This document shows, piece after piece, positions 1 through 64,000 of a stretch of DNA of 64,000 nucleotides; positions within the stretch are counted from its first letter, which is position 1, and every line of letters begins with the position of its first letter. The notes beneath the pieces are model-generated. The model did not search any database, was not told the DNA's origin, and saw nothing but the letters and a program-made list of their open reading frames with translations. This DNA is from an uncultured virus (IMG/VR IMGVR_UViG_3300021335_000006) (Duplodnaviria > Heunggongvirae > Uroviricota > Caudoviricetes). The DNA is taken from the IMG/VR virus record IMGVR_UViG_3300021335_000006, positions 62,001 through 126,000 of that record; one strand, given 5' to 3'. Both the position numbers and the translations under genes were made by a program.

Positions 1-2206
1 TAAAATCATCGTAGAAGGCGTAACTTCTAATTACGCAATTGCTCAAGATCTCGCAGACGCAGGTACATTTGCTGAAGGTCCTGTAGTTGACAGTGCCGCT
101 CGTGCCGCATTTTCAACTAATTTCCAAGCAAAGTATCAAGGTCGTCTTGGTAATAGTCTTGCTGTTTCTTACTGCTCAACTCAAGCAAATGGCACAAGTG
201 CATTTGAAGCTGTTGATGCAGGCTACACAATTGCTATCACTCCGTTTGATTCTGTAAATCCTTCAGTCGTTTCTGGTTTTACAACTGAGACGGAAGCCCA
301 AAACTTTGCTGATGTAGGCGATAATGTAATTCTGGAAGACGGAACAAATCTTAAGATCGAAAGTATTGCCGCTGTTCAAGTAGAAGATAACATTGGTGCT
401 ACTGCTCTGAACATCGTGAATAGCGATGCGAACGTGGTAGATTCTGTCACTGGCACTGGTTTTATTTTTACTACAGGTCCAGAAACAATTGCGTCTCCAA
501 CTCAAGACTTTACAGTTTTCCAGCCCGGCGAAACAATTGTTATTAGTGGTGCAACAGAAGCTGGTAACAACGGTACATTTACAGTCGTAAGTGCTGTAGA
601 TGATACTGGCGGATCAGGTAATTACATCTTGACTGTTTCTGGTGGAACGCTAACTGCTGATGCTGGTGACGCAAACGCAATCACAATTACTGGTGAGCCT
701 AACGGATCTGTATACACGGCTACTGATACTTTCTTCATCAAGAATCACGGTCTGACAACAGGTGATGCTGTTCAGTATAACGTAGGTGGCGGTAATAACG
801 ATGCTATCGACGGTCTTGAAGACGGAACTGTGTACTACGCAATTGTAGTTGATACAAATAACTTCAAGCTGGCTACAACATACGAAAATGCTGAAGCAGG
901 AACTGCAATCAATATCACTTCATTCGGTGGAGTCGATGGCGGCGTTACTCAAACGTTTGGTATCTCTGATAGCTGGTCAGCGAACGTCACGTTCGAAAAT
1001 GTGTATACTGGAGCAACTACTTACGATTCTGGATTCAGCGTACAGTGGGCGGACGCAGGTCTTTTCCTCACTAAGCCAACTGCAAGCCACGTACACGTTG
1101 TTGTAAGAGATCTTGACGGATCAATTACTGGTGTAGTTAATCAGATCTTGGAAGTTTACGAAGACGTAAGCACTGTTCCAGGCGCTACAAAGTCAGATGG
1201 TTCAGTTAACTATCTTGCTGACGTACTTACTGATAAGTCAAACTACATTGCTTGCTCTAGCCCTTCAGCGCTTGTTGCAACTGCTACTTCTGAGCAACAA
1301 TCACTAACTCTCGGTTACGACGGTGATGATGAAGCTAATATCAGCATCGGTAAAGTTGCTGAAGGTTATGATCTGTACAAAGATGCTTCTACAGTTGACA
1401 TTGCACTTGTTATGCAAGGTAAAGCAAGAGGTACAACTCTGGGTAATTACATCACAAACAATATTGCAGAGTCTAGAAAAGACTGTGTTGCGTTTGTATC
1501 ACCCGAAGAGTCTGACACAACAGTCAGTGCTGTAATTGACTTTGCAGGCACATTGACAGGAAGCACATACATGATCGTCGATACTGGATACAAGTATCAA
1601 TACGATAAGTTCAACGATGTATATCGTTGGGTGCCTCTCAACGGCGATATCGCTGGTCTTTGTGCGAGAACAGACGAAGTTCGTGATCCTTGGTTCTCTC
1701 CTGCTGGATTGAATAGAGGTGTTATCAAGAATGTTGTGAAGCTGAGAATCAATCCTACTAAAGCAGAAAGAGACTTATTGTACGTAAATAATGTCAACCC
1801 TGTTGTCTCAGAGCCTGGCGCTGGAACAATTCTGTTTGGTGACAAGACGTTCGCTACGACTGCAAGCGCATTCGATAGAATCAATGTCCGAAGATTGTTC
1901 ATTGTTCTTGAGAAGGCTATCTCGATTGCTTCTAAGTCATTGTTGTTCGAATTCAACGATGAGTTCACGAGAGCGCAGTTTAAGAATCTCGTGGAGCCCT
2001 TCTTACGTGAAGTACAGGGTCGTCGTGGAATTTACGACTTCAAGGTCGTGTGTGACGAAACTAACAATACCGCAGAAGTAATTGACGGTAATCAGTTTGT
2101 TGGAGACATCTTCATCAAGCCTGCTCGTGCGATCAATTTCATTCAGCTAAACTTCGTTGCTGTTAGAACTGGTGTAGAATTCGAAGAAATCGTTGGTTCA
2201 GTATAA
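1..2206 (+). CDS. gp18: Contractile tail sheath protein (5' partial)
   Basis: The frame is open from position 2 (AKYQGRLGNSLAVS), so the ORF-track start at 416 is internal. C-terminal sheath motifs: PWFSPAGLNRG, FDRINVRRLF, FIKPARAINFIQLNF. Confidence 0.97.
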   Translation, partial: KIIVEGVTSNYAIAQDLADAGTFAEGPVVDSAARAAFSTNFQAKYQGRLGNSLAVSYCSTQANGTSAFEAVDAGYTIAITPFDSVNPSVVSGFTTETEAQNFADVGDNVILEDGTNLKIESIAAVQVEDNIGATALNIVNSDANVVDSVTGTGFIFTTGPETIASPTQDFTVFQPGETIVISGATEAGNNGTFTVVSAVDDTGGSGNYILTVSGGTLTADAGDANAITITGEPNGSVYTATDTFFIKNHGLTTGDAVQYNVGGGNNDAIDGLEDGTVYYAIVVDTNNFKLATTYENAEAGTAINITSFGGVDGGVTQTFGISDSWSANVTFENVYTGATTYDSGFSVQWADAGLFLTKPTASHVHVVVRDLDGSITGVVNQILEVYEDVSTVPGATKSDGSVNYLADVLTDKSNYIACSSPSALVATATSEQQSLTLGYDGDDEANISIGKVAEGYDLYKDASTVDIALVMQGKARGTTLGNYITNNIAESRKDCVAFVSPEESDTTVSAVIDFAGTLTGSTYMIVDTGYKYQYDKFNDVYRWVPLNGDIAGLCARTDEVRDPWFSPAGLNRGVIKNVVKLRINPTKAERDLLYVNNVNPVVSEPGAGTILFGDKTFATTASAFDRINVRRLFIVLEKAISIASKSLLFEFNDEFTRAQFKNLVEPFLREVQGRRGIYDFKVVCDETNNTAEVIDGNQFVGDIFIKPARAINFIQLNFVAVRTGVEFEEIVGSV

Positions 2207-2225
2207 CAGATAAGGAGAAACGAAA

Positions 2226-2771
2226 ATGGCTTTTAATATCAATGAAATTAGACAACAGATGACATTCGGGGGTGCGAGAGCATCCCTGTTTGAAGTCCGA
2301 ATGGCTAACCCAATTAATACAACTGGGGACATTAAGCTGTCTTTCATGGCTAGAGCTACAACTCTCCCTGCATCGAATCTCGGAACTGTAATTGTTCCTT
2401 ATTTCGGTCGCCAGGTTAAGTTCGCAGGAAACAGAACTTTTGAGCAGTGGTCAGTAACAGTCATGAATGATGAAGACTTCCTCGTAAGAAATGCTATGGA
2501 AGATTGGATGTCTAGCATCAACTCTCACGTAGGTAACTTGAATCTAGAGGCACCTGGTGTTAACTATAAGTCTCAGGCACAAGTCCTTCAGTACTCTAAG
2601 AGCGGATCTTTAATTCGTGAGTACAACTTCAATGGTATGTTCCCCGTTGCGCTTAGTGCAATCAACAACGATTGGGAATCTGAAGAAATTCAAACGTTTG
2701 AAGTTACATTCGAGTACGATTGGTGGAACGTTTCTGGCGGTGTCACTGGAGACGCTGGCACAAACGCCTAA
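2226..2771 (+). CDS. gp19: Tail tube protein
   Basis: PYFGRQVKFAGNRTFEQWSVTVMNDEDF; directly follows the sheath gene; AAGGAG SD. Confidence 0.95.
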   Translation: MAFNINEIRQQMTFGGARASLFEVRMANPINTTGDIKLSFMARATTLPASNLGTVIVPYFGRQVKFAGNRTFEQWSVTVMNDEDFLVRNAMEDWMSSINSHVGNLNLEAPGVNYKSQAQVLQYSKSGSLIREYNFNGMFPVALSAINNDWESEEIQTFEVTFEYDWWNVSGGVTGDAGTNA

Positions 2772-2794
2772 TCTTTATAGCTTGATTCCTAAGC

Positions 2795-2820
2795 AAAGGG
2801 AGGTTTCGGCCTCCCTTTTT
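2795..2820 (+). terminator. Intrinsic terminator after tail tube gene
   Basis: GGGAGG-TTTCGG-CCTCCC hairpin followed by TTTTT. Confidence 0.85.
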
Positions 2821-2833
2821 GGTTTTTAGGTCT

Positions 2834-2841
2834 TATAAATA
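2834..2841 (+). promoter_or_regulatory. T4-type late promoter (gp55-dependent)
   Basis: Exact TATAAATA upstream of the portal gene. Confidence 0.85.
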
Positions 2842-2880
2842 GTATGAGACTTTTATACTTTTCACTTAAAGGAACTTGTA

Positions 2881-4558
2881 ATGGCAATTGAACTGTTTGG
2901 CTTTGAAATCAAAAGAAAGGAAGATGAAAACAAAAACATCACGTCTTTTGTTGAGCCTACCAATGATGACGGCGCTGTCAATATCGCCGTAACTGGATCA
3001 GTATCTAGCTCTTTCCTTGACTTGGACGGAGCCGCAAAGAGTGAAGCTGAACTTGTACAAAGATATCGCACTATGCTTCAGCAACCCGAAGTATCTCAAG
3101 CTGTAGATGATATTGTAAACGAAGCGATTTCAATCACTGATGACAAGAAAGTAGTTGATTGTATCACTGATGATGTGGACCTTCCCGATAATATTAAAAA
3201 GAAGATTCGAGAAGAATTTGACAATGTTATAAAACTGCTAGACTTTGGTAATACTGGATACGATACTTTTCAGAAGTGGTACGTCGATGGTAGAATCAAC
3301 TATCATGTAATGATCGACGAAAAATCACCCAGAAAAGGAATTCAAGAACTTCGCTATATTGATCCAAGAAAAATTCGTAAAGTTCGTGAGTATGATAAAG
3401 CGCCTGCTGGTAGTGATCAAAATAAGTTTATTGTTAAGAAAATCAAGAACGAGTATTTCATCTATAACGAGCGTGGATTCAATAATTTAAACACGTCTCA
3501 CGTTCAACAGTTTAGCGGCGGGGATATCAAGGGTCTAAAAATTGCAAAAGACTCTATCGTAAACGTCACGTCTGGCTTGCTAAACGAAAACGGAAATCTA
3601 GTACTATCTTATCTTCATAAAGCATACAAGCCTTTGAATCAGTTGAGAATGATGGAGGATGCTGTTGTTATCTATCGTATCTCACGAGCACCAGAGCGTC
3701 GAATCTTTTATATTGATGTGGGCAATCTCCCCAAATTGAAGGCTGAGCAACATCTACGTGATATGATGGTCAAGCATAAGAATCGTTTAGTCTACGATGC
3801 TGGAACTGGCGACATCAAAGATGATCGTAGACATATGGCCATGACAGATGATTTCTGGCTTCCAAGAAGAGAAGGTGGAAGGGGAACTGAAATCACAACA
3901 TTGCCCGGTGGTCAGAATTTGGGCGAAATCGAAGATATTCTGTATTTCCAAAAGAGACTACTTAAAGCATTGAATGTCCCCATCACTAGAATGGAGTCTG
4001 AGGCTGGATTCTCGCTTGGACGTGCATCAGAAATCTCTAGAGATGAGGTGAAATTTTCTAAGTTTATCGCACGACTACGTTCAAGATTTGCAATTCTTTT
4101 TGATAAATTACTTGAAAAGCAATTGATTTTGAAGGGAATTGTTTCTGTTGAAGATTGGCCAGCAATTCAAGCAGCCCTTCGATACGATTTTGTAACTGAT
4201 AATCATTTCTCAGAATTGAAACAGTCTGAAATTTTACAGAATCGCTTACAGCTTCTGAGAGACATCGATGAGTATCGTGGAACTTACTTCTCTAAAGATT
4301 GGGTACAGAAGCAAGTACTTTATATGTCTGAAGATGAAGTGGAAGAGATTAAGGATCAGATCGAACAAGAAAAGGCGGAAGAGCCTGAGGAAGAAGAAGA
4401 TCTGAACATGGATTACACGCCAGAAGCTCCTGTCATTCCTGATCATGGAACTTTGACGGTGGATATAGAAGAGGATAATGAACTGAAAGAAGAAGATAGA
4501 AAATTGATTGAAAATTTTTCATCAATGATCGATCAACTTATAACAGAAGAAAGTGATA

Positions 4559-4566
<8 letters not shown>
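2881..4566 (+). CDS. gp20: Portal vertex protein
   Basis: YRISRAPERRIFYIDVGNLPK and DFWLPRREGGRGTEITTLPGGQNLG motifs; long acidic C-terminal tail. Confidence 0.98.
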
Positions 4567-5785
<1,219 letters not shown>

Positions 5786-5788
5786 TTT

Positions 5789-5796
5789 TATAAATA
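5789..5796 (+). promoter_or_regulatory. T4-type late promoter
   Basis: TATAAATA upstream of the 5834 ORF. Confidence 0.85.
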
Positions 5797-5833
5797 GTAT
5801 AGAACAACAACCCGTTTATAATCGGAGGATTAA

Positions 5834-8323
5834 ATGGCTATCATTACTTCTGGTGGTGATCTATCAAGAACAGAATTACAGATAGATGCCGCAACAAGAG
5901 ACATTTCACTAGCACTAGCCGGAGGTCTTTCTCCAGACGGTGTTACTCTTCAGGCAATGTACTCATATCTCAAGAAGGTGTGGCGAGTACGAAACTTTAC
6001 AATTGGCGTAACTTCTGGAGCGTCCGGTCAAGCTGATCTTGTACTCGATCAAGCCGCTGGCCCTTCTTCGGAAGAAATTCTGCCAGGAATGACTGTCATA
6101 GTCGCTTCTGGTTCTGGTGTTCTTTTAGACGCCACTGAAGTTGCTAGTGTTAGCGGAACAACAGTAACACTAAACAAAAATATTGATACAACCTTTACTG
6201 GCACAGATACAGTAACGTTTATCAACCATCTGATCGAATATCCTTTCCCGCTCGTGGCAATTACTCCAGAGCAGTTTGAATTTTCGTTTGATTGGACTCC
6301 AAACTCAGATGCAACACGAAAGTTGATTCGTACTGCTGGATGGAGAGAGATCACAACTACTGGTACTGTACTTGCTGAGTATGTGGGAGTTATCTCACTG
6401 GGTACTGTTGATGGTAAAGCGATCACAAATATCACTGCGACTGACATTTCCTTCTCCGGTGCCACTATCACGTCAACAGGAGAAAACTTTGGTATTTTTG
6501 TAACTGGGGATACTATTACCGTAAGCGGTAGCGCAAACGGAAATGATGGCACATATGTTGTAACTAACGTCACTTCAGACGGTGCTGGCGGTACTGCTGA
6601 CGTACTTACAGTTAAAGATTACATTTCAGACACAGCAACAGCATTCACCGCAGAAACTGTTGGTGCTTCCGTTACAATTGGCGGCGGTGACACTGTTTAC
6701 TACGCATTCCGTCCCGCTCTCAGAAAAGCTGGACTTGTTATCACGGCTACTAATACAATTACAGGTGCGGCTGGAGATTTTGATTCGTTCTCTAATGGAG
6801 ATATCATCGTCATTTCTGGAACATCGGGTGGAACGAATGACGGCCAATTTACAATTGCTACAGCCGCTAGTAACAACATTGTATTGACGGGAACACCGTT
6901 GACTAACACAACTGAAGCTGATGTTGTTAATATTCGAAATATTAATTACGGAACGACTGCTGACTTTACATATGCTGGTGCCGTAAACGAAGCAATTCAA
7001 ACGTTTGATGGAACTACGGATAACAGAACTAACGAACTTTCTCTCTTCGTTCGTGAAGAAGGTAAGACGTTTGGTAAGTCAGACTCAGTGTCGATTGGTA
7101 TCGCATCTGGTGCGGCTGTAAACTATCAGGTATTCCGATTCCCACTTGCGGAGTTGAGAGATCTTGATTATACAATTTCTGACAAGGTTATCGAAGCCGC
7201 TGATGGTGCTAACGAAAAGTATGATGTTGCGGCTGGTAATGGTCCAGAGATCAACTATCTCGCCGCTGACGTTTCTTCCGCTACACTCTACTCTGGTGGA
7301 GTTGATCTTAACACATCCAGAAACTTTGGTGTAACGATCAGTGCGGAGAATGGCACTGGAACTGGCAATCTTACACTTCAAGAGCTATATTCTTGGGTTA
7401 AGTATCGTCTACGTAGAACAACTAACGTCGATGACGAAGGTGCGGATTCAATCGTTCAGGTTGGTAAGACTTCTGACGAATTGTTGACATTCGTTGGACC
7501 AACTCTACAGACATTGCTTGTAGAACACGCTGACGGCGCTACAAACGATGCTGGTGTTGCTATCATTAACTTCTCTAGTGGAGATATTGGTAACTTAGCA
7601 TTCCGATACACTGGTGGTGGTGGATCGCTAGAACTCTTCCCGAAGATTGCTTCTGGTACGATCTCATTCAACGACAACTTAATTAACGATAGCGAACCTT
7701 CGTTTACAGTCTACTATGAGTATACTCGTGAGTTTGATGTTACGGCACTTTCCGTTACATCTGCTTCAGGTCAAACTGCTACAATTACAGACGGTGGTAC
7801 TAATAATATGCCAGAAGTGACAGTCGGAGACTATCTTGACTTCTCTGGATTCACTAATGCTGGAAACAATGGAGTTTGGGAAGTTACTGGAAGCATCGTA
7901 GCTGGTAGTGCGGCTGATACAACTGCATCCTTTGCGGCAACTAAGTTAGATGACGATAATCCAAATGGAGCGGTCACTAACGAAGCTCAAACTACTGGAA
8001 CTGAAAACTTCCGTTTTAATCCTGTTAACTCGCCTGATGCGATTATTGTACTTCAAGCAAATGGTACAAGTGAAATATCAGGCTCTGGTTCTGGAAGCAT
8101 CAATGCTAATGGATTCGCATTCGACTACGCTTTCACTGGTGACACGACTCCCAACTCTGCAAACGGAGAAGAAAATCGACTTTCTGATACTGCGGTAAAT
8201 ACAGTAATTAGAGCAGTTGGTACTGATACAGCACAGTGGGTATCAACGCCCTTCATAATTAACGAAGGTAACGCTAATAATATTACTGTGGTAGCGCCTC
8301 TCGAAAGAAACTATGCTCCATAA
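5834..8323 (+). CDS. Putative virion structural protein with repeated beta modules
   Basis: 829 aa, rich in G/T/S/A/D/N; three GDxIxxSG...N(D/N)Gx(F/Y/W)xV modules; late promoter; GGAGG SD. Confidence 0.75.
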   Translation: MAIITSGGDLSRTELQIDAATRDISLALAGGLSPDGVTLQAMYSYLKKVWRVRNFTIGVTSGASGQADLVLDQAAGPSSEEILPGMTVIVASGSGVLLDATEVASVSGTTVTLNKNIDTTFTGTDTVTFINHLIEYPFPLVAITPEQFEFSFDWTPNSDATRKLIRTAGWREITTTGTVLAEYVGVISLGTVDGKAITNITATDISFSGATITSTGENFGIFVTGDTITVSGSANGNDGTYVVTNVTSDGAGGTADVLTVKDYISDTATAFTAETVGASVTIGGGDTVYYAFRPALRKAGLVITATNTITGAAGDFDSFSNGDIIVISGTSGGTNDGQFTIATAASNNIVLTGTPLTNTTEADVVNIRNINYGTTADFTYAGAVNEAIQTFDGTTDNRTNELSLFVREEGKTFGKSDSVSIGIASGAAVNYQVFRFPLAELRDLDYTISDKVIEAADGANEKYDVAAGNGPEINYLAADVSSATLYSGGVDLNTSRNFGVTISAENGTGTGNLTLQELYSWVKYRLRRTTNVDDEGADSIVQVGKTSDELLTFVGPTLQTLLVEHADGATNDAGVAIINFSSGDIGNLAFRYTGGGGSLELFPKIASGTISFNDNLINDSEPSFTVYYEYTREFDVTALSVTSASGQTATITDGGTNNMPEVTVGDYLDFSGFTNAGNNGVWEVTGSIVAGSAADTTASFAATKLDDDNPNGAVTNEAQTTGTENFRFNPVNSPDAIIVLQANGTSEISGSGSGSINANGFAFDYAFTGDTTPNSANGEENRLSDTAVNTVIRAVGTDTAQWVSTPFIINEGNANNITVVAPLERNYAP

Positions 8324-8334
8324 ATAACTTTGAC

Positions 8335-8357
8335 GGGGGAGCTAGTCTCCCCCATTT
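8335..8357 (+). terminator. Hairpin, possible weak terminator
   Basis: GGGGGAG-CTAGT-CTCCCCC followed by ATTT. Confidence 0.55.
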
Positions 8358-8377
8358 AACCTTTACGAGGATTTATT

Positions 8378-8677
8378 ATGAGAATCAACATTCAAGTTGC
8401 CGCAGACATTCTTGCATTGACGGAAGATGAGCTACTTATGGAAGCTCAGCAGGTCGATGAACTCACTGCGCATTTCGTTCCCCCCACAGATATGATCTAT
8501 AACGATGACGGAACCGTTCGCTTTGTCGATGATGGGGATTCTGAGTCTACGTGGGAGTTTGAGATGGATGAAGTTCTTGCGCATAAAAAAGTGCTTGACG
8601 AAAAGAAAGAAACTGAGCGAGATGCTAAAATCCGTAAAGCTGTAAGAGAAGCAAACGAAGAAATGATCGAGGGCTAA
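8378..8677 (+). CDS. Hypothetical acidic protein
   Basis: 99-aa ORF with GAGG SD, abutting the next gene. Confidence 0.7.
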   Translation: MRINIQVAADILALTEDELLMEAQQVDELTAHFVPPTDMIYNDDGTVRFVDDGDSESTWEFEMDEVLAHKKVLDEKKETERDAKIRKAVREANEEMIEG

Positions 8678-10777
8678 ATGGCAGTTCCATCATACGGTAC
8701 AGACATTGTTACACTAGACGGCTCAGTCTATACTGCGACAGGTGGAACTTCTCTTGTTGTCAATGATTATGCCGCTGTTGGCGGAGGACAGGCTGGTCTT
8801 AACGAAGAAACAGATTACTATCTAATTGGAACAGAATGTATTTCTAAAAACGCATTTGGTAACGGTTCTCAAGAAAAGGGTATTGTTGACGATACAAATG
8901 CGGGTGGAAATATTGCGACAACACTCGCATCAGGTAATAATCCTGGCGGTAATCAGTACGTGTATATTTGGATGTTCTTTAATGCTCCTGCCTCGTTAGC
9001 TACAGCGGTATTGCCCCTCAACCAACGAGGTGGACTACACGCAATCATTGGGCCGAATACAAATAACTATAACGCATATTCCGTTTCCGGCTCAGATTTA
9101 CAGGACTATGGTGCTGACTGGGTTTGTGGATCTATTGACGTTAATGTTACTCCCGCAAATGGTCTTGCGCTAACCACCGTCGGAAATGGCGCAGGAGGAA
9201 ACTATAGTGTTTTCGGCGCAGGAGCAAGCATTCCCACACAAGGCCCGACGAAAGGTGCTCCTTTTGCGATTGAAGGTATTCGAAGAGGTGCATACATTGA
9301 TGCTGTAGAAGGCGAAACGGCCAACCCAGTTACTTTTGCGGGCTTAGAGGGATTTGACGGTGGTGACAACATCAATGGTCGCTTAGGTGTTTTTACTGAA
9401 CGAAGAGGCGTATACATTCTAAACACTGAAGTAAGACTAGGAAGTTCAACTCAGCTTTGTTTTATGCGTGATACATCTGGTGTTACTATTCGAAGACAAA
9501 ATGATGCTACACCTTGGTATTCAAATACTGAAACCGACGGCGGAAAACATAGAATACAAATACTCAATTCTTCTTCTGAGATTGAATGGGAAAATGTAAC
9601 TATTCTTGAAGATGCGATTGATATTCTTATTAATTCGACTGACAATCCTATCGTTAAGTTTACAGCTTGTTCTTTTTTTGGTGTTAGATTACTTCAGTGC
9701 GGTGGTGCGAACACAGAACTGACTCGTTGCACATTTGGAACAACTTCAGCGACGATTACATCTAATACAATGGCTGGAACAAACACTGAAGCAAGAGTTA
9801 TCCAAAATGGTGCTACTATTACTTCTTGTACAGTTAATGGGACAAGCAACACGGCGGAAACATCCGGAATTGAAGTTAGTGGGACTAATGCTACAGATCT
9901 TTCTAAGATCACTAACTGTAACTTTACAGGAAATGGTAGAGCGCTATTACTTGGTCAAATTGCTGGTGGACAAGGAGATGTAACAGTCATATATGATGGG
10001 CATTCATTTACTCCAAACGCACAACTTGGATATAATGATGGAGCAGTTCAATCAGCAACTACAGGCCCGCAAGGAAATTCCGGTGCTGTTATTGAAGTTG
10101 AAGTTTTATCGGGAACAAATTTAATAATTTCTGTATCTAATACAAGTCAGATACCTTCAGTGTATAATACTGGAAGCGGTCAAGTCACTATTCAGGCAGA
10201 TGTTTCGGTGTCAATATCAGGTGTATTAGGAAACTCCGAAGTATCGATAATGCAAAGCCCTTCTCCTTACAGTCAAAACGGAGCAACACGAACTACTTTG
10301 TTCAATGAAGACACTGTGGCTGCTGTAACAGGAACTGATATTGAATTCGTTACTGTACCTCAGGGTGCCGGTCCGGTATTGTTCATAGATAGTACGACAA
10401 CAGATTTTACAAACATTACTGGATTAGCTGTTACAACGCCACCCCAAGTGATTCGTGTAACTCATAGAGATAATCTTGCTTTATTTGATGAGTTCGAGGT
10501 AGTTTCAATATCTGCAAATACTATCGGTGTGACTGCCGTTGGACAAAGCTCTATTAAGCAACAAGATCTGGTAGATTCGCCTGGTGAAACTGTTACTGTA
10601 GAAAAAGTAGATGCGACTTACACATTTAATGTGCCGTCAGGAACTGACATTGATGTGCTTATTTATAGAGTGGGTAGCTTACCTGTTTACTTATTAGAAC
10701 AAACAATTACAACAGAAAATGCGTCTTTTCCTATTTCTCAGTCACTAGATAGAAATTACGATTCGTTTGAAGTGTAG
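8678..10777 (+). CDS. Putative virion structural protein, possible beta-helix region
   Basis: 699 aa G/T/N/S-rich; periodic FTACSF, LTRCTF, ITSCTV and ITNCNF strands; C-terminal LDRNY. Confidence 0.7.
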   Translation: MAVPSYGTDIVTLDGSVYTATGGTSLVVNDYAAVGGGQAGLNEETDYYLIGTECISKNAFGNGSQEKGIVDDTNAGGNIATTLASGNNPGGNQYVYIWMFFNAPASLATAVLPLNQRGGLHAIIGPNTNNYNAYSVSGSDLQDYGADWVCGSIDVNVTPANGLALTTVGNGAGGNYSVFGAGASIPTQGPTKGAPFAIEGIRRGAYIDAVEGETANPVTFAGLEGFDGGDNINGRLGVFTERRGVYILNTEVRLGSSTQLCFMRDTSGVTIRRQNDATPWYSNTETDGGKHRIQILNSSSEIEWENVTILEDAIDILINSTDNPIVKFTACSFFGVRLLQCGGANTELTRCTFGTTSATITSNTMAGTNTEARVIQNGATITSCTVNGTSNTAETSGIEVSGTNATDLSKITNCNFTGNGRALLLGQIAGGQGDVTVIYDGHSFTPNAQLGYNDGAVQSATTGPQGNSGAVIEVEVLSGTNLIISVSNTSQIPSVYNTGSGQVTIQADVSVSISGVLGNSEVSIMQSPSPYSQNGATRTTLFNEDTVAAVTGTDIEFVTVPQGAGPVLFIDSTTTDFTNITGLAVTTPPQVIRVTHRDNLALFDEFEVVSISANTIGVTAVGQSSIKQQDLVDSPGETVTVEKVDATYTFNVPSGTDIDVLIYRVGSLPVYLLEQTITTENASFPISQSLDRNYDSFEV

Positions 10778-10781
10778 TCGA

Positions 10782-10789
10782 TATAAATA
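10782..10789 (+). promoter_or_regulatory. T4-type late promoter
   Basis: Exact TATAAATA. Confidence 0.85.
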
Positions 10790-10823
10790 ATTAAAATTAG
10801 AACAATTTTAGCGGGATAATTAA

Positions 10824-13511
10824 ATGGCGCTCGGAGATAAAAGATTTACTAGAATTCCACCAGAGAGTACTGGTGATCGTGTATACATGATCCACACTGC
10901 CGAGATTGAGTTCGGAACGAACACTGGCGGAAATAGCATTGGATACAACTGGAAGATCGGCTCAATGTACACTGTCACAGGATTTGGGATGGTGCATCTT
11001 CACGGTGTTTATGATAAAGGTGACGGTACTGGCGTTCTTGCTGTTCACTACTCAAAAGCAAATAAATTTGAGAATAACGAGCCTAGCGTTGGTCAAACAA
11101 TCGTCGATCCCGACGATGGCGGTGCTACTCGAATTGTGGGTGAAGTTGTTCGATTTTACGATGTCTATATTCCAGCACAAAATATCATGGGATATGACAA
11201 TCCCGAATATGGGCTCGACATTGATCCATATGGATCAGCACTCGTAACACTAGCGGACGGTCGCCCAACTCTCGATGCGTTCGGTAAACTTCGCACAACA
11301 GGCGCAACTCACTTAGGTGAGTATGTTTACTCTAATATTGACGAACTCTTAGAAAACTTTTCGTTGACATATCTTAATACAGGCGCAAGGGCAAAACGAG
11401 AAGCAGATGTCTTTTTTAGTGATACTGGAAAGTACATTGAGCCAAGAGTAAAAGAACAACAAGACTTTGCGGCGGCTTCAAGCAAGACCTATCATCACTA
11501 TATACCCGGCTCTGGTCATTTGTTCATGGGAACAATGTTGTTTAGTGATACTGGCAAAGTAAGTGCATTGCCTGCAACTAATTCAGGTACGGAAAGAAAT
11601 TTTGGACTTTTTGACGCAGACAATGGATTTATGTTTCGTGTCGGCCCAACGGGTGTCCTTTATCTCGTAAGAAGATCAAGTGTATCTGGATCTGTTAAGA
11701 ATTATATTTTAGCATCATCGGATACATCGGACGGATTCGATAACTTCAATGGCGACTTAATTAACGGCTCCAGAACATTGAGCAATCGTAGTCAGATGGA
11801 CTTCGACTTATCAAAGGACAATATCTTCTGGCTTGATATTCAGTGGCATGGCGCAGGTCGAGTAAGATTTGGCACATTTAATGATGGTCAACGTCTCGTT
11901 ATTCATGAATACTTCCACGGTAATCGCAACACAGAATCATTAAGTGCAACAGCATCACTTCCGGCTTGTCAACAACTGTACTACTACAGCGACAGCGAAA
12001 TGCAAAATCATGCTGTTTATGGAGATGGGTCGGGAACAGACGGTAACTTTGGGCCGCTTCCTTCAGACCTTGTTCGTTTGGGCTTAACTTCGTCGAGACC
12101 AGAAGATGCTAACTACGTCTACATGAGAAGTTGGAGTTCATCTGTATGGACGGAAACAGATATCGATTTACAGTCACTAGGTCGTCCAAAAGTTTACACA
12201 TCTGGGCACTTGGCTGTAGATGGTGCTGGATTCAGACCATTGTTTACTCTATCTCCAAAAGAATTGCTTGCTTCGGGTTCAGTAGATCATAGTCTTTTTG
12301 TTCCTACAAAGATCACTGCATATGCATATGATAATAATGTGGATACTGAGGGAGAGATTTCTGCGGGAGCAAATCGTGACGCAATTGTACACTTCCGAAT
12401 AGGTAGAGATTGCGTTCATAGCGGCCACGATTTTCAAGACATCCCAGGCACTAACTTTCAAATTTCAACTGCTGGTACTTCATTCGAAGACACAAACTTA
12501 TCGGGAAATACAAAGAACATCGAATTTGAAGATATGTTCAATGGGCAATTTACAGATATTCTCACAGATCGCTATATTAATCTACAAAACGGTGCTTGGA
12601 AAAATAGACCCGATGATGGTGGTGTAGCAGAACAAGTTATTTCTGATATCGACAATTCAATTGAAACGACAGGAGTGGGAGCGGCTGTTGATGCTGTAGG
12701 TAATAGCACTACGCTTTTACTTGACGATCAGACTGCGACAACTACGACAGTCGGAACAACCGCAATATATTCTACTACAATTGAAGTAGCAGACGCAACT
12801 GGATTTGTTATCGGTGGATCAGTAACCGTTCTTGATTCAAATAATACTCCATTGACATCTGACGGAACAAACATTCTTGATATCAATGGAAGCGTGTTGA
12901 CGCTAACTAAGCCAATTCAGAACAAGGCAATTCCTGCGGCGACTACACTGACGCACATTAAGTTAATCGAAGGTGGTGCGATCAGCGGAACAAACATTCC
13001 CGCAAACACTGTAATTCGTTCAGTGGATAGTGGAACTCAAGTCACATTAAGTTCAGCAACAACCGGAACGTTCTCTGGCGCTGAAACGTTTACGATGACT
13101 CGACCACCAGTCGTTACGATTGATCCGACTGATGCTGAATGTAGACCAGAAACAAGTGATCGTTGGCTGTTAAGAGAACCACAAACAGCAACATTCCCAT
13201 TGAATGAAAATACCGCAGATGGCGCATTGCATTGTCATAGTATCTCTTCTACTGGTATTGCAAATCCATTCCCAAGAACTGTTTTCATTAAGATTGTTAA
13301 CTTGACGAAAGCGTATTTGTATCAAGATCGATTGCTTACGATTCCTGTGGATACAACTGATTTTGCTTTCGATCCTGCGTCAGTGAATCCTGTTATTCAT
13401 GGATTTACAGGATCTCGCTCGACTTGGACTTTCTTTGCACACGAGCAAATTAAGGATATGCAAGATCCTAGAATTATGTTTAGCATTACTTGGAAAGAGA
13501 TACTTCAGTAA
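10824..13511 (+). CDS. Putative virion structural protein
   Basis: 895 aa; DAFGKLR and IQWHGAGRVRFG motifs, which I associate with marine myophage structural proteins; late promoter. Confidence 0.75.
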   Translation: MALGDKRFTRIPPESTGDRVYMIHTAEIEFGTNTGGNSIGYNWKIGSMYTVTGFGMVHLHGVYDKGDGTGVLAVHYSKANKFENNEPSVGQTIVDPDDGGATRIVGEVVRFYDVYIPAQNIMGYDNPEYGLDIDPYGSALVTLADGRPTLDAFGKLRTTGATHLGEYVYSNIDELLENFSLTYLNTGARAKREADVFFSDTGKYIEPRVKEQQDFAAASSKTYHHYIPGSGHLFMGTMLFSDTGKVSALPATNSGTERNFGLFDADNGFMFRVGPTGVLYLVRRSSVSGSVKNYILASSDTSDGFDNFNGDLINGSRTLSNRSQMDFDLSKDNIFWLDIQWHGAGRVRFGTFNDGQRLVIHEYFHGNRNTESLSATASLPACQQLYYYSDSEMQNHAVYGDGSGTDGNFGPLPSDLVRLGLTSSRPEDANYVYMRSWSSSVWTETDIDLQSLGRPKVYTSGHLAVDGAGFRPLFTLSPKELLASGSVDHSLFVPTKITAYAYDNNVDTEGEISAGANRDAIVHFRIGRDCVHSGHDFQDIPGTNFQISTAGTSFEDTNLSGNTKNIEFEDMFNGQFTDILTDRYINLQNGAWKNRPDDGGVAEQVISDIDNSIETTGVGAAVDAVGNSTTLLLDDQTATTTTVGTTAIYSTTIEVADATGFVIGGSVTVLDSNNTPLTSDGTNILDINGSVLTLTKPIQNKAIPAATTLTHIKLIEGGAISGTNIPANTVIRSVDSGTQVTLSSATTGTFSGAETFTMTRPPVVTIDPTDAECRPETSDRWLLREPQTATFPLNENTADGALHCHSISSTGIANPFPRTVFIKIVNLTKAYLYQDRLLTIPVDTTDFAFDPASVNPVIHGFTGSRSTWTFFAHEQIKDMQDPRIMFSITWKEILQ

Positions 13512-14122
13512 TGCCTTCGATTCATCAGTTTTATGGGACTCGATGGAATTGGCTTCCTGCTGATGAGGGTGGATACCCAAATCAAAAGGTTGCATTCGAT
13601 GGGCCAACAAGAACGATATTTGTAGATGAAGGAGTGACAACGTTAGACGTAAAGACGGATTTGTATTCCGCTTGGAAAGAATGGAATATTGCATCGACGG
13701 AAGCACCCGATGCTAGAGTTTGGGATAAAGCATTTACTGCTGTTGGTGGTGACCCGATTACTGAAGATAGAGATCTTGGTGTCACATACTTTCTTGAGAA
13801 TGGATGGAGGATACAGCCCTTTGCTTCAAAGTCATCATATACATTGACGATTGAAGGAAACTTATATACACGAGAAGCGGGTCAGACTCCGTTTTACTTT
13901 GCGGAAGGTGTTTCTGTTTCGCTTGTAAGATCGAATATCGTTGATTTAATTACTGTAGAAGCTGTTGGTGTGAGTTTGACAGATCAGGATATTACGAACA
14001 TTGCAAATGCTGCCGCAGATCAAGTTTGGGATGAGCAATTAAATTCGCATCAAACAGCAGGATCTACGGGTAAAAAGCTGAAAGATAACTTAAAGCGTAA
14101 CTCGTATATCGCCAGAATATGA
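13511..14122 (+). CDS. Putative virion structural protein
   Basis: ATG overlaps the upstream TAA (TAATG); DLYSAWKEW, GGDPI and YFLENGWRI motifs. Confidence 0.7.
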   Translation: MPSIHQFYGTRWNWLPADEGGYPNQKVAFDGPTRTIFVDEGVTTLDVKTDLYSAWKEWNIASTEAPDARVWDKAFTAVGGDPITEDRDLGVTYFLENGWRIQPFASKSSYTLTIEGNLYTREAGQTPFYFAEGVSVSLVRSNIVDLITVEAVGVSLTDQDITNIANAAADQVWDEQLNSHQTAGSTGKKLKDNLKRNSYIARI

Positions 14123-14128
14123 GTTTAT

Positions 14129-14136
14129 TATAAATA
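14129..14136 (+). promoter_or_regulatory. T4-type late promoter
   Basis: Exact TATAAATA. Confidence 0.85.
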
Positions 14137-14158
14137 ATATACTACAGGAGAAATAATT

Positions 14159-14371
14159 ATGGATAATACTACATTAGATTTAGTGAGACAGGCTATTAAC
14201 TCCAAGCCAGACGAATTTAAAGATACGTTTAACGATATCATGACTAACAAAGTTGCAAATGCAGTCGATATGAAATATGACGAAATGTTTGCTTCCGCTT
14301 CAGAGGAAGAGTCCTTTGAAGAGTCAGAGATGGATGACGTAGAACAAGAAATGGAAATCGAAGGAGAGTAA
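14159..14371 (+). CDS. Prohead core protein (gp67-like)
   Basis: Short acidic protein at the start of the prohead cluster; assigned by synteny. Confidence 0.6.
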   Translation: MDNTTLDLVRQAINSKPDEFKDTFNDIMTNKVANAVDMKYDEMFASASEEESFEESEMDDVEQEMEIEGE

Positions 14372-14374
14372 GGT

Positions 14375-14800
14375 ATGAGAACCTTGCAAGACATCATACA
14401 GGAAGCTGTTGATAAGCCTCGTTCAGAAGACGAACAGCGTTTTATCGACAAGCATATTGTAGATAAAAAAGATCATCCAGAAGCTGAAGAAAGTCAATTC
14501 ACTTCTAAGTCTAAAAAGGCTAAGCGCCGGGCAGACAGAGAAGAGGGTAATGACGCTGCAGTTTACGAAGAGCGTTTGCTTGGATTCTCTAATTTTATTT
14601 CTTTAGAGGAGTCAGTCAAACCCGGTAAGATGACCTTGCAAGATGGCTCTTCCGTAATGATTGGCAAAGAAGATGCCTCGGCAATCAAATCTGTAATGGG
14701 ATCTATGAGTGGATCTAGCAAGAAAAAGATGCACGAAAAGATGATGAAGAATAAGAAAGGATTTGAGGAGATTGTAAAATTTGCTAGGGAGGCTGCTTAA
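14375..14800 (+). CDS. Prohead core protein (gp68-like)
   Basis: Upstream of gp21; N-terminus MRTLQDIIQE resembles a capsid-targeting sequence. Confidence 0.55.
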   Translation: MRTLQDIIQEAVDKPRSEDEQRFIDKHIVDKKDHPEAEESQFTSKSKKAKRRADREEGNDAAVYEERLLGFSNFISLEESVKPGKMTLQDGSSVMIGKEDASAIKSVMGSMSGSSKKKMHEKMMKNKKGFEEIVKFAREAA

Positions 14801-15066
14801 TGCCTAGCGTAGTCAAGCCATTAAGTCCAGCAGAAGATATCGCAAGCGGAGTCTCTGGAGCGGCCAGTGATATCAGCTTGGCTACTTTGGTTTCAGTAAC
14901 AAACATGGATCCAGCACCAGCGCTGGTTATTATAGTGGAAACTGGAAACGGCATATACGTTAGTCCAAATGGAACTGTTTTTATCGAAAAAGAGCCTGCT
15001 CAAACTTTGGATGCTCCAGCCGCCACTACAGTTGTTTGGGCCAGTGCGATTGCATATAGAGCATAA
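14800..15066 (+). CDS. Hypothetical protein, possibly structural
   Basis: 88-aa ORF coupled to the upstream stop (TAATG). Confidence 0.65.
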   Translation: MPSVVKPLSPAEDIASGVSGAASDISLATLVSVTNMDPAPALVIIVETGNGIYVSPNGTVFIEKEPAQTLDAPAATTVVWASAIAYRA

Positions 15067-15078
15067 GGATAATAATAA

Positions 15079-15759
15079 ATGTCACTACTCATAAAAGAAA
15101 TTGTTGAAGAAGTTCAATATATCACGGAAGAAAACGAGTCTGGTGGTAAGACGTATTTCGTCGAAGGTGTTATCATGCAAGGTAACATCAAGAATAGAAA
15201 CGGGCGCATTTATCCTTCTGAAGTTTTGTTTAACGAAACGAATCGTTATATCAAAAATTACGTAGAAAAGAATCGTGCATACGGTGAGTTAGGACATCCC
15301 GCTGGTCCCACAATCAATTTGGATCGTGTGTCTCACATGTTCACCGAGTTGCGAACAGAAGGTGACAATGTAGTTGGTCGAGCAAAAGTCATGGGAACTC
15401 CGATGGGCGAGATTGTTAAAAGTCTCATCGACGAAGGCGCTGTAATCGGAATTTCTTCTCGTGGAATGGGCTCGCTTAAGCAAAATAAAAGTGGCATCAT
15501 GGAAGTCCAAAAGGATTTCATGCTTGCTACAGCAGGTGATATCGTTGCTGATCCATCTGCGCCAGATGCATTTGTCAAAGGTGTAATGGAAGGAGTTGAT
15601 TGGGTATATGACATAGCTTCCTCTACATGGGAGAGAGCTAATGCTTTTGATCAAATTGAACAAGAAATTAAAGAAACTGCGAAAGTGTCTAGCAAAGATT
15701 TAGAAGCTAAGGCCGGCGTCATGTTCGAAAGATTTCTATCATCTTTAACAAAGATATAG
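15079..15759 (+). CDS. gp21: Prohead core protease
   Basis: NRNGRIY, AYGELGHP, ISSRGMGS and DIVADPSAPDAFV motifs. Confidence 0.97.
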   Translation: MSLLIKEIVEEVQYITEENESGGKTYFVEGVIMQGNIKNRNGRIYPSEVLFNETNRYIKNYVEKNRAYGELGHPAGPTINLDRVSHMFTELRTEGDNVVGRAKVMGTPMGEIVKSLIDEGAVIGISSRGMGSLKQNKSGIMEVQKDFMLATAGDIVADPSAPDAFVKGVMEGVDWVYDIASSTWERANAFDQIEQEIKETAKVSSKDLEAKAGVMFERFLSSLTKI

Positions 15760-15763
15760 TTTT

Positions 15764-15771
15764 TATAAATA
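15764..15771 (+). promoter_or_regulatory. T4-type late promoter
   Basis: Exact TATAAATA. Confidence 0.85.
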
Positions 15772-15807
15772 ATAGATAAACTATAACTAATAGTAAGGAG
15801 AATTCAT

Positions 15808-16764
15808 ATGAGTGAACAATACATTGAAGACGCTGATCTTATCAACGAGATCAAAGCTGATGGTGAGGATTCTGAATCTGCTGATCCCGTAGCTCCTGCT
15901 GGTGGCACTGGTGTTAAGCGTAAAGCTGACAAGCACCAAGGCGACATGAAGGCAGACGAGATCGAAGACGATGTAAAAACTCCCCAAGGCAAGGAAGGCG
16001 TAAAAGCCGCTCCACGTCATGCAGACAAGAAGAGCATGAAAGAGTCTATCGAAGGTATTTTCGAAGGTTCAGATCTTTCAGAAGATTTCAAGCAACGCAC
16101 TGTTGCTATCTTTGAAGCTGCAGTACAAGAAAAAGTTGTTGCTGTTCAAGAAGAACTTGAAGCTAAGTTTGAGCAAGATCTTGAAGAGCAAGTCCATCAA
16201 GCAGTTAACGATGTAGTCGAGAAAGTTGATGCATATCTCGATTATGTAGTTGAGTCTTGGATGAGCGAAAACGAACTTCAGGTTGAAAGCGGTATCAAGC
16301 TTGAAGTTGCGGAATCATTGATGGATGGTCTTAAGGCTTTGGCCTCTGAGCATAACCTCAATATTGATCAAGAAGAAATTGATCGTGTTGCGGAAATAGA
16401 AGCCAAGCTCAAAGAGCAGACCGAAGAATACAATGAAATTTTCGAGCAGTTACTTGAAGCTCGAAATGAAAAAGAATCTCTTGAGCGTGACATTGCGTTT
16501 AAGCAGGTTGTTGAAGGACTGACTGATACACAAGCTGAAAGGCTCCGTGTTCTTTCAGAAGGAGTCTCTTACGAATCAGTAGAAGAATTTACTCAGAAGA
16601 TCGAAGTTATTCGTGATCAGTTTGTTTCTGAGTCTGTAGCTCAACCTGTTTCTGAGGAAGAATCCGATGATCTTCTGCAAGAAGAGACAGAAGAAAAGGC
16701 CTACACTGATCCTTCGGTTTCGGCTTACGTAGAGTCTCTCAGCCGCTTTGCAGCTAAGAACTGA
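15808..16764 (+). CDS. gp22: Prohead core scaffold protein
   Basis: LSEDFKQRTVAIFEAAV and VDAYLDYVVESWM; acidic coiled coil between gp21 and gp23. Confidence 0.93.
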   Translation: MSEQYIEDADLINEIKADGEDSESADPVAPAGGTGVKRKADKHQGDMKADEIEDDVKTPQGKEGVKAAPRHADKKSMKESIEGIFEGSDLSEDFKQRTVAIFEAAVQEKVVAVQEELEAKFEQDLEEQVHQAVNDVVEKVDAYLDYVVESWMSENELQVESGIKLEVAESLMDGLKALASEHNLNIDQEEIDRVAEIEAKLKEQTEEYNEIFEQLLEARNEKESLERDIAFKQVVEGLTDTQAERLRVLSEGVSYESVEEFTQKIEVIRDQFVSESVAQPVSEEESDDLLQEETEEKAYTDPSVSAYVESLSRFAAKN

Positions 16765-16768
16765 TTTT

Positions 16769-16776
16769 TATAAATA
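16769..16776 (+). promoter_or_regulatory. T4-type late promoter
   Basis: Exact TATAAATA upstream of gp23. Confidence 0.88.
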
Positions 16777-16809
16777 GTAATAGACAAAATCTCAATAAGG
16801 AGAACAACT

Positions 16810-18120
16810 ATGAGAAATGAAGAATTACTTCAAAAGTGGAAGCCAGTTCTGGAGCATGAAGCTCTTCCTGCAATTGGCAACTCCCACAAGCAGGCAGTAA
16901 CTGCTACTCTTTTGGAAAACACAGAAAACGCCATTCGTGAAGAAGGCGGCGCTACTATGTCTCTCATGGAAGCACCTGCTACTTCTGACGGAAACGTATT
17001 CGGTTCTGGTGCCAACCGTGGTACTTACGATCCCGTATTGATCTCTCTCGTTCGTCGTGCAATGCCTAACCTCATCGCATATGACATCGCTGGCGTTCAG
17101 CCTATGACTGGTCCTACTGGACTGATCTTCGCTATGCGTTCAGAGTACGAGACAGACGCCGCTGGCAATGATCGTAACGTAGAAGCAATGTACAACGAAG
17201 CTGATACTGATTTCTCTGGAAACGGTGCTGCAGACGGTGTACAGGGTAATGCTACAGGTACTGCTGGATCTGATGACATCGCTAACACTGGAACTGGTAT
17301 GACTACTGCTCAAGCTGAAGCTCTGGGTGATGGTGCTGGTACTAACTTTGCTGAAATGTCTTTTGCAATCGAGAAGGTTTCAGTAACTGCTAAGTCACGT
17401 GCGTTGAAAGCTGAGTACACTTCTGAACTCGCTCAAGATCTGAAAGCAATCCACGGTCTTGACGCTGAGCAAGAGCTTGCTAACATGCTCTCTGCTGAGT
17501 TGCTTGCTGAAATCAACCGTGAAGTTGTACGCACAATCTACTCTTCTGCTGTAACTGGTTCCGCAGACACTGCATCCGCTGGTACTTTCAACTTGGACGT
17601 TGATGCTAACGGTCGTTGGTCAGTAGAGAAGTTCAAGGGCTTGATGTTCCAAATCGAGAAAGAAGCAAACGCAATTGCCAAGGCGACTCGTCGTGGTAAG
17701 GGCAACATCATCGTTTGTTCTTCAGACGTTGCTTCTGCTCTTCAGATGGCTGGCGTTCTGGATTACACTCCTGCTCTTAACGCTAACAACCTGAACCCCG
17801 ATGACACTGGCAATACATTCGCTGGTGTACTGAACGGACGTTTCCGTGTATACGTCGATCCGTATGCAGGTTCTAACTACATGGTAGTAGGCTACAAGGG
17901 TGCAAGCGCATTTGACGCTGGTATCTTCTACTGCCCATATGTTCCTCTGCAGATGGTTCGTGCAGTCGGTGAGAACAGCTTCCAATCTAAGCTGGGCTTC
18001 AAGACTCGCTACGGTATGGTTGCTAATCCCTTCGCTGAAGGTACCAACCAAGCGTATGGTGTTATTAGTAATAATAGCAACGTTTACTATCGTCGTAGCT
18101 TGGTCACCAACTTGCTATAA
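16810..18120 (+). CDS. gp23: Major capsid protein
   Basis: LVRRAMPNLIAYDIAGVQPMTGPTGLIFAMR, KSRALKAEY and FYCPYVPLQ motifs. Confidence 0.99.
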   Translation: MRNEELLQKWKPVLEHEALPAIGNSHKQAVTATLLENTENAIREEGGATMSLMEAPATSDGNVFGSGANRGTYDPVLISLVRRAMPNLIAYDIAGVQPMTGPTGLIFAMRSEYETDAAGNDRNVEAMYNEADTDFSGNGAADGVQGNATGTAGSDDIANTGTGMTTAQAEALGDGAGTNFAEMSFAIEKVSVTAKSRALKAEYTSELAQDLKAIHGLDAEQELANMLSAELLAEINREVVRTIYSSAVTGSADTASAGTFNLDVDANGRWSVEKFKGLMFQIEKEANAIAKATRRGKGNIIVCSSDVASALQMAGVLDYTPALNANNLNPDDTGNTFAGVLNGRFRVYVDPYAGSNYMVVGYKGASAFDAGIFYCPYVPLQMVRAVGENSFQSKLGFKTRYGMVANPFAEGTNQAYGVISNNSNVYYRRSLVTNLL

Positions 18121-18149
18121 TAAAAAGATCCGTCTTAACGGACACTTTG

Positions 18150-18176
18150 AGGGAGGCTCCGGCCTCCCTTTTTTTT
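18150..18176 (+). terminator. Intrinsic terminator after gp23
   Basis: GGGAGGC-TCCG-GCCTCCC followed by T8. Confidence 0.92.
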
Positions 18177-18179
18177 GCT

Positions 18180-18187
18180 TATAAATA
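18180..18187 (+). promoter_or_regulatory. T4-type late promoter
   Basis: Exact TATAAATA. Confidence 0.85.
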
Positions 18188-18219
18188 GTAGATACAACAA
18201 CACTTGAGACTTTAGAAAT

Positions 18220-18705
18220 ATGGCTACTTCTAATTTTCTATCACCAATTGAGTTTAGACTTGTAATTGATAGATTACCCGAGACTCGTTTTTATGTGCAG
18301 TCAGTAAATCTACCTGGCTTCAACACGAGTCCTGCGGCCACAGGAACTCCGTTTAAGACGCTCCCCTTTCCAAGTGTAAAGCTTGAATACGATGATCTCG
18401 TTGTGAGTGTGATAGCAGATGAAGATCTCAAAGCATTCCGAGAAGTTTCAGATTGGCTTATATCGCTGACATTCCCCAAAGAGTATAAGCAGTACGATGA
18501 TCTACAGCAGTCTCCGCAGTCGACCCTTTCCGACATGTCTCTAGTAATACTTGATAGCACAAAGAATGCTAACATCACAATCAACTTTATTAACGTGTTT
18601 CCGGTATCAATAAGCGGTATACAGATGGATACGAGAAACGCAGATGTAACTCCGCCCACATTTGACGTTTCGTTTAGGTATGATTCATATAATATTGTAG
18701 TGTAA
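18220..18705 (+). CDS. gp3: Tail tube terminator / tail completion protein
   Basis: NFLSPIEF, QSVNLPG and FPVSISGI motifs; usual position after gp23 in marine T4-like phages. Confidence 0.85.
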   Translation: MATSNFLSPIEFRLVIDRLPETRFYVQSVNLPGFNTSPAATGTPFKTLPFPSVKLEYDDLVVSVIADEDLKAFREVSDWLISLTFPKEYKQYDDLQQSPQSTLSDMSLVILDSTKNANITINFINVFPVSISGIQMDTRNADVTPPTFDVSFRYDSYNIVV

Positions 18706-18758
18706 ACTTTTTTGTGTTATAATTGATACTATTTAAGTTATTAGGTATGGAGAAGTGA

Positions 18759-19196
18759 ATGAAGATTGAAGATATTGTGCGTGAATGGGAAGGCGACTGC
18801 GAAATTGATATGACTAACATTGCATATGAAAGCGCATCAATTCCCAAGCTACATAATAAGTACTTCAAGATTTATATGGGAGAAGGATACATTCTCAAGA
18901 AGCTTAAAGCCGATCATAAGCAGTTGCTCAAACTCAAAACAGAGTACTACAAGGGTGAACTGAGTTCCGAAGAATTAAACGAGTACGGTTGGGACCCTCA
19001 GCCATTGAAAATTCTTCGTCAAGATATTCCGACATATCTGGATTCAGATTCCGAAATAATCGAGCATTCTTTGAAGATTGGAAGACAAGATCAGAAGATT
19101 GAATATCTAGAGTCCATAATAAAAATGATCAATAATCGTGGCTATCAGCTAAAGACGATTCTTGATTACGAAAGATTTAAGAGTGGAATGAATTGA
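18759..19196 (+). CDS. uvsY: Recombination mediator UvsY
   Basis: IPKLHNKY, EYYKGE and INNRGYQLK; upstream of uvsW. Confidence 0.9.
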   Translation: MKIEDIVREWEGDCEIDMTNIAYESASIPKLHNKYFKIYMGEGYILKKLKADHKQLLKLKTEYYKGELSSEELNEYGWDPQPLKILRQDIPTYLDSDSEIIEHSLKIGRQDQKIEYLESIIKMINNRGYQLKTILDYERFKSGMN

Positions 19197-20653
19197 TAAA
19201 AGAAACTGTCAGAGTCGAAAAAGTAGATGACGTATATGTCCGTGTAGTCGCTGAACCAGGCGTCAAGATGGAGATGTCTGAGTACTTTACCTTTTTTGTT
19301 CCCGGCTACAAATTTATGCCCGCATATAAGTCTAGGGTTTGGGACGGAAAGATTAGACTCTTGAATACAATGACGGGAATCATCTATGGTGGTCTTGTTG
19401 CATACATAGCAAAGTTTTGCATGAACAGATCTTACGATTGTATCATTGACGAAGCACTTTATCCCGAGGTGAACGTAGATCCAGAAGAAGCATACAATAT
19501 TGCGGAATACTTCAAATCAACGTTTATTCCTAGAGACTATCAGAATGATGCTGTTGTACATGCGCTCAAGAAAAATAGAGCGCTTTTACTCTCTCCTACA
19601 GCGTCCGGTAAGTCTTTCATTATCTACTTGCTGACACGCATTCGTATGGCTGATGATCTTAGAACTCTGATTATTGTTCCCACAACATCGTTAGTCGATC
19701 AAATGGCATCAGACTTTATTGAGTATAACAATGGAGAAAAGCTAGACATCCACAAAATTCGTGGTGGTGCTGACAAAAACGTAGACGCAAAAGTCGTAAT
19801 ATCAACTTGGCAGTCAATTTACAAACTAGACAAGTCTTGGTTTGATAAGTTTGACATGGTGATTGGTGACGAAGCGCATTTGTTTAAGGCCAAGTCTTTG
19901 ACCAAGATTCTTGAGAAGATGCCCAACTGTAAATACCGCTATGGGTTTACTGGAACTCTCGACGGAACTCAAACGCACAAACTTGTGCTAGAAGGAGTGT
20001 TTGGCCCCGTATACGAAGTCACTACTACTAAGAAGCTAATGGATGACAACACGCTAGCGAATCTAAAAATTGTTGGACTTGTTTTAAAGTATCCTCTTGA
20101 AACGTGTGATCTTAATAAAGGTAGATCATATCAAGATGAAATAGATTGGATCGTAACAAATGACGCAAGAAATAAATACATTCGAAATCTAGCACACTCT
20201 ATAAAGGGCAACACGCTGATTCTTTTTCAGTTTGTTGAAAAGCATGGAAAGATTTTACACAAGATGCTCGATAGCGAAGAGCATAGCGTTCACTTTGTTC
20301 ATGGCGGAGTGAATACAGAAGAACGGGAAGAAGTACGAAGGATAACAGAAGAAACAGATAACAACATTATCTTGGCTTCGTATGGTACATTTTCTACCGG
20401 TATAAATATTAAGAAGCTAGATAATGTTATATTTGCATCACCGTCCAAGTCAAAAATCAGAAATCTACAATCTATTGGAAGAGGTCTGAGAAAAGGAAAC
20501 GGCAAAACAAAAGCAACTCTTTATGATATTGTCGATGATCTTAGATATAAAAGTCATGTGAACTTTGCATTTAGACACTTTGCTGAAAGAGTCAAAATTT
20601 ACAACGATGAAAGTTTTCAATACAAGATTTACGATATTGATATAAAGGAGTAG
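19193..20653 (+). CDS. uvsW: SF2 DNA helicase UvsW
   Basis: SPTASGKS, GDEAH, FTGTL and LQSIGRGLR motifs. Confidence 0.96.
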   Translation: MIKETVRVEKVDDVYVRVVAEPGVKMEMSEYFTFFVPGYKFMPAYKSRVWDGKIRLLNTMTGIIYGGLVAYIAKFCMNRSYDCIIDEALYPEVNVDPEEAYNIAEYFKSTFIPRDYQNDAVVHALKKNRALLLSPTASGKSFIIYLLTRIRMADDLRTLIIVPTTSLVDQMASDFIEYNNGEKLDIHKIRGGADKNVDAKVVISTWQSIYKLDKSWFDKFDMVIGDEAHLFKAKSLTKILEKMPNCKYRYGFTGTLDGTQTHKLVLEGVFGPVYEVTTTKKLMDDNTLANLKIVGLVLKYPLETCDLNKGRSYQDEIDWIVTNDARNKYIRNLAHSIKGNTLILFQFVEKHGKILHKMLDSEEHSVHFVHGGVNTEEREEVRRITEETDNNIILASYGTFSTGINIKKLDNVIFASPSKSKIRNLQSIGRGLRKGNGKTKATLYDIVDDLRYKSHVNFAFRHFAERVKIYNDESFQYKIYDIDIKE

Positions 20654-20655
20654 TC

Positions 20656-21033
20656 ATGAATTTAATGCACATCAAGCTTCGGTCTGGAGAAGAACTCGTT
20701 GCAGACATTATCAATCAAAAGATTGCAGACGAAGAAGGACCAGCATGTCTTTTGCTCAGCAAGCCTGTTCAAGTAATTCCTACAGGGAACGGTATCTCTG
20801 CACGAGAGTGGCTTTATTTCTCAGAGACAAACGAAGTTTGGTTGTCCGTCAATGATATGATGTATATCAACGAAGCCAATGAAGATGCAATTGAATTCTA
20901 CGATAGAATTGTTCTAATGAGAGAAGACCATGAGTCTGCAAAAAAGCATGAGCGTCTCGATGATATGGATATGGATGATATTCGTGAACTCTTCGACACC
21001 TTGGTAGAGTCAAAGAACTCTATAAAACATTAA
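20656..21033 (+). CDS. Conserved hypothetical protein, possible Sm-like fold
   Basis: IKLRSGEELVA N-terminus; lies between uvsW and gp55. Confidence 0.7.
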   Translation: MNLMHIKLRSGEELVADIINQKIADEEGPACLLLSKPVQVIPTGNGISAREWLYFSETNEVWLSVNDMMYINEANEDAIEFYDRIVLMREDHESAKKHERLDDMDMDDIRELFDTLVESKNSIKH

Positions 21034-21055
21034 TATTTTTTCCTGCGTTAACAGG

Positions 21056-21084
21056 ATTATACTGAACATATAAGCATCTGTCAA
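21056..21084 (-). promoter_or_regulatory. Perfect sigma70 promoter, antisense orientation
   Basis: Reverse complement reads TTGACA-N17-TATAAT. Confidence 0.7.
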
Positions 21085-21107
21085 TAGAAAATTAAAACTT
21101 TTTGCTA

Positions 21108-21136
21108 TTGACTCAACACTATTTTTCCCGTATACT
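21108..21136 (+). promoter_or_regulatory. Sigma70-type promoter for gp55
   Basis: TTGACT-N17-TATACT. Confidence 0.7.
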
Positions 21137-21160
21137 GTGTAAAAATGTCAGAGGTATAAC

Positions 21161-21706
21161 ATGTCTAAAAATTATGTAAATAACGCTGAGTTCCTTGAAG
21201 CGATAATCTCGTATAAAGAGGTTTGTAGAAAAGCAGAAAGCGAAGGAAAAAACAAGCCTCAGATTCCTAATTATATCGGAGATTGTATTTTACAGATCTC
21301 AAGAAGACTATCAAGCAAGCCTAATTTTGCTGGCTACTCGTATAAAGATGAGATGATCTCTGACGGCCTTGAAAACGCAGTACAAGCGCTCGACAACTTT
21401 GATCCAAACAAATCGAAGAATCCCTTTGCATACTTTACGCAAATTATCTGGTTCGCATTCCTTCGACGAATTGAAAAGGAAAAGAAGCAACTCTATATCA
21501 AACACAAAGTCATTGAGCATTCAATCATGACCGACAGTGTAGTCGATTCAGATGGATCTGATGATACATTTGACATGACGAATACTGAGTTTGCGAACGA
21601 CTACATGAACGATTTCGTAAAAACATACGAAAAGAAAATTGATGAAAAGAAAAAAGCACAAGCCAAGAATAAGAAGAGTGTAGACTTAAGTGAATTCATA
21701 GGATAG
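21161..21706 (+). CDS. gp55: Late-transcription sigma factor
   Basis: YVNNAEFL, KPNFAGYSYKDEMISDG and NPFAYFTQIIWFAFLRRIEKEKKQ motifs. Confidence 0.96.
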   Translation: MSKNYVNNAEFLEAIISYKEVCRKAESEGKNKPQIPNYIGDCILQISRRLSSKPNFAGYSYKDEMISDGLENAVQALDNFDPNKSKNPFAYFTQIIWFAFLRRIEKEKKQLYIKHKVIEHSIMTDSVVDSDGSDDTFDMTNTEFANDYMNDFVKTYEKKIDEKKKAQAKNKKSVDLSEFIG

Positions 21707-21714
21707 GAGTTTCT

Positions 21715-22785
21715 ATGCAGATTGCCATTCTAAATGACACACATTGGGGTGCTCGTAATGACTCTAAAGCCTTTGCCGATTACTTTCATCGATTCTATGA
21801 TGAGGTGTTCTTTCCTTATCTAATCGAAAACAATATCAAGACTATTTTTCACTTGGGAGATGTCTTTGATCGACGTAAGTATGTGAACTTTGTTACAGCC
21901 GCAAATTTTGAAAAGCATTTCATTCGTCCTTGTGCGGAGAACGATATCGAACTGTATATGATTGCTGGAAATCATGATACGTTCTATAAAAATACGAACG
22001 AAGTCAATAGCATTCGACAGCTATATCAAAACACAGCGTATGATAACATTCATCTATATTGGCAAGATCCTGTGGAGGTAGATTTAGACGGATGTAAAAT
22101 TCTGCTCTCTCCGTGGATTTGTGCAGATAATGAAGAGTCTACAATGAAAGCACTTGAAGACACGTCTGCTCAAGTTGTTATGGGACACTTTGAAATCGCT
22201 GGCTATGAAATGATGAGAGGTATGTTGTGCGAGCATGGCCTCAATAAAGATATCTTTAGAAAGTTTGACTCCGTTTATTCTGGTCACTTTCATCATCCGT
22301 CTTCTCATGGAAACATTACGTATCTGGGTGCTCAATATGAGATGACCTGGTCAGACTACGATCAAGTCCGTGGGTTTAGTGTTTTTGATACAGACACCCG
22401 TGAGATGAGCTACGTCAAGAATCCTCTCAAGATGTTTCATAAGCTATTCTATGACGATACAGACATGACGATGGAAGATGTTGCGGCTCTCGACTTTAAT
22501 GACTTGACAAACACGTATATAAAAGTTATAGTACAGACTAAGAGCAATCCATACTTTTTCGACATGTATTTGGATAAGATTCAAGAAGTAGGGCCTGCTG
22601 ATATTAAAGTAGTTGAAGATCACAAGAACTTGGACGGCATCGATGAAGACGAACTTGTTGATGAGGCTCAAGATACGTTAACTATCTTGAAGAACTATAT
22701 TGACAATATTGATGTGAACGGCAAGAAAGAAAAAATCGAAAAGCTTTTGGGTGAATTGTATCATGAGGCGATAAGCATCGAATGA
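21715..22785 (+). CDS. gp47: Recombination endonuclease subunit (Mre11-like)
   Basis: DTHWG, HLGDVFD, GNHD and SGHFH metallophosphoesterase motifs. Confidence 0.96.
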   Translation: MQIAILNDTHWGARNDSKAFADYFHRFYDEVFFPYLIENNIKTIFHLGDVFDRRKYVNFVTAANFEKHFIRPCAENDIELYMIAGNHDTFYKNTNEVNSIRQLYQNTAYDNIHLYWQDPVEVDLDGCKILLSPWICADNEESTMKALEDTSAQVVMGHFEIAGYEMMRGMLCEHGLNKDIFRKFDSVYSGHFHHPSSHGNITYLGAQYEMTWSDYDQVRGFSVFDTDTREMSYVKNPLKMFHKLFYDDTDMTMEDVAALDFNDLTNTYIKVIVQTKSNPYFFDMYLDKIQEVGPADIKVVEDHKNLDGIDEDELVDEAQDTLTILKNYIDNIDVNGKKEKIEKLLGELYHEAISIE

Positions 22786-23012
22786 GTAAAAAGTATATTC
22801 ATGTAAATCAGCATAAAATTCGTGCAAACAAAAAGCATGGAACTGATGAGCCTGTGATCACAATCAAAGAAGGCCGAAGTAACACATATTGTCATGAAGT
22901 CAAAATTCATGGTGAATCGGTAGTGCGATACGGAGGAAGCGACAAGCCTATTCTTTCGTGTGGTGCTCGTGTTGTTATTGAGACTGAAGCTGACATTGAG
23001 ATTATTAGATGA
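22782..23012 (+). CDS. Conserved hypothetical phage protein
   Basis: IHVNQHKIR...LSCGARV; ATGA overlaps on both sides. Confidence 0.75.
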   Translation: MSKKYIHVNQHKIRANKKHGTDEPVITIKEGRSNTYCHEVKIHGESVVRYGGSDKPILSCGARVVIETEADIEIIR

Positions 23013-24718
23013 TAGTATTCAAAACCGTTAGATGGAAGAATTTTCTATCTACAGGGAATGTATGGACGGAAGTCCAACTCAACAAGAATAAATCTACTCT
23101 TGTTGTGGGTGAGAACGGAGCGGGTAAGTCTACAATGCTAGACGCCATCTGCTTTGCTCTTTATGGCAAACCCTTTAGAAAGATCAACAAGCCTCAGTTG
23201 ATGAACAGCATCAACAAAAAGGGACTTGAGACCGAGATTGAATTTACTAACAAGGGTAAAACATATCTTGTTCGTCGTGGTATCAAGCCAGCGATCTTTG
23301 AAATTTACTGTGATGGAAAGCTACTTAATCAAGACGCTGCAGCCAGAGATTATCAAGCGTATCTTGAAGATACGATTCTGAAGCTCAGTTACAAGTCTTT
23401 TGGACAGGTCGTTGTACTTGGATCTTCTACGTTTATTCCTTTCATGCAACTAAGTGCAAAAGATCGACGTGAGGTCATTGAGGATCTTCTTGATATTCAA
23501 ATCTTCACTACGATGAACACGTTACTCAAAGAACATGTTTCTACAAACAAGAGTGGTATTGATGAAAACAAGTATCAGATTTCACTTGTAGAGAACAAGA
23601 TTGACTCCGCAAAAGATCACAACGAGTCTATTCGCAAGTTGCATGAAAATAAAATTGACGATCTAAAGGAAAAGATCAAAGAACAAGTGTCGCAGGTTGA
23701 GGAACAGCGGGAACTAGCCGATACAATCGATGTTGAGATACAGTCACTTCTAGGATCAATATCTGACAAGGATAGCATTAAGAAAAAGCTAAAGAATGCT
23801 CAAAACATTGATCAAGATCTAAAAAACAAGTTACGGACGTTGGTGAAAGATATCTCTTTCTATGAGAATCATGATGAATGTCCTACTTGTCAGCAAGACA
23901 TTGATTCAGACTTTAAAGAAAGTCATGTCGGTGTGCAAAATAAGAAGCGTATTGAACTCGAAAATGGCTTAGATTCTTTACAAGAAAAGTTAGACGAACT
24001 CAACAAGCGTATCGATGAGATATCAGATATTGAAGATGATATTAATAAAAAGCATTTGTTAATGAGAGAACATGTTGCGAATCAAAAATTTGCAATGAAC
24101 TCGCTAAAAGGAATAAAAAATGATTTGGAGTCAGCAGAAAAAGAGGCTGAAGAAATTGACACTACGACTATCGAAGCCATGCAGGACGAACTCAATGAAA
24201 AGATTGCAGAACAACAGGAGCTAATGGACAAGAGAGAAGTCTTGGCAATCGTTAGTACAATGCTCAAGGATGGTGGCATTAAGACAAGGATTATCAAGCA
24301 GTATGTTCCAATCATGAACAAACTGATAAATAAGTACCTTGCTGCGATGGACTTTTTTGTTCAGTTTGAACTTGATGAAAGCTTTAACGAAACAATTAAG
24401 AGTCGATTCCGTGACGAGTTTTCTTACGCTTCTTTTTCTGAGGGTGAAAAACTTAGAATTGATCTGTCTTTGATGTTTACTTGGAGAGCGGTGTCTAAAT
24501 TGAGAAACTCAGTAAGTACGAATCTACTAGTTATGGATGAGATCATGGATTCATCGCTGGATAGCTCTGGAACAGATGAATTCCTAAAGATCATTAATGA
24601 GTTGACAGCAGACTCTAATGTGTTTATAATTAGCCACAAGAGTGAACAACTTTATGAAAAATTTGAAAACACCCTTCGCTTTGAGAAGGTCAAGAACTTT
24701 AGTAGGTTAGTAGCATGA
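23009..24718 (+). CDS. gp46: Recombination ATPase subunit (Rad50-like)
   Basis: GENGAGKS Walker A, CPTC zinc hook, FSEGEK signature, LVMDE Walker B. Confidence 0.97.
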   Translation: MIVFKTVRWKNFLSTGNVWTEVQLNKNKSTLVVGENGAGKSTMLDAICFALYGKPFRKINKPQLMNSINKKGLETEIEFTNKGKTYLVRRGIKPAIFEIYCDGKLLNQDAAARDYQAYLEDTILKLSYKSFGQVVVLGSSTFIPFMQLSAKDRREVIEDLLDIQIFTTMNTLLKEHVSTNKSGIDENKYQISLVENKIDSAKDHNESIRKLHENKIDDLKEKIKEQVSQVEEQRELADTIDVEIQSLLGSISDKDSIKKKLKNAQNIDQDLKNKLRTLVKDISFYENHDECPTCQQDIDSDFKESHVGVQNKKRIELENGLDSLQEKLDELNKRIDEISDIEDDINKKHLLMREHVANQKFAMNSLKGIKNDLESAEKEAEEIDTTTIEAMQDELNEKIAEQQELMDKREVLAIVSTMLKDGGIKTRIIKQYVPIMNKLINKYLAAMDFFVQFELDESFNETIKSRFRDEFSYASFSEGEKLRIDLSLMFTWRAVSKLRNSVSTNLLVMDEIMDSSLDSSGTDEFLKIINELTADSNVFIISHKSEQLYEKFENTLRFEKVKNFSRLVA

Positions 24719-25932
24719 ATGAATACAAGCCATATACAGTCGAGGATGTAATCAATGCGTCTAACGAAAATAGATTTAGTGTCATTAGTTGTTTTGCTGG
24801 CGGCGGTGGGAGTAGCACTGGATATCGTCTCGCTGGTGGAAAAGTTCTTTTAATCAACGAGTTTGTTGAAGAAGCGATTGCGTCATACAAGCAAAACTAT
24901 ACTGACACGAAAATCCTAGTTGATGATATTAAGAAGTATACTGGAGAAGATTTTCTTTCTCTTGCAAATATTAAAAAGGGTGAGCTTGATATCCTAGATG
25001 GATCGCCTCCTTGTTCTGCGTTTTCTGTTTCGGGTAAGCGTGAGAAAGGCTGGGCTGGTTACGTAAAAGACACACGCAAGTCTTACTTCGATGAGAATGG
25101 AGACATTGTTCACGAAGGTGAGATAGTCGTACAGGATGGAGTAAAGAAATACTCAGACAACAAGGTTCAAGAAGGTATTGAAGATCTGTTTTTAGAGTTT
25201 GTTCGGATTGCAAAAGATATTCAGCCAAAAGTGATCATCGCTGAGAACGTTAAGGGAATCACTATGGGCGAAGCAAAAGGTAAGCTTGTTGAGTTTATCA
25301 ATGCATTTGAAGAAATTGGATACGAGGTTACGTATCAAGTGATGAATGCGGCTGATTATGGCACAGCACAGAATCGTGAGCGCACCATCTTTGTTTGTAT
25401 TCGACAAGATGTATTTGATTCAATTGATATGAATGTGCTAACGATGAATCGAGTGTTTCCAGAGAGAACCTCTGATAAGATTCCTATGGAAAGCGCACTA
25501 TCTGGTATTGAAAATGATCCAGAAGAGATCCAAATGTTGCTCGACTACGTACAAAGAACCTATCAGAAAAAGTTTATCGAGAACTTACCATTTCGACCAC
25601 ATAAGACACTGAACCCAAGTCAGCCTGAGTTCGCTGATTGGAATCCAACAGGATCGTGTTTTAATATGAAACGGCCTTCTCCCTATCATCCTTGTCCAAC
25701 ACTAACTCAGTTAGGTCAACAGATGACTACTTCCGGAGTGTTTCACTATGATTATAATCGTAAGTTTACGATACCAGAACTCAAGAGATTGATGGGATTG
25801 CCCGAGGACTATCAACTGACGGGAACCTTCAATCAGAAAGCGGAGCGAATTGGTCGAATGGTTGCTCCTAAGATGATGGCTGAACTTGCAAAGTCCGTCT
25901 ATGAAAATGTGATAAAGCCTTACAATGCTTAG
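24715..25932 (+). CDS. C5-cytosine DNA methyltransferase family, predicted carboxymethyltransferase
   Basis: Motif I FAGGGG, IV GSPPC, VI ENV, VIII QNRER, IX RLMGLP; motif X reads IGRMV instead of GN(A/S)V. Confidence 0.92.
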   Translation: MNEYKPYTVEDVINASNENRFSVISCFAGGGGSSTGYRLAGGKVLLINEFVEEAIASYKQNYTDTKILVDDIKKYTGEDFLSLANIKKGELDILDGSPPCSAFSVSGKREKGWAGYVKDTRKSYFDENGDIVHEGEIVVQDGVKKYSDNKVQEGIEDLFLEFVRIAKDIQPKVIIAENVKGITMGEAKGKLVEFINAFEEIGYEVTYQVMNAADYGTAQNRERTIFVCIRQDVFDSIDMNVLTMNRVFPERTSDKIPMESALSGIENDPEEIQMLLDYVQRTYQKKFIENLPFRPHKTLNPSQPEFADWNPTGSCFNMKRPSPYHPCPTLTQLGQQMTTSGVFHYDYNRKFTIPELKRLMGLPEDYQLTGTFNQKAERIGRMVAPKMMAELAKSVYENVIKPYNA

Positions 25933-26467
25933 TCAACGAATACGAGAGCATAATGGCGAAAACTGCTATGATGATTCTTATCAGAGAGACGCATTAGTAA
26001 ATCTGATTCACACAGATAATGAATTTCGAGAGTACATAAAAGCGCAGTTTAATATCACGGATGAAGCAAACACTAAGATATGCAAAGACCCGCTTGGCGA
26101 TTACAAAGTAGATCTCGGCGTGAAGCAAAATGGTGAGTTGATCGGTCTGATAGAAGTCGATTACTATATCAAGTGGGATCCCGACTGGCCTGAGAACTAT
26201 CGATGGTGTCACGCACTCGCAAGAAAGATTAAGTACTGGAAAGAAGAGGGACTACCCTACATAGGTTGTACACTTAACAAGCAAGGTGATAAAGCGCTCG
26301 TGAGTACAGATGAAATGCAAAGAAAGTATATGTGGACAATGAAGCGAAAGAAAGTTTATCTCAATAATGAATGGATAGACGATAAGTTTATAGAGATACC
26401 CTTACGAGTAGCAAAGAAGTTTGGTAACTGGACAGATGATGAACTGAGGAGAGTGAACAATGCCTGA
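25925..26467 (+). CDS. Hypothetical protein, possible PD-(D/E)xK-like nuclease
   Basis: YKVDLGV...LIEVDYYIKW resembles the D...E-x-(D/K) core; overlaps both neighbours. Confidence 0.5.
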   Translation: MLSQRIREHNGENCYDDSYQRDALVNLIHTDNEFREYIKAQFNITDEANTKICKDPLGDYKVDLGVKQNGELIGLIEVDYYIKWDPDWPENYRWCHALARKIKYWKEEGLPYIGCTLNKQGDKALVSTDEMQRKYMWTMKRKKVYLNNEWIDDKFIEIPLRVAKKFGNWTDDELRRVNNA

Positions 26468-27167
26468 TTTTACCTTTGCACATAGAGACGAAGGATTCGA
26501 TGATCATATCGACAAATCTATTCGTGGCTATAGTGTTTTACATGATGATATAGTGAATCTTAGTAGATACTTTGTTGAAGACGATACAAACGTAATTGAT
26601 CTTGGTTGTTCAACAGGCAAGACTATTCATGCGATGATGAGACAAAACAACGAATTTGCTCCCAACGCAACATACGTGGGAATTGAGTATGCTGATGGAT
26701 TTATTCCTGCTCTCGACGAACGTGAAAAGCAAATGCGTGAAGAGTTTGGTGGTGTCGAAGGAAAGGTTGAGTTTCATATTGGCGACATTCGCAACTATGA
26801 TTTTGTGAATGCAAATCTAATCACTTCGATCTTCACCCTACAATTCATGCCCCCCACATCTCGTCGTGATGTACTCAAGAAGATTTACAATTCACTGAAC
26901 AAGAATGGTGCGTTTATCTTTGCTGAGAAAACGGTTGCTCAAGATCCAAGACTACAAGAAATGATGACGTTTACATATTACGATTACAAGCGGGAAAACT
27001 TCTCAGACAAAGACATTTTGGACAAAGAACAAACTCTTCGAAATATGTTGAAGCCAATGACATGGAAAGAAATACAATCTGCTCTCGCTACGGCGGGATT
27101 TGGGTTTGACAAAATTCAACCGTTCTGGCAGAATCATTTATTTGTCGGAGCTATTGCCATCAAGTGA
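26460..27167 (+). CDS. cmoA: CmoA-like carboxy-S-adenosylmethionine synthase
   Basis: DLGCSTG, GDIR, FTLQF, LKKIYNSL..NGAFIFAEK, YDYKRE and AGF..W-Q..F are colinear with E. coli CmoA as I recall it (DLGCSLG, GDIR, NFTLQF, LDKIYQGL..GGALVLSEK, HDFKRA). Confidence 0.85.
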   Translation: MPDFTFAHRDEGFDDHIDKSIRGYSVLHDDIVNLSRYFVEDDTNVIDLGCSTGKTIHAMMRQNNEFAPNATYVGIEYADGFIPALDEREKQMREEFGGVEGKVEFHIGDIRNYDFVNANLITSIFTLQFMPPTSRRDVLKKIYNSLNKNGAFIFAEKTVAQDPRLQEMMTFTYYDYKRENFSDKDILDKEQTLRNMLKPMTWKEIQSALATAGFGFDKIQPFWQNHLFVGAIAIK

Positions 27168-27215
27168 TTTTTGTGATAAACTCTCTTTTAAATCTTGAAA
27201 AAAGGATTATATCTT

Positions 27216-27866
27216 ATGCAATTTAGTGACAATACAATTTCAGTACTTAAAAATTTCTCTCAGATCAATCCCAGTATTATGTTTCGATCTGGAAGTGTCT
27301 TGAGAACTATCTCGCCCCAGAAGACAGTCATGGCTGCAGCCGAAATCGACGAATCATTCGAGAAGTCAGTCGGCGTATACAATCTCGGTCGTTTTCTGGC
27401 AACCCTTTCCTTGTTTGATGAGCCGGAGATTGCACTTGAGGAAACTCAGTTTGTCATCGGTGATGCGAAGAGTACTGTTAAGTATACGTACACTTCAGAG
27501 AACATGATTGTTTCTCCACCCGATAAGGATATTAATGTTCCTGATATTGTTGCTGACATCAACATCACTTGGGAAGAAATCAAGAAGGTTCGAGACGCTG
27601 CAGCTGTCCTTGGACTTCCTGAGATTTCTTTCTCTAGTTCTGGTCGAGGTGTCTTACTTTCAGCCGTCGATAGCAAAAACTCTACAGCGGATACTTTCAG
27701 CATTATCTCCGCACCCGACGAAACGTTTGAGCCATTTGATATGATTATCAAAACAGACTATCTCAAACTGCTGGAGCAAGACTACCAGGTAGCCCTTTCG
27801 ACCAAGGGAATGGCACACTTCCGTTCTAATGGAGTCAACTACTGGATCGCAATCGAATCTCGGTAG
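27216..27866 (+). CDS. gp45: DNA polymerase sliding clamp
   Basis: MQFSDNTISVLKNFSQINPSI, YNLGRFL and NYWIAIE; ATG at 27216. Confidence 0.94.
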   Translation: MQFSDNTISVLKNFSQINPSIMFRSGSVLRTISPQKTVMAAAEIDESFEKSVGVYNLGRFLATLSLFDEPEIALEETQFVIGDAKSTVKYTYTSENMIVSPPDKDINVPDIVADINITWEEIKKVRDAAAVLGLPEISFSSSGRGVLLSAVDSKNSTADTFSIISAPDETFEPFDMIIKTDYLKLLEQDYQVALSTKGMAHFRSNGVNYWIAIESR

Positions 27867-27868
27867 CC

Positions 27869-27897
27869 TTGACTACTAGCTTTTCTTATGCTAGAAT
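27869..27897 (+). promoter_or_regulatory. Sigma70-type promoter
   Basis: TTGACT-N17-TAGAAT with extended TG. Confidence 0.65.
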
Positions 27898-27924
27898 TGT
27901 GTCATTAATCTGCGGAGGATAGAT

Positions 27925-28224
27925 ATGGGAATGCTCTATGGTTCTATGCGTCATACATCAACAGGACGCAAGAAGAAAACTAATCACTGGAAAACTGCTC
28001 GGAAAACTAAAGCCCCGTTCGTAGAACTGAAAGCTGAACCAGTGTACTATAGAGAAACACCATACTATCCTTCAGCAGATTCCAAATCTTCCCACGAGGA
28101 ATATTCCTCGCTTTCTCGTGAAGAAAAACTTGAGATTAGCTCCGGCTATACTGTAGCTCCCGCTTACAACAAGGGAGCGTATCAAGTTATATCCAAAGAG
28201 AATATAGAACACATAGGCAAATAA
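27925..28224 (+). CDS. Conserved hypothetical phage protein
   Basis: APAYNKGAYQVI motif; GGAGG SD. Confidence 0.75.
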   Translation: MGMLYGSMRHTSTGRKKKTNHWKTARKTKAPFVELKAEPVYYRETPYYPSADSKSSHEEYSSLSREEKLEISSGYTVAPAYNKGAYQVISKENIEHIGK

Positions 28225-28260
28225 CAAAAAAGTCTAAAAAATGTTCAATATTTTCACTCC

Positions 28261-28311
28261 TAAGTCATTGATTTTATTAAGAAATAAAACACGTTATAAA
28301 TCAATAGCTTA
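28261..28311. promoter_or_regulatory. Inverted pair of IHF-consensus sites
   Basis: 28261-28273 reverse complement = AATCAATGACTTA; 28299-28311 = AATCAATAGCTTA. Both fit WATCAANNNNTTR. Confidence 0.55.
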
Positions 28312-28315
28312 CAGC

Positions 28316-28344
28316 TTGCAAATTACCCCAATCTATGAGATAAT
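28316..28344 (+). promoter_or_regulatory. Early sigma70-type promoter
   Basis: TTGCAA-N17-GATAAT with extended TG and an AT-rich upstream region. Confidence 0.6.
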
Positions 28345-28373
28345 TACTCCGTAATTTGAGATGAGAGATTGAT

Positions 28374-28637
28374 ATGCAAGATTCAGTGATCGGTCGTCAA
28401 GTAGAAGCGGACTGGGGTGCGATGATCCCACCTTCTGTTGGCGTCATTGCGGGAACACGTGTGTGCCCCGGCGTGTGGGAGCGTCAAGTTCTGATTAACT
28501 GGGATGACGATTCGTCTGACTGGTACAACATCAAAGAAATCCGTATGCCCGGCTGGCGCTCGGTAAACGGATCTCCCATTGGATTGTACTGGAAAATGTC
28601 CGAGACTTGGATGGAATCATTTGGAGAGGTGAAGTAA
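28374..28637 (+). CDS. Hypothetical early protein
   Basis: 87-aa ORF after the early promoter; GSPIGLY motif. Confidence 0.7.
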   Translation: MQDSVIGRQVEADWGAMIPPSVGVIAGTRVCPGVWERQVLINWDDDSSDWYNIKEIRMPGWRSVNGSPIGLYWKMSETWMESFGEVK

Positions 28638-28638
28638 T

Positions 28639-28989
28639 ATGGCTTATATGAATCAAGAGCGAAAAGCAGAACGTGCACCCAAGATCAAAGCGATCTTGAA
28701 AGAGTACGGTCAGAAGGGCAGCCTGAGCGTTCGACATCACTCTACACTCGTCCTCAAGCTGAAGGATGTTGCTGGAATGTTTGAGTTCAAAGATGAATAT
28801 CAGAAAAGATGGGGCATTTCAATCAACCCTTATCATTTTCAAAATCAGTATGACTGTCCTAAAGTTGTTGAGATGCTGAAGAAGTTGACGGCTGCTATGT
28901 ACGGTGATGACTACTTCGATGAGAGCGACTCGATGATTGACTACTTTCACTGTAGTCACTACATCGACATTGATGTTTTACCTGCTTAG
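28639..28989 (+). CDS. Conserved hypothetical early protein
   Basis: MAYMNQERK...SVRHHSTL...DSMIDYFH; GAGG SD. Confidence 0.8.
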   Translation: MAYMNQERKAERAPKIKAILKEYGQKGSLSVRHHSTLVLKLKDVAGMFEFKDEYQKRWGISINPYHFQNQYDCPKVVEMLKKLTAAMYGDDYFDESDSMIDYFHCSHYIDIDVLPA

Positions 28990-28997
28990 GAGGTGCT

Positions 28998-29300
28998 ATG
29001 CTAAAGTTTGAAAATGTTGCTGAGATTGGCGATCTGATTCGTGCTTACGACTTTGAGCCAATACCTGATCGTCCTGACACTTATGTCAGTGGTTGGGTTG
29101 AGAAGAAAGGTCCGATCTTTGTTGAGATTGAAGAAGGTCGTGAAGTCTACATCTGTGATGGTTACACCATCCACTGTCAGTATGACACCAACGGTAGTCG
29201 TGAAGGTGTCAAGATTCACGTTCCGTTTGAGATGGGTTTCACTGACTTTGACGGTCGTGTCGAGAATCTAACTAAAGAAGTGCGTAAGGAGCCTTTGTAA
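28998..29300 (+). CDS. Hypothetical early protein
   Basis: GDLIRAYDF...DFDGRV; AGGAGG SD. Confidence 0.75.
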   Translation: MLKFENVAEIGDLIRAYDFEPIPDRPDTYVSGWVEKKGPIFVEIEEGREVYICDGYTIHCQYDTNGSREGVKIHVPFEMGFTDFDGRVENLTKEVRKEPL

Positions 29301-29515
29301 TGATCCGTAAAAAGCAGATCAATTCCCCAATCGTCATTGATCTGACGGGGCCAAATGGAAATGCTTTTGTACTGATTCAGTGTGCTAGGGATCTTAGTCA
29401 TAAGCTGGGTCTCGACTTTACACCCATTCGAGAAGAGATGATGGATGGTGATTATGATCATCTCATCTCAGTTTTTGATTCATACTTTGGGGATTTTGTG
29501 ATTCTCGAAGTTTAA
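29300..29515 (+). CDS. Conserved hypothetical protein
   Basis: IDLTGPNGNAF...GDYDHL; TAATG coupling. Confidence 0.8.
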   Translation: MIRKKQINSPIVIDLTGPNGNAFVLIQCARDLSHKLGLDFTPIREEMMDGDYDHLISVFDSYFGDFVILEV

Positions 29516-29607
29516 GTTTTGATGGAATGATGTACTTTCGAAAATTGCTACTAATTGCTATGTGGTGCGAGTTCCATCCTTTTTATTCTTGACAATAGGA
29601 GTAGTTT

Positions 29608-29844
29608 ATGGATATACTATGGTATGACGCTGAAGCTTTAAACGGCAAGGGAATGCCGGGAGAGTATTCTTCCTCTGAAGAGCAAAATCTCGGACCGAGC
29701 AATGCACGAGAGTGTCCCTGCATTCCTTGTGAGCGAAGCGCTGAATGTAAAGCAAACCTTTTATCGTGCGATGCGTTTCGAAAGTGGTGTAACACTGGAA
29801 ACTATTCGGACGATAGTTTAATGATAAAGTTGAAGAGCATATGA
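29608..29844 (+). CDS. Hypothetical Cys-rich protein
   Basis: CPCIPC...C...C...C; AGGAG SD. Confidence 0.6.
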   Translation: MDILWYDAEALNGKGMPGEYSSSEEQNLGPSNARECPCIPCERSAECKANLLSCDAFRKWCNTGNYSDDSLMIKLKSI

Positions 29845-30491
29845 TAGTAAAGATAACGCAATGTCCTGATAGATCCAGATGGTATTCTTCTAAGGTTGGT
29901 GAGAACTGGGAAGTATTTGACTTGCAGAATGGAGAGTATTCTTGTCGATCATCTGACGGCTATCTCAATTTCATTTTAGCATCCGACTGTGAACTAGTAG
30001 ACCCCGCTCCAGCCTCTTACATAGATGACTTGATGCAAGAAAGTCATTTGCTGGATATGACAGAAGACATTGAGATTGATGCTGAAGTAGGCGGAACAAG
30101 AGAAGCACTCGGTGTCCCGTACATGAGATTCCTTCCGCTAGAAGCACTTGCTGCAGCAGCCGCATCTTTTGAATACGGCGCTAAGAAGTATGAGTCTAGA
30201 AATTGGGAGAAGGGACTTCCATGGCAACAGATGATCGATAGCCTCAAACGACATATCGATGACTTCGAGCGAGGCATAGATCACGATGATGCTGAAGACG
30301 GATCTGGCTTACATCAGGTCTGTATGATCATGGCTAGTGCTATGATGTTGTCTGCATCTGTCATTCGTGGAATCGGAAAAGACGATAGAACGCCTCTTAT
30401 CAGTCCTACAATGACTGCTAAAGAATGTGCTAGGTGGATTGAAGATCAACTTGCGCTTGCTGATCAGCACTCAAATAAAAGTAATAAATAG
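29841..30491 (+). CDS. dATP/dGTP diphosphohydrolase domain protein (DUF5664-like) with extra N-terminal domain
   Basis: FEYGAKKYESRNWEKGLPW...SLKRH...SGLH motif. Confidence 0.8.
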   Translation: MIVKITQCPDRSRWYSSKVGENWEVFDLQNGEYSCRSSDGYLNFILASDCELVDPAPASYIDDLMQESHLLDMTEDIEIDAEVGGTREALGVPYMRFLPLEALAAAAASFEYGAKKYESRNWEKGLPWQQMIDSLKRHIDDFERGIDHDDAEDGSGLHQVCMIMASAMMLSASVIRGIGKDDRTPLISPTMTAKECARWIEDQLALADQHSNKSNK

Positions 30492-30492
30492 T
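30483..30492 (+). promoter_or_regulatory. Late-promoter-like element
   Basis: AATAAATAGT, one mismatch to the TATAAATAGT seen at other late genes in this window. Confidence 0.5.
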
Positions 30493-30519
30493 ACAGTGTA
30501 ATTAGTCATAGAGTAGATC

Positions 30520-32211
30520 ATGCCACAGTTTACTACAGAAACCACAGAAATTCTGCAAGCTTTTTCTGAGTTAGATTCCGGAATCTTTTTTGATCCCGTA
30601 AATAACTTCGACCTATTTTTAGACGACTCTAATGAAAAGGGCTTGCTCGTTTCTAATGGAGTTGTTCTTAACACTATTGGATCTGATAATCTACAGTGGA
30701 ACAATGCTGTATCTCCAGTCCCGTCAGCAGACTATCTCAATTTCTTTAATCGTCTCGAAGTCAATAATTTTATTGATATCAGTGGTGTTGGAGATTCCAA
30801 CCTCGACGGTCGATGGGAAGTTACATCGTTAACGCCAGGTGGAAATTACGTCATAGGACTTACATATACTGGCACAGTTAACGACAATCAAAACATTACA
30901 AATACTGAGTTGACGATACAAAGAGTGATTGAGTATCCGTCAAACTATTTGCTATCTAATAGCTCTAACGGCTCAATAAGCGCTCAAGCAAACATCCCCA
31001 TACAGTTTGCTAGTCTTGCTCCATTGGGAGATATAAACGGTCTATTGGCAAAGTTTACTCTTTTCGAACTTCCGTTCGTCACTTTTTCTAATCCACAAAG
31101 TAAATTTGATATAACAGAAATCCAATCTGGATCGTCTGCAAAGATAGCCTCGTTTCCGTATGGAAATGCTGCAGACATTCCAGCACAACCAGATGTATCT
31201 CAATTAGATATTTCATCTGACGAAGATGTTACTGTAACGCTGACGAACAACGATATTGACAGGATTAACAACGCTGTTAGTCAATATCAAATAGCAGAAA
31301 GCCAGCAAGGTCTCGATAGCGCAGTATCAGGTGTCACTGCGGAGTTCGATTTTTCTGGATCGTTTGAACTTACTCCAGTTGAAAACGAAAGTGGTTTAGA
31401 TCTAAGTAGTCTTCAATTTAAGTCTGAGCAGTACACTCAAGCCGTTAACGACTACACTCAAGCTGTTGATGACTACAACGCTACAAATCCAAATAGCGTT
31501 ACTGAAATCCCTGCTTTGCAAATAGGGATCAGAGGTCTTACTGGTGGAAACACAGTAACGTTTAATCTAGCGAAAGATAGCGCTGTACTATCAGATCAGT
31601 GGACAATGACTTTACCTGCACCAGGCACTCCGTTTGTAAATGACTTTACGTTTTATGTTGATGCAAGTTTCTTCTCTAAGATACTTTCTGGGATCGACTA
31701 CGAATTGATTCTTTCGAGCCTATTTGAAAGAATGCAATTGACAGGTGAGCTAACTTATGTTAATATAACATACAATCAAAGTGAATTTGATTCAAATATT
31801 TCGTCATTTAATTCTCAGGTCGAACAATTCGAAACTGACATCGAGGCGTATGAAGAGCAAAAGACTCTAGATATACAGGAAAATGATGAAAAGCTTGAAG
31901 ATGCAAAGTTTGCTCTTCGAGATGCAAAACTAGTAGCCATGGCCAATGATCTAAGTGGAAGTGGCGGAACTGGTACATACACGTATGTTGCGCCAACTCC
32001 TGCTGAAGAACTTGCTGAAGCTTTGAACAATGGATACAGCGAAACATATGAAGCTGATTACGATACTACTGGCCCTGGCGCACCGGGTAATGCGAATCCA
32101 CGTCCGAATGATCCAGCGGACCTAGTAGAGACTGACGGAGAAGATACAAGTTATATAAGTAATGTGACCTACTGGACTACAGTAGATTATGTTGATGACT
32201 CAAACCCTTAA
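30520..32211 (+). CDS. Expanded sliding-clamp (gp45) paralogue with three large insertions
   Basis: Segments aa 1-26, 141-258, 329-410 and 547-556 align by eye, in order, with the gp45 at 27216. Confidence 0.7.
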   Translation: MPQFTTETTEILQAFSELDSGIFFDPVNNFDLFLDDSNEKGLLVSNGVVLNTIGSDNLQWNNAVSPVPSADYLNFFNRLEVNNFIDISGVGDSNLDGRWEVTSLTPGGNYVIGLTYTGTVNDNQNITNTELTIQRVIEYPSNYLLSNSSNGSISAQANIPIQFASLAPLGDINGLLAKFTLFELPFVTFSNPQSKFDITEIQSGSSAKIASFPYGNAADIPAQPDVSQLDISSDEDVTVTLTNNDIDRINNAVSQYQIAESQQGLDSAVSGVTAEFDFSGSFELTPVENESGLDLSSLQFKSEQYTQAVNDYTQAVDDYNATNPNSVTEIPALQIGIRGLTGGNTVTFNLAKDSAVLSDQWTMTLPAPGTPFVNDFTFYVDASFFSKILSGIDYELILSSLFERMQLTGELTYVNITYNQSEFDSNISSFNSQVEQFETDIEAYEEQKTLDIQENDEKLEDAKFALRDAKLVAMANDLSGSGGTGTYTYVAPTPAEELAEALNNGYSETYEADYDTTGPGAPGNANPRPNDPADLVETDGEDTSYISNVTYWTTVDYVDDSNP

Positions 32212-32222
32212 GGAGATAGACT

Positions 32223-32498
32223 ATGAGTGAAGACGTAACCACCGCTGAAGCTGTAGCTGAAGCACCCACCATGCCTGAGATGGATGTACCCCCCGCACCC
32301 GGTGCTCCAGAAGGTGAACCTGTACAACTGTCGTTTGCTGACCTTGCGGCCGCTGTACAAATCATTGACGTTTTTGTAACACGTGGAGCAATCCGTGGTG
32401 AAGAAATGTCTTCAGTTGGTCAAGTGCGAGATCGTTTGCAAGCATTTGTCCAGCAAGCGCAAGCGCAACAGGAGGCTCAACAAGCCGAAGCTGCATGA
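32223..32498 (+). CDS. Conserved hypothetical protein upstream of gp44
   Basis: DLAAAVQIIDV..RGAIRGEEM..VG; AAGGAG SD. Confidence 0.8.
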   Translation: MSEDVTTAEAVAEAPTMPEMDVPPAPGAPEGEPVQLSFADLAAAVQIIDVFVTRGAIRGEEMSSVGQVRDRLQAFVQQAQAQQEAQQAEAA

Positions 32499-32593
32499 TC
32501 CTCTCCCAATCAACTTGGGAATGATAACACGGCCCCCATCTCATGTCTTCGGAATGAGCTTGGGGGTTCTTTTACAATATGATGGGGTGACAA

Positions 32594-33535
32594 ATGCAAG
32601 ACAACTTTATTTGGGTTGAACGATATCGACCTAAAACAATTCAAGATACTATCTTACCCGACTCTCTGAAAAAAACATTTCAGCAATTTGTCGATCAAAA
32701 TAATGTGCCCAATCTTCTATTGACTGGTCGTGCTGGTATTGGCAAGACTACTGTGGCCAAAGCTATGCTTGAAGAGATTGGCGCTGACTATATTACAATC
32801 AACGGTTCGATGAATGGTAACATCGATACTCTACGTGTTGAAATCGCTAACTTTGCTTCTAGTGTTTCTTTTTCCGGCGGCCGCAAGTATGTCATTCTAG
32901 ACGAAGCTGACTATCTGAATGCAAACTCTACTCAGCCTGCACTTAGAAACTTTATGGAAGAGTTTTCAAAAAACTGCGGCTTTATCCTAACTTGTAACTT
33001 TAAGAACCGTATCATTGAGCCTTTACACTCTCGTTGTAGTGTAGTTGAATTCAATGTAACTGGTGCTGATAAAACCAAACTCGCCGGACAGTTTTTTAAG
33101 CGATGCTGTAAAATACTGGAAACTGAGGATCTTGAATATGATGAAAAATCTGTTGCTGAACTTATCAAAACTTATTTTCCTGATTGGCGTCGAGTCCTTA
33201 ATGAACTACAGCGTTATTCTGCTACTGGCCGTATTGATGCTGGTATATTAGTATCAACTTCAGGCGAGTCTATTGATGACCTGATTAGTAGGATGCGTGA
33301 AAGAAACTTCACAGATGTTCGTAAGTGGGTTGCTGAGAATTCTCATGTTGAGTCAGCGGTACTCTACCGCCAACTCTATGATGTGCTACCCAGCAAACTC
33401 AAGTCTACTCAAAATGTAGCTGACGCAATTGTGATTCTCGCTGAGTATCAGTACAAAGAAGCGTTCGTTGCAAACTCCGAGATAAATAGAGTAGCGGCTC
33501 TCGCAACTCTTATGGCGGAGATGGAGTGGAAATGA
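32594..33535 (+). CDS. gp44: Clamp loader AAA+ subunit
   Basis: WVERYRP, GRAGIGKT, ILDEAD, HSRC and YFPDWRR motifs. Confidence 0.97.
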   Translation: MQDNFIWVERYRPKTIQDTILPDSLKKTFQQFVDQNNVPNLLLTGRAGIGKTTVAKAMLEEIGADYITINGSMNGNIDTLRVEIANFASSVSFSGGRKYVILDEADYLNANSTQPALRNFMEEFSKNCGFILTCNFKNRIIEPLHSRCSVVEFNVTGADKTKLAGQFFKRCCKILETEDLEYDEKSVAELIKTYFPDWRRVLNELQRYSATGRIDAGILVSTSGESIDDLISRMRERNFTDVRKWVAENSHVESAVLYRQLYDVLPSKLKSTQNVADAIVILAEYQYKEAFVANSEINRVAALATLMAEMEWK

Positions 33536-33748
33536 ATGGGCATATGGGCTAAGATAAAAAGCTGGATCTTTGGAATACACTGTCTTTTGTGTAGAACAAA
33601 ACTCGATCCCACGAGTGAGTATGTCATAGTCCAATATAGGTGTCTAGATGGCTATGATAATCTTTATCTTTGTACTGAGTGTGCAAAAGATTTTGATGAA
33701 GCCGCATTTGATAGCAATACAGATCCGTCCGCTTTCATTGATATATGA
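33536..33748 (+). CDS. Hypothetical zinc-finger protein
   Basis: CLLC...CTEC. Confidence 0.6.
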   Translation: MGIWAKIKSWIFGIHCLLCRTKLDPTSEYVIVQYRCLDGYDNLYLCTECAKDFDEAAFDSNTDPSAFIDI

Positions 33749-34572
33749 AGTATGTAACTCTGCTTACAGCTATTGCGATAGCGGCAGTAGCGGGATACTT
33801 CTCTATCATTGGATTGTCTACAATCTTTGCTGGTGCTTTCTGGGCTGTTGTTATTATGGCGACAGTGCTAGAGATAGGTAAACTTGTTACTGCCGCATAT
33901 CTTCATCTAGAGTGGAAAGATATAAGTACATGGATTAGGACTTATCTAATATCAGCAGTATTTGTCCTGATGATTATCACTTCAATGGGTATCTTTGGAT
34001 ATCTATCGAAGGCTCACTTAGAGCAGACAATAAATCAAGGTGGTAATAATGAATTACTTATCAGCGGCCTCGAGAGAAAGATTGAAAGACAGCAATCGAT
34101 CATCGATGACTCCGAAACGGTCTTGGCGCAACTCGACTCTGCGGTTGAAATACTGCAAGACTATGACCGAATTAGAGGACCTGATGGAGCAATTGCGGTT
34201 CGGAAGGCGCAAGCAGAGGAAAGGACAGAACTCAACAGAACAATCGGATTGGCGTATGATCAGATTGCAGGATTCCAAGAACAACTTCTGCCCCTGCAGA
34301 AACAAACTCTTGAACTTGAAGCAGAAATCGGCCCAATCAAATACATAGCAGAACTAATTTACGGAGAGAACTATGACATCGATAATGCGGTTCGTTTCGT
34401 TATTCTTTTACTTGTGTTTGTTTTCGACCCCTTGGCGATTATACTATTGATAGTATCGACAGCAATGTTCAAACGTGATATCATTGCTAAACCCGAAGTA
34501 AAAAAAAAGTTGAAGACGGACAACTCAATGAATCCGTTAGTGAGCGAACAACAAATTATGGTGATGGAATGA
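33745..34572 (+). CDS. Membrane protein with coiled coil
   Basis: Three N-terminal hydrophobic helices, ITSMGIFGYLS, GPIKYIAE and FVFDPLA. Confidence 0.8.
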   Translation: MKYVTLLTAIAIAAVAGYFSIIGLSTIFAGAFWAVVIMATVLEIGKLVTAAYLHLEWKDISTWIRTYLISAVFVLMIITSMGIFGYLSKAHLEQTINQGGNNELLISGLERKIERQQSIIDDSETVLAQLDSAVEILQDYDRIRGPDGAIAVRKAQAEERTELNRTIGLAYDQIAGFQEQLLPLQKQTLELEAEIGPIKYIAELIYGENYDIDNAVRFVILLLVFVFDPLAIILLIVSTAMFKRDIIAKPEVKKKLKTDNSMNPLVSEQQIMVME

Positions 34573-34961
34573 ATCCTTTTGATTATGTGAACTCGATCAC
34601 GCATTCGAAGAAAAATTTAATGCGTGATACTGAAAACGACACACTTGCTGAACGTGGCTATGAGCCATGGCTTTCAAACAACGCACTGTCTTACTTTCCG
34701 GACACCGTTTTACATGCTAATCTTATGAACATGTATAGCGATCTGGATAATCGTCCACAATTCGAATTTTTACTAAATAGTATTAGACCTAGAAAGAGAT
34801 TTTCTAAGTGGATAAAGAAAAGTGATAACGAAGACTTGAAAGCAATATGCGATCATTATCAATGCAACGAAACGGTTGGCCGAGAGTACTTGTCTTTGTT
34901 ATCGTCTGAACAAATAGACGCTATTAAAAAAGAACAAGAACAAGGCGGTTTAAAAAGATGA
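34569..34961 (+). CDS. gp62: Clamp loader small subunit
   Basis: MNPFDYVNSI, LSYFPDT and RPRKRFSKW motifs. Confidence 0.93.
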   Translation: MNPFDYVNSITHSKKNLMRDTENDTLAERGYEPWLSNNALSYFPDTVLHANLMNMYSDLDNRPQFEFLLNSIRPRKRFSKWIKKSDNEDLKAICDHYQCNETVGREYLSLLSSEQIDAIKKEQEQGGLKR

Positions 34962-35356
34962 CGTTATTGATTGAAGATATGGTTGAAGTCTCTTTAACTC
35001 ATGAAGAGAATTTTTTAAAAGTTAAGGAAACCTTAACGAGAATTGGTATTGCTTCTAAGAAGGATAGAAAGCTATACCAATCTTGTCACATCCTGCACAA
35101 GCAAGGAAAGTATTACATCGTTCATTTTAAAGAACTCTTTATGTTGGACGGCAAGGCGCACGATTTTTCAGAAGACGATTGCGCAAGAAGAAACACAATT
35201 GTTACTCTACTTCAAGAATGGGGGTTGATTAAGGTCGTTCGACCCGAAATGATTTCTTCACCTTCTGCCCCTTTATCACAAATCAAGATACTCCCACATA
35301 AAGAAAAGAGCGAGTGGGAACTTGTTGCTAAATATAGCATTGGTAAAAAACGATAA
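34958..35356 (+). CDS. regA: Translational repressor RegA
   Basis: FLKVKETLTRIGIAS...LYQSCHILHKQGKYYIVHFKELF. Confidence 0.97.
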   Translation: MTLLIEDMVEVSLTHEENFLKVKETLTRIGIASKKDRKLYQSCHILHKQGKYYIVHFKELFMLDGKAHDFSEDDCARRNTIVTLLQEWGLIKVVRPEMISSPSAPLSQIKILPHKEKSEWELVAKYSIGKKR

Positions 35357-35366
35357 GGAGAAAGCC

Positions 35367-35654
35367 ATGTTGTGGGACATCATTGTAATTTTGTTCGTAT
35401 CGGGTCTTGTTTTTGGACTCGGATATGTAGCTTGGGTTTGGAACATGAAGGGCCTCGAAGGTGTAGTAGACAAGGCCGAAGAAATCGCAGAAGAAGTAGA
35501 AGAAGCGATTGACGATCTTGAGGATCTTGGTGATAAGCTCAAGAAGATGACTAAAGCAGAACTCGAAGAGTTTGCGCATACGCTTGGTATCAAAGTTGAC
35601 AAGCGTAAGAAAAAAGATGATATGATTAAAAAGATTGTAGACGAAAAAAAATAA
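35367..35654 (+). CDS. Hypothetical membrane-anchored protein with Rho-N/HeH-like C-terminus
   Basis: ATG at 35367 after AAGGAG; N-terminal TM segment; KMTKAELEEFA..LGI..KKKDDMI. Confidence 0.7.
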   Translation: MLWDIIVILFVSGLVFGLGYVAWVWNMKGLEGVVDKAEEIAEEVEEAIDDLEDLGDKLKKMTKAELEEFAHTLGIKVDKRKKKDDMIKKIVDEKK

Positions 35655-36017
35655 ATGTACGAATATAAGTGCATCATTAAAAGAGTACTCGATGGCGACA
35701 CAGTTGATGTCGATATCGATTTAGGATTTGGAGTGTGGTTACGTGGACAGCGAATTCGTTTTTATGGAATCGATGCCCCCGAAACTAGAACTCGTGATTT
35801 AGAAGAGAAGGCTCGTGGCCATGTAGCACGAGATTTCGTCTCTCAATTCTTACCAGTCGAATCTATTCAAACACTAATCAGCAGAAAAGATGAAACTGGA
35901 AAGTACGGTCGCATACTTGGCGACTTTGTAGTATACGATGCTGTTTGGGATGCTCAAAGAAACTTGACAGAACTTCTATTGCGTGAAGGTCTTGTCGAGG
36001 TTTATGAATCTAAATAA
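35655..36017 (+). CDS. Thermonuclease (SNase-like)
   Basis: RVLDGDTVDV, RFYGIDAPE and GKYGRILG motifs. Confidence 0.9.
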   Translation: MYEYKCIIKRVLDGDTVDVDIDLGFGVWLRGQRIRFYGIDAPETRTRDLEEKARGHVARDFVSQFLPVESIQTLISRKDETGKYGRILGDFVVYDAVWDAQRNLTELLLREGLVEVYESK

Positions 36018-36029
36018 GCAGTAAAATCG

Positions 36030-36037
36030 TATAAATA
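36030..36037 (+). promoter_or_regulatory. T4-type late promoter
   Basis: Exact TATAAATA upstream of the hsp20 leader. Confidence 0.8.
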
Positions 36038-36043
36038 AGAAGC

Positions 36044-36132
36044 GATGACAGGGCGATCTTGTCATCCACATCAGTGCGGAATGGTCCGGCTGAGAGACAA
36101 CAACCTTGCTTAATATAAGGAGGCAAAAAATG
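36044..36132 (+). promoter_or_regulatory. ROSE-like RNA thermometer in hsp20 5' UTR
   Basis: Three hairpins; the last pairs CCUUGCUUA with the SD UAAGGAGG, leaving a bulged G. Confidence 0.65.
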
Positions 36133-36555
36133 GTTAATACCCGAACTAAAATGTTTACATTCCCCCATTCACGTTTCATAGGATTTGATCACGTATGGGA
36201 TGAGATTGAGAAACTTACCGCCGTCGGTGCTAACGAGAAAGGATTCCCTAGGCACAATATCGTAAAGCATGATGACACAAACTATTCGATGGAGTTTGCT
36301 TTAGGTGGTTACAAGAGAAAAGATCTGGAAATTGAAGTCCAGCCTGGCGTTCTCATTATTCGAGGTAATCCAGACGAAGACACTAAGCAATATCTTCACA
36401 AAGGTATTACTACGAAAAAGTTCGTAGAAACATTTAGACTCGCTGACCATGTTGTCGTTGATGGAGCTGAATTCGTCAACGGTTTACTAGTCATTAGTTT
36501 GAGAGTTGAACTGCCCGAAGAACAGCGTCCGAGAAAGATCGAAATTAAAATCTAA
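36130..36555 (+). CDS. hsp20: Small heat shock protein (Hsp20/IbpA-like)
   Basis: FIGFD, FPRHNI, YLHKGI, NGLLVI and PRKIEI; ATG at 36130 after AAGGAGG. Confidence 0.95.
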   Translation: MVNTRTKMFTFPHSRFIGFDHVWDEIEKLTAVGANEKGFPRHNIVKHDDTNYSMEFALGGYKRKDLEIEVQPGVLIIRGNPDEDTKQYLHKGITTKKFVETFRLADHVVVDGAEFVNGLLVISLRVELPEEQRPRKIEIKI

Positions 36556-36575
36556 TCTCAAAAGGACACTGATAA

Positions 36576-36911
36576 ATGAAAAAAGAACTATTTGCCGCAT
36601 GTAGCGGTGTGGTATTCGCTGGCTTAATGTTAGCTCAACCTGTATTAGCTGTAGAATCATACACAGCAAAACTCAACGAAGAAGGCAAATTTTGTGCTAC
36701 AGTAAAAGTCGCCCAGCCGGGTGGATTTTTTATTCGTCGCATGAAGTGTCGTTCTTTGGAAGAGTGGGAAGCTAAGGGATATGAGGTTTCGTATCCAGAA
36801 GGTTTGTCTCCAGAAGAAGTGGCGGCATCTATGAGTGATAGTATTCTCTTAGATTTGGATAAAAGTCTTTTGGCACAAATCAAAGCATCCCTGCAGGTAG
36901 GTAGATCATGA
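36576..36911 (+). CDS. Hypothetical exported protein
   Basis: Signal-peptide-like N-terminus (MKK...PVLA) and a Cys pair. Confidence 0.7.
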   Translation: MKKELFAACSGVVFAGLMLAQPVLAVESYTAKLNEEGKFCATVKVAQPGGFFIRRMKCRSLEEWEAKGYEVSYPEGLSPEEVAASMSDSILLDLDKSLLAQIKASLQVGRS

Positions 36912-37060
36912 AACTAACCCTTTCTGAAAAGCTATCAGCGATTGCTGTATGCACATTTCTAATTGGGTGTATGGTGGCTGGCTTTTATGGACACATTATG
37001 TATCCGGAGTTGTATATGAATGCTACTCCAATGCCATATGTCTATACTCCCATAATTTAA
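36908..37060 (+). CDS. Small membrane protein (50 aa, not in ORF track)
   Basis: MKLTLSEKLSAIAVCTFLIGCMVAGFYG...; ATGA overlap with the upstream gene. Confidence 0.55.
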   Translation: MKLTLSEKLSAIAVCTFLIGCMVAGFYGHIMYPELYMNATPMPYVYTPII

Positions 37061-37139
37061 ATGTGAATAGAGGTTTTTGTGACGTTCCTCGACCGTTGGT
37101 AAGGTCGCTAAAAACGTCACGCAACTCTTAAGGTAGACG

Positions 37140-37253
37140 ATGTTTAACATAAGCGACACGGCTAAAAGATTAGCAATTTTAGGAATAGTTATACTTCCGT
37201 GGGAACTAGCACTCATCTACTTCTTTACTACAACCGTAGAGAAACTTATATAA
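37140..37253 (+). CDS. Small membrane protein (37 aa, not in ORF track)
   Basis: MFNISDTAKRLAILGIVILPWELALIYFF...; TAAGGT SD. Confidence 0.5.
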   Translation: MFNISDTAKRLAILGIVILPWELALIYFFTTTVEKLI

Positions 37254-37257
37254 ATGG

Positions 37258-37287
37258 TTGACATGTCCCCCATGTCTACTATATAAT
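37258..37287 (+). promoter_or_regulatory. Sigma70-type promoter for gp43
   Basis: TTGACA-N18-TATAAT. Confidence 0.65.
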
Positions 37288-37313
37288 GTGGAAAACATTT
37301 TGAGGAATCTATC

Positions 37314-39824
37314 TTGTCGTTTTACACAAACGTGACCCGTTACGGAAACAAGATCTTATATCGTGGATACTCTAGTAAAGGCACTAGAGAAACTAAGAAA
37401 GTAAAATTTCAACCTACACTTTACATTCAGAGCAAAAAGCAAGAATCTGGATGGAAGAGTCTGTATGGTCACACTGTCGATCCCGTTCAATTTCCTTCGA
37501 TGTCTGAAGCAGGTGAGTTTATCAAGCAATATGAAGATGTTGACAACTTCAAGATCTTCGGTAATACAAACTTTGTAGCTCAGTTTGTTGCTGAAGAGTT
37601 CCCTGCTATTATTGACTTCGATCCCAAGTTCATCGATGTCGGCAATATCGATATTGAGGTTGCGTCAGATGAAGGATTCCCCGAACCCGACGAGGCCAAG
37701 TATCCCGTCATCTCAATCGCTTACATGAGTAGTAAGCACAAAGCGTTCTTTGTGTGGGGCCTCGATGACTATGATACAAGTCTTCGAGACTTTGATGACT
37801 CTGGCTATGAGGACTATGAGGTTGTCTATCGGAAGTGTCTGGATGAGAAGAATCTCTTACTAAACTTCTTGCATCACTGGAAGCAATTCACTCCAGATAT
37901 TATCACTGGATGGAACATTCGACTCTTTGACATTCCGTATATTGTGAATCGAATGAATCGAATCCTCGGCGAAGATATCTCTAAGCAAATCTCTCCGTTC
38001 GATGTGATTAAATATCGTCAGATTGCGGTCAAGGGTAAGAGTCTTGATGCATATGAAATTTATGGCGTCCAACAGGTAGACTACTTCGATTTATTTCAAA
38101 AGTTTGGCTATAGCTATGGAACTCTTGCATCGTATTCGCTTGATCACGTTGCATCTGTTGTTCTCGGTGAACGAAAACTATCGTATGAAGAGTACGGCTC
38201 TCTTCACAGTCTATACAAACAAGACTATCAAAAGTTTATCTCGTATAACATTCGAGACATTCTTCTCGTTGACAAAATTGATCGTCAAACTGGATTGATG
38301 CAACTTGCACTCACGATTGCATACAAGGGTGGCGTCAACTATAGTGACACTTTTGGAACAACTGGGATATGGGATAGTATCATCTATCGATTCTTACATC
38401 ATCGTAAGATTACTGTTCCTCCTTCTACTCGAAAAGAGAAGCAATCTTACCCAGGTGGCTATGTGAAAGAGCCTCGTATTGGAATGAGCGAATGGATCAC
38501 TTCGTTTGACTTGAACAGTCTGTATCCTAATTTAATTGTTCAGTACAACATGTCTCCCGAGACACTAGTTGAAGGTATGCTTCCTGACTTTGGAGTAGAT
38601 CATTTTCTGAAAACTACGATTCCTGATGAAATTCGAGAAAAGGATTATGCGGTCGCTGCCAACGGATCAATGTATCGCAAAGATAAGCGTGGAGTTCTTC
38701 CTGAGATCATCGTAGGACTGTATGATGAGCGAAAAGCAATCAAAGGTCAAATGATTAGTAAGAAGAAAGAATATGAGCGTAAGAAAACCAAGCAACTTGA
38801 TATGGAGATCACGCAACTCGACAATCAACAAATGGCAGTAAAGATTCTTCTCAACTCACTCTATGGAGCGCTTGGGAATCAGTATTTTCGATACTTTGAT
38901 ATGCGTATGGCTGAAGGGATTACGCTCTCTGGTCAGTTGGCTATTCGATGGGCGGAGACTGCAATCAATCACTATCTCAATCGAATACTCAAGTCCTATG
39001 ATGAAGACTATGTAATTGCAATTGATACCGATTCGTTGTATGTTGATCTTGCTCCACTAGTGAAGCAGGTGAATCCTAAAGATCCCGTTAACTTTATTGA
39101 CGAGGCTTGTAAGAGTAAATTTGTTCCTCAACTACAAAGGTCTTACAAGGATATGTTTAGTCACATGAATGCGTATGAACCTCGTATGGTTATGGAGCGT
39201 GAAGCAATTGCTGATCGTGGAGTCTGGACTGCTAAGAAAAGATATATACTTAACGTGCATAACAATGAGGGAGTTGCTTACGCTGAGCCTAAACTCAAGA
39301 TCATGGGAATTGAGGCTGTTAAGTCCAGCACGCCTCAAGTGGTGCGGGATAAGTTTGTAAAAGCATATGGAATCATTCTAAACTCTACAGAAAGCGAACT
39401 TCAAGACTTCGTGGCAAACTTCTATGATGAGTTTAAAAGTCTCCCTGCCGAGGATGTTTCTTTTCCTAGAGGCGTGAGTGATATTGAGAAGTGGCAGGAC
39501 AAACACACTGTCTACAAGAAGGGTTGTCCGATTCATGTAAGAGGTGCGCTTGTATTCAATAGATTGTCATCAAAAAATAAGCTTAATGTTGAAGATATTA
39601 AGAACGGAAGTAAAGTCAAATTTTGCTATCTGAAACTTCCAAATCCTTCAATGGAGAATGTGATATCTTTTCCACAGTTCTTACCCAGAGAGTTTGAGCT
39701 AGAACAGTATATCGATTATCAAACTCAGTTTGACAAGACGTTTAAAGAGCCATTGAAACTTGTATCTGATGCAATCAATTGGGATCTTGAAAAACGAAAT
39801 ACACTGGAGTCTTTCTTCTCATGA
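37314..39824 (+). CDS. gp43: Family B DNA polymerase
   Basis: DIEV exonuclease motif, SFDLNSLYP, KILLNSLYGALGN, IDTDS and KKRY. Confidence 0.98.
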   Translation: MSFYTNVTRYGNKILYRGYSSKGTRETKKVKFQPTLYIQSKKQESGWKSLYGHTVDPVQFPSMSEAGEFIKQYEDVDNFKIFGNTNFVAQFVAEEFPAIIDFDPKFIDVGNIDIEVASDEGFPEPDEAKYPVISIAYMSSKHKAFFVWGLDDYDTSLRDFDDSGYEDYEVVYRKCLDEKNLLLNFLHHWKQFTPDIITGWNIRLFDIPYIVNRMNRILGEDISKQISPFDVIKYRQIAVKGKSLDAYEIYGVQQVDYFDLFQKFGYSYGTLASYSLDHVASVVLGERKLSYEEYGSLHSLYKQDYQKFISYNIRDILLVDKIDRQTGLMQLALTIAYKGGVNYSDTFGTTGIWDSIIYRFLHHRKITVPPSTRKEKQSYPGGYVKEPRIGMSEWITSFDLNSLYPNLIVQYNMSPETLVEGMLPDFGVDHFLKTTIPDEIREKDYAVAANGSMYRKDKRGVLPEIIVGLYDERKAIKGQMISKKKEYERKKTKQLDMEITQLDNQQMAVKILLNSLYGALGNQYFRYFDMRMAEGITLSGQLAIRWAETAINHYLNRILKSYDEDYVIAIDTDSLYVDLAPLVKQVNPKDPVNFIDEACKSKFVPQLQRSYKDMFSHMNAYEPRMVMEREAIADRGVWTAKKRYILNVHNNEGVAYAEPKLKIMGIEAVKSSTPQVVRDKFVKAYGIILNSTESELQDFVANFYDEFKSLPAEDVSFPRGVSDIEKWQDKHTVYKKGCPIHVRGALVFNRLSSKNKLNVEDIKNGSKVKFCYLKLPNPSMENVISFPQFLPREFELEQYIDYQTQFDKTFKEPLKLVSDAINWDLEKRNTLESFFS

Positions 39825-39908
39825 ATGTGTAAAGCAACATCGATTCAAAATGAATTGGAAAACAAGAGAAACCCCTAGCTGGTTTCAAGTCGCATAAGGA
39901 GAACTAAA

Positions 39909-40172
39909 ATGTCGGATGAATTTTTTGATTTTGGATTCACCGCTGTAACGGAAGATGAGTTGGATGCGGTACGCCAGCTACAAGCACAGACGGAAACGAT
40001 CCAACAAGAATTGGTATCAGTTGACAACAAGGCAAAAGCCTTGTATGATGCTATCATGCCATTACTAGAAAACCTAAAGGCAGATCCCAATAAGGATTAT
40101 ATCTACTGGCCGAATCGATATGAAAAGATTGACGCATTCCAAGATAAGCTTGCGTCTATTATGACATCATAA
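39909..40172 (+). CDS. Conserved hypothetical protein
   Basis: FDFGFTAV...PLLENLK..YIYWPNR; AAGGAG SD. Confidence 0.8.
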   Translation: MSDEFFDFGFTAVTEDELDAVRQLQAQTETIQQELVSVDNKAKALYDAIMPLLENLKADPNKDYIYWPNRYEKIDAFQDKLASIMTS

Positions 40173-40281
40173 ATGTTGCATATATTGAACATATGACACT
40201 ATAATGGTCATTATATGACACATTATCACTGTGGGATAATTCCCCACGTTAAAACAATCAATAACTACTAAGGAAAAAAAT

Positions 40282-41349
40282 ATGTCATCACTACTAGAAA
40301 AGCTTCAGAAATCTGGAGCCATAAAACACACTTCGATATTAAATAAGTCTACATTTTTTAATGTGAAGGATAGTATACCAACTGAAATTCCAATCATTAA
40401 TGTTGCTTTGAGTGGACGGTTAGACGGCGGCTTAACGCCTGGACTAACGTTTCTTGCTGGGGAATCAAAGAGCTTTAAATCTTTGCTCGGACTAATGCTT
40501 GTTAAGGCATACATGAAGAAACATGAAGATGCTGTGTGTTTGTTTTACGATTCAGAGTTTGGTATTACACCAGACTATATCGAGTCAAACGGGATTGACA
40601 CTAGTAGAGTGCTTCATATTCCAATTGAACATCTTGAGCAACTGAAGTTTGACATTTCAAAGAGACTAGAAGAAATAGAGCGTGGCGACAAAGTAATTAT
40701 CTTTGTTGACTCTGTAGGCAATCTTGCTTCTAAGAAAGAAGTGGAAGATGCTTTGGACGGAAAGTCTGTTGCTGATATGTCTCGTGCAAAAGTGATGAAA
40801 TCACTCTGGCGAATTGTAACGCCACACTTGACTACAAAAGACATTCCTTGTGTTGCTGTCAATCACACTTATCAGACAATGGAGCTTTATTCTAAAGCAA
40901 TCATGTCCGGTGGTACTGGAGGCATGTATAGTGCAAATCAAGTATTTGTAATTACAAAAGCCCAAGACAAAGACGGGAAAGAGTTGATGGGTTATAACTT
41001 CACTATCAACATTGAGAAGTCACGCTTTGTTCGTGAGAAATCCAAGTTCCCATTCAATGCTCGATTTGATGCTGGAATCAACAAGTGGTCTGGATTACTC
41101 GATCTTGCAACAGAAGGTGGCTTTGTCGTTAAACCTAGCATGGGTTGGTACTCAAAAGTCGATCCAGAAACAGGTGAAGTCGAAGATAAGAAGTATCGAG
41201 CAAAAGATACTGATACAAAAGATTTTTGGCTTCCCATCTTGACAAGCAAGCGCTTTCAAGAGTATATTAGTGACAGATATCAAATCGCCACACGTTCACT
41301 TGTGGTAGACGAACCAGAAGATTATGAAGAGGCTAATCTAGATGATTGA
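40282..41349 (+). CDS. uvsX: RecA-like recombinase UvsX
   Basis: AGESKSFKS, FYDSEFG, DSVGNLASKKE and VNHTY motifs. Confidence 0.96.
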   Translation: MSSLLEKLQKSGAIKHTSILNKSTFFNVKDSIPTEIPIINVALSGRLDGGLTPGLTFLAGESKSFKSLLGLMLVKAYMKKHEDAVCLFYDSEFGITPDYIESNGIDTSRVLHIPIEHLEQLKFDISKRLEEIERGDKVIIFVDSVGNLASKKEVEDALDGKSVADMSRAKVMKSLWRIVTPHLTTKDIPCVAVNHTYQTMELYSKAIMSGGTGGMYSANQVFVITKAQDKDGKELMGYNFTINIEKSRFVREKSKFPFNARFDAGINKWSGLLDLATEGGFVVKPSMGWYSKVDPETGEVEDKKYRAKDTDTKDFWLPILTSKRFQEYISDRYQIATRSLVVDEPEDYEEANLDD

Positions 41350-42724
41350 AAACACAATTCTTGCGTCACTACTTCACAATGAAGAATACATGCGAAGAGT
41401 TGCACCTTTTCTAAGTGAATCTTACTTTTTTGATCTTACTGAGAAGACTGTTTACAGCGCTATTATGTCTTACATCGAAGACTACAATGGCATACCAACA
41501 AAAGAAGCATTGCGAATCAATCTTGAAGAGAAAACAACTCTGACGGAAGATTCCTTTTCTTCTGCTGTTGATATGATCAATGAGTTGAGTTATGATGATC
41601 AGACAGATCTCGACTGGCTAGTAGATAAAACTGAAAAGTTCTGTCAAGACAAGGCCATCTATAATGCAGTCCGTGAATCCATCCTTGTACTAGACAATCA
41701 ACACAAGACTCTAGACAAGGGTGCGATTCCACAATTGCTGAGTGACGCCCTTGGCGTCTCGTTTGATCAGAATGTTGGACACGACTTTCTGGAGCTTTAC
41801 GAAGATCGATATCGCTTTTATCACACGAAAGAAGACAAGATCCCATTCGACATAGATCTGATGAACAAGATCACGAAGGGTGGACTTTCTCGTAAATCTC
41901 TCAGCGTGATTCTTGCTGGAACAGGTGTGGGTAAAACTTTGTTTATGACTCACTGTGCATCTGCTAATCTTCTCTCTGGATTAAATGTTCTGTATATCAC
42001 GATGGAGATGGCTGAAGAACGCATCGCTGAGCGGATCGATGCGAATCTACTTGACGTTACGATGGACACTCTGAGAGAAATGCCTAAAGATGTCTATCTT
42101 AAGAAGGTGCAACGAGTCAAAGAAAAGACTACAGGTAAGTTGATTGTCAAAGAGTATCCAACAGCAAGCGCTGGATCTGGACACTTTCGACATTTGTTAA
42201 ACGAGTTGAAACTGAAAAAGAACTTCACTCCAGATGTTATTTACATTGACTATCTGAATATATGTACAAGTTCTCGTGTGAAGAATGCAAGCGCAAACTC
42301 ATATACAATTGTTAAGGCAATTGCTGAAGAATTGAGAGGGCTTGCTGTCGAGTTTAATGTTCCAATTATGTCTGCGACACAGACTACAAGGAGCGGATAC
42401 TCTAACTCTGATATTGGGCTTGAAGATACCTCTGAGTCTTTTGGACTTCCAGCGACTGCTGACTTCATGTTTGGCGTAGTATCGACAGAGCAACTAGAAG
42501 AGTCTAATCTGGTGATGATCAAGCAATTGAAAAATCGCTGGGGAGATCCAAACTACAAGAAGAGATTCGTTGTCGGCATTGATCGATCTAAGATGAAACT
42601 TTTTGATGCTGATGAGGATGCTCAAAGTGCTGTGATGGATGACTCTGCTCAAGCACCTAAGTCTAACAATGTAGCGACACTCAAAGCGAAAAACTCGAAG
42701 CCAGACTTTTCGAATTTCACATAA
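41342..42724 (+). CDS. gp41: Replicative DNA helicase
   Basis: AGTGVGKT, YITMEMAEE, IDYLNIC and SESFGLPATAD motifs. Confidence 0.97.
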   Translation: MIENTILASLLHNEEYMRRVAPFLSESYFFDLTEKTVYSAIMSYIEDYNGIPTKEALRINLEEKTTLTEDSFSSAVDMINELSYDDQTDLDWLVDKTEKFCQDKAIYNAVRESILVLDNQHKTLDKGAIPQLLSDALGVSFDQNVGHDFLELYEDRYRFYHTKEDKIPFDIDLMNKITKGGLSRKSLSVILAGTGVGKTLFMTHCASANLLSGLNVLYITMEMAEERIAERIDANLLDVTMDTLREMPKDVYLKKVQRVKEKTTGKLIVKEYPTASAGSGHFRHLLNELKLKKNFTPDVIYIDYLNICTSSRVKNASANSYTIVKAIAEELRGLAVEFNVPIMSATQTTRSGYSNSDIGLEDTSESFGLPATADFMFGVVSTEQLEESNLVMIKQLKNRWGDPNYKKRFVVGIDRSKMKLFDADEDAQSAVMDDSAQAPKSNNVATLKAKNSKPDFSNFT

Positions 42725-42746
42725 AAAAAGGGGGCGCAATGCCCCC
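42722..42746 (-). terminator. Intrinsic terminator with U-tract on the minus strand, possibly bidirectional
   Basis: GGGGGC-GCAAT-GCCCCC preceded by an A-run on +, which is a U-tract on -. Confidence 0.75.
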
Positions 42747-42884
42747 TCTTATAAATCAGACTACGTGGCAGGCCAGAACCCCACTGGCATTTAAAATGCT
42801 ACACCTGCTATTCCTATGTGATTGGGTAATAATTACTCTACACACTTGCCTCTTACGAATACCGTATGAACACGCACCCTGACA
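42722..42884 (-). ncRNA. Putative structured late non-coding RNA (~160 nt)
   Basis: Lies between a minus-strand TATAAATA and a minus-strand terminator; multibranch pairing; no ORF in the track. Confidence 0.6.
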
Positions 42885-42885
42885 C

Positions 42886-42893
42886 TATTTATA
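42886..42893 (-). promoter_or_regulatory. T4-type late promoter, minus strand
   Basis: TATTTATA on + equals TATAAATA on -. Confidence 0.7.
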
Positions 42894-42928
42894 CAAATTG
42901 ATTTTTCAATGGCTTATATTCTGGATTT

Positions 42929-42936
42929 TATAAATA
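42929..42936 (+). promoter_or_regulatory. T4-type late promoter
   Basis: Exact TATAAATA, divergent from the 42886 site. Confidence 0.75.
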
Positions 42937-42961
42937 TTATAATACTATTTAAGGGATAGTC

Positions 42962-43678
42962 ATGAGCGCTGCGTCTGATAGATTCGAAAAAATGATAGCA
43001 GAATCTGCAAACTCTATTTCTGGCATAAGAGCTAGTCGGCCTACTGTGGGCACTCAGTACTCAGACGTATTGCTACAAAAGGGGGTCACAAAGACTTGGC
43101 TTGAAGTCAAGATGAATCACACCGACAATCTATCTAATCCTAGAGTATTCTATAAAAATGGAAAGTGGGATACTACTTACACTACCCCCGCTGCGAAAGA
43201 AGCAGTTGATATTCTTAACGATGATCCTAAGACAAAGAAGTTTCTTAAAGATTTGTCTAAGTTTACTGGTATACCCTTAAAACAAATAAAGATACCTACT
43301 ACAAAAGGCGGACTAAAAGAAGAAGGCGCTGTTCCTCTTCATATAATGAAAGCATACTTTGCACAGCCTGGAATCAATCGCTATATAGCAGAGATGAAAA
43401 ACTATGATATGGCGTCTTTAATTACAAAGCATTACACTGTAGGTAAAGCTGAGCCTGCATATTATATGCAAGCCGCAGATGATTTTTATCGGATATCGAG
43501 TAAAAATCCATTTAAAGTGCCTAGTGCTGTTCCCTTGCTAAAAGGTAGCGGTGACTTTAAAGTAAGAATTGCAACTCGTTCGCAGTTTTACGAAGTTCAA
43601 GCGGAATTAAAAATTACGTCAATGCCTAGCAGTAAATACTCGTTAGCGCCTGACTCAAAGAAAAAGAATCCTTTTTAA
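42962..43678 (+). CDS. Hypothetical protein, PD-(D/E)xK nuclease-like
   Basis: FE...YSDVLL...WLEVK pattern. Confidence 0.55.
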   Translation: MSAASDRFEKMIAESANSISGIRASRPTVGTQYSDVLLQKGVTKTWLEVKMNHTDNLSNPRVFYKNGKWDTTYTTPAAKEAVDILNDDPKTKKFLKDLSKFTGIPLKQIKIPTTKGGLKEEGAVPLHIMKAYFAQPGINRYIAEMKNYDMASLITKHYTVGKAEPAYYMQAADDFYRISSKNPFKVPSAVPLLKGSGDFKVRIATRSQFYEVQAELKITSMPSSKYSLAPDSKKKNPF

Positions 43679-43693
43679 GACTAAGTTAAAACA

Positions 43694-43960
43694 ATGAAAT
43701 CATTCAGTCAATACATTACAGAGTATAACGATGAAACTCTTATAAAGAAAATAAAGCACCCTAGTGGGACTTCTTTGATGATCTCTCGTTACAAGAACGG
43801 TCCTGATGAAGGCAAGTATGTTGTTCGAATATCTAGGAGTAATTATGAGCGTGGAAAGCAGAATCGCACGATGCGAGCTATACACGATAAACCGCTTGAT
43901 GCAGAAGCAGCCGTAGCACTTTTTAACAAAAGAAAGAAATCGATCTGGAAGAAAAAATGA
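43694..43960 (+). CDS. Putative internal head protein
   Basis: N-terminus MKSFSQYITE resembles the T4 capsid-targeting sequence; basic body. Confidence 0.6.
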   Translation: MKSFSQYITEYNDETLIKKIKHPSGTSLMISRYKNGPDEGKYVVRISRSNYERGKQNRTMRAIHDKPLDAEAAVALFNKRKKSIWKKK

Positions 43961-44478
43961 AATCGTTTAGTCAATTTATATCAGAAAGAAAAGACTCTTT
44001 TTTCATTGTAAGCTTTGATGGTGTTCTCGACAATAAGCTAGTTTCAGCTAAAGATGCCAAAGATGCAGTAAGCAAATCTAAAATGAAAGAACTAGGAATC
44101 GAACTCAAATATAAGCCTAATGGTATTGTCCACGGAGATGTTAAAAACTATAAAGATACCAGTGGGAAAATTTTAAAGACTTTAGATTTCGAAGATCTTC
44201 TTTTTAAGTTTAGAAACAATCATCCCAAAGCTGGGAATATGAGAGTCGGACATGAAATGAAACCAGGTGAAATTAAAAAGATATGGAAGCAGATTTCTAC
44301 AAAAACAAAACATAGAATAAAGATTGCAAGATTTATTGAAGAAAAGAATTTTGACGAAATGTTTGATTTGTTTTTAATAATGGAGGCAGATAACACATTC
44401 GAAAAATTGGGAGTTAATCCTATTCAAGCAACAATAATCTTCAATTGGGTCAACAAAAATCTATTGAGTAAAAGATAA
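43957..44478 (+). CDS. Putative internal head protein
   Basis: N-terminus MKSFSQFISE; Lys-rich and AT-rich. Confidence 0.6.
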   Translation: MKSFSQFISERKDSFFIVSFDGVLDNKLVSAKDAKDAVSKSKMKELGIELKYKPNGIVHGDVKNYKDTSGKILKTLDFEDLLFKFRNNHPKAGNMRVGHEMKPGEIKKIWKQISTKTKHRIKIARFIEEKNFDEMFDLFLIMEADNTFEKLGVNPIQATIIFNWVNKNLLSKR

Positions 44479-45705
44479 ATGAAATCGTTTAAAACGTTTT
44501 TGAATGAGTCAAAGAACACACACATGACTCACCTTGAAGACTCTATCATTGATAACGGGGTCGATGGTGCTCGTGACACAATTAACTATCTTCGCTCGTT
44601 GCGTGATATGCTCGCAGGCAAGTCAAAGAGTTCTGTCAACGTTACAGTGAAGTGGGACGGAGCGCCTGCAGTGTTCGCTGGTATCGATCCGAGCGATGGC
44701 AAGTTCTTCGTGGCGAAGAAAGGTATCTTCAATAAGAATCCTAAGATATACAAGACAAATGCAGATATTGATGCTGATACAACAGGTGATTTGAATGAGA
44801 AGATGAAAGTTGCATTGAAACATCTTCCAAGTTTAGGTATTAAAGGAGTTGTTCAAGGTGATTTTTTATTTTCGAAAAGTGATTTACAGACGATGGATAT
44901 TGATGGTGAATCGCATATTACTTTCCATCCTAATACGATTGTTTACGCTGTACCGTCAAAAAGCGACCTCGGTAGAAAAATTAGCAGGGCAGACTTCGGT
45001 GTGGTATGGCATACAACATACAGAGGAGAGTCTTTTGAGTCAATGTCAGCAAGTTTTGGAAAGGAGATTGCAAGTGATCTTAAAACTTCAGCAAAGGTCT
45101 TCTCAGTAGACGCAATGTACAAAGATGTCTCTGGCTCAGCTAATTTTAACAAGAAAGAAACAGCAGAGATTACTGCGATTCTATCACAAGCAGGCAAGAC
45201 GTTCAACAAAGTCAAGCGTAGTACGTTTGATATGATCAGTAAGAATGCTGATATTAATATGAGAATGAACACCTTCATTAACGCTAAGATTCGTAACGAT
45301 CAGTTGCCTAATCCAAAGAAAGTTGCTACCGAGTTTGTATCGTATATCGAAGGCATCTATCAGAAAGAAGAAGACAAGCGCAAGAGCGAGAAAGGCAAAG
45401 CGACACAAAGAGCCAAGCGAGACGAAATCTTAAACTTCTTTAAGAGTAGCCCAGTCAAAGAAATCGAAGATCTGTTTACACTATATAATCTCGTAGCAAA
45501 AGCAAAACTCATGATCATTCGCAAGCTAGAGAAGGCGCAAGGGTTGGGAACATTCTTGAAGACTAAAGACGGGCTTGAAGCAACAGGTCAAGAAGGCTTT
45601 GTTGCGATTGATCACACAGGTAAAAATGTAGTCAAGCTAGTAGACAGATTACAGTTTAGTAAAGCAAACTTTTCTCCCGAATATATCAAGGGATGGGACA
45701 AGTAA
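44479..45705 (+). CDS. DUF6267-like protein with ligase-type nucleotidyltransferase motifs
   Basis: HMTHLED, TVKWDGAP (KxDG), QGDF, EGFV and KLVDR; N-terminus MKSFKTFLNE. Confidence 0.7.
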   Translation: MKSFKTFLNESKNTHMTHLEDSIIDNGVDGARDTINYLRSLRDMLAGKSKSSVNVTVKWDGAPAVFAGIDPSDGKFFVAKKGIFNKNPKIYKTNADIDADTTGDLNEKMKVALKHLPSLGIKGVVQGDFLFSKSDLQTMDIDGESHITFHPNTIVYAVPSKSDLGRKISRADFGVVWHTTYRGESFESMSASFGKEIASDLKTSAKVFSVDAMYKDVSGSANFNKKETAEITAILSQAGKTFNKVKRSTFDMISKNADINMRMNTFINAKIRNDQLPNPKKVATEFVSYIEGIYQKEEDKRKSEKGKATQRAKRDEILNFFKSSPVKEIEDLFTLYNLVAKAKLMIIRKLEKAQGLGTFLKTKDGLEATGQEGFVAIDHTGKNVVKLVDRLQFSKANFSPEYIKGWDK

Positions 45706-46497
45706 ATGGCTATTTGGAATAAAGACACTCAATCATTTTTAGATAATAATAAGACGCTGTTTGAGGCATTTCAAATGGCAGACAAAGACGGAAATATTAT
45801 TAATTCTTCCGGTGCGGCTTCCAACATTCCAATTGCGGCAGGAGATGTTACTGGCTACTCACATATCAACAAGTTTGGTGCTACAAACGGAGATGTCACT
45901 GCTGGAACAGTTTGGGACGGTAATAGCGGAACAGTTGCTTATCCTTATCCAGCAAATAGCGTACTGACTTTAGCTGGAGCGACTAACACTGCGGATGATG
46001 GAGAGGCTGTAGAAGTTCAAGGTCTTGACGCAGATTATAATCCTGTTATTGAAATTATTAATATCGGCTCGGCGGGATTGACAGTCTTCTCTCGTGTGTT
46101 TCGAGCAAGAATGGTAGCGTCAGAGAATAGTCAAGATATCAACATTTCACAAAGCGGTACAGTTGCAGCCAAGATTCTTGCTGGTCTGGGTCAAACTCTC
46201 ATGGCAGTTTACACTGTGCCAGCAGGAAAGACTGCCTATCTTCTCGATCTGCATTTGGGATCCGATAAAGCATCTACTAACGCTGGGGTGACTTATCGTT
46301 TGTTTGCACGACCATTTGGCGGAGCATTTAACATTAAAGGTAACTTCAATGCCGCAGGTGGTCAGAGTCTCGACATCAATTATCCTGTTCCCCTCAAGTT
46401 TGAAGAAAAGACAGATATCAAGATTGATGTTGTGGCCGGACAGGCAACACAAGTATCAGCAACGTTCGATCTAATACTGGTAGACAATCCAGCTTAA
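45706..46497 (+). CDS. Putative virion structural protein
   Basis: HINKFG, VQGLDADY, GQTLMAVYTVPAGKTAY and EKTDI; beta-rich. Confidence 0.65.
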   Translation: MAIWNKDTQSFLDNNKTLFEAFQMADKDGNIINSSGAASNIPIAAGDVTGYSHINKFGATNGDVTAGTVWDGNSGTVAYPYPANSVLTLAGATNTADDGEAVEVQGLDADYNPVIEIINIGSAGLTVFSRVFRARMVASENSQDINISQSGTVAAKILAGLGQTLMAVYTVPAGKTAYLLDLHLGSDKASTNAGVTYRLFARPFGGAFNIKGNFNAAGGQSLDINYPVPLKFEEKTDIKIDVVAGQATQVSATFDLILVDNPA

Positions 46498-46498
46498 G

Positions 46499-46506
46499 TA
46501 TAAATA
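46499..46506 (+). promoter_or_regulatory. T4-type late promoter
   Basis: Exact TATAAATA. Confidence 0.8.
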
Positions 46507-46547
46507 ACAACAACAGGTAAGTGTACGCAAAACCCTGAGAGGACAAC

Positions 46548-49500
46548 GTGGAAAAAGAAGAAAAAAAAGAAAATCCGTCTAAGACTAAAAAGAAAGACGA
46601 AACCTTAGTCAAGAACACCATCGAACTCAATCCAACTCTTAATGAGGCAAAAGGTAAAACTGTCGTCCTTGGTTGGGGTCGCATGAATCCAATCACGTCT
46701 GGTCACGAGAAGTTAGCAAACAAAATCAAAGAAGTTGCTAAGAAGCGCTCGGCTACACCCCTTATCTATCTTGGCCAATCACAAGATCCTAAAAAGAATC
46801 CGCTTAGTTACGATGATAAAATAAAGCTAGCGCAAATGGCATTTGGTCGTAATCTTGTAGTCAAGTCAAAAGCAAAGACCATTTTTCAAGTCATGAAAGA
46901 ACTCGAGGCTAAGTTTGACAACGTAATTCTCGTTGTTGGTGCTGATAGAATCTCGGAATTTGATACTCTGCTTAACAAGTACAACGGTAAAGACTTTACC
47001 TTTGACGACATCGAAGTAGTTTCTGCCGGAGAGCGCACAGATCCCGACTCAGATGAAGCTAAGAATATGACTGCTGATACTATGTCTGCTTCTGTTATGC
47101 GTAAGCTAGCGTCTCAGGGCGATCTTGAGGGCTTTAAGAAGGGCCTCCCAAAGAAACTCCAGCGAAACGCTAAGAACATCTACGACATGGTTCGTGGTGG
47201 AATGAAACTCGCTAAACTCGAAGAAGAAATGGAATCACTCGATGAAGTGATGACTATTCAACAACGAAGAAAGCGTGCCCTTACTATGCGTCGATATAAG
47301 ACTAAGATCGCCATGGCTCGTAAGAGAATGCGTAGACGATTTGCAGACGCAAGCAAGCTTAAAACTCGCTCTCGCAAGAAAGCAATTCAACTGATTCGTA
47401 AAAAGGTTGCGGGTAAGCAAGGCGCTAACTATAAAGATCTCAGTCCCGCACAAAAAATGCTCATTGATAAGAAAGTCGCAAAGCGTAAAGCAATCATCGA
47501 CAGAATTGCTAAGAGACTTTTACCTCAGGTCAAGAAAGCTGATCGTCAAAAGTTTATGACGAAAAGCGAAGAAATGAATCCTGTACTGACTCCCGATAAC
47601 GAGACACCAAGACAGAAGCGTTACCATCAGATGTTTAATAAGGAAGGATCAATCAAGCTAGATGGTCGATTCAAAGCATTTAAGAAAAAGCAAAGTCAGT
47701 TTGAAGAAGTCAATGACGTAGAGTTGCTACAGCTTATCGAAGAGATTACTAACACCATCGATGAAAAGTCGCTCAGCGACAATGATCCGTGGGGCATCAA
47801 AAAGCTTAAGTCTGTAACAGTCAATCGAAAGCAATACGCTGTAGCCGCTCAGCTTTTAAAGAAACTACTTGCACGTAAGAAAAAAGAAAAACCCGGTCGT
47901 CATTCTCCAGTTTATTACGCTCAAGTTATTGCAAAGCAATTCGATAATGTAGACGCTAAGACTCTTGCAAAAATGGTTCAAGAAGAAGGTGGCGCAGGTG
48001 ATCGTGGTACTGAAAAAGTAACTAAGCGATACAAGAGAGACACGCCCGGTGAGACTGTCAGCGAGCAAAAGGTTGCACAAGATCCAGACGTAAAAGATCA
48101 GCCTGGGACTCAGCCCAAAAAGTATTACAAGGGACTTTCTGATTCTGAAAAAGAAGCAAGAGCAAAGCAATTCCGTAAAGGCGTAAAAGCGGACGATGAT
48201 AGTCCTAGCTCTTACAAGTCTGCACCGGGCGACGATGATGCGAAGACAAAAGAGTCTAAGCACACTAAAAAGTATCGTCAAATGTATGGGGAGTCTTTGG
48301 AAGAAGGTCCTAACATGGAACGAGCAAAGGATCAGATTAAGAGAATTCGCAATCGAGTCAGAAAAGAGGTTGATCAGATTCAAGATCGTGCGAGAGCTGC
48401 TGATGTTCAGCGTAAGAATCGTAGTACTCGTCCTCGGTTGGCAACTGAAACATATGAGTTGACTGAAGAGTCAAAAGAAGCATTGATGAAAAAGGCTGAT
48501 AAGTCCGGAATTCCATATAGTATTCTCAAAAAAGTTTATGATCGGGGAATGGCAGCGTGGAAGACAGGGCATCGCCCAGGTGCTACTCAACAGCAGTGGG
48601 CGTATGCTCGTGTCAATTCGTTTATCACTAAGGGTAAAGGAACTTGGGGCGGAGCAGATAAAGATCTAGCATCTAAGGTCAAGAAGGAATCGGTCAACGA
48701 AGAAGTCAACATGAAAAATGTTGATAAACTCAAGACTGCCGCCAGAGACTTTAGCAAAAACAAGAGCAGAAACTTTCAGTCAATCGAAGATGCACTATTA
48801 ACGATTGTGCAGTCGATGCGGGTTTTAGGGAAAAGCACTTCTGGGCGGACTGATTATAAGCACGAAGGAATCATTGATAAAGAAATCTCAAGAATCAATA
48901 ATATCTCTAGTAAAGCATACGGTACAGAAGAAGGTAAAGAGATAAAAAGCCTTCTTACTAAACACGGGCTTGTAACTAAGACAGGTAGCACATACAGTCC
49001 AATGATGGATTTGATTTACGAGTCGGTAAATGAAGCAGTTTCTCCCGCACAGCAAGCGGCTATTGCTATCTCTAAGAAAGAGCGAGGCGAAAAGCCTAAG
49101 AAGACTTTTAAAGAAGCTCGCAAGAGTCGAAAAATGTCTGCTCAAGATCGCTTGTGGAAAAGCTATAACGCTTATACCAAAAGAACAACTGGTAAAAGCG
49201 CAGACGAACGTGTAAAAGAACTTGAGCAAATGATCCAAAAAATGAAAAAGGAGCGAGAGGCTCTAGACGAACAAGATCCTTGTTGGGATGGATATAAGCA
49301 AGTTGGAATGAAGAAAGGGAAGAAAGGTAAGCCTGTTCCAAACTGCGTGAAAGAAACTGTTCGAAGCAAGACAATCAAAGTCGGTGAAGACGCTATCGGC
49401 GCTGATGAAACTCACTATGCTCTCGTAAAGGAAAGAGAAGTAGTTGCAATCGGCAATAAAGAGGATATGTTGTCACTTCACAGAGAAGAAGGTGGACGTG

Positions 49501-49892
49501 TTTGGGTATCAACAAAGCAAGTGGGAGATCTTGTTGAAGAAGTTACTCAACAGCAGATCAACGATCTCGAAAAGTTTGCAGATCGCTTGCTCAACAAGTT
49601 TGACGTAGACATCGAATTTACGAGACACTTCGCTGATCGACTCAATGATCCTCGCAACAAGCCTGCTATTACAGTTGCTGAGTTACAACGACTCTTTAAG
49701 AAGATGGCAGACAACAAGGGTAAGCGAATCAAGAAGCACGGTAACGCTGAAGCTGTCCTCAAAGATATGCAATCGGATCTGAATCTTCCCGTTGTTGTAA
49801 ACTGGAAGAACGGTGAGTTCGAAGTTGTAAACAAAACAATCATGCGTAAGAAAGCATTTAAGACGCCTAATCCAGTTATTAAGTACGAGTGA
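46548..49892 (+). CDS. Large modular protein with N-terminal cytidylyltransferase-like domain
   Basis: GRMNPITSGHEKL (HxGH-like), VVGADR, SAGER and MSASVMR, followed by many short modules; GTG start after GAGGA. Confidence 0.8.
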   Translation: MEKEEKKENPSKTKKKDETLVKNTIELNPTLNEAKGKTVVLGWGRMNPITSGHEKLANKIKEVAKKRSATPLIYLGQSQDPKKNPLSYDDKIKLAQMAFGRNLVVKSKAKTIFQVMKELEAKFDNVILVVGADRISEFDTLLNKYNGKDFTFDDIEVVSAGERTDPDSDEAKNMTADTMSASVMRKLASQGDLEGFKKGLPKKLQRNAKNIYDMVRGGMKLAKLEEEMESLDEVMTIQQRRKRALTMRRYKTKIAMARKRMRRRFADASKLKTRSRKKAIQLIRKKVAGKQGANYKDLSPAQKMLIDKKVAKRKAIIDRIAKRLLPQVKKADRQKFMTKSEEMNPVLTPDNETPRQKRYHQMFNKEGSIKLDGRFKAFKKKQSQFEEVNDVELLQLIEEITNTIDEKSLSDNDPWGIKKLKSVTVNRKQYAVAAQLLKKLLARKKKEKPGRHSPVYYAQVIAKQFDNVDAKTLAKMVQEEGGAGDRGTEKVTKRYKRDTPGETVSEQKVAQDPDVKDQPGTQPKKYYKGLSDSEKEARAKQFRKGVKADDDSPSSYKSAPGDDDAKTKESKHTKKYRQMYGESLEEGPNMERAKDQIKRIRNRVRKEVDQIQDRARAADVQRKNRSTRPRLATETYELTEESKEALMKKADKSGIPYSILKKVYDRGMAAWKTGHRPGATQQQWAYARVNSFITKGKGTWGGADKDLASKVKKESVNEEVNMKNVDKLKTAARDFSKNKSRNFQSIEDALLTIVQSMRVLGKSTSGRTDYKHEGIIDKEISRINNISSKAYGTEEGKEIKSLLTKHGLVTKTGSTYSPMMDLIYESVNEAVSPAQQAAIAISKKERGEKPKKTFKEARKSRKMSAQDRLWKSYNAYTKRTTGKSADERVKELEQMIQKMKKEREALDEQDPCWDGYKQVGMKKGKKGKPVPNCVKETVRSKTIKVGEDAIGADETHYALVKEREVVAIGNKEDMLSLHREEGGRVWVSTKQVGDLVEEVTQQQINDLEKFADRLLNKFDVDIEFTRHFADRLNDPRNKPAITVAELQRLFKKMADNKGKRIKKHGNAEAVLKDMQSDLNLPVVVNWKNGEFEVVNKTIMRKKAFKTPNPVIKYE

Positions 49893-49898
49893 TAAATT

Positions 49899-50735
49899 AT
49901 GAGGGTGATTAGAAAAGATCTACTTGAGCAGATCTTGCCTCGCAATAAAGAAATTGATGAGTGGTATGATCTACTCAACGATATGCTAGAAGACTATGGT
50001 ATCACGACACCGGAAAGACTAGCCGCTTTTCTAGCACAGTGTTCTCATGAGAGTTCACAGTTTAAAGTGTTGTCTGAAAACTTAAATTATTCTTCTGATG
50101 CACTTTCCAAGCTATTTGGAAAGTATTTTAAGAATAAGAATGTTGAAGCGTATCATAGACAGCCCGTGAAGATCGCAAATGTAATATATGCGAACCGAAT
50201 GGGTAACGGAGATACAGAGTCTGGAGAAGGATATAAATTCAGAGGAAGGGGAGTGATACAGCTAACGGGCAAAGAAAACTATACTAAGTTTGCAAAGCAT
50301 GTTGGTAAAACTCTGGACGAAACAATCCAATATTTAGAGACAAAGCGAGGTGCGTTACATTCTGCTCTCTGGTATTGGGATACTCGTAATTTAAATGCAT
50401 ATGCTGATCAGCGAGATATTAAGGCGATCACAAGGAAAATTAATGGAGGATACATCGGTTTGACTGAGAGAACAGAACACTATGAAGAAGTCCTAAATTT
50501 AATGGGAATTGACATTCATCATGACACGGATACTTCCATGCACATTGATATGCACATGGGATCTAAAGGAAATCAAGTTGTAGAACTACAAAATCTTTTA
50601 GATATCCCTGCTGATGGTTTTTTTGGAGAAGACACACAAGACGCAGTAATGAGATTCCAGATGGAAAACGATCTGTGTCCAGACGGCATTGTAGGCCCGA
50701 TTACATGGGGTAGAATGAAGTCTCGATTAGCATAA
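49899..50735 (+). CDS. GH19 endolysin with C-terminal peptidoglycan-binding domain
   Basis: AAFLAQCSHES, ENLNYS, FRGRGVIQLTGKENY, ITRKINGG; DGFFG..T..AVMRFQ..DGIVGPIT. Confidence 0.93.
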   Translation: MRVIRKDLLEQILPRNKEIDEWYDLLNDMLEDYGITTPERLAAFLAQCSHESSQFKVLSENLNYSSDALSKLFGKYFKNKNVEAYHRQPVKIANVIYANRMGNGDTESGEGYKFRGRGVIQLTGKENYTKFAKHVGKTLDETIQYLETKRGALHSALWYWDTRNLNAYADQRDIKAITRKINGGYIGLTERTEHYEEVLNLMGIDIHHDTDTSMHIDMHMGSKGNQVVELQNLLDIPADGFFGEDTQDAVMRFQMENDLCPDGIVGPITWGRMKSRLA

Positions 50736-50773
50736 ATACTAAGAATACTAAACTTTATTAGGGAATTATAAAA

Positions 50774-51652
50774 ATGAAAAAGCAACCAGTACATCCGCTC
50801 CCAGATACATTTATGAGTGCTTTCTCTAAGGCATTAGATCCTACATATAGCGCCGAAGAACAAGCTCCATCTGCGGTAGAAGATGCTGCCAATGTTATGA
50901 GTCAGCACGAGCCTGCACAAGAAACTGTAGAGCAATCTGTCGAAGAGTCATCTTGCGGAGGAAACATTCAAGCTTCTTACGGAAAGAAAAAGATGAAAGA
51001 AGATAAGCTTGATCCCGTAAACAAAAAGGCTGTCAAAAAAGACTTTGATGATCGACAAGATCAAGATATCGATAACGACGGTGACGTTGATTCCTCAGAT
51101 GAGTATCTACACAAGCGCAGAAAGGCTATTTCTAAGGCAGTAACAAAAGAAGAGCAAGATCCGCTGTTGGCTGACGAGAATCCAGTCACTGAAAACGGAC
51201 AAGACGCTATTAGCGAAGAAAAGGAAGACTGCGAGAAGTGCGAAGGCACTGGTGAAGTAGACGGCGAAGAGTGCGATCATTGCGATGGTGAAGGCTATCA
51301 TGATGACGATGATGACGATGATGACGAAGAAGATATGAATGAGTCAACTATGCGTGATCGTCAAGTGGTTAGGGCAATGCGAATCGCTAAAGACATGGCA
51401 GGAAACATGACTGGTGCTACCAAAGCAATCGAGAAGTTAAAGAAAGGATTATCTAGTCATCCTAAAGTCAAAGGCGCATTGCAACTAGCAAACGAAGAAG
51501 TCGAGCAGGTTGATGAAGCAAAGATTGGTAATATGGGCCCATATACTATGGCTCAAGTTCAACAAGCCATGAAGGTCGCCAAGTGTAAAGGTCCTCAAGC
51601 TATTGCTCTCGCTGGCGCACTTCGAGGCATGAAAGAGTATTCCAAGTACTAA
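50774..51652 (+). CDS. Modular late protein with EF-hand-like and CxxCxGxG motifs
   Basis: DIDNDGDVDSSDEYL, CEKCEGTG and CDHCDGEG; CATAAATA upstream at 50731. Confidence 0.7.
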   Translation: MKKQPVHPLPDTFMSAFSKALDPTYSAEEQAPSAVEDAANVMSQHEPAQETVEQSVEESSCGGNIQASYGKKKMKEDKLDPVNKKAVKKDFDDRQDQDIDNDGDVDSSDEYLHKRRKAISKAVTKEEQDPLLADENPVTENGQDAISEEKEDCEKCEGTGEVDGEECDHCDGEGYHDDDDDDDDEEDMNESTMRDRQVVRAMRIAKDMAGNMTGATKAIEKLKKGLSSHPKVKGALQLANEEVEQVDEAKIGNMGPYTMAQVQQAMKVAKCKGPQAIALAGALRGMKEYSKY

Positions 51653-51665
51653 TAGGAAATTACTG

Positions 51666-53687
51666 ATGAAAACGTTAAAAACTTTTTTGAAGACTACTGA
51701 TACAAAAGAGTCAGTTAAACTTGATGAAGCAACTGTGTCACGATCTGATTTTGACAAGTTGAAGAAGGGTTCTAAGATTGAGATTACATACGGTTCTTCA
51801 ATTAGTTCTAGTCAGACACGCACATTTCAAGTCAAGAGCAAGACTCGAAGTGCTAAGCACAATGTCGATAAAGTCAACATGGTTGATCCCAACAAACCAG
51901 GCGGTATGAAGTTTCATCTCTATAGTCGAGATGGCAAAGACGCAACCCTTGCACTAGGTGACATGGGGGCAACCATCAAGTCATACAAGATTCTGAGCGA
52001 GTCAGTCGATCTCGATGAAGCAGTAGACTACTTCAAGGTCGCAAAGGCATTTGATGACTATGCAAAGAAGCATGGTGGTATAGATAAGAAAGATTTCGAA
52101 CGTGTTGGTCAGTTCGTTCGTCAACTTGGTAAAGAGTCAGACGTAAACAAACAGGACAAAACGTTCATGGCAATGCAGAAGTTCATTCGTGGAATGGACA
52201 CTGATCCTCGTGATGGCGTACACCAGATATTCCAGAAGCATGGTATGTGGAAGGGTGGTCGAGTCATGCGTGAGTCAGTCGATCTCGAAGAGTCTGAATT
52301 TGCTGGCTGGATTGCTATGTATGGTGGCAAGAAGGTTGAAATTAAAAAAGGCGAAGCAAAAGACTTGTATGGTGCTAAGATGAAAGCGGCTCAAATGTTG
52401 AAAGTACCCAAGTCTAAAATGGGTCTTTTGGCAATCAAGCCTGCAGTTAATGAGTCAGTCGATCTCGACGAAGGTTACGATGAAGTGAGCATGGCGATTC
52501 GTCAGTTACACTTTATTCAGTATGCCGCTGAAGAAATTTCTGATTATCTCGAAATGTCTGGAGATATGGAAGAGTGGTATCAGAATAAACTTGCAAACGC
52601 ACACAGCATGATGCAAACACTTCACTCATACGCTGAAGGCGACAAGCGTATGACTTCATACGATGATCCATATGGCGCATTCGGAGAAGAAGTCGAGCAG
52701 GTTACTGAAGCTACCTCTATCAGAGTAGATATTCCTTACTTTGATGATGAACCAGCACGAGCCAAAAAGGTTCAAAGAAAATACCGTGTCAAGGTAGTTG
52801 ATAAAGGTAGAGATTATCAAATCACTGGTGATAAAAAGAACATTGTTAAGTTCTTGATGGACAAAGATGCTTTAGAATGGGATAAAGATGAAATTGAAGA
52901 TGAATTTCCAGAACTTTTCGAATCAGTCGTGCAGGTTGACGAAGTAAAAAGAAACGCTGGTCAATCTGCTACAGGATATGACATTTATCACAAGACATAC
53001 TCCGATGCACTACAACACGCATACGCTCATGCTGAGAAGAAGCACAAAGTAAAAGTTGATATGGACGCTGTGCATGACAAAGTTGCAATGGGTCCAAAGA
53101 AGCCTTCTTCGGGTAAGACTAACTCATTTATTCTTCCTACTAACACTAAGAAGAATCTTCACGTCCAAGTATATAACACAGGCAAGAGCTATGAACTCAA
53201 CATGTATGTCGAGTCTATAGAAGAAGCATTTTTACGAACTCTTGCGGAAGAGAATCAGAGTCTCGAAGAGCATCAGATCAAACAAAAACTTGATGAAGCA
53301 CCAAAAGTGCCTGCTGGTATGAAATTTATGATCGGTCATGTCTACAAAGGCACCAGCCACACATATTATAGAAAAGGCAACAAGATGACCGACCCCGTTG
53401 TCGTTCATATTAATGACAAGCCTTGGAAAGAGTTTAGTTCATTACCTAAAGCAAAAGTAGCGGCGATTGCTCATATTAAGTCAATGAAAGAATCAGTTGA
53501 ACTTGATGAGAAAGCAGTTTCTAAATCACAACAGAAGCTCATGGGCATGGCTCTCGCATACAAGCGTGGTGAGATGGATGATGCTTCAGACGAAGTAAAG
53601 AAGATCGCTAGTTCTATGTCTGAAAAGGATCTTGAAGACTTTGCAAAGACTAAGCACAAGGGACTACCCACCAAAGTCGAAGACTAA
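51666..53687 (+). CDS. Modular putative internal head polyprotein with C-terminal DUF3008-like domain
   Basis: Modules separated by ESVxLDE linkers; ends KAVSKSQQKLMGMAL..KRGE..MSEKDLEDFAKTKHKGLP. Confidence 0.75.
   Translation: MKTLKTFLKTTDTKESVKLDEATVSRSDFDKLKKGSKIEITYGSSISSSQTRTFQVKSKTRSAKHNVDKVNMVDPNKPGGMKFHLYSRDGKDATLALGDMGATIKSYKILSESVDLDEAVDYFKVAKAFDDYAKKHGGIDKKDFERVGQFVRQLGKESDVNKQDKTFMAMQKFIRGMDTDPRDGVHQIFQKHGMWKGGRVMRESVDLEESEFAGWIAMYGGKKVEIKKGEAKDLYGAKMKAAQMLKVPKSKMGLLAIKPAVNESVDLDEGYDEVSMAIRQLHFIQYAAEEISDYLEMSGDMEEWYQNKLANAHSMMQTLHSYAEGDKRMTSYDDPYGAFGEEVEQVTEATSIRVDIPYFDDEPARAKKVQRKYRVKVVDKGRDYQITGDKKNIVKFLMDKDALEWDKDEIEDEFPELFESVVQVDEVKRNAGQSATGYDIYHKTYSDALQHAYAHAEKKHKVKVDMDAVHDKVAMGPKKPSSGKTNSFILPTNTKKNLHVQVYNTGKSYELNMYVESIEEAFLRTLAEENQSLEEHQIKQKLDEAPKVPAGMKFMIGHVYKGTSHTYYRKGNKMTDPVVVHINDKPWKEFSSLPKAKVAAIAHIKSMKESVELDEKAVSKSQQKLMGMALAYKRGEMDDASDEVKKIASSMSEKDLEDFAKTKHKGLPTKVED
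51999..52468 (+). repeat. Three identical 17-bp direct repeats GAGTCAGTCGATCTCGA
   Basis: At 51999, 52272 and 52452; all in frame, encoding ESVDL(D/E). Confidence 0.9.
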
Positions 53688-53732
53688 ATAAGATAAATAG
53701 TAAGAATAATTTACTCATAAAGGAGAAACACA

Positions 53733-54587
53733 ATGGCACTATGGGGAAATACAGATACTTTTGCTGATGTGCCTAAGTATCTACAACCTGCAGTAACTTT
53801 TGATGGAACTGCTGTTGCTACTGGCAATGATATCACGCTGACAGCACATTCTTTCGAGAATGGAGACGAAGTGTTGTATACTTCAACTTCCGCTATCACG
53901 GGTTTAGTGACAGGAACACAATATTTTGTTGTTGGTCGAACTGCTGACACAATTCAGCTTGCGGCTACAGAAGGTGGTGCGGCTATTGGCTTGACTACTG
54001 GCGCTGGCGCAACTGACGATTCGCTTCAGAAAGTTGCTGAACCACCTGCATACTTCATCGATGTTGAAGAAGCTGGTGTTAGCACTAACGCTGATCAAGG
54101 TTTGAAGACAGGAGGCTGGAACACGCTTCGCACTTGGACCACAAACGGTGGAGCAGTAACTCGTTACGCCGCTGAGCCTATTGTTGCAATGGGTGTACCT
54201 GCAAGCGTTTCTGGTGATGCTGAAGACGTAGTAACACCTGAAGCTACATTTGCGTTCCTTGCTCAGCCAGCTACAACACTTACAGTTGCTGACGGCGAAA
54301 CTGCTACATTTACAGTAACGACTCAGACTAACTCTGATAGTGCAACTGTTAGCTACACTTGGGAGTACGACCCACTGGGCGGTACAGCTTGGGAAGATGT
54401 TGATTCGATCACTGATATCGAAGAGACAGCAGGCGGATTGGGAGTATTGGAAAGCACAATCTCGTTCCCAGCACCACTTGCATTGAACGGTGCTACGTTC
54501 CGAGTGACTGCTTCAGCGAGCTTCCCTGGCGGAGATGGCGTCACAACTGCTCCGTCAACAACGTCTACGCTAACAGTAACAGCTTAA
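53733..54587 (+). CDS. Putative head/tail decoration protein with Ig-like domain
   Basis: MALWG start; HSFENGDEVLY module; C-terminal QP...TATFTV...SYTWE...NGATFRV Ig-like pattern; GATAAATA at 53692. Confidence 0.75.
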   Translation: MALWGNTDTFADVPKYLQPAVTFDGTAVATGNDITLTAHSFENGDEVLYTSTSAITGLVTGTQYFVVGRTADTIQLAATEGGAAIGLTTGAGATDDSLQKVAEPPAYFIDVEEAGVSTNADQGLKTGGWNTLRTWTTNGGAVTRYAAEPIVAMGVPASVSGDAEDVVTPEATFAFLAQPATTLTVADGETATFTVTTQTNSDSATVSYTWEYDPLGGTAWEDVDSITDIEETAGGLGVLESTISFPAPLALNGATFRVTASASFPGGDGVTTAPSTTSTLTVTA

Positions 54588-54605
54588 TATTACATTAGCT
54601 TTAAT

Positions 54606-54630
54606 GCTCCCCTTCGGGGGAGCGCTTTTT
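54606..54630 (+). terminator. Intrinsic terminator
   Basis: GCTCCCC-TTCG-GGGGAGC followed by GCTTTTT. Confidence 0.85.
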
Positions 54631-54650
54631 GATGTGAGTAATGAATAATA

Positions 54651-55025
54651 ATGAGATTAGATGATTCTACTTTTTTGCTATATGCGGCTAAGCATTATGA
54701 TATGAAATCTGCCGCAAGTGCTGAAGACTTTTATGAAGACGCTAAAAGGTTTCAGCATGTAAAACGATTATTTAAGCGATATAAGGAAGATGGGGATCTA
54801 AGAGTACGACTAATATTGAATCATCTCATAATTATTTACAATTGCTTTGGTCCGGCAGCAACAAACATGTTGTTTCTAAAGCTTAAGATGTATCATCATC
54901 ATCTAAAGCCCTTTGTTATTTACTTGAGCTATATGCCGGAATTTATTGAGTATGAAGACGTACAAATAAAGTCTACGGATATTCCGCTAGACATAAACAT
55001 AGTCCAAGAGTTACGGAAAATATGA
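54651..55025 (+). CDS. Conserved hypothetical T4-like phage protein
   Basis: FLLYAAKHY...RLILNHLIIIYNCFG. Confidence 0.8.
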   Translation: MRLDDSTFLLYAAKHYDMKSAASAEDFYEDAKRFQHVKRLFKRYKEDGDLRVRLILNHLIIIYNCFGPAATNMLFLKLKMYHHHLKPFVIYLSYMPEFIEYEDVQIKSTDIPLDINIVQELRKI

Positions 55026-55600
55026 TCGTCGATCTTTTTTTAGTATATCAGTTCATTAAGAGACTTGCGACTCCCTTCAAGGAGTGGAAGGCTTATGAGC
55101 TTGGTATTATCGACGAGAATGGAAATCAACTGAAAAAGCGTAAAGAATTCACTCGTCGAGAAGAAAAAGACGCATTCGGTATATTCGACATCATGATCAT
55201 GAAGTTAAAGCGACTTTTAGAAAAAGTGCCTGGTGGCAAGAGTCGATTAGCTTCTTATGCTGCAGCCCTCTATCTAATCAAAGAGAGCGAAGAAATCCAG
55301 AAATACAAAGAAGACTTACTTACAGAAGAATACGTTGAGTGTAAGTTGGACGAATACATGAGCATGGTAGTTAACATGTATTCCGATGATAGTATTAATC
55401 ATTTATTTGAAAATACTATCGACGAAGAAGTTCCAGCAAATTCGGCTGGTTCGGGTAACGTGGCAGGTATAGGCGTGGGACCTCAAGGAGAACCAGGTGT
55501 CTCCAAGCGGGCTCAGAAACGTCTACAAAAAAAGAAAAAGAACTCTATAATTAAAAGGGTCCTGCACACAGGAGTAAACAAAGATGGACACTCAGAATAG
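55022..55600 (+). CDS. Conserved hypothetical T4-like phage protein
   Basis: TPFKEWKAYELGIIDENG...YAAALYLIKE. Confidence 0.8.
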   Translation: MIVDLFLVYQFIKRLATPFKEWKAYELGIIDENGNQLKKRKEFTRREEKDAFGIFDIMIMKLKRLLEKVPGGKSRLASYAAALYLIKESEEIQKYKEDLLTEEYVECKLDEYMSMVVNMYSDDSINHLFENTIDEEVPANSAGSGNVAGIGVGPQGEPGVSKRAQKRLQKKKKNSIIKRVLHTGVNKDGHSE

Positions 55601-56039
55601 TATTCATGAAGTAAAGTCTGATGTGGAGATTTTAAAGAGAGACGTTAGTAACATGCAAGGATTATTAGCAAAACTCGACACTGCAATCGACAAAATCGCT
55701 ACAGTATCGTCAGACGTTGGAAAAATATTGGCGGGCCAAGAAACTCGACTTGAGCAAGTAGAGTATGAAAGTAGAGAGTCAAAGCGACTGACCGAAAAAG
55801 AGACCGATCTAATACATGGGCGTATCTCTCAGAAAGAACATGAAGTTCGAATCGATATGGAGCGTAATCATAGAGAGCTTATGGAGTTTCTTCGTGTTCA
55901 TGATGAAAAAAGCACAGATGCCTGGAACAAGGTCGAAGATCGAGTTACTAAGCTAGAAAGCTGGAAGTTCTATGCTATTGGAATTGCTACTGCTCTTGCA
56001 TTCGCCGCTGTACAACTCAAGGATATAATTGCAGTCTAA
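55584..56039 (+). CDS. Coiled-coil protein with C-terminal membrane anchor
   Basis: Heptad pattern, then RVTKLESWKFYAIG and a hydrophobic tail. Confidence 0.75.
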   Translation: MDTQNSIHEVKSDVEILKRDVSNMQGLLAKLDTAIDKIATVSSDVGKILAGQETRLEQVEYESRESKRLTEKETDLIHGRISQKEHEVRIDMERNHRELMEFLRVHDEKSTDAWNKVEDRVTKLESWKFYAIGIATALAFAAVQLKDIIAV

Positions 56040-56042
56040 CTA

Positions 56043-56071
56043 TTGACAAGAACACATCTAGATGGTATAAT
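56043..56071 (+). promoter_or_regulatory. Sigma70-type promoter for primase
   Basis: TTGACA-N17-TATAAT with extended TG. Confidence 0.8.
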
Positions 56072-56109
56072 TTTTTTATCGCAAATCATAATATCACCTA
56101 GAGTATTCT

Positions 56110-57147
56110 ATGAATCATGTCGATTTAAAGTACGCCAACATTTTATCATCTCGTCTTGAACTTTTCAAGATCAAACAGAATAGTCCCTATCGAGCGAACT
56201 TTCGCTGTCCTATCTGTGGGGATTCTCAAAAGTCAAAGCACAAGGCTCGTGGCTGGATCTTAGAAAAAGACAATTCAGCTATCTTCTATTGTCACAACTG
56301 TGGCGCATCTCATAATTTGCGTAACTTCCTAAGAGCGGTTGATCATAATCTTTTCAATGATTATGTTATCGATACTGTAGCAGAAAAGTATGAGTCTCCA
56401 AAGCGACTCTACAAGCCGAACGCAAAGCCTCTAGATAAACTAAAACACAAGCGTCCAGCATTTACGAAGAAAGACTCTCCGCTTAGGGGAATCAAAAAAG
56501 TCTCTTCTCTTCCGCATAATCATATGTGTCGTAAGTATATTGAAGAGAGAAAGATTCCTACGAATCAACAATGGCGAATGTACTATGCTCCTAATTTTAA
56601 TTCGTGGGTCAACACTCTGATTCCCAACAAACTTCCAGAGTTAGAAAACGATAGTCCTAGACTCGTGATGCCCTTCATCAATAGAAGAGGAGAAGTTTTT
56701 GGATTTAACGCAAGAGCATTTAATCCATATGAACTACGCTATATAACTATCATGCTAGACGAAGATTCGTCTAAGATTTTTGGCCTTGATGTAGTCGATA
56801 CCACCAAAAAATATTACGTAGCGGAGGGTCCGCTAGACAGCATGTTTATAAGTAATTGTATGGCTATGGCAGGAGCAGATGGAAATGCTTCGGGACTACC
56901 AAATCCAGAAAACGCTGTCTTTATCTTTGACAATGAACCAAGGAATAAAGAGATCGTTTCTAGAATGGAGAAGTGTATTGCATCCGGATATAAATTGTGC
57001 ATCTGGCCAGATAGAGTCGTTGACAAAGACATTAATGATATGATATTATCAGGACTAACAATTCGTGAAGTTCAAGATATTATAAATTCTAATACATATC
57101 ATGGTCTTGAAGGCAAGCTGAAGATAAGTTTCTGGAGAAAGTGTTAA
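56110..57147 (+). CDS. gp61: DNA primase
   Basis: NFRCPICGDS...CHNCG zinc finger, EGPLDSMF, FDNEPRN and KDINDM TOPRIM motifs. Confidence 0.96.
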   Translation: MNHVDLKYANILSSRLELFKIKQNSPYRANFRCPICGDSQKSKHKARGWILEKDNSAIFYCHNCGASHNLRNFLRAVDHNLFNDYVIDTVAEKYESPKRLYKPNAKPLDKLKHKRPAFTKKDSPLRGIKKVSSLPHNHMCRKYIEERKIPTNQQWRMYYAPNFNSWVNTLIPNKLPELENDSPRLVMPFINRRGEVFGFNARAFNPYELRYITIMLDEDSSKIFGLDVVDTTKKYYVAEGPLDSMFISNCMAMAGADGNASGLPNPENAVFIFDNEPRNKEIVSRMEKCIASGYKLCIWPDRVVDKDINDMILSGLTIREVQDIINSNTYHGLEGKLKISFWRKC

Positions 57148-57587
57148 TGAAATTAGGCCCCGAAGATCAAATTGTCGCTGAGTTTTCGCAAAAATTCGAA
57201 TACATTAGCGACCGGAATCATTATGACCAACGTGATGCTTGGTATATCATGGAATCAAAAGACGGCAAGTTTTATGGAGACTGTGAGGATTATGCTTTAA
57301 CTCTGCTGTATCTACTGTGCAATCGATCTCTCTTTAGATTCTGGTTTTACTTGTTCACTCGGAGAGCGAAGTTACAGTACTGCAAGACAAAGCGTGACGT
57401 AGGTCACGGAGTTCTTGTTTACAAATCAAAATACGTAGACAACATCCAAAAAAAGTTCGTTACTAAGAAAGATATGATAGACGCTGGATATCGATTTGAG
57501 ACTAATCAATTCTCAGCTACTACTGTAGCAATTCGAATGGGAATCGGGTTCTTGATCCGGCTTTTCAAAGACATGTATTCGTACTAG
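57141..57587 (+). CDS. Transglutaminase-like cysteine peptidase (BTLCP-like)
   Basis: GDCEDYA...GHGVL...YVDN Cys-His-Asp pattern. Confidence 0.7.
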   Translation: MLMKLGPEDQIVAEFSQKFEYISDRNHYDQRDAWYIMESKDGKFYGDCEDYALTLLYLLCNRSLFRFWFYLFTRRAKLQYCKTKRDVGHGVLVYKSKYVDNIQKKFVTKKDMIDAGYRFETNQFSATTVAIRMGIGFLIRLFKDMYSY

Positions 57588-57680
57588 TATCTTAGAATGA
57601 ACTCAATTTTTTTACAATTTAATTAAGGTGCTTCCCTGCATAGGGTTAGTAGCCGTTGAATTTAACAATAAGGAACCCAT

Positions 57681-59669
57681 ATGAAAATTAAGATCGATAA
57701 GTCCAAAGATGATCTATTAGCAGATTATGCTATTAACATGCTTAAGGATTTTTATCTTAATAGTTACGAATCATCCCCACAAGAAGGATACGCTAGAGCC
57801 GCTAAAGCATGGTCAGTATACAGAGAAACAATTGATGAAGATCTAGCCCAAAGGTTATACGACTATGTTTCAAAAAAATGGTTTATGTTTGCATCTCCAG
57901 TTCTTAGCAATGCGCCTAATGGACACGGTAAAGGAAAGGGAATGCCTATCTCATGCTTCCTCACATACGTTCCGGACACTCTTGAAGGTCTTATTGATCA
58001 TACTTCTGAACTGCGCTGGCTTAGTGTTTATGGCGGTGGCGTCGGTGGTCACTGGTCTGATGTACGGACAGTCTCTGACATTGCTCCAGGCCCTATCCCA
58101 TTTCTCCACACTGTAGACGCAGATATGATTGCTTACCGTCAAGGTAAGACTAGAAAAGGCTCTTATGCCGCTTATATGGATGTCTCACATCCGGATATCG
58201 TAGAGTTTCTAAACATTCGAATTCCTACGGGTGATGTACAACGCAAGGCATTGAATTTACATAATGCAATCAACATCACTGATGAGTTTATGAATTGCGT
58301 AAAGCATGGCGATTTCTTTGACTTAAGAGATCCTAAAGATGGAACAGTCAAAGACTCAGTTGATGCACGTAAACTATGGGAAAGAATTTTGGAGGTAAGA
58401 TTCAGAACTGGTGAACCTTACTTAAACTTTATCGATACAGCAAACAAGCATTTACCAGAGCCTCTGAAAGAGAAAGGATTAAAGATTCATGGCTCTAATC
58501 TTTGCAATGAGATTCATCTCCCAACATCAGATGAACGTACTGCTGTTTGTTGCTTATCATCTTTAAACTTGGAGTACTATGATGAGTGGAAAGACACAAG
58601 TATTGTACGGGATCTTGTTCGCATGTTGGATAACGTGCTTGAGTATTTCATTGATAATGCACCTGATACTATATCTCGTGCTAAGTATAGTGCCATGCGT
58701 GAACGTAGCATTGGATTGGGGGCAATGGGCTTTCACTCGTTGCTACAAAAGCATGGAGTCGCTTGGGAGTCAGATAAGGCTCGTGAGATAAATGATGTAG
58801 TCTTCTCGCATATTCAGCGAGAAGCAAATGCGGAAACTGAGTGGCTTGCTGTTGAAAGAGGTGAGTATCTTGATGGCGAAGGAAGCGGAAAGCGAAACGC
58901 ACATTTAATCGCAATCGCTCCTAATGCGTCATCTGGAGTGATTTTATCAACGAGTCCTAGCATCGAGCCAATGAAGGCAAATGCTTACACTCATAGAACC
59001 CGAGCAGGGAGTTTTCTAGTTAAAAATCGCTACTTGGAACAATTGCTTGCTGAACGGGAAATGAACAACGAGTCCACCTGGTCATCAATCATCACTAATA
59101 AAGGATCTGTTCAGCATCTTCCATTCTTAACTGAAGGAGAGAAGGCTGTCTTTAAGACGGCACAAGAACTTGATCAGACTTGGGTTGTACAGCACGCCGC
59201 AGACAGACAAAAGTATATCTGTCAAGGTCAGTCTGTCAATTTATTCTTCCCGTCCGGAGTGGCCAGAGGCTATGTGAACAAAGTTCATTTAAAAGCTTGG
59301 CAAGAAGGACTGAAGGGCTTATACTATTTGAGAACGGAAGCTAAATCTCGTGCTGAGACTGTCGCTGACAAAGTGGAGCGAGTTGCTTTACAGGACGATA
59401 ATAGAACTATTATCTACGGTAAGAGTAATTGTCCATTCTGTGAACTTGCAAAGCAAGAGTTGACACTGCAGGGAATCCCATTCGATTACATTGATTTGAA
59501 AGAGATTGGAAAAACTGCAGCAGAGGTCACTGGAAGGAAGGTGAATAGTGTACCTCAAATTTACATTAATGGAAAATACGTTGGCGGTTATGATCAGTTA
59601 ATTGCTTACTTAAATTCTAACACAGTAGCAGCTCAACAAGGCGAAGAATGCCGAGCTTGTGAAGGCTAA
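57681..59669 (+). CDS. nrdA: Class Ia ribonucleotide reductase alpha subunit with fused glutaredoxin
   Basis: PISCF, SNLCNEI, IAPNASS, CQGQSVN, LYYLR; then YGKSNCPFC..VPQIYING..GGY; ends ECRACEG. Confidence 0.95.
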   Translation: MKIKIDKSKDDLLADYAINMLKDFYLNSYESSPQEGYARAAKAWSVYRETIDEDLAQRLYDYVSKKWFMFASPVLSNAPNGHGKGKGMPISCFLTYVPDTLEGLIDHTSELRWLSVYGGGVGGHWSDVRTVSDIAPGPIPFLHTVDADMIAYRQGKTRKGSYAAYMDVSHPDIVEFLNIRIPTGDVQRKALNLHNAINITDEFMNCVKHGDFFDLRDPKDGTVKDSVDARKLWERILEVRFRTGEPYLNFIDTANKHLPEPLKEKGLKIHGSNLCNEIHLPTSDERTAVCCLSSLNLEYYDEWKDTSIVRDLVRMLDNVLEYFIDNAPDTISRAKYSAMRERSIGLGAMGFHSLLQKHGVAWESDKAREINDVVFSHIQREANAETEWLAVERGEYLDGEGSGKRNAHLIAIAPNASSGVILSTSPSIEPMKANAYTHRTRAGSFLVKNRYLEQLLAEREMNNESTWSSIITNKGSVQHLPFLTEGEKAVFKTAQELDQTWVVQHAADRQKYICQGQSVNLFFPSGVARGYVNKVHLKAWQEGLKGLYYLRTEAKSRAETVADKVERVALQDDNRTIIYGKSNCPFCELAKQELTLQGIPFDYIDLKEIGKTAAEVTGRKVNSVPQIYINGKYVGGYDQLIAYLNSNTVAAQQGEECRACEG

Positions 59670-59687
59670 ATTTTAAAAGGAACAATA

Positions 59688-60695
59688 ATGTCATTACTTA
59701 AATTTTCAGAAGCCTACCGTCCGTTCAAGTATGACTGGGCAGTGGACTTATCGGTAAAGCACGAAGAAATACATTGGGTGGAGTCGGAAGCAGAGCTTTC
59801 AGAAGATGTCCAAGATTGGAAAACAAAACTCTCAGAAGCTGAAAAGGAGTTTATCACTCACGTTTTGAGACTATTCACTCAGTCTGATGTGCAAGTTGGT
59901 GAGAACTATCACGAGCTACTCATCCCTAAATTCAAAAACAATGAAGTGCGGAACATGCTCTCGTCCTTTGCGGCACGAGAGGCGGTCCACCAGCGAGCGT
60001 ATGCGCTTCTTAATGATACGCTTGGATTACCAGACGAAGAATTTCATAAGTTCCTAGAGTATAAGGAAATGGCTGACAAAATCGACTTCATGAAAGAGGG
60101 CGATGTCAATACTCACACTGGACTTGCGCTTGCGCTCGCTCAATCAGTCTTCAACGAAGGAATGTCTGTATTTGCATCATTTGTGATGTTACTCAACTTC
60201 CAGCGCTTCGGAAAGATGAAGGGAATGGGAACAATCGTTGAGTGGTCTATTCGTGATGAGTCGATACACGTACAAGGCAATGCAAAGCTATTTCGTACTT
60301 TTTGCGAAGAGCATCCTCGTATTGTTAACGATGAACTTAAGTCCAAGATTTATCAGATGGCCAAGAATGCCGTACAATTAGAAGATAAGTTTATTGATCT
60401 AGCATTCAAGGGTAATGACGTACAGGGAATGACAAAGAAGGAAGTTCGTGACTACATTCGCCATATCGCTGATCGTCGATTACTTCAGTTGGGTATGAAG
60501 CCTAAATTCAATCAAAAGGATAATCCACTTGATTGGCTTGATTGGGTACTCAATGGCGCATCACATGATAACTTCTTTGAGAAGCGAGTTACAGAGTACT
60601 CTGTTAACGGCATGGAAGGAGATTGGGGTTGGAATGACGTTGATCCATCCGCCGCTCAAGTTTGTGGATTAGATAGCAAGTCATGCGCCGCATAG
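59688..60695 (+). CDS. nrdB: Class Ia ribonucleotide reductase beta subunit
   Basis: FTQSD, EAVHQRAY, EGMS, RDESIH and NFFEKRVTEY motifs. Confidence 0.96.
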   Translation: MSLLKFSEAYRPFKYDWAVDLSVKHEEIHWVESEAELSEDVQDWKTKLSEAEKEFITHVLRLFTQSDVQVGENYHELLIPKFKNNEVRNMLSSFAAREAVHQRAYALLNDTLGLPDEEFHKFLEYKEMADKIDFMKEGDVNTHTGLALALAQSVFNEGMSVFASFVMLLNFQRFGKMKGMGTIVEWSIRDESIHVQGNAKLFRTFCEEHPRIVNDELKSKIYQMAKNAVQLEDKFIDLAFKGNDVQGMTKKEVRDYIRHIADRRLLQLGMKPKFNQKDNPLDWLDWVLNGASHDNFFEKRVTEYSVNGMEGDWGWNDVDPSAAQVCGLDSKSCAA

Positions 60696-60770
60696 TAGAT
60701 AAGTATTGGGTAGAATTTGGGACGCTTATGTTTCTAGTAGACTTGTTACTAGTATGCGGATTTTCAATAT

Positions 60771-61229
60771 ATGGATAAGTGGCAAGCGGCGTATATGGAT
60801 GTTGCTCATCGATTTGCTCAACTATCCACTGCTACCCGACTTAAGGTTGGAGCGATTGCGGTCAAGGACGACCGCATCATTTCAATTGGATATAATGGAA
60901 CGCCTAGCGGCTGGGATAATGAATGCGAAGACTGGGTTCCAAATGAGGGAGTGACTTTTGAAGTTAATCCTGATGATCGAGCCATCTATGGTAGAATGAT
61001 AACAAAAGAAGAGGTAATTCACGCTGAAGCTAATTGCATTGCAAAGTTAGCTAGAAGTACAGAAAGCGGAGAAGGTGCGACTATGTATATTACACACGCT
61101 CCGTGTCTGGGGTGTGCTAAGCAAATATATGGTGCTGGCGTAACTGATGTGTACTACAGAGATGAATATCAATCACTAAGGGGAATTGAGTTCCTTGTAC
61201 AGTGCGGAGTAGGAGTATACCGTATATGA
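60771..61229 (+). CDS. dCMP deaminase
   Basis: GYNGTPSG, HAEAN and PCLGC motifs. Confidence 0.92.
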   Translation: MDKWQAAYMDVAHRFAQLSTATRLKVGAIAVKDDRIISIGYNGTPSGWDNECEDWVPNEGVTFEVNPDDRAIYGRMITKEEVIHAEANCIAKLARSTESGEGATMYITHAPCLGCAKQIYGAGVTDVYYRDEYQSLRGIEFLVQCGVGVYRI

Positions 61230-61372
61230 AAAAAATAGATTTTCTTTGTAGTTTCTGTGGTAACGAATGCACCATCGAAACATTTGGAGTTGATGACGAA
61301 GTGCAGTATTGCCCAATATGCGGCGAGAATCGAGAAGAAGAGCCGGGCGATTTTGATCCCGATTGGGAGTAA
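61226..61372 (+). CDS. Small zinc-ribbon protein (48 aa, not in ORF track)
   Basis: CSFC...YCPICG with an acidic tail; ATGA overlap; AGGAG SD. Confidence 0.7.
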   Translation: MKKIDFLCSFCGNECTIETFGVDDEVQYCPICGENREEEPGDFDPDWE

Positions 61373-61419
61373 ATTTTTCGCATCTATATACTAGACAGTA
61401 TACTAGATAGGCGATTATA

Positions 61420-61845
61420 ATGTGGAATTATGAAGGTCGTGAATTTACAAGCGACATGATAGGAGAGTTTGTTGGATTTGTCTACTGCATTACAGACTCT
61501 AGAAATGGGAAAAAATATATTGGTAAGAAGACATTTAAGTCGAGGAGAACTTTACCGCCGCTAAAGGGAAAGACTAGAAGACGTAAAGTCGTAAAAGAAT
61601 CTGATTGGATGATGTACTATGGATCATCTGAAGAAGTCAAGTCTCTAGTTGAAGAACATGGCGGTGAAGTCTTTAATCGAGAAATCCTTCATTTATGTAA
61701 TTCCAAGGGGGAGATGTCTTACTTAGAGTTAAAAGAACAGATTGAGCGAGAAGTGTTATTGTCAGATGAGTATTTCAACGGCATCATAAACTGCAAAATT
61801 CACCGATCTCACGTTCAGTCTTTAGTTGGGAGAGGAAAGAGATGA
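61420..61845 (+). CDS. GIY-YIG family nuclease
   Basis: GFVY...KKYIGKK...YYGSS...FNREIL. Confidence 0.8.
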   Translation: MWNYEGREFTSDMIGEFVGFVYCITDSRNGKKYIGKKTFKSRRTLPPLKGKTRRRKVVKESDWMMYYGSSEEVKSLVEEHGGEVFNREILHLCNSKGEMSYLELKEQIEREVLLSDEYFNGIINCKIHRSHVQSLVGRGKR

Positions 61846-61964
61846 TTATAGATGTAAATGTGAAGTTTGACACAGAAAATGAAAAAGACGAAGAAGTTTT
61901 AGAAAAAATTGTAGGGGTGTTAGAGTTAATTAAAGAGAAACTTGAGCGAGAGGGTGATAAGTGA
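61842..61964 (+). CDS. Small hypothetical protein (40 aa, not in ORF track)
   Basis: MIIDVNVKFDTENEKDEE...; overlaps both neighbours. Confidence 0.55.
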   Translation: MIIDVNVKFDTENEKDEEVLEKIVGVLELIKEKLEREGDK

Positions 61965-62302
61965 AATACATTGATTACGAAATTGAAGATGATCGAATGA
62001 TCAGCCTAACCGAACAAATCAAACAATGGCACTACGATAGAAATTTAATCCTAGGTTCTACTGACAAGGATCAAGTATGTAAATTGATCCAAGAAGTAGG
62101 CGAGCTTAGCGACAATGTATGCAAAGGTCGTGATGTCTCAGACGACATTGGAGATTGCATCGTTGTGCTGATAAATATTGCAGAGCGAAATGGTCTATCG
62201 TTATCAGACTGTTTAGAGCAAGCATACAATGATATCAAACATCGTACAGGCCGTATGATCAATGGAGTCTTCGTAAAAGAAGGCGATATTATGGAGGAGT
62301 AA
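61961..62302 (+). CDS. MazG-like nucleotide pyrophosphohydrolase
   Basis: KLIQEVGEL...DDIGDC...AYNDIKHRTGRMINGVFVKE. Confidence 0.88.
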   Translation: MKYIDYEIEDDRMISLTEQIKQWHYDRNLILGSTDKDQVCKLIQEVGELSDNVCKGRDVSDDIGDCIVVLINIAERNGLSLSDCLEQAYNDIKHRTGRMINGVFVKEGDIMEE

Positions 62303-62303
62303 A

Positions 62304-62600
62304 ATGAGCTATAAAAAGAATGAAGTTGTAACAGTGATCTCAGTTGCTGGAGAGTATGTGGGTAAATTTCTTAAAAAGGATGATGCTACATTTATCCTTT
62401 CCGATCCCAAGATGCTCGTTCAGGGCGAAAATGGCGTTGGCTTTGCAAACGGAATTTGTGTTACGGGAGAGGAAAATCCCAAGTCAATGACTTTCTATAC
62501 TGGTGGTATTGTCTTTGTAACAAAGACTAGTCAGCCTGTAGAATCTGCTTATTATCAAGCAAGTTCTGGGTTGATCGTAGGGGAAGGAGTCAGTGCGTAG
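62304..62600 (+). CDS. Conserved hypothetical protein, possible Sm-like fold
   Basis: GEYVGKF...P..L...SGLIV; GGAGG SD. Confidence 0.7.
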   Translation: MSYKKNEVVTVISVAGEYVGKFLKKDDATFILSDPKMLVQGENGVGFANGICVTGEENPKSMTFYTGGIVFVTKTSQPVESAYYQASSGLIVGEGVSA

Positions 62601-62883
62601 CTTAACGATATCAAGACGAATCAAAAATATTTTGATTGGATTTGATCAATTCGTTTGGGTGTTGATTACATTCGGTGCTGTATATCCAGATGAAACTATT
62701 TCGTCTGCGACATACAGATACGAAAAAGAGGGACACTGGGTTGCTAAAATCGCACGTCCCGTAATCGACGCTTTGTTTTATTTGATCATAAGACAAAAGC
62801 AACATTGCAGACGTGCGTACTTGGCTGAAGTTTTTAGACGACAAATATTTGAGGGTCAACGTAAAGATGGCGGGGAAAGGTAG
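62593..62883 (+). CDS. Hypothetical phage protein
   Basis: FDQ...PDETISS...IDALF...HCRRAY motif. Confidence 0.7.
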   Translation: MRSLTISRRIKNILIGFDQFVWVLITFGAVYPDETISSATYRYEKEGHWVAKIARPVIDALFYLIIRQKQHCRRAYLAEVFRRQIFEGQRKDGGER

Positions 62884-63247
62884 CAAGCAACGCCCGATTC
62901 AAGATCGAGCAAAATGGGAAGAGAACTATCATAAAATCTTTGGATACAAAGGAAAAGATCGCTGTCAAGAGTGCGGCGAAGTTGATGGTTTTCATACAGT
63001 GAATTGTAATGTCAGTCCTAAAGACTATCGAACAGTCCAACAGGATATGACTGAACTCAATTCAGATGGAAATCGGACTCGTGGGAGAAACGGGGAAGAT
63101 CTTGACCCATATGAAATGGAGAATCCACTAGAAGGGACAGTAAGCCCCTTCTGGAATCATAATTGCAATTTAAATGGATACATTGCTGTTGAGTCCGGTC
63201 ATGCTTGTAACTGGTGTGGAATGCAAGAAGACGGAACTTATGATTGA
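62867..63247 (+). CDS. Hypothetical protein with Cys/His motifs
   Basis: Likely start MAGKGSKQRP; CQECG..H..C and CNWCG. Confidence 0.55.
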   Translation: MAGKGSKQRPIQDRAKWEENYHKIFGYKGKDRCQECGEVDGFHTVNCNVSPKDYRTVQQDMTELNSDGNRTRGRNGEDLDPYEMENPLEGTVSPFWNHNCNLNGYIAVESGHACNWCGMQEDGTYD

Positions 63248-63327
63248 TCCAGTATTCGTTTCATGCTGGCTTCTCTTAGAAGACAAAGACTAAATAATAT
63301 TGCATATACAAAAATAAGGTTAAAATT

Positions 63328-63792
63328 ATGCTATCATTATTAGGTACATTAGTTGGATTTGCTGGCTCAGCCGTTCCTGCTGTTCTTGGACATTTTGCTG
63401 ACAAAGAGAATAACAAGAAAGAACTCGAAATGATGAAAATGCAGTCGGAGTTGATGAGACAAAATGCTGATATCGACATGACTAAATTTCAACTTCGATC
63501 AGTGGACGATGAACACGCAAGACTCATACAGCATGATATTGCAATGCAAGAAGACAATGGTCCGCTCGCTTGGCTTAGGAAGTCAGTCCGTCCTGTAATC
63601 ACATATCTCTTTTTTGGGTTGTTTGCATCAGTCAAAATCGCTACTCTCATGCATGGTATGGATAGTGGTCAAGACTTTTATGCGGCGATCACAATTGTTT
63701 GGGATGAGGAAACACAAGCAATTTTTGCTGCGATTATCTCATTTTGGTTTGGTTCTAGAGCAATGAGTAGACAATCAAACGTAAAAACTTGA
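63328..63792 (+). CDS. Putative 3TM holin-like membrane protein
   Basis: LRKSVRPVITY...IISFWFGSR with hydrophobic segments. Confidence 0.65.
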   Translation: MLSLLGTLVGFAGSAVPAVLGHFADKENNKKELEMMKMQSELMRQNADIDMTKFQLRSVDDEHARLIQHDIAMQEDNGPLAWLRKSVRPVITYLFFGLFASVKIATLMHGMDSGQDFYAAITIVWDEETQAIFAAIISFWFGSRAMSRQSNVKT

Positions 63793-63817
63793 CACATTCG
63801 CTTTAATGTGATAGAGT
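63789..63817 (+). promoter_or_regulatory. Sigma70-type promoter
   Basis: TTGACA-N17-TAGAGT. Confidence 0.55.
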
Positions 63818-63824
63818 ATGACTC

Positions 63825-64000
63825 ATGATTACAATATATGGAACAGATGGATGCCTCGCCTGCTTGAAAGCTAAGCAGTGTGCTGAGATTTTTGAACTTG
63901 AGCATGAGTACATTAGTCTCGCTCGGGCTGACATCGAAACTAAGAAAAAGTTTTATCAAATCGATACTCACTTTGGTATGGTCCCCCAAATAGTATGGGG
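63825..64000 (+). CDS. Glutaredoxin (3' partial, not in ORF track)
   Basis: MITIYGTDGCLACLKAK...VPQIVW. Confidence 0.8.
   Translation, partial: MITIYGTDGCLACLKAKQCAEIFELEHEYISLARADIETKKKFYQIDTHFGMVPQIVW

Follow-up and report, generated by a model that had tools for sequence, protein, structure and literature searches.

A probable CmoA-CmoX-type cytosine carboxymethylation cassette in an uncultured T4-like cyanophage, with no CmoY ligase found and an apparently mobile nuclease gene between its two genes

In the window, the whole 64,000-nucleotide stretch of uncultured virus DNA that was analysed, three ORFs lie on the + strand between two genes of a T4-like replication module. The contig holding this cassette is 130,810 bp long and 74% complete (CheckV). 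The features of the locus are as follows.

23009..24718, + strand: gp46-like recombination nuclease ATPase subunit, the upstream flank (SMC_N, AAA_23, AAA_29)
24602..24630, + strand: perfect match to a sigma-70-type promoter, TTGACA-17-TATAAT (score 12/12)
24715..25932, + strand: ORF1, cmoX, DNA cytosine C5-carboxymethyltransferase homologue, 405 aa (PF00145, E 1.8e-52; PDB 8YF3, E 1.5e-110)
25925..26467, + strand: ORF2, ORF180 or N, member of an unnamed PD-(D/E)xK-fold nuclease family, 180 aa (AF2 model, fold matches)
26460..27167, + strand: ORF3, cmoA, carboxy-SAM synthase homologue, 235 aa (TIGR00740, E 1.4e-38; phrog_4752, E 3.4e-63)
27216..27866, + strand: gp45 sliding clamp, the downstream flank (PF09116, gp45-slide_C, E 1e-9)

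Neighbouring frames overlap by 4 nt (ATGA) at gp46/ORF1 and by 8 nt at both ORF1/ORF2 and ORF2/ORF3. Coordinates and junction sequences agree with the first-pass annotation, which had described three overlapping, translationally coupled ORFs between gp46 and gp45. For gp45, the ATG at 27216 is probably the start and is preferred to the listed TTG at 27195. The cassette order is X-N-A (cmoX, N, cmoA). Among 78 related CmoX loci, the usual position of the cassette is likewise the gp46-gp45 interval, and the gp46-like upstream flank is also present in such loci. The promoter match lies 85 nt ahead of cmoX, within the 3' end of gp46, and judging by its sequence it is likely the early promoter of the cassette. 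Four perfect matches to TTGACA-17-TATAAT occur in the window against 0.08 expected, a number reached by none of 100 shuffles; the remaining + strand matches lie ahead of gp43 (37258) and ahead of an ORF at 56110.

ORF1 shares 47% identity over 396 columns with SpCmoX (8YF3), a crystallised carboxymethyltransferase. The motifs reported earlier (FxGxGG, PPC, ENV and QxRxR, with motif X reading ERIGRMV) were all located on its translation, as F27-A-G-G-G-G32, S97-P-P-C100, E177-N-V179, Q219-N-R-E-R223 and E377-R-I-G-R381-M-V383. F27, E49, F50, D71, C100 and R381 align with F25, E47, F48, D69, C98 and R350 of SpCmoX. HMMER aligned ERIGRMV with MIGNAV of HaeIII and ERVGRMV of SpCmoX; Arg381 therefore stands in the motif-X Asn column, where it had been expected. 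ORF1 is the sole C5-MTase in the contig. Its target-recognition region is the least conserved part of CmoX (windows of 30-50% identity), and GpC specificity is for this reason only assumed.

ORF3 shares 54% identity with SpCmoA, whose Cx-SAM synthase activity is proven. It spans positions 14-238 of the 239 in TIGR00740 and matches PDB entries 1IM8 (E 2e-27) and 4GEK (E 3e-25), which bears out the colinearity with CmoA noticed earlier. Its 132.9-bit score is in the usual range for the phage clade, since SpCmoA itself (115.6 bits) also falls under the TIGR00740 cut-off of 193.3 bits. The gene cmoB (PF08003), previously noted as absent from the window, was not found anywhere in the 130,810-bp contig. 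Co-occurrence of such methyltransferases with cmoA had been raised as a check, and cmoA was found to accompany cmoX in 73 of the 78 related loci.

A CmoA-CmoX-CmoY system has been shown experimentally for cyanophage S-B43 (Yang et al., Nat Commun 2025;17:281, PMC12783734, December 2025). As described in that report, SpCmoA makes Cx-SAM and SpCmoX writes 5cxmC at GC sites; in the 1.9 Å structure of SpCmoX, Arg350 touches the carboxymethyl group. Wild-type SpCmoX is described as accepting only Cx-SAM and R350N as dead, and CmoY as turning 5cxmC into a glycine amide (PMC12783734). The first-pass annotation had suspected that a natural cyanophage enzyme of this kind was already reported, and this was correct. 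Its further proposal, that this phage makes its own Cx-SAM and performs Arg-dependent C5 carboxymethylation of cytosine, is supported by the S-B43 enzymes, by the identities to them and by the retained key residues. Because the system is already published, the cassette is a further member of it and not a discovery; it is unusual only in the missing glycine ligase and the intervening, apparently mobile nuclease gene. The present case is built on homology, conserved residues, gene context and distribution, from which activity and target site are predicted.

Like S-B43, this phage combines a C5-MTase homologue that has SPPC and, in place of the motif-X Asn, an Arg with a CmoA homologue, in the replication region of a T4-like cyanophage (Kyanoviridae-type) and with no cmoB. 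The order differs (X-N-A here, A-Y-X in S-B43), no CmoY ligase was found here, and CmoX has some 33 additional residues, mostly from an insertion after motif IV. Synechococcus phage S-CRM01 (HQ615693; complete genome, 178,563 bp) also has cmoA and cmoX without CmoY in its replication module, as g149 and g148, which are annotated only as methyltransferases. The identity to its proteins is 48% for CmoX and 53% for CmoA, but that phage's cassette runs A-X, is flanked by gp62 and regA and contains no nuclease gene. In M.MpeI N374K, too, a basic residue in place of the motif-X Asn leads to Cx-SAM use and 5cxmC writing; that enzyme is reportedly engineered, with Lys and a CpG target, whereas the natural enzymes have Arg. 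SpCmoX targets GpC, and M.MpeI N374K appears as reference 21 of the S-B43 report (PMC12783734).

The pathway proposed for this phage would begin with early transcription of the cassette from the consensus promoter. CmoA would convert SAM and host prephenate into carboxy-SAM. Cys100 of CmoX would then attack C6 of cytosine, Arg381 gripping the carboxylate of the cofactor, and the carboxymethyl group would pass to C5. Phage DNA would gain 5-carboxymethylcytosine, probably at GpC as in S-B43, and host restriction enzymes may thereby be blocked. Without CmoY the modification would probably stop at 5cxmC. N would be optional for the pathway, a free-standing, site-specific homing-type endonuclease settled in the cmoX|cmoA junction. 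This joint reading, a CmoA-CmoX 5cxmC pathway without CmoY plus an optional homing-type nuclease, is held with high confidence. The first-pass annotation had given the middle ORF no explanation and had not considered the CmoY step.

No CmoY was found by any of the searches, in which positive controls were recovered. PF00733 (CmoY) had no match in the contig or in a longer sibling contig of 143,934 bp, and neither an HMM trained on 12 CmoY homologues (best E 0.34) nor tblastn (best E 0.19) yielded one. The pathway may therefore end at plain 5cxmC, short of the glycine amide step. Could the final base nevertheless be the amide, as in S-B43? Native S-B43 DNA is described as containing the glycine amide only and no free 5cxmC (PMC12783734), and CmoY adjoins CmoX in 67 of 78 related loci. 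The contig being only 74% complete, a ligase could be encoded in the ~26% of the genome left unsequenced, or the step might be carried out by an unrelated ligase. An amide is nonetheless unlikely, for CmoY of relatives sits in the same locus as CmoX, usually directly adjacent, and in this phage other genes take up both flanks. Y is likewise missing from L018 and L019, the closest CmoX relatives, which are X-A loci, and PF00733 has no match in two complete genomes that encode both CmoX and CmoA, a 200,733-bp X-N-A phage and S-CRM01, nor in the sibling contig. Far less credible still is that ORF1 works as an ordinary methyltransferase making 5mC from SAM, with ORF3 serving tRNA cmo5U synthesis or SAM depletion. 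Database labels point that way, Pfam and NCBIfam naming ORF1 no more specifically than a C5 DNA methylase and PHROGs calling the ORF3 family 'tRNA methyltransferase', but wild-type SpCmoX is reported to refuse SAM and to bind the carboxylate through Arg350 (PMC12783734). That Arg is conserved in ORF1, the contig has no cmoB, and the linkage of cmoA to cmoX in related loci also argues for carboxymethylation.

ORF180 has no match in Pfam (Vsr included), NCBIfam or PHROG, and searching PDB sequences with a profile at E <= 10 gave no hit. Its AF2 model (pLDDT 84.9) best matches the D212 nuclease (2w8m_B, Z 9.1, rmsd 4.0 Å over 129 residues), followed by Hjc resolvases (Z 6.2-6.8) and then restriction enzymes; the type II matches are NhoI (Z 6.2), DpnI (5.3), HinP1I (5.1), MspI (5.0) and PvuII (4.9). 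I-Ssp6803I reaches Z 5.3, and Vsr is a weak match (Z 3.7). The fold is thus shared with D212 of fusellovirus SSV1 (PDB 2W8M) and archaeal Hjc, but at only 8-13% sequence identity, and a shared fold gives no function. D63, W84 and K101 are invariant across 43 family members.

The distribution of N suggests mobility. It is absent from all 78 other (non-self) related CmoX cassettes, and members of its family are found at no fewer than five different gene junctions in the replication module. In quick trees with SH-aLRT support only, where the rows of this phage lie on long branches, the N copies of X-N-A loci form a single clade (support 99), while cmoX of these loci falls into two separate clades and cmoA into three places. 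In a sister sub-clade, loci L111 and L112 share a near-identical tract of ~1.6 kb with N at its centre. Their DNA is 98-100% identical across N and at least 97% identical in 12 of 16 100-nt windows from ~500 nt upstream to 1100 nt downstream, the remaining four having 0.79-0.93 identity. Identity is 72-91% in gp43 further upstream and drops to 25-43% beyond ~1700 nt downstream. Rather than a core gene of the pathway, N is probably a mobile insert resembling homing endonucleases. Counted against homing are the lack of a visible co-conversion tract around this phage's own copy, purifying selection (dN/dS 0.12-0.23), the absence of intergenic space or an own promoter, and methyltransferase neighbours.

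These neighbours keep a restriction-like role in play: in 18 of the 29 family loci a DNA MTase lies next to N or one gene away, a pattern not obviously expected of a purely selfish element. Five arrangements occur, CmoX-N-CmoA (8 loci), gp43-N-C5-MTase with Leu at the motif-X site (7), and one each of gp43-N-phrog_12517 MTase-like protein, N-ORF399-CmoX-CmoA, and MTase-ORF103-N followed by a complete small N6/N4 MTase. N might then cut host or competing phage DNA lacking C5 modification while CmoX protects the phage's own DNA, which would turn the cassette into a restriction-modification-like module borne by the phage. Translational coupling to both neighbours, purifying selection and the type II fold matches fit such a module, which is possible though doubtful. 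The other CmoX cassettes do without N, 11 of the 29 loci have no MTase neighbour (7 of them gp44-N-gp62), the top fold matches are not restriction enzymes, no bacterial relatives of N were found, and the N-centred tract and tree discordance fit mobility better. Another DNA-processing role, Vsr-like repair of deaminated modified cytosine or junction resolution, is improbable. The Hjc-like and weakly Vsr-like fold is compatible with it, and N overlaps a C5-MTase gene, as the dcm and vsr genes overlap each other. Some family members, however, adjoin N6/N4-type MTases or no MTase, the patchy distribution is odd for such a function, and a Pfam Vsr match is lacking.

The homing-type reading has parallels in Seg and Mob, the free-standing homing endonucleases of T4-like phages. 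Like them, N is a small nuclease gene set patchily between core genes, with a near-identical tract centred on it in one sub-clade; unlike them, it is often beside DNA MTases, and it has no sequence relationship to them and no named family. Its fold is also related to that of the PD-(D/E)xK homing endonuclease I-Ssp6803I. A SegE-like GIY-YIG gene is present at 61420-61845 in the same window.

The cassette sits in the T4-like replication and structural region of the phage, as judged by domain annotation. Gene order in the window runs sheath, portal, gp23, UvsY, UvsW, gp47, gp46 and the cassette; after it come gp45, gp44, gp62, RegA, gp43, UvsX, gp41 and the RNR genes. The three reading frames claimed in the first-pass annotation are real, and the ORF listing returns them with the same boundaries:

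24715-25932, + strand: ORF1, cmoX, 405 aa
25925-26467, + strand: ORF2 (ORF180; N in locus orders), predicted nuclease, 180 aa
26460-27167, + strand: ORF3, cmoA, 235 aa

The junction sequences bear out the overlaps: gp46 and ORF1 share ATGA, and 8-nt overlaps join ORF1 to ORF2 and ORF2 to ORF3. A perfect TTGACA-17-TATAAT promoter sequence lies 85 nt upstream of ORF1. Four perfect sigma-70 consensus promoters occur in the window where 0.08 would be expected, and none of 100 shuffles reaches four. The three other perfect copies are at 21056-21084 (-), 37258-37287 (+) and 56043-56071 (+) of the window; one of these sits just upstream of gp43.

ORF1 is a predicted CmoX, a homologue of the DNA cytosine C5-carboxymethyltransferase. 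It matches PF00145 (Pfam, E 1.8e-52), and its best solved relative is 8yf3_A, SpCmoX of Synechococcus phage S-B43 (E 1.5e-110, query 6-400 against chain 4-369), with 47% identity across 396 columns (BLASTP). Its SPPC motif (S97-P98-P99-C100) aligns to SpCmoX S95-C98, with Cys100 at the place of the catalytic Cys98; SPPC with the catalytic Cys served as a CmoX search criterion in the available text of Yang et al. (2025, PMC12783734). R381 of ORF1 (ERIGRMV) aligns to SpCmoX R350 (ERVGRMV), the residue that binds the carboxylate of Cx-SAM, at a site equivalent to HhaI N304. HMMER aligns ERIGRMV with MIGNAV of HaeIII, and the Arg therefore occupies the motif-X Asn column, as had been proposed from the sequence. 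The Cx-SAM (carboxy-SAM) contacts F25, E47, F48 and D69 of SpCmoX correspond in the alignment to F27, E49, F50 and D71 of ORF1. The expected target is GpC; by windowed identity, the least conserved part of CmoX is the target-recognition region. No other C5-MTase was found across the 130,810-bp contig, which makes ORF1 the sole one.

ORF3 is a predicted CmoA, a carboxy-SAM synthase homologue. It is 54% identical to SpCmoA and matches E. coli CmoA 4GEK (E 2.6e-25) and H. influenzae YecO 1IM8 (E 2.1e-27). The TIGR00740 model covers it end to end (E 1.4e-38, 132.9 bits), below the equivalog cut-off of 193.3 bits. The biochemically proven SpCmoA scores 115.6 bits on the same model and the S-CRM01 homologue 119.1 bits. 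Because the proven enzyme also falls under it, the cut-off is not diagnostic for phage CmoA; it shuts out the whole phage CmoA clade. The reported lack of cmoB in the window extends to the whole 130,810-bp contig, where none was found; the contig also yielded no ParB_N domain.

Cyanophage Cx-SAM-dependent cytosine carboxymethylation was published in December 2025 with biochemistry and a crystal structure (Yang et al. 2025, PMC12783734; Nat Commun, 7 December 2025). According to the available text of that paper, SpCmoA produces Cx-SAM, and SpCmoX writes 5-carboxymethylcytosine (5cxmC) at GC sites, blocking HhaI. Arg350 of SpCmoX touches the carboxymethyl group; the wild type accepts Cx-SAM alone, and the R350N variant has no activity. 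SpCmoY adds glycine by ligation, giving the amide 5gcxmC. For native S-B43 DNA, the same text reports only this amide and describes free 5cxmC as not detected. Its survey counts 5,615 candidate CmoX, 4,257 CmoA and 2,251 ligase genes. The carboxymethylation mechanism put forward in the first-pass annotation was thus correct and, in what the available text covers, already established for the S-B43 enzymes, and the natural cyanophage enzyme it mentioned exists as the S-B43 system (Yang et al. 2025). Since that system is published, the cassette here is another member of a known system; the main claim is settled and the locus brings no new principle.

Viral contigs were scanned with our CmoX, and the best 80 of 95 relatives were considered, two of which are this phage itself. 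Among the 78 other loci in this set, cmoA is present in 73, a homologue of the glycine ligase CmoY in 67 and an ORF180 homologue in 0. Contig ends clip some of the sampled loci, and duplicates are frequent, the 87 CmoX sequences reducing to 60 distinct ones. Within the same best 80 of 95, the usual cassette position is between gp46 and gp45, cassettes without N have a short spacer between cmoX and cmoA, and the nearest relatives of our CmoX (contig loci L018 and L019) carry CmoX-CmoA without CmoY.

CmoY, an asparagine-synthetase-like ligase of the AMP-forming PF00733 type, was sought here by several routes. PF00733, which does pick up SpCmoY and two relatives as a positive control, detected nothing in the 130,810-bp contig (an IMG/VR viral contig, 74% complete by CheckV) or in a 143,934-bp sibling contig identical to ours over the cassette. 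The best E values were 0.34 with an own HMM built from 12 CmoY homologues and 0.19 with tblastn. By PF00733, CmoY is also absent from two complete sequences, the S-CRM01 genome and a 200,733-bp contig that has terminal repeats and carries CmoX-N-CmoA. As no CmoY was found in the contig or its sibling, we infer that the modification here probably stops at 5cxmC, 26% of the genome being missing from the contig. Ligase-less cassettes (here, in S-CRM01 and in the complete 200-kb relative) predict phages with free 5-carboxymethylcytosine in their DNA. ORF180 as a remote or truncated CmoY was rejected: it gives no PF00733 signal and has a nuclease fold. A different arrangement is seen in contig locus L121 (L121:273-3347), where N is followed by a 399-aa protein, then CmoX (GRMV) and CmoA. 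The 399-aa protein lacks a Pfam match, belongs to phrog_5931 (unknown function) and sits where a ligase might be expected.

ORF180 belongs to a small, unnamed family found repeatedly beside DNA methyltransferase genes (18 of 29 loci in viral contigs). It has no match in Pfam, NCBIfam or PHROGs. Against Pfam at E <= 10, 17 close members gave just six scattered single-member matches (best E 0.035), and 27 distant members gave none above threshold, the sole match being one sub-threshold DUF29. Atlas gives only a lead to PDDEXK_14 (0.94, 167 shared features), and a sequence-profile search of the PDB returned nothing at E <= 10. Homologues form 16 clusters at 47-98% identity. When all 1.84 billion representatives were scanned with HMMER, 79 matched at E <= 0.001. 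No member was found in 50,697 GenBank phage records (tblastn, three family members as queries) or, by pattern search, among the genomes of 185,579 prokaryote species; there were no bacterial relatives with context. In the databases searched, members turned up only in uncultured T4-like phage contigs. Among all 482 contig ORFs of at least 50 aa, a profile search found no paralogue, its one match being ORF180 itself.

The fold is more informative than the sequence searches. The AlphaFold2 model from a 17-sequence alignment (pLDDT 84.9, pTM 0.82) has a restriction-endonuclease-like alpha/beta core. VIA-align against 48,161 chains placed the fusellovirus D212 nuclease first (2w8m_B, Z 9.1, rmsd 4.0 A, 129 residues), followed by Hjc resolvases (Z 6.2-6.8), NhoI, I-Ssp6803I, DpnI, HinP1I, MspI and PvuII; 19 chains reach Z >= 5, and nucleases make up most of the top 20 rows. 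Foldseek agrees, its top matches including SPARDA complex chains, D212 and Hjc. D63, W84 and K101 are invariant across 43 diverse members, and D63, E77, V78, D79, R100 and K101 in the closer 15; these residues were provisionally assigned to canonical catalytic positions by the secondary structure of the AF2 model alone. dN/dS is 0.12-0.23 for ORF180, 0.05-0.09 for cmoX and 0.07-0.10 for cmoA. Fold match, invariant residues and low dN/dS together indicate that ORF180 is a working gene with a predicted PD-(D/E)xK nuclease fold. Its base composition (GC 0.403, GC3 0.425) does not stand out from its neighbours.

Several comparisons bear on whether ORF180 belongs to the pathway. The order CmoX-N-CmoA, with or without CmoY in front, occurs in eight of the CmoX loci seen, two of them this phage. 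The N proteins of CmoX-N-CmoA loci form one clade (support 99, 20-row quick tree). The cmoX genes of N-bearing loci fall into two separate clades in a tree of 60 distinct sequences, ours standing among N-less cassettes on a long branch (support 82), and the corresponding cmoA genes fall into three places (35 of 55 distinct rows used). N relatives also occupy other junctions, namely gp44-N-gp62, gp43-N-MTase, N-gp33-gp59 and 2OG-oxygenase-N-DUF6267, and each junction of the replication module has its own sub-clade in the N tree. Within the gp43-N-MTase sub-clade, the DNA of contig loci L111 and L112 is 98-100% identical over N. The near-identical tract around it measures about 1.6 kb, between some 500 nt upstream and 1100 nt downstream; of its 16 windows, 12 reach 97% identity or more (the others 0.79-0.93). 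Further upstream, gp43 shows 72-91% identity; on the downstream side the flanks cease to be related. This is the pattern expected of a recently transferred segment centred on N. The distribution as a whole argues that ORF180 would be optional for the pathway and mobile.

Around our own ORF180 no co-conversion tract was seen: sliding CmoX/CmoA identity shows no stretch nearer to the N-bearing than to the N-less group. In the group with CmoY-CmoX-N-CmoA order, contig locus L005 compared with L008 and L007 is 86-88% identical in cmoX and only 64-66% in N and cmoA. This drop therefore places a recombination breakpoint at the cmoX/N boundary, with N travelling together with cmoA. A gp62-adjacent nuclease copy (L120:1-511) consists of two short ORFs (85 and 95 aa), begins at the contig edge and is possibly broken.

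For the role of ORF180, a homing-type mobile nuclease is our leading reading, with about an even chance of being right; if so, the family would be a new PD-(D/E)xK homing family. A restriction-like partner of the modification is rather unlikely, yet it is kept alive by two features, the recurrent MTase pairing (18 of 29 family loci in viral contigs adjoin a DNA methyltransferase or lie one gene from it) and the tight coupling of ORF180 to both neighbour genes. Set against this, 11 of the 29 loci have no MTase neighbour, and of the 86 loci seen to bear CmoX (including the best 80 of 95 relatives) just 8 contain N, two of the eight being this phage. A restriction-like ORF180 would tie the modification of phage DNA to attacks on DNA that is unmodified. 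Other roles take what probability the homing and restriction-like readings leave. The 18 MTase-linked loci divide as follows:

MTase-linked loci of the ORF180 family (N)
CmoX-N-CmoA: 8 of 18
gp43-N-C5-MTase (35-38% CmoX homologue, Leu at the Arg/Asn site, RIGLMV): 7 of 18
gp43-N-phrog_12517 MTase-like protein: 1 of 18
MTase-ORF103-N, then a complete small N6/N4 MTase: 1 of 18
N-ORF399-CmoX-CmoA: 1 of 18

The gp43-N-C5-MTase contigs (L110-L113 and L115-L117, e.g. L112:3070-4281) are T4-like, and their MTase has PPC and RIGLMVAP. By alignment, the motif-X residue here takes a third state, Leu. After the C5-MTase, L111 has a weak Tet_JBP-like oxygenase match (31.5 bits against a cut-off of 34.9), and L110 and L112 have a ResIII helicase-like protein. 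In contig locus L119, an MTase gene split by N was considered and rejected, since the 216-aa gene matches complete small MTases along 94-97% of its length and the 430-aa gene codes for another protein.

A combined reading joins a restriction-modification-like drive, in which ORF180 would cut DNA lacking C5-modified GpC and CmoX would shield its own genome with 5cxmC, to a phage that naturally carries unelaborated 5cxmC. The targets would be host DNA or, in a co-infecting phage without the cassette, the homologous locus. This combination is unlikely. If true, the cassette would feed host-DNA breakdown and copy itself into rival phages. To our knowledge, unelaborated 5cxmC is so far known only from recombinant systems. 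Of modest weight are two secondary points, a likely ligase-less cassette with predicted free 5cxmC, and an apparently mobile, unnamed nuclease family favouring methyltransferase neighbourhoods.

The genome also shows a gap in CGCG, with 0 copies where about 211 are expected in the 130.8-kb contig and 109 +/- 9 in the window. A number of 6-mer palindromes are likewise missing or rare (found of expected: CGATCG 0/18, GACGTC 0/17, GGCGCC 0/16, GTCGAC 2/25, CTCGAG 2/18); GCGC and GGCC counts are at expectation. The gap is notable because CGCG contains a GpC that CmoX should modify. CGCG as the target of ORF180 was rejected: many N-less relatives also have zero copies, and the N-bearing contig loci L009 and L010 have normal counts. 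Because many related loci share the gap with or without ORF180, it is not tied to this gene. It probably reflects restriction-site avoidance. The accessible literature on cyanophages and CGCG yielded no report of such a gap.

The gp44/gp62 slot, which harbours an ORF180 relative in other phages, here (window 33536-34572) holds a 70-aa and a 275-aa ORF. Both lack a Pfam family; PHROGs gives a weak match to phrog_17557 for the shorter ORF and nothing for the longer. This looks like a slot for variable insertions. In gp44-N-gp62 loci, a RimK-like ATP-grasp ligase directly follows regA (L011:3419-4879, L102:1348-2391, L118:1101-2141); none follows regA in our window. Other genes of the window include:

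4553-5785: collagen-repeat protein, 410 aa
29841-30491: 216-aa protein with the N-terminal domain of dATP/dGTP diphosphohydrolases (PF18909, E 3.8e-20), a few genes beyond gp45 on its downstream side
46548-49892: 1114-aa protein with a cytidylyltransferase-like domain and DUF5824
57681-59669: RNR large subunit with a C-terminal glutaredoxin domain
61420-61845: SegE-like GIY-YIG endonuclease (PF19835, E 2.8e-39)

The SegE-like gene is a free-standing homing-type endonuclease within the same genome as ORF180.

What the first reader, a model, noticed from the sequence alone, without database searches (positions are those of the whole stretch)
42722..42893. Self-contained structured non-coding RNA on the minus strand under a late promoter
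Seen: although all protein genes are on +, this gap carries a minus-strand TATAAATA (42893-42886) and a hairpin whose U-tract is on the minus strand (42746-42722). The RNA between them folds by eye into a multibranch structure. It has a closing stem UCAGG..UGCGUG/CACGUA..UCUGA, hairpin UACG/CGUA, an arm UGUG..GUAAU/AUUAC..CACA, and a junction GCAGG/CCUGC enclosing GCAUUU/AAAUGC and CCAG/CUGG. It is not tRNA-like. Inference: an abundant late phage sRNA of unknown function, such as a protein sponge, an anti-defence decoy or a packaged RNA.
Basis: partly seen in the sequence, partly recalled or inferred. Interest (0 to 1): 0.75.

Follow-up and report, generated by a model that had tools for sequence, protein, structure and literature searches.

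The report
New structured RNA gene in marine phages
The gap after the helicase gene of this marine T4-like phage holds a small gene for a folded, non-coding RNA with its own late promoter and terminator, one member of a large and apparently undescribed family whose function is still unknown.

Summary
At 42723-42893 (minus strand) there is an exact T4-type late promoter box (TATAAATA), a ~125-nt core that folds into a four-way junction, and a strong intrinsic terminator whose U-tract abuts the gp41 stop codon. Folding energy of the single sequence is not better than chance (z -1.7; core z 0.0). The evidence is comparative. A covariance model finds one copy in this phage record and members (46-122 bits) in 15 of 80 gp41 loci from IMG/VR and in 63 of 80 metagenome loci examined. 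In 68 non-redundant members, 91.6% of cells pair (71.4% shuffled; 26-53% slid) and 30 of 31 pairs show compensatory changes. G-U outnumbers A-C 143:27, which fixes the strand. TATAAATA lies upstream in 66 of 73 distinct copies and a terminator downstream in 70 of 74. In some lineages the whole unit is inverted relative to its neighbours. Invariant are GGAA (junction), loop UGGGGUU and nearly all of AGAGGCAAG. There is no Rfam match. It was not found in 8 cultured T4-like genomes, in GenBank phages by blastn, or in the bacterial genomes tried. Transcription itself is unobserved. My best guess is a trans-acting folded RNA recognised by a protein. A 2023 catalogue of IMG/VR RNA candidates could not be checked.

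The parts
42886..42893 (-). T4-type late promoter box TATAAATA of the RNA gene
   Evidence: Exact match. An exact TATAAATA lies within 70 nt upstream in 66 of 73 distinct family copies, and 6 more have a one-off variant.
42756..42882 (-). RNA core, a four-way junction closed by P1 (42882-42871 pairs with 42767-42756)
   Evidence: CM hit 42751-42889, 100.6 bits, E 7e-26. All 7 P1 pairs in the model show compensatory changes.
42854..42866 (-). P2 hairpin (UACGG/UCGUA); its closing U-A pair is invariant
   Evidence: U-A in 68 of 68; the other 4 pairs covary.
42845..42853 (-). Junction strand J2/3, AGAGGCAAG, nearly invariant
   Evidence: 65-67 of 68 per position. Note that 61 of the 68 were found with a pattern that required this motif. 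The 7 pattern-independent members keep the GGCA core.
42817..42844 (-). P3 arm (UGUG/CACA at its base); the distal part varies in length and sequence
   Evidence: 5 of 5 pairs have compensatory changes; 79.9% of cells paired. Spacer length ranges 11-34 nt.
42808..42816 (-). Junction strand J3/4 holding the invariant GGAA (GGAAUAG, 42814-42808)
   Evidence: GGAA in 68 of 68, including the 7 members found without the pattern.
42768..42808 (-). P4 (6 bp), the optional hairpin P4a (42799-42787), and P4b (42786-42784 with 42776-42774)
   Evidence: P4 99.0% and P4b 99.5% of cells paired, and every pair covaries. P4a is absent in 20 of 68.
42777..42783 (-). Invariant 7-nt hairpin loop UGGGGUU
   Evidence: 68 of 68. 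The 3 closing pairs change freely (CG, AU, UA, GC).
42723..42750 (-). Intrinsic terminator of the RNA gene (stem 42750-42726, U-tract 42729-42723)
   Evidence: A hairpin followed by a T-run is found in 70 of 74 distinct copies.
41342..42724 (+). gp41 replicative helicase (context); its stop codon abuts the RNA's U-tract
   Evidence: Pfam DnaB_C. gp41 lies within two ORFs of the RNA in 46 of 66 distinct copies.
42929..42936 (+). Late promoter box of the next gene (42962-43678), diverging from the RNA's promoter (context)

Best explanation
This is a gene for a small non-coding RNA of about 155 nt.

Shown:
- The element is a conserved, strand-specific, base-paired structure. It is a four-way junction of P1, P2, P3 and P4; P4 carries an optional side hairpin and ends in a 3-bp stem capped by the invariant loop UGGGGUU.
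- It does not encode a protein.
- It always carries a T4-type late promoter box a few bases before P1 and an intrinsic terminator 10-25 nt after P1.
- It moves and inverts as one unit.
- It is single-copy in this phage record.
- It belongs to a large family in uncultured aquatic T4-like myoviruses, usually just after gp41 or after a ~65-aa ORF that follows gp41.

Inferred:
- The phage's late transcription machinery (a gp55 homologue is encoded at 21161-21703) transcribes it from the minus strand late in infection.
- The RNA acts in trans as a folded particle.
- The helices serve only as scaffold, since they covary freely and two arms are dispensable or variable. Sequence invariance is confined to the two purine-rich junction strands (AGAGGCAAG, GGAAUAG) and the G-rich loop, so these form the recognition surface.
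- The partner is most likely a protein of phage or host, held as a ribonucleoprotein or sequestered as by a decoy.

My odds: real RNA gene 0.93; late transcription 0.8; recognition of the folded core by a protein rather than linear base-pairing about 0.45.
For: - Covariation: on the MAFFT alignment of 61 non-redundant copies, 88.0% of cells pair against 72.1% shuffled (0 of 500 shuffles reach it) and 29-55% when slid. 25 of 31 pairs have double changes.
- On the model-fitted alignment of 68, 91.6% pair against 71.4% shuffled. 30 of 31 pairs have double changes, and 409 cells are compensatory against 111.
- The 13 column pairs with the highest corrected mutual information are all pairs of the model.
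- Strand: G-U/U-G 143 cells against A-C/C-A 27.
- Own transcription signals: TATAAATA in 66 of 73 copies and a terminator in 70 of 74.
- Orientation relative to gp41: 9 minus and 6 plus among 15 members in 80 gp41 loci.
- Not coding: the spacers between invariant blocks fall in all classes mod 3 (29/18/16 and 36/16/11).
- Not cis-regulatory: in the window the RNA runs into the antisense of gp41, and in co-directional lineages the next gene has its own TATAAATA after the terminator.
- Invariant positions lie only in junctions and one loop.
- Complements of the invariant strands are not enriched on the mRNA strand of the window. AACCCCA occurs once, at the locus itself, against 0.9 expected. TTGCCTC occurs 2 times against 2.1, and CTATTCC once against 1.5.
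- A gp55-like sigma and gp45 are encoded in the window.
Against: - No transcript has been seen, and no RNA run holding the locus could be examined.
- Single-sequence folding energy is unremarkable, and the opposite strand folds slightly better in the window.
- The apparent invariance of AAGAGGCAAG, GGAANAG and TGGGGTT is partly built in, because 61 of the 68 aligned copies were found with a pattern requiring them. Only 7 are independent.
- Alignment A2 was fitted to the structure, which favours pairing counts.
- Many copies are stop-free over 90% or more of their length in some frame (32 of 68 on the RNA strand, 41 of 68 on the other). The window has a 47-aa + strand ORF at 42739-42882.
- No partner protein was identified. 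The neighbouring small ORF is absent from the window's record and occurs without the RNA elsewhere.
- The RNA has a terminator with a U-tail and a 9-nt conserved unpaired strand, which also fits a base-pairing sRNA.
Confidence: 0.45

Rival explanations
1. It is a base-pairing regulatory sRNA. The unpaired AGAGGCAAG strand or the UGGGGUU loop is a seed that pairs with a host or phage RNA, and the terminator hairpin with its U-tail serves as a chaperone-binding module.
For: It is an independent gene with an intrinsic terminator and U-tract. It has 9-nt and 7-nt invariant unpaired stretches. The linker before the terminator is A/U-rich. The complement of the loop (AACCCCA) occurs in the RNase P RNA of 3 of 5 bacterial genomes fetched; this is a lead only, since about 0.5 such matches are expected by chance across the stable RNAs of a cell (my estimate).
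Against: Complementary words are not enriched on the window's mRNA strand. Three separate invariant blocks set in a compact four-way junction are unusual for seed-type sRNAs. The family spans phages whose gp41 differs by 40% and which probably infect different hosts, yet the blocks never change, so a target would have to be equally invariant. The host is unknown, so host targets could not be tested.
Confidence: 0.2
2. It is a stand-alone small-molecule aptamer or a ribozyme. The invariant junction and loop would form a pocket for a metabolite, ion or signalling nucleotide (acting as a sponge), or a catalytic core.
For: The conservation pattern is the one typical of riboswitch aptamers and small ribozymes: helices covary, junction and loop are invariant, and peripheral arms are optional. 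All invariant blocks are G/A-rich.
Against: No Rfam riboswitch or ribozyme model matches, even at E<=10. There is no expression platform and no regulated downstream gene. No candidate ligand and no cleavage-site signature was found. No tertiary covariation appears beyond the helices.
Confidence: 0.12
3. It is a tRNA-shaped mimic that is bound or consumed by a tRNA-directed enzyme, for example a host anticodon nuclease, a processing enzyme or a modification enzyme.
For: The topology resembles a cloverleaf. There are four helices, and the 3' strand of P4 runs into the 3' strand of P1 with 0-1 nt between them, as the T arm runs into the acceptor stem. The last arm ends in a 7-nt loop.
Against: ARAGORN finds nothing, and no tRNA, tmRNA or tRNA-like Rfam model matches. 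The junction strands are 9 and 7-9 nt long rather than 1-2 and 4-5. The loop has no T-loop or anticodon-loop signature. No CCA follows P1. T4's own tRNA-cluster RNAs are not matched by the model.
Confidence: 0.08
4. It is not an RNA gene. The conservation would reflect a DNA-level signal (clustered promoter and bidirectional terminator, or a replication or packaging site) or a short protein on the + strand.
For: The site is the boundary between the replication module and a late gene block, with diverging late promoters 36 bp apart. The + strand has a 47-aa ORF. Stop-free frames are frequent. The hairpin could also end gp41 transcription.
Against: Compensatory changes in 30 of 31 pairs and a 143:27 excess of G-U over A-C show selection on a single-stranded fold of one strand. 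Spacers between conserved blocks do not keep a reading frame. The window ORF's ATG lies in the terminator loop, and the ATG at that place in L022 opens only a 9-codon frame (read by eye). The unit keeps its own promoter and terminator when inverted.
Confidence: 0.04

Closest known systems
Phage T4 small stable RNAs rnaC and rnaD (species 1 and 2 RNAs)
   Same: Both are small (119-139 nt) non-coding RNAs encoded by a T4-type phage with unknown biological roles. [quoted passage not shown]
   Different: The T4 RNAs lie in the tRNA cluster beside tRNA-Arg. That they are cut out of the tRNA precursor is recalled, not from a call. The RNA here is a separate unit with its own late promoter and terminator next to gp41. 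The model does not match the T4 genome at rnaC/rnaD; its best hit anywhere is 12.2 bits, E 0.5.
Orphan structured RNA candidates found by comparative genomics in viruses (the 'DNAVirus_X' csRNAs of Fremin, Bhatt and Kyrpides 2023, PMC10690425)
   Same: They draw on the same data source (intergenic regions of IMG/VR) and the same kind of evidence (covariation), and their function is unknown. A family this large and this well supported may be one of their 8,495 candidates (sections 2.1 and supplement legends read).
   Different: I could not establish identity. The alignment and CM archive and the position file could not be opened, and the tables I could search hold none of the three motifs. The paper's text discusses tRNA-like structures, terminators and cis elements upstream of gp20 and gp32, going by its section titles.
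Protein-binding bacterial RNAs (6S RNA, CsrB/RsmZ, Y RNA). Resemblance in proposed mode of action only
   Same: These are stable, trans-acting RNAs recognised as folded objects through a few invariant unpaired nucleotides. This characterisation is recalled knowledge, not a call.
   Different: There is no sequence or structural homology and no Rfam match. The RNA has only one GGA-type motif, not the repeats of CsrB. It has no long bubble hairpin like 6S. No Ro/Rsr-type partner gene was seen in the window.
Hfq-type base-pairing sRNAs
   Same: Both have an independent promoter, an intrinsic terminator with a U-tail and a conserved unpaired stretch.
   Different: The core is a compact four-way junction with three invariant blocks, and no complementary targets are enriched in the phage window.

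Membership tests
Any Rfam 15 family (4227 models) | Match at or above the family's gathering score | tested here: not met
   0 matches in the whole window at gathering scores. At E<=10 over 42650-42980 there were 11 weak matches (9.7-25.4 bits against cut-offs of 40-229 bits); the three whose alignments I viewed are driven by the terminator hairpin.
tRNA / tmRNA | Cloverleaf with anticodon and T-loop signatures recognised by ARAGORN | tested here: not met
   0 genes in the window.
T4 rnaC / rnaD | Homology to the T4 RNAs and a position in the tRNA cluster | tested here: not met
   The model finds nothing at T4 70908-71171; the best hit in the T4 genome is 12.2 bits elsewhere. The window has no tRNA cluster.
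Bacterial RNase P RNA (type A), considered because of short shared words | Significant sequence or structure similarity to RF00010 | tested here: not met
   No RF00010 match at E<=10. In 20 local alignments of 4 family members against 5 fetched RNase P RNAs, 4 to 187 of 200 shuffles reached the observed score (16 of the 20 had 19 or more), so there is no convincing similarity.
Riboswitch / cis-regulatory leader | Sits upstream of, and is co-transcribed with, the gene it controls | tested here: not met
   In the window and in 9 of 15 gp41-locus members the RNA points away from all genes and ends at the gp41 (or small ORF) stop. In co-directional members its terminator is followed by a separate TATAAATA for the next gene.
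Self-contained sRNA gene (generic) | Own promoter and own terminator, conserved with the RNA | tested here: met
   TATAAATA in 66 of 73 copies (plus 6 one-off variants) and a terminator in 70 of 74. The unit inverts as a whole.
Self-contained sRNA gene (generic) | A discrete transcript is made | not testable with these tools
   No RNA run was on offer for this locus.
Structured RNA (generic) | Compensatory base changes above controls | tested here: met
csRNA catalogue of PMC10690425 | Overlap with a listed DNAVirus_X position or alignment | not testable with these tools
   Supplementary alignment and position archives were too large to be opened.

The most novel reading that the evidence does not exclude
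The RNA is a phage-made decoy or sponge. On this reading it is a stand-alone folded RNA, produced in bulk from a late promoter, whose invariant G/A-rich pocket captures a host defence component. The captured component would be either a protein that senses late phage products or a nucleotide second messenger. That would make it an RNA-based counter-defence in the most abundant group of marine myoviruses. Nothing here excludes this, and nothing here tests it.
Probability: 0.12. Interest if true: 0.9.

Novelty: new variant of a known kind. Interest (0 to 1): 0.62.

Why it matters

This element is a clean candidate for such an RNA:
- It is an independent gene with phage-specific late signals.
- Its fold is supported by compensatory changes in nearly every pair.
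- It has a handful of invariant nucleotides that point to a specific partner.

It offers a defined 100-130-nt object for pull-down, probing and structure work. It is also a marker for a lineage of uncultured aquatic myoviruses. If the partner proves to be a host factor or a defence signal, it would be a new kind of phage counter-measure. If the partner is a phage protein, it would add an RNA component to late T4-type biology.

Tried and rejected
- Rfam at gathering and at E<=10: nothing but terminator noise.
- blastn of four diverse family members against 50,697 GenBank phage records: only short terminator-type matches or no match.
- tblastn of the neighbouring small ORF against the same records: no match.
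- Covariance model on whole genomes of Melnitz-1, P-RSM1, phiM12, phiN3, DLP_6, Mosig, P-TIM40 and T4: best 12-17 bits, and the four weak hits whose alignments I viewed (in P-TIM40, phiM12 and phiN3) lack the P4b loop.
The model found nothing in 5 genomes or in 151 sampled Alphaproteobacteria, searched with strict filters, so 'not found in those searched'.
- Expression: no RNA holder was listed for the locus. The 8 holders are recorded or guessed as DNA ('DNA?'), from seawater, marine, marsh and wetland metagenomes, and 3 may be the source sample. No reads were laid.
- Earlier findings of the scan were not open.
- Relatives cannot be drawn for a virus record.
- Coding: stop-free frames looked frequent, but frame is not kept between conserved blocks.
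- Targets within the window for the invariant strands: none above chance.
- Resemblance of GGAAUAG to the ribosome-binding region of the next gene: not general, because the phage's genes use ordinary UAAGGAG-type sites.
- RNase P RNA likeness: rejected.
- Partner genes: DUF6267 lies downstream of gp41 with or without the RNA. The small ORF next to the RNA in 44 of 66 copies is absent from this record, occurs without the RNA, has no Pfam, PHROG or PDB-sequence match of note, and its model (pLDDT 82.8, three strands and a helix) has no Foldseek match at E<=0.001. The 238-aa neighbour has no family.
- Literature: five full-text searches gave no description of this RNA; their titles and abstract starts were seen. 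Only PMC3014915 (passages) and PMC10690425 (outline, section 2.1, supplement legends) were read.
Full report
**What is there**

The window is part of a 130.8-kb IMG/VR record of a T4-type myovirus. All genes run on the + strand. They include sheath, tube, portal, prohead protease, scaffold, major capsid, UvsY, UvsW, a gp55-like sigma, gp46/47, gp45, gp44/62, RegA, DNA polymerase, UvsX and the gp41 helicase. The capsid protein is closest to Sinorhizobium phages phiM12 and phiN3 (68.6%), then to Melnitz and Mosig.

gp41 ends at 42724 and the next gene starts at 42962. On the minus strand of that 237-bp gap lie three elements:
- an exact TATAAATA at 42893-42886;
- about 125 nt of sequence with no ORF of 30 aa or more lying within it;
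- a 10-bp G+C-rich hairpin (42750-42726) followed by seven U.

The window has 13 TATAAATA against about 3 expected. Eleven are on the + strand; the five whose surroundings I read (at 2834, 5789, 10782, 15764 and 42929) lie in gaps just before genes. The one at 42893 is the only intergenic one on the minus strand.

**Is it more than chance?**

On the single sequence, no. The minus-strand fold has z = -1.69 and the + strand z = -2.47. The core alone has z = 0.03, and the median over the family is -0.87.

The case rests on relatives:
- nhmmer with the gap found homologues in 10 of 80 loci fetched around gp41 relatives.
- A covariance model built from 61 non-redundant copies scores true members at 46-122 bits.
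- The model finds one copy in the window and one in the whole record.
- It finds members in 15 of the 80 gp41 loci and in 63 of the 80 metagenome loci I passed to it. Of the other 17, one scored 23 bits and 16 nothing, so they are chance pattern matches.

**The fold**

The structure I wrote down from the window and its relatives has six helices. On the MAFFT alignment, 88.0% of cells pair (shuffles 72.1%, none of 500 as high; partners slid by 1-3 columns 29-55%). 25 of 31 pairs have changes on both sides. RNAalifold on its own recovered P2, P4 and P4b.

On the model-fitted alignment of 68 copies, 91.6% of cells pair and 30 of 31 pairs have compensatory changes. Compensatory cells number 409 against 111 in shuffles. 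This alignment includes 7 copies found without the pattern. It leans towards the structure because it was fitted to it.

An independent mutual-information ranking puts 13 model pairs in the top 13 places and shows no further helix or pseudoknot. G-U pairs outnumber A-C 143 to 27, so the selected fold is that of the strand downstream of TATAAATA.

Invariant in 68 of 68 are the closing U-A of P2, GGAA in the junction before P4, and the loop UGGGGUU. AGAGGCAAG between P2 and P3 is kept in 65-67 of 68. Its variants in distant members keep GGCA. P3 varies from 11 to 34 nt, and the side hairpin P4a is missing in 20 of 68.

**A gene of its own**

Among distinct copies with enough flank, 66 of 73 have an exact TATAAATA within 70 nt upstream and 6 more have a one-letter variant. 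It lies mostly 30-46 nt before the first invariant block, which is a few bases before P1. 70 of 74 have a hairpin plus T-run downstream.

The RNA sits after gp41 (within two ORFs in 46 of 66 copies). In 44 of 66 it sits directly after a ~65-aa ORF that follows gp41. In those 44 it is either convergent with that ORF (23) or co-directional (21). Among the 15 members in gp41 loci, 9 are antisense to gp41 and 6 are sense. In every case the promoter box and terminator keep their places relative to the RNA.

In the co-directional form the next gene has a second TATAAATA after the RNA's terminator. This argues against a riboswitch-like leader.

The element is accessory. 9 of the 11 closest gp41 relatives with at least 700 nt of downstream sequence carry it, against 6 of the 67 more distant ones. 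Two loci I read through lack it.

**Not coding**

A caution first: many copies are stop-free in some frame (32 of 68 on the RNA strand, 41 of 68 on the other), and the window has a 47-aa + strand ORF. However, the distances between the invariant blocks fall in all three classes mod 3 (29/18/16 and 36/16/11). That ORF's ATG sits in the terminator loop, and the ATG at the same place in L022 is followed by a stop after eight codons (read by eye).

**What it is not**

- No Rfam family matches, and there is no tRNA or tmRNA.
- It is not T4 rnaC or rnaD.
- It is not in 8 cultured T4-type genomes scanned with the model.
- It is not in GenBank phages by blastn with four members.
- It was not found in the bacterial genomes tried. 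Those searches were samples with limited sensitivity.
- Short words shared with bacterial RNase P RNA made me test that idea. Local alignment scores against five fetched RNase P RNAs gave no convincing similarity; in 16 of the 20 comparisons 19 or more of 200 shuffles scored as well, and in the other four 4 to 10 did.

**How it most likely works**

Shown: a conserved, strand-specific four-way junction with its own late-type promoter box and terminator. It is non-coding, single-copy, and mobile as a unit.

Inferred: late transcription, from the promoter consensus and the gp55 and gp45 homologues; and action in trans, since nothing lies downstream to regulate.

The conservation pattern is freely covarying helices, dispensable arms, and invariance only in two purine-rich junction strands and one G-rich loop. 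This says the folded core is read by something specific. I favour a protein partner, forming a ribonucleoprotein or being sequestered as by a decoy, at about 0.45.

The rivals and my odds:
- Base-pairing sRNA: 0.2. It is favoured by the U-tailed terminator and the 9-nt unpaired strand. Against it are the lack of complements in the window and the invariance across divergent phages.
- Ligand-binding aptamer or ribozyme: 0.12.
- tRNA-shaped mimic: 0.08.
- DNA-level or coding explanation: 0.04.

No partner was identified. The neighbouring small ORF is a tempting candidate by position, but it is missing from this record, which is 74% complete. It also occurs without the RNA and has no informative fold match.

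**Known or new**

Five full-text searches gave no description of this RNA.

The closest precedent in kind is T4's pair of small RNAs of unknown role (PMC3014915, passage).

One caveat is real. Fremin, Bhatt and Kyrpides screened IMG/VR 3.0 intergenic regions and list 8,495 unnamed candidates of 29-151 nt (PMC10690425, section 2.1). A family of this size may well be among them, whole or in part. The archives with their alignments and positions could not be opened here, and the tables that could be searched hold none of the motifs.

Even if it is listed, its anatomy has, as far as I could see, not been described. That anatomy includes the late promoter, the terminator, inversion as a unit, the invariant blocks, and the synteny with gp41.

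**Verdict**

This is a real and well-supported new family of phage RNA genes. Its function is open, its transcription is unobserved, and its host is unknown.

Noticed in passing
L019:4383-4586 (+), L022:1119-1307 (+), L007:3958-4152 (+) and 41 others: A family of ~60-70-aa proteins with the conserved C-terminal motif LNLGxGFDGxTPxFF lies between gp41 and the RNA in 44 of 66 distinct copies. It has no Pfam or PDB match and one weak PHROG hit. The AlphaFold model (pLDDT 82.8) shows three strands and a helix. The family is absent from the window's record and from GenBank phages.
   Followed up: partly
window 44479-45702 (+) and 46548-49889 (+): The DUF6267 protein (408 aa) carries a KWDG word that recalls motif I of nucleotidyl-transferases and ligases (resemblance recalled, not tested). 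PHROG 455 covers both this protein and the N-terminal cytidylyltransferase-like part of the 1114-aa protein two genes on, so the two are fused in some phages. DUF6267 recurs downstream of gp41 with or without the RNA.
   Followed up: partly
window 42886-42936: Two exact late promoter boxes diverge from one 51-bp stretch. The minus one drives the RNA, and the plus one (42929-42936) drives the 238-aa gene at 42962. The RNA gene marks the switch from the replication module to a block of late genes.
   Followed up: partly
window 42722-42750: The terminator is preceded by A7 on the + strand and followed by T7 on the minus strand. It may also stop gp41 transcripts, though its + strand tail (TCTTAT) is weak.
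   Followed up: no
window 10660-10667 (-): This is the only other minus-strand TATAAATA in the window. It lies inside the + strand gene 8678-10777. I did not check it for a downstream structure or terminator.
   Followed up: no
L337, L338, L340 (bacterial RNase P RNAs fetched for comparison): The exact complement of the invariant loop (AACCCCA, preceded by GGCAAGGUA or GGCUAGGUA) occurs in the RNase P RNA of 3 of 5 bacterial genomes examined. A 7-mer match of this kind is expected by chance somewhere among a cell's stable RNAs, so this is a lead only.
   Followed up: partly
window 34958-35353 (+): This is a clear homologue of the T4 translational repressor RegA (Pfam Translat_reg, E 1.6e-42). 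It is an RNA-binding protein made by the same phage. No link to the RNA was tested.
   Followed up: no
window 42739-42882 (+): A 47-aa ORF on the gene strand overlaps the RNA core. Its ATG is in the terminator loop, and the frame is not kept in relatives.
   Followed up: yes
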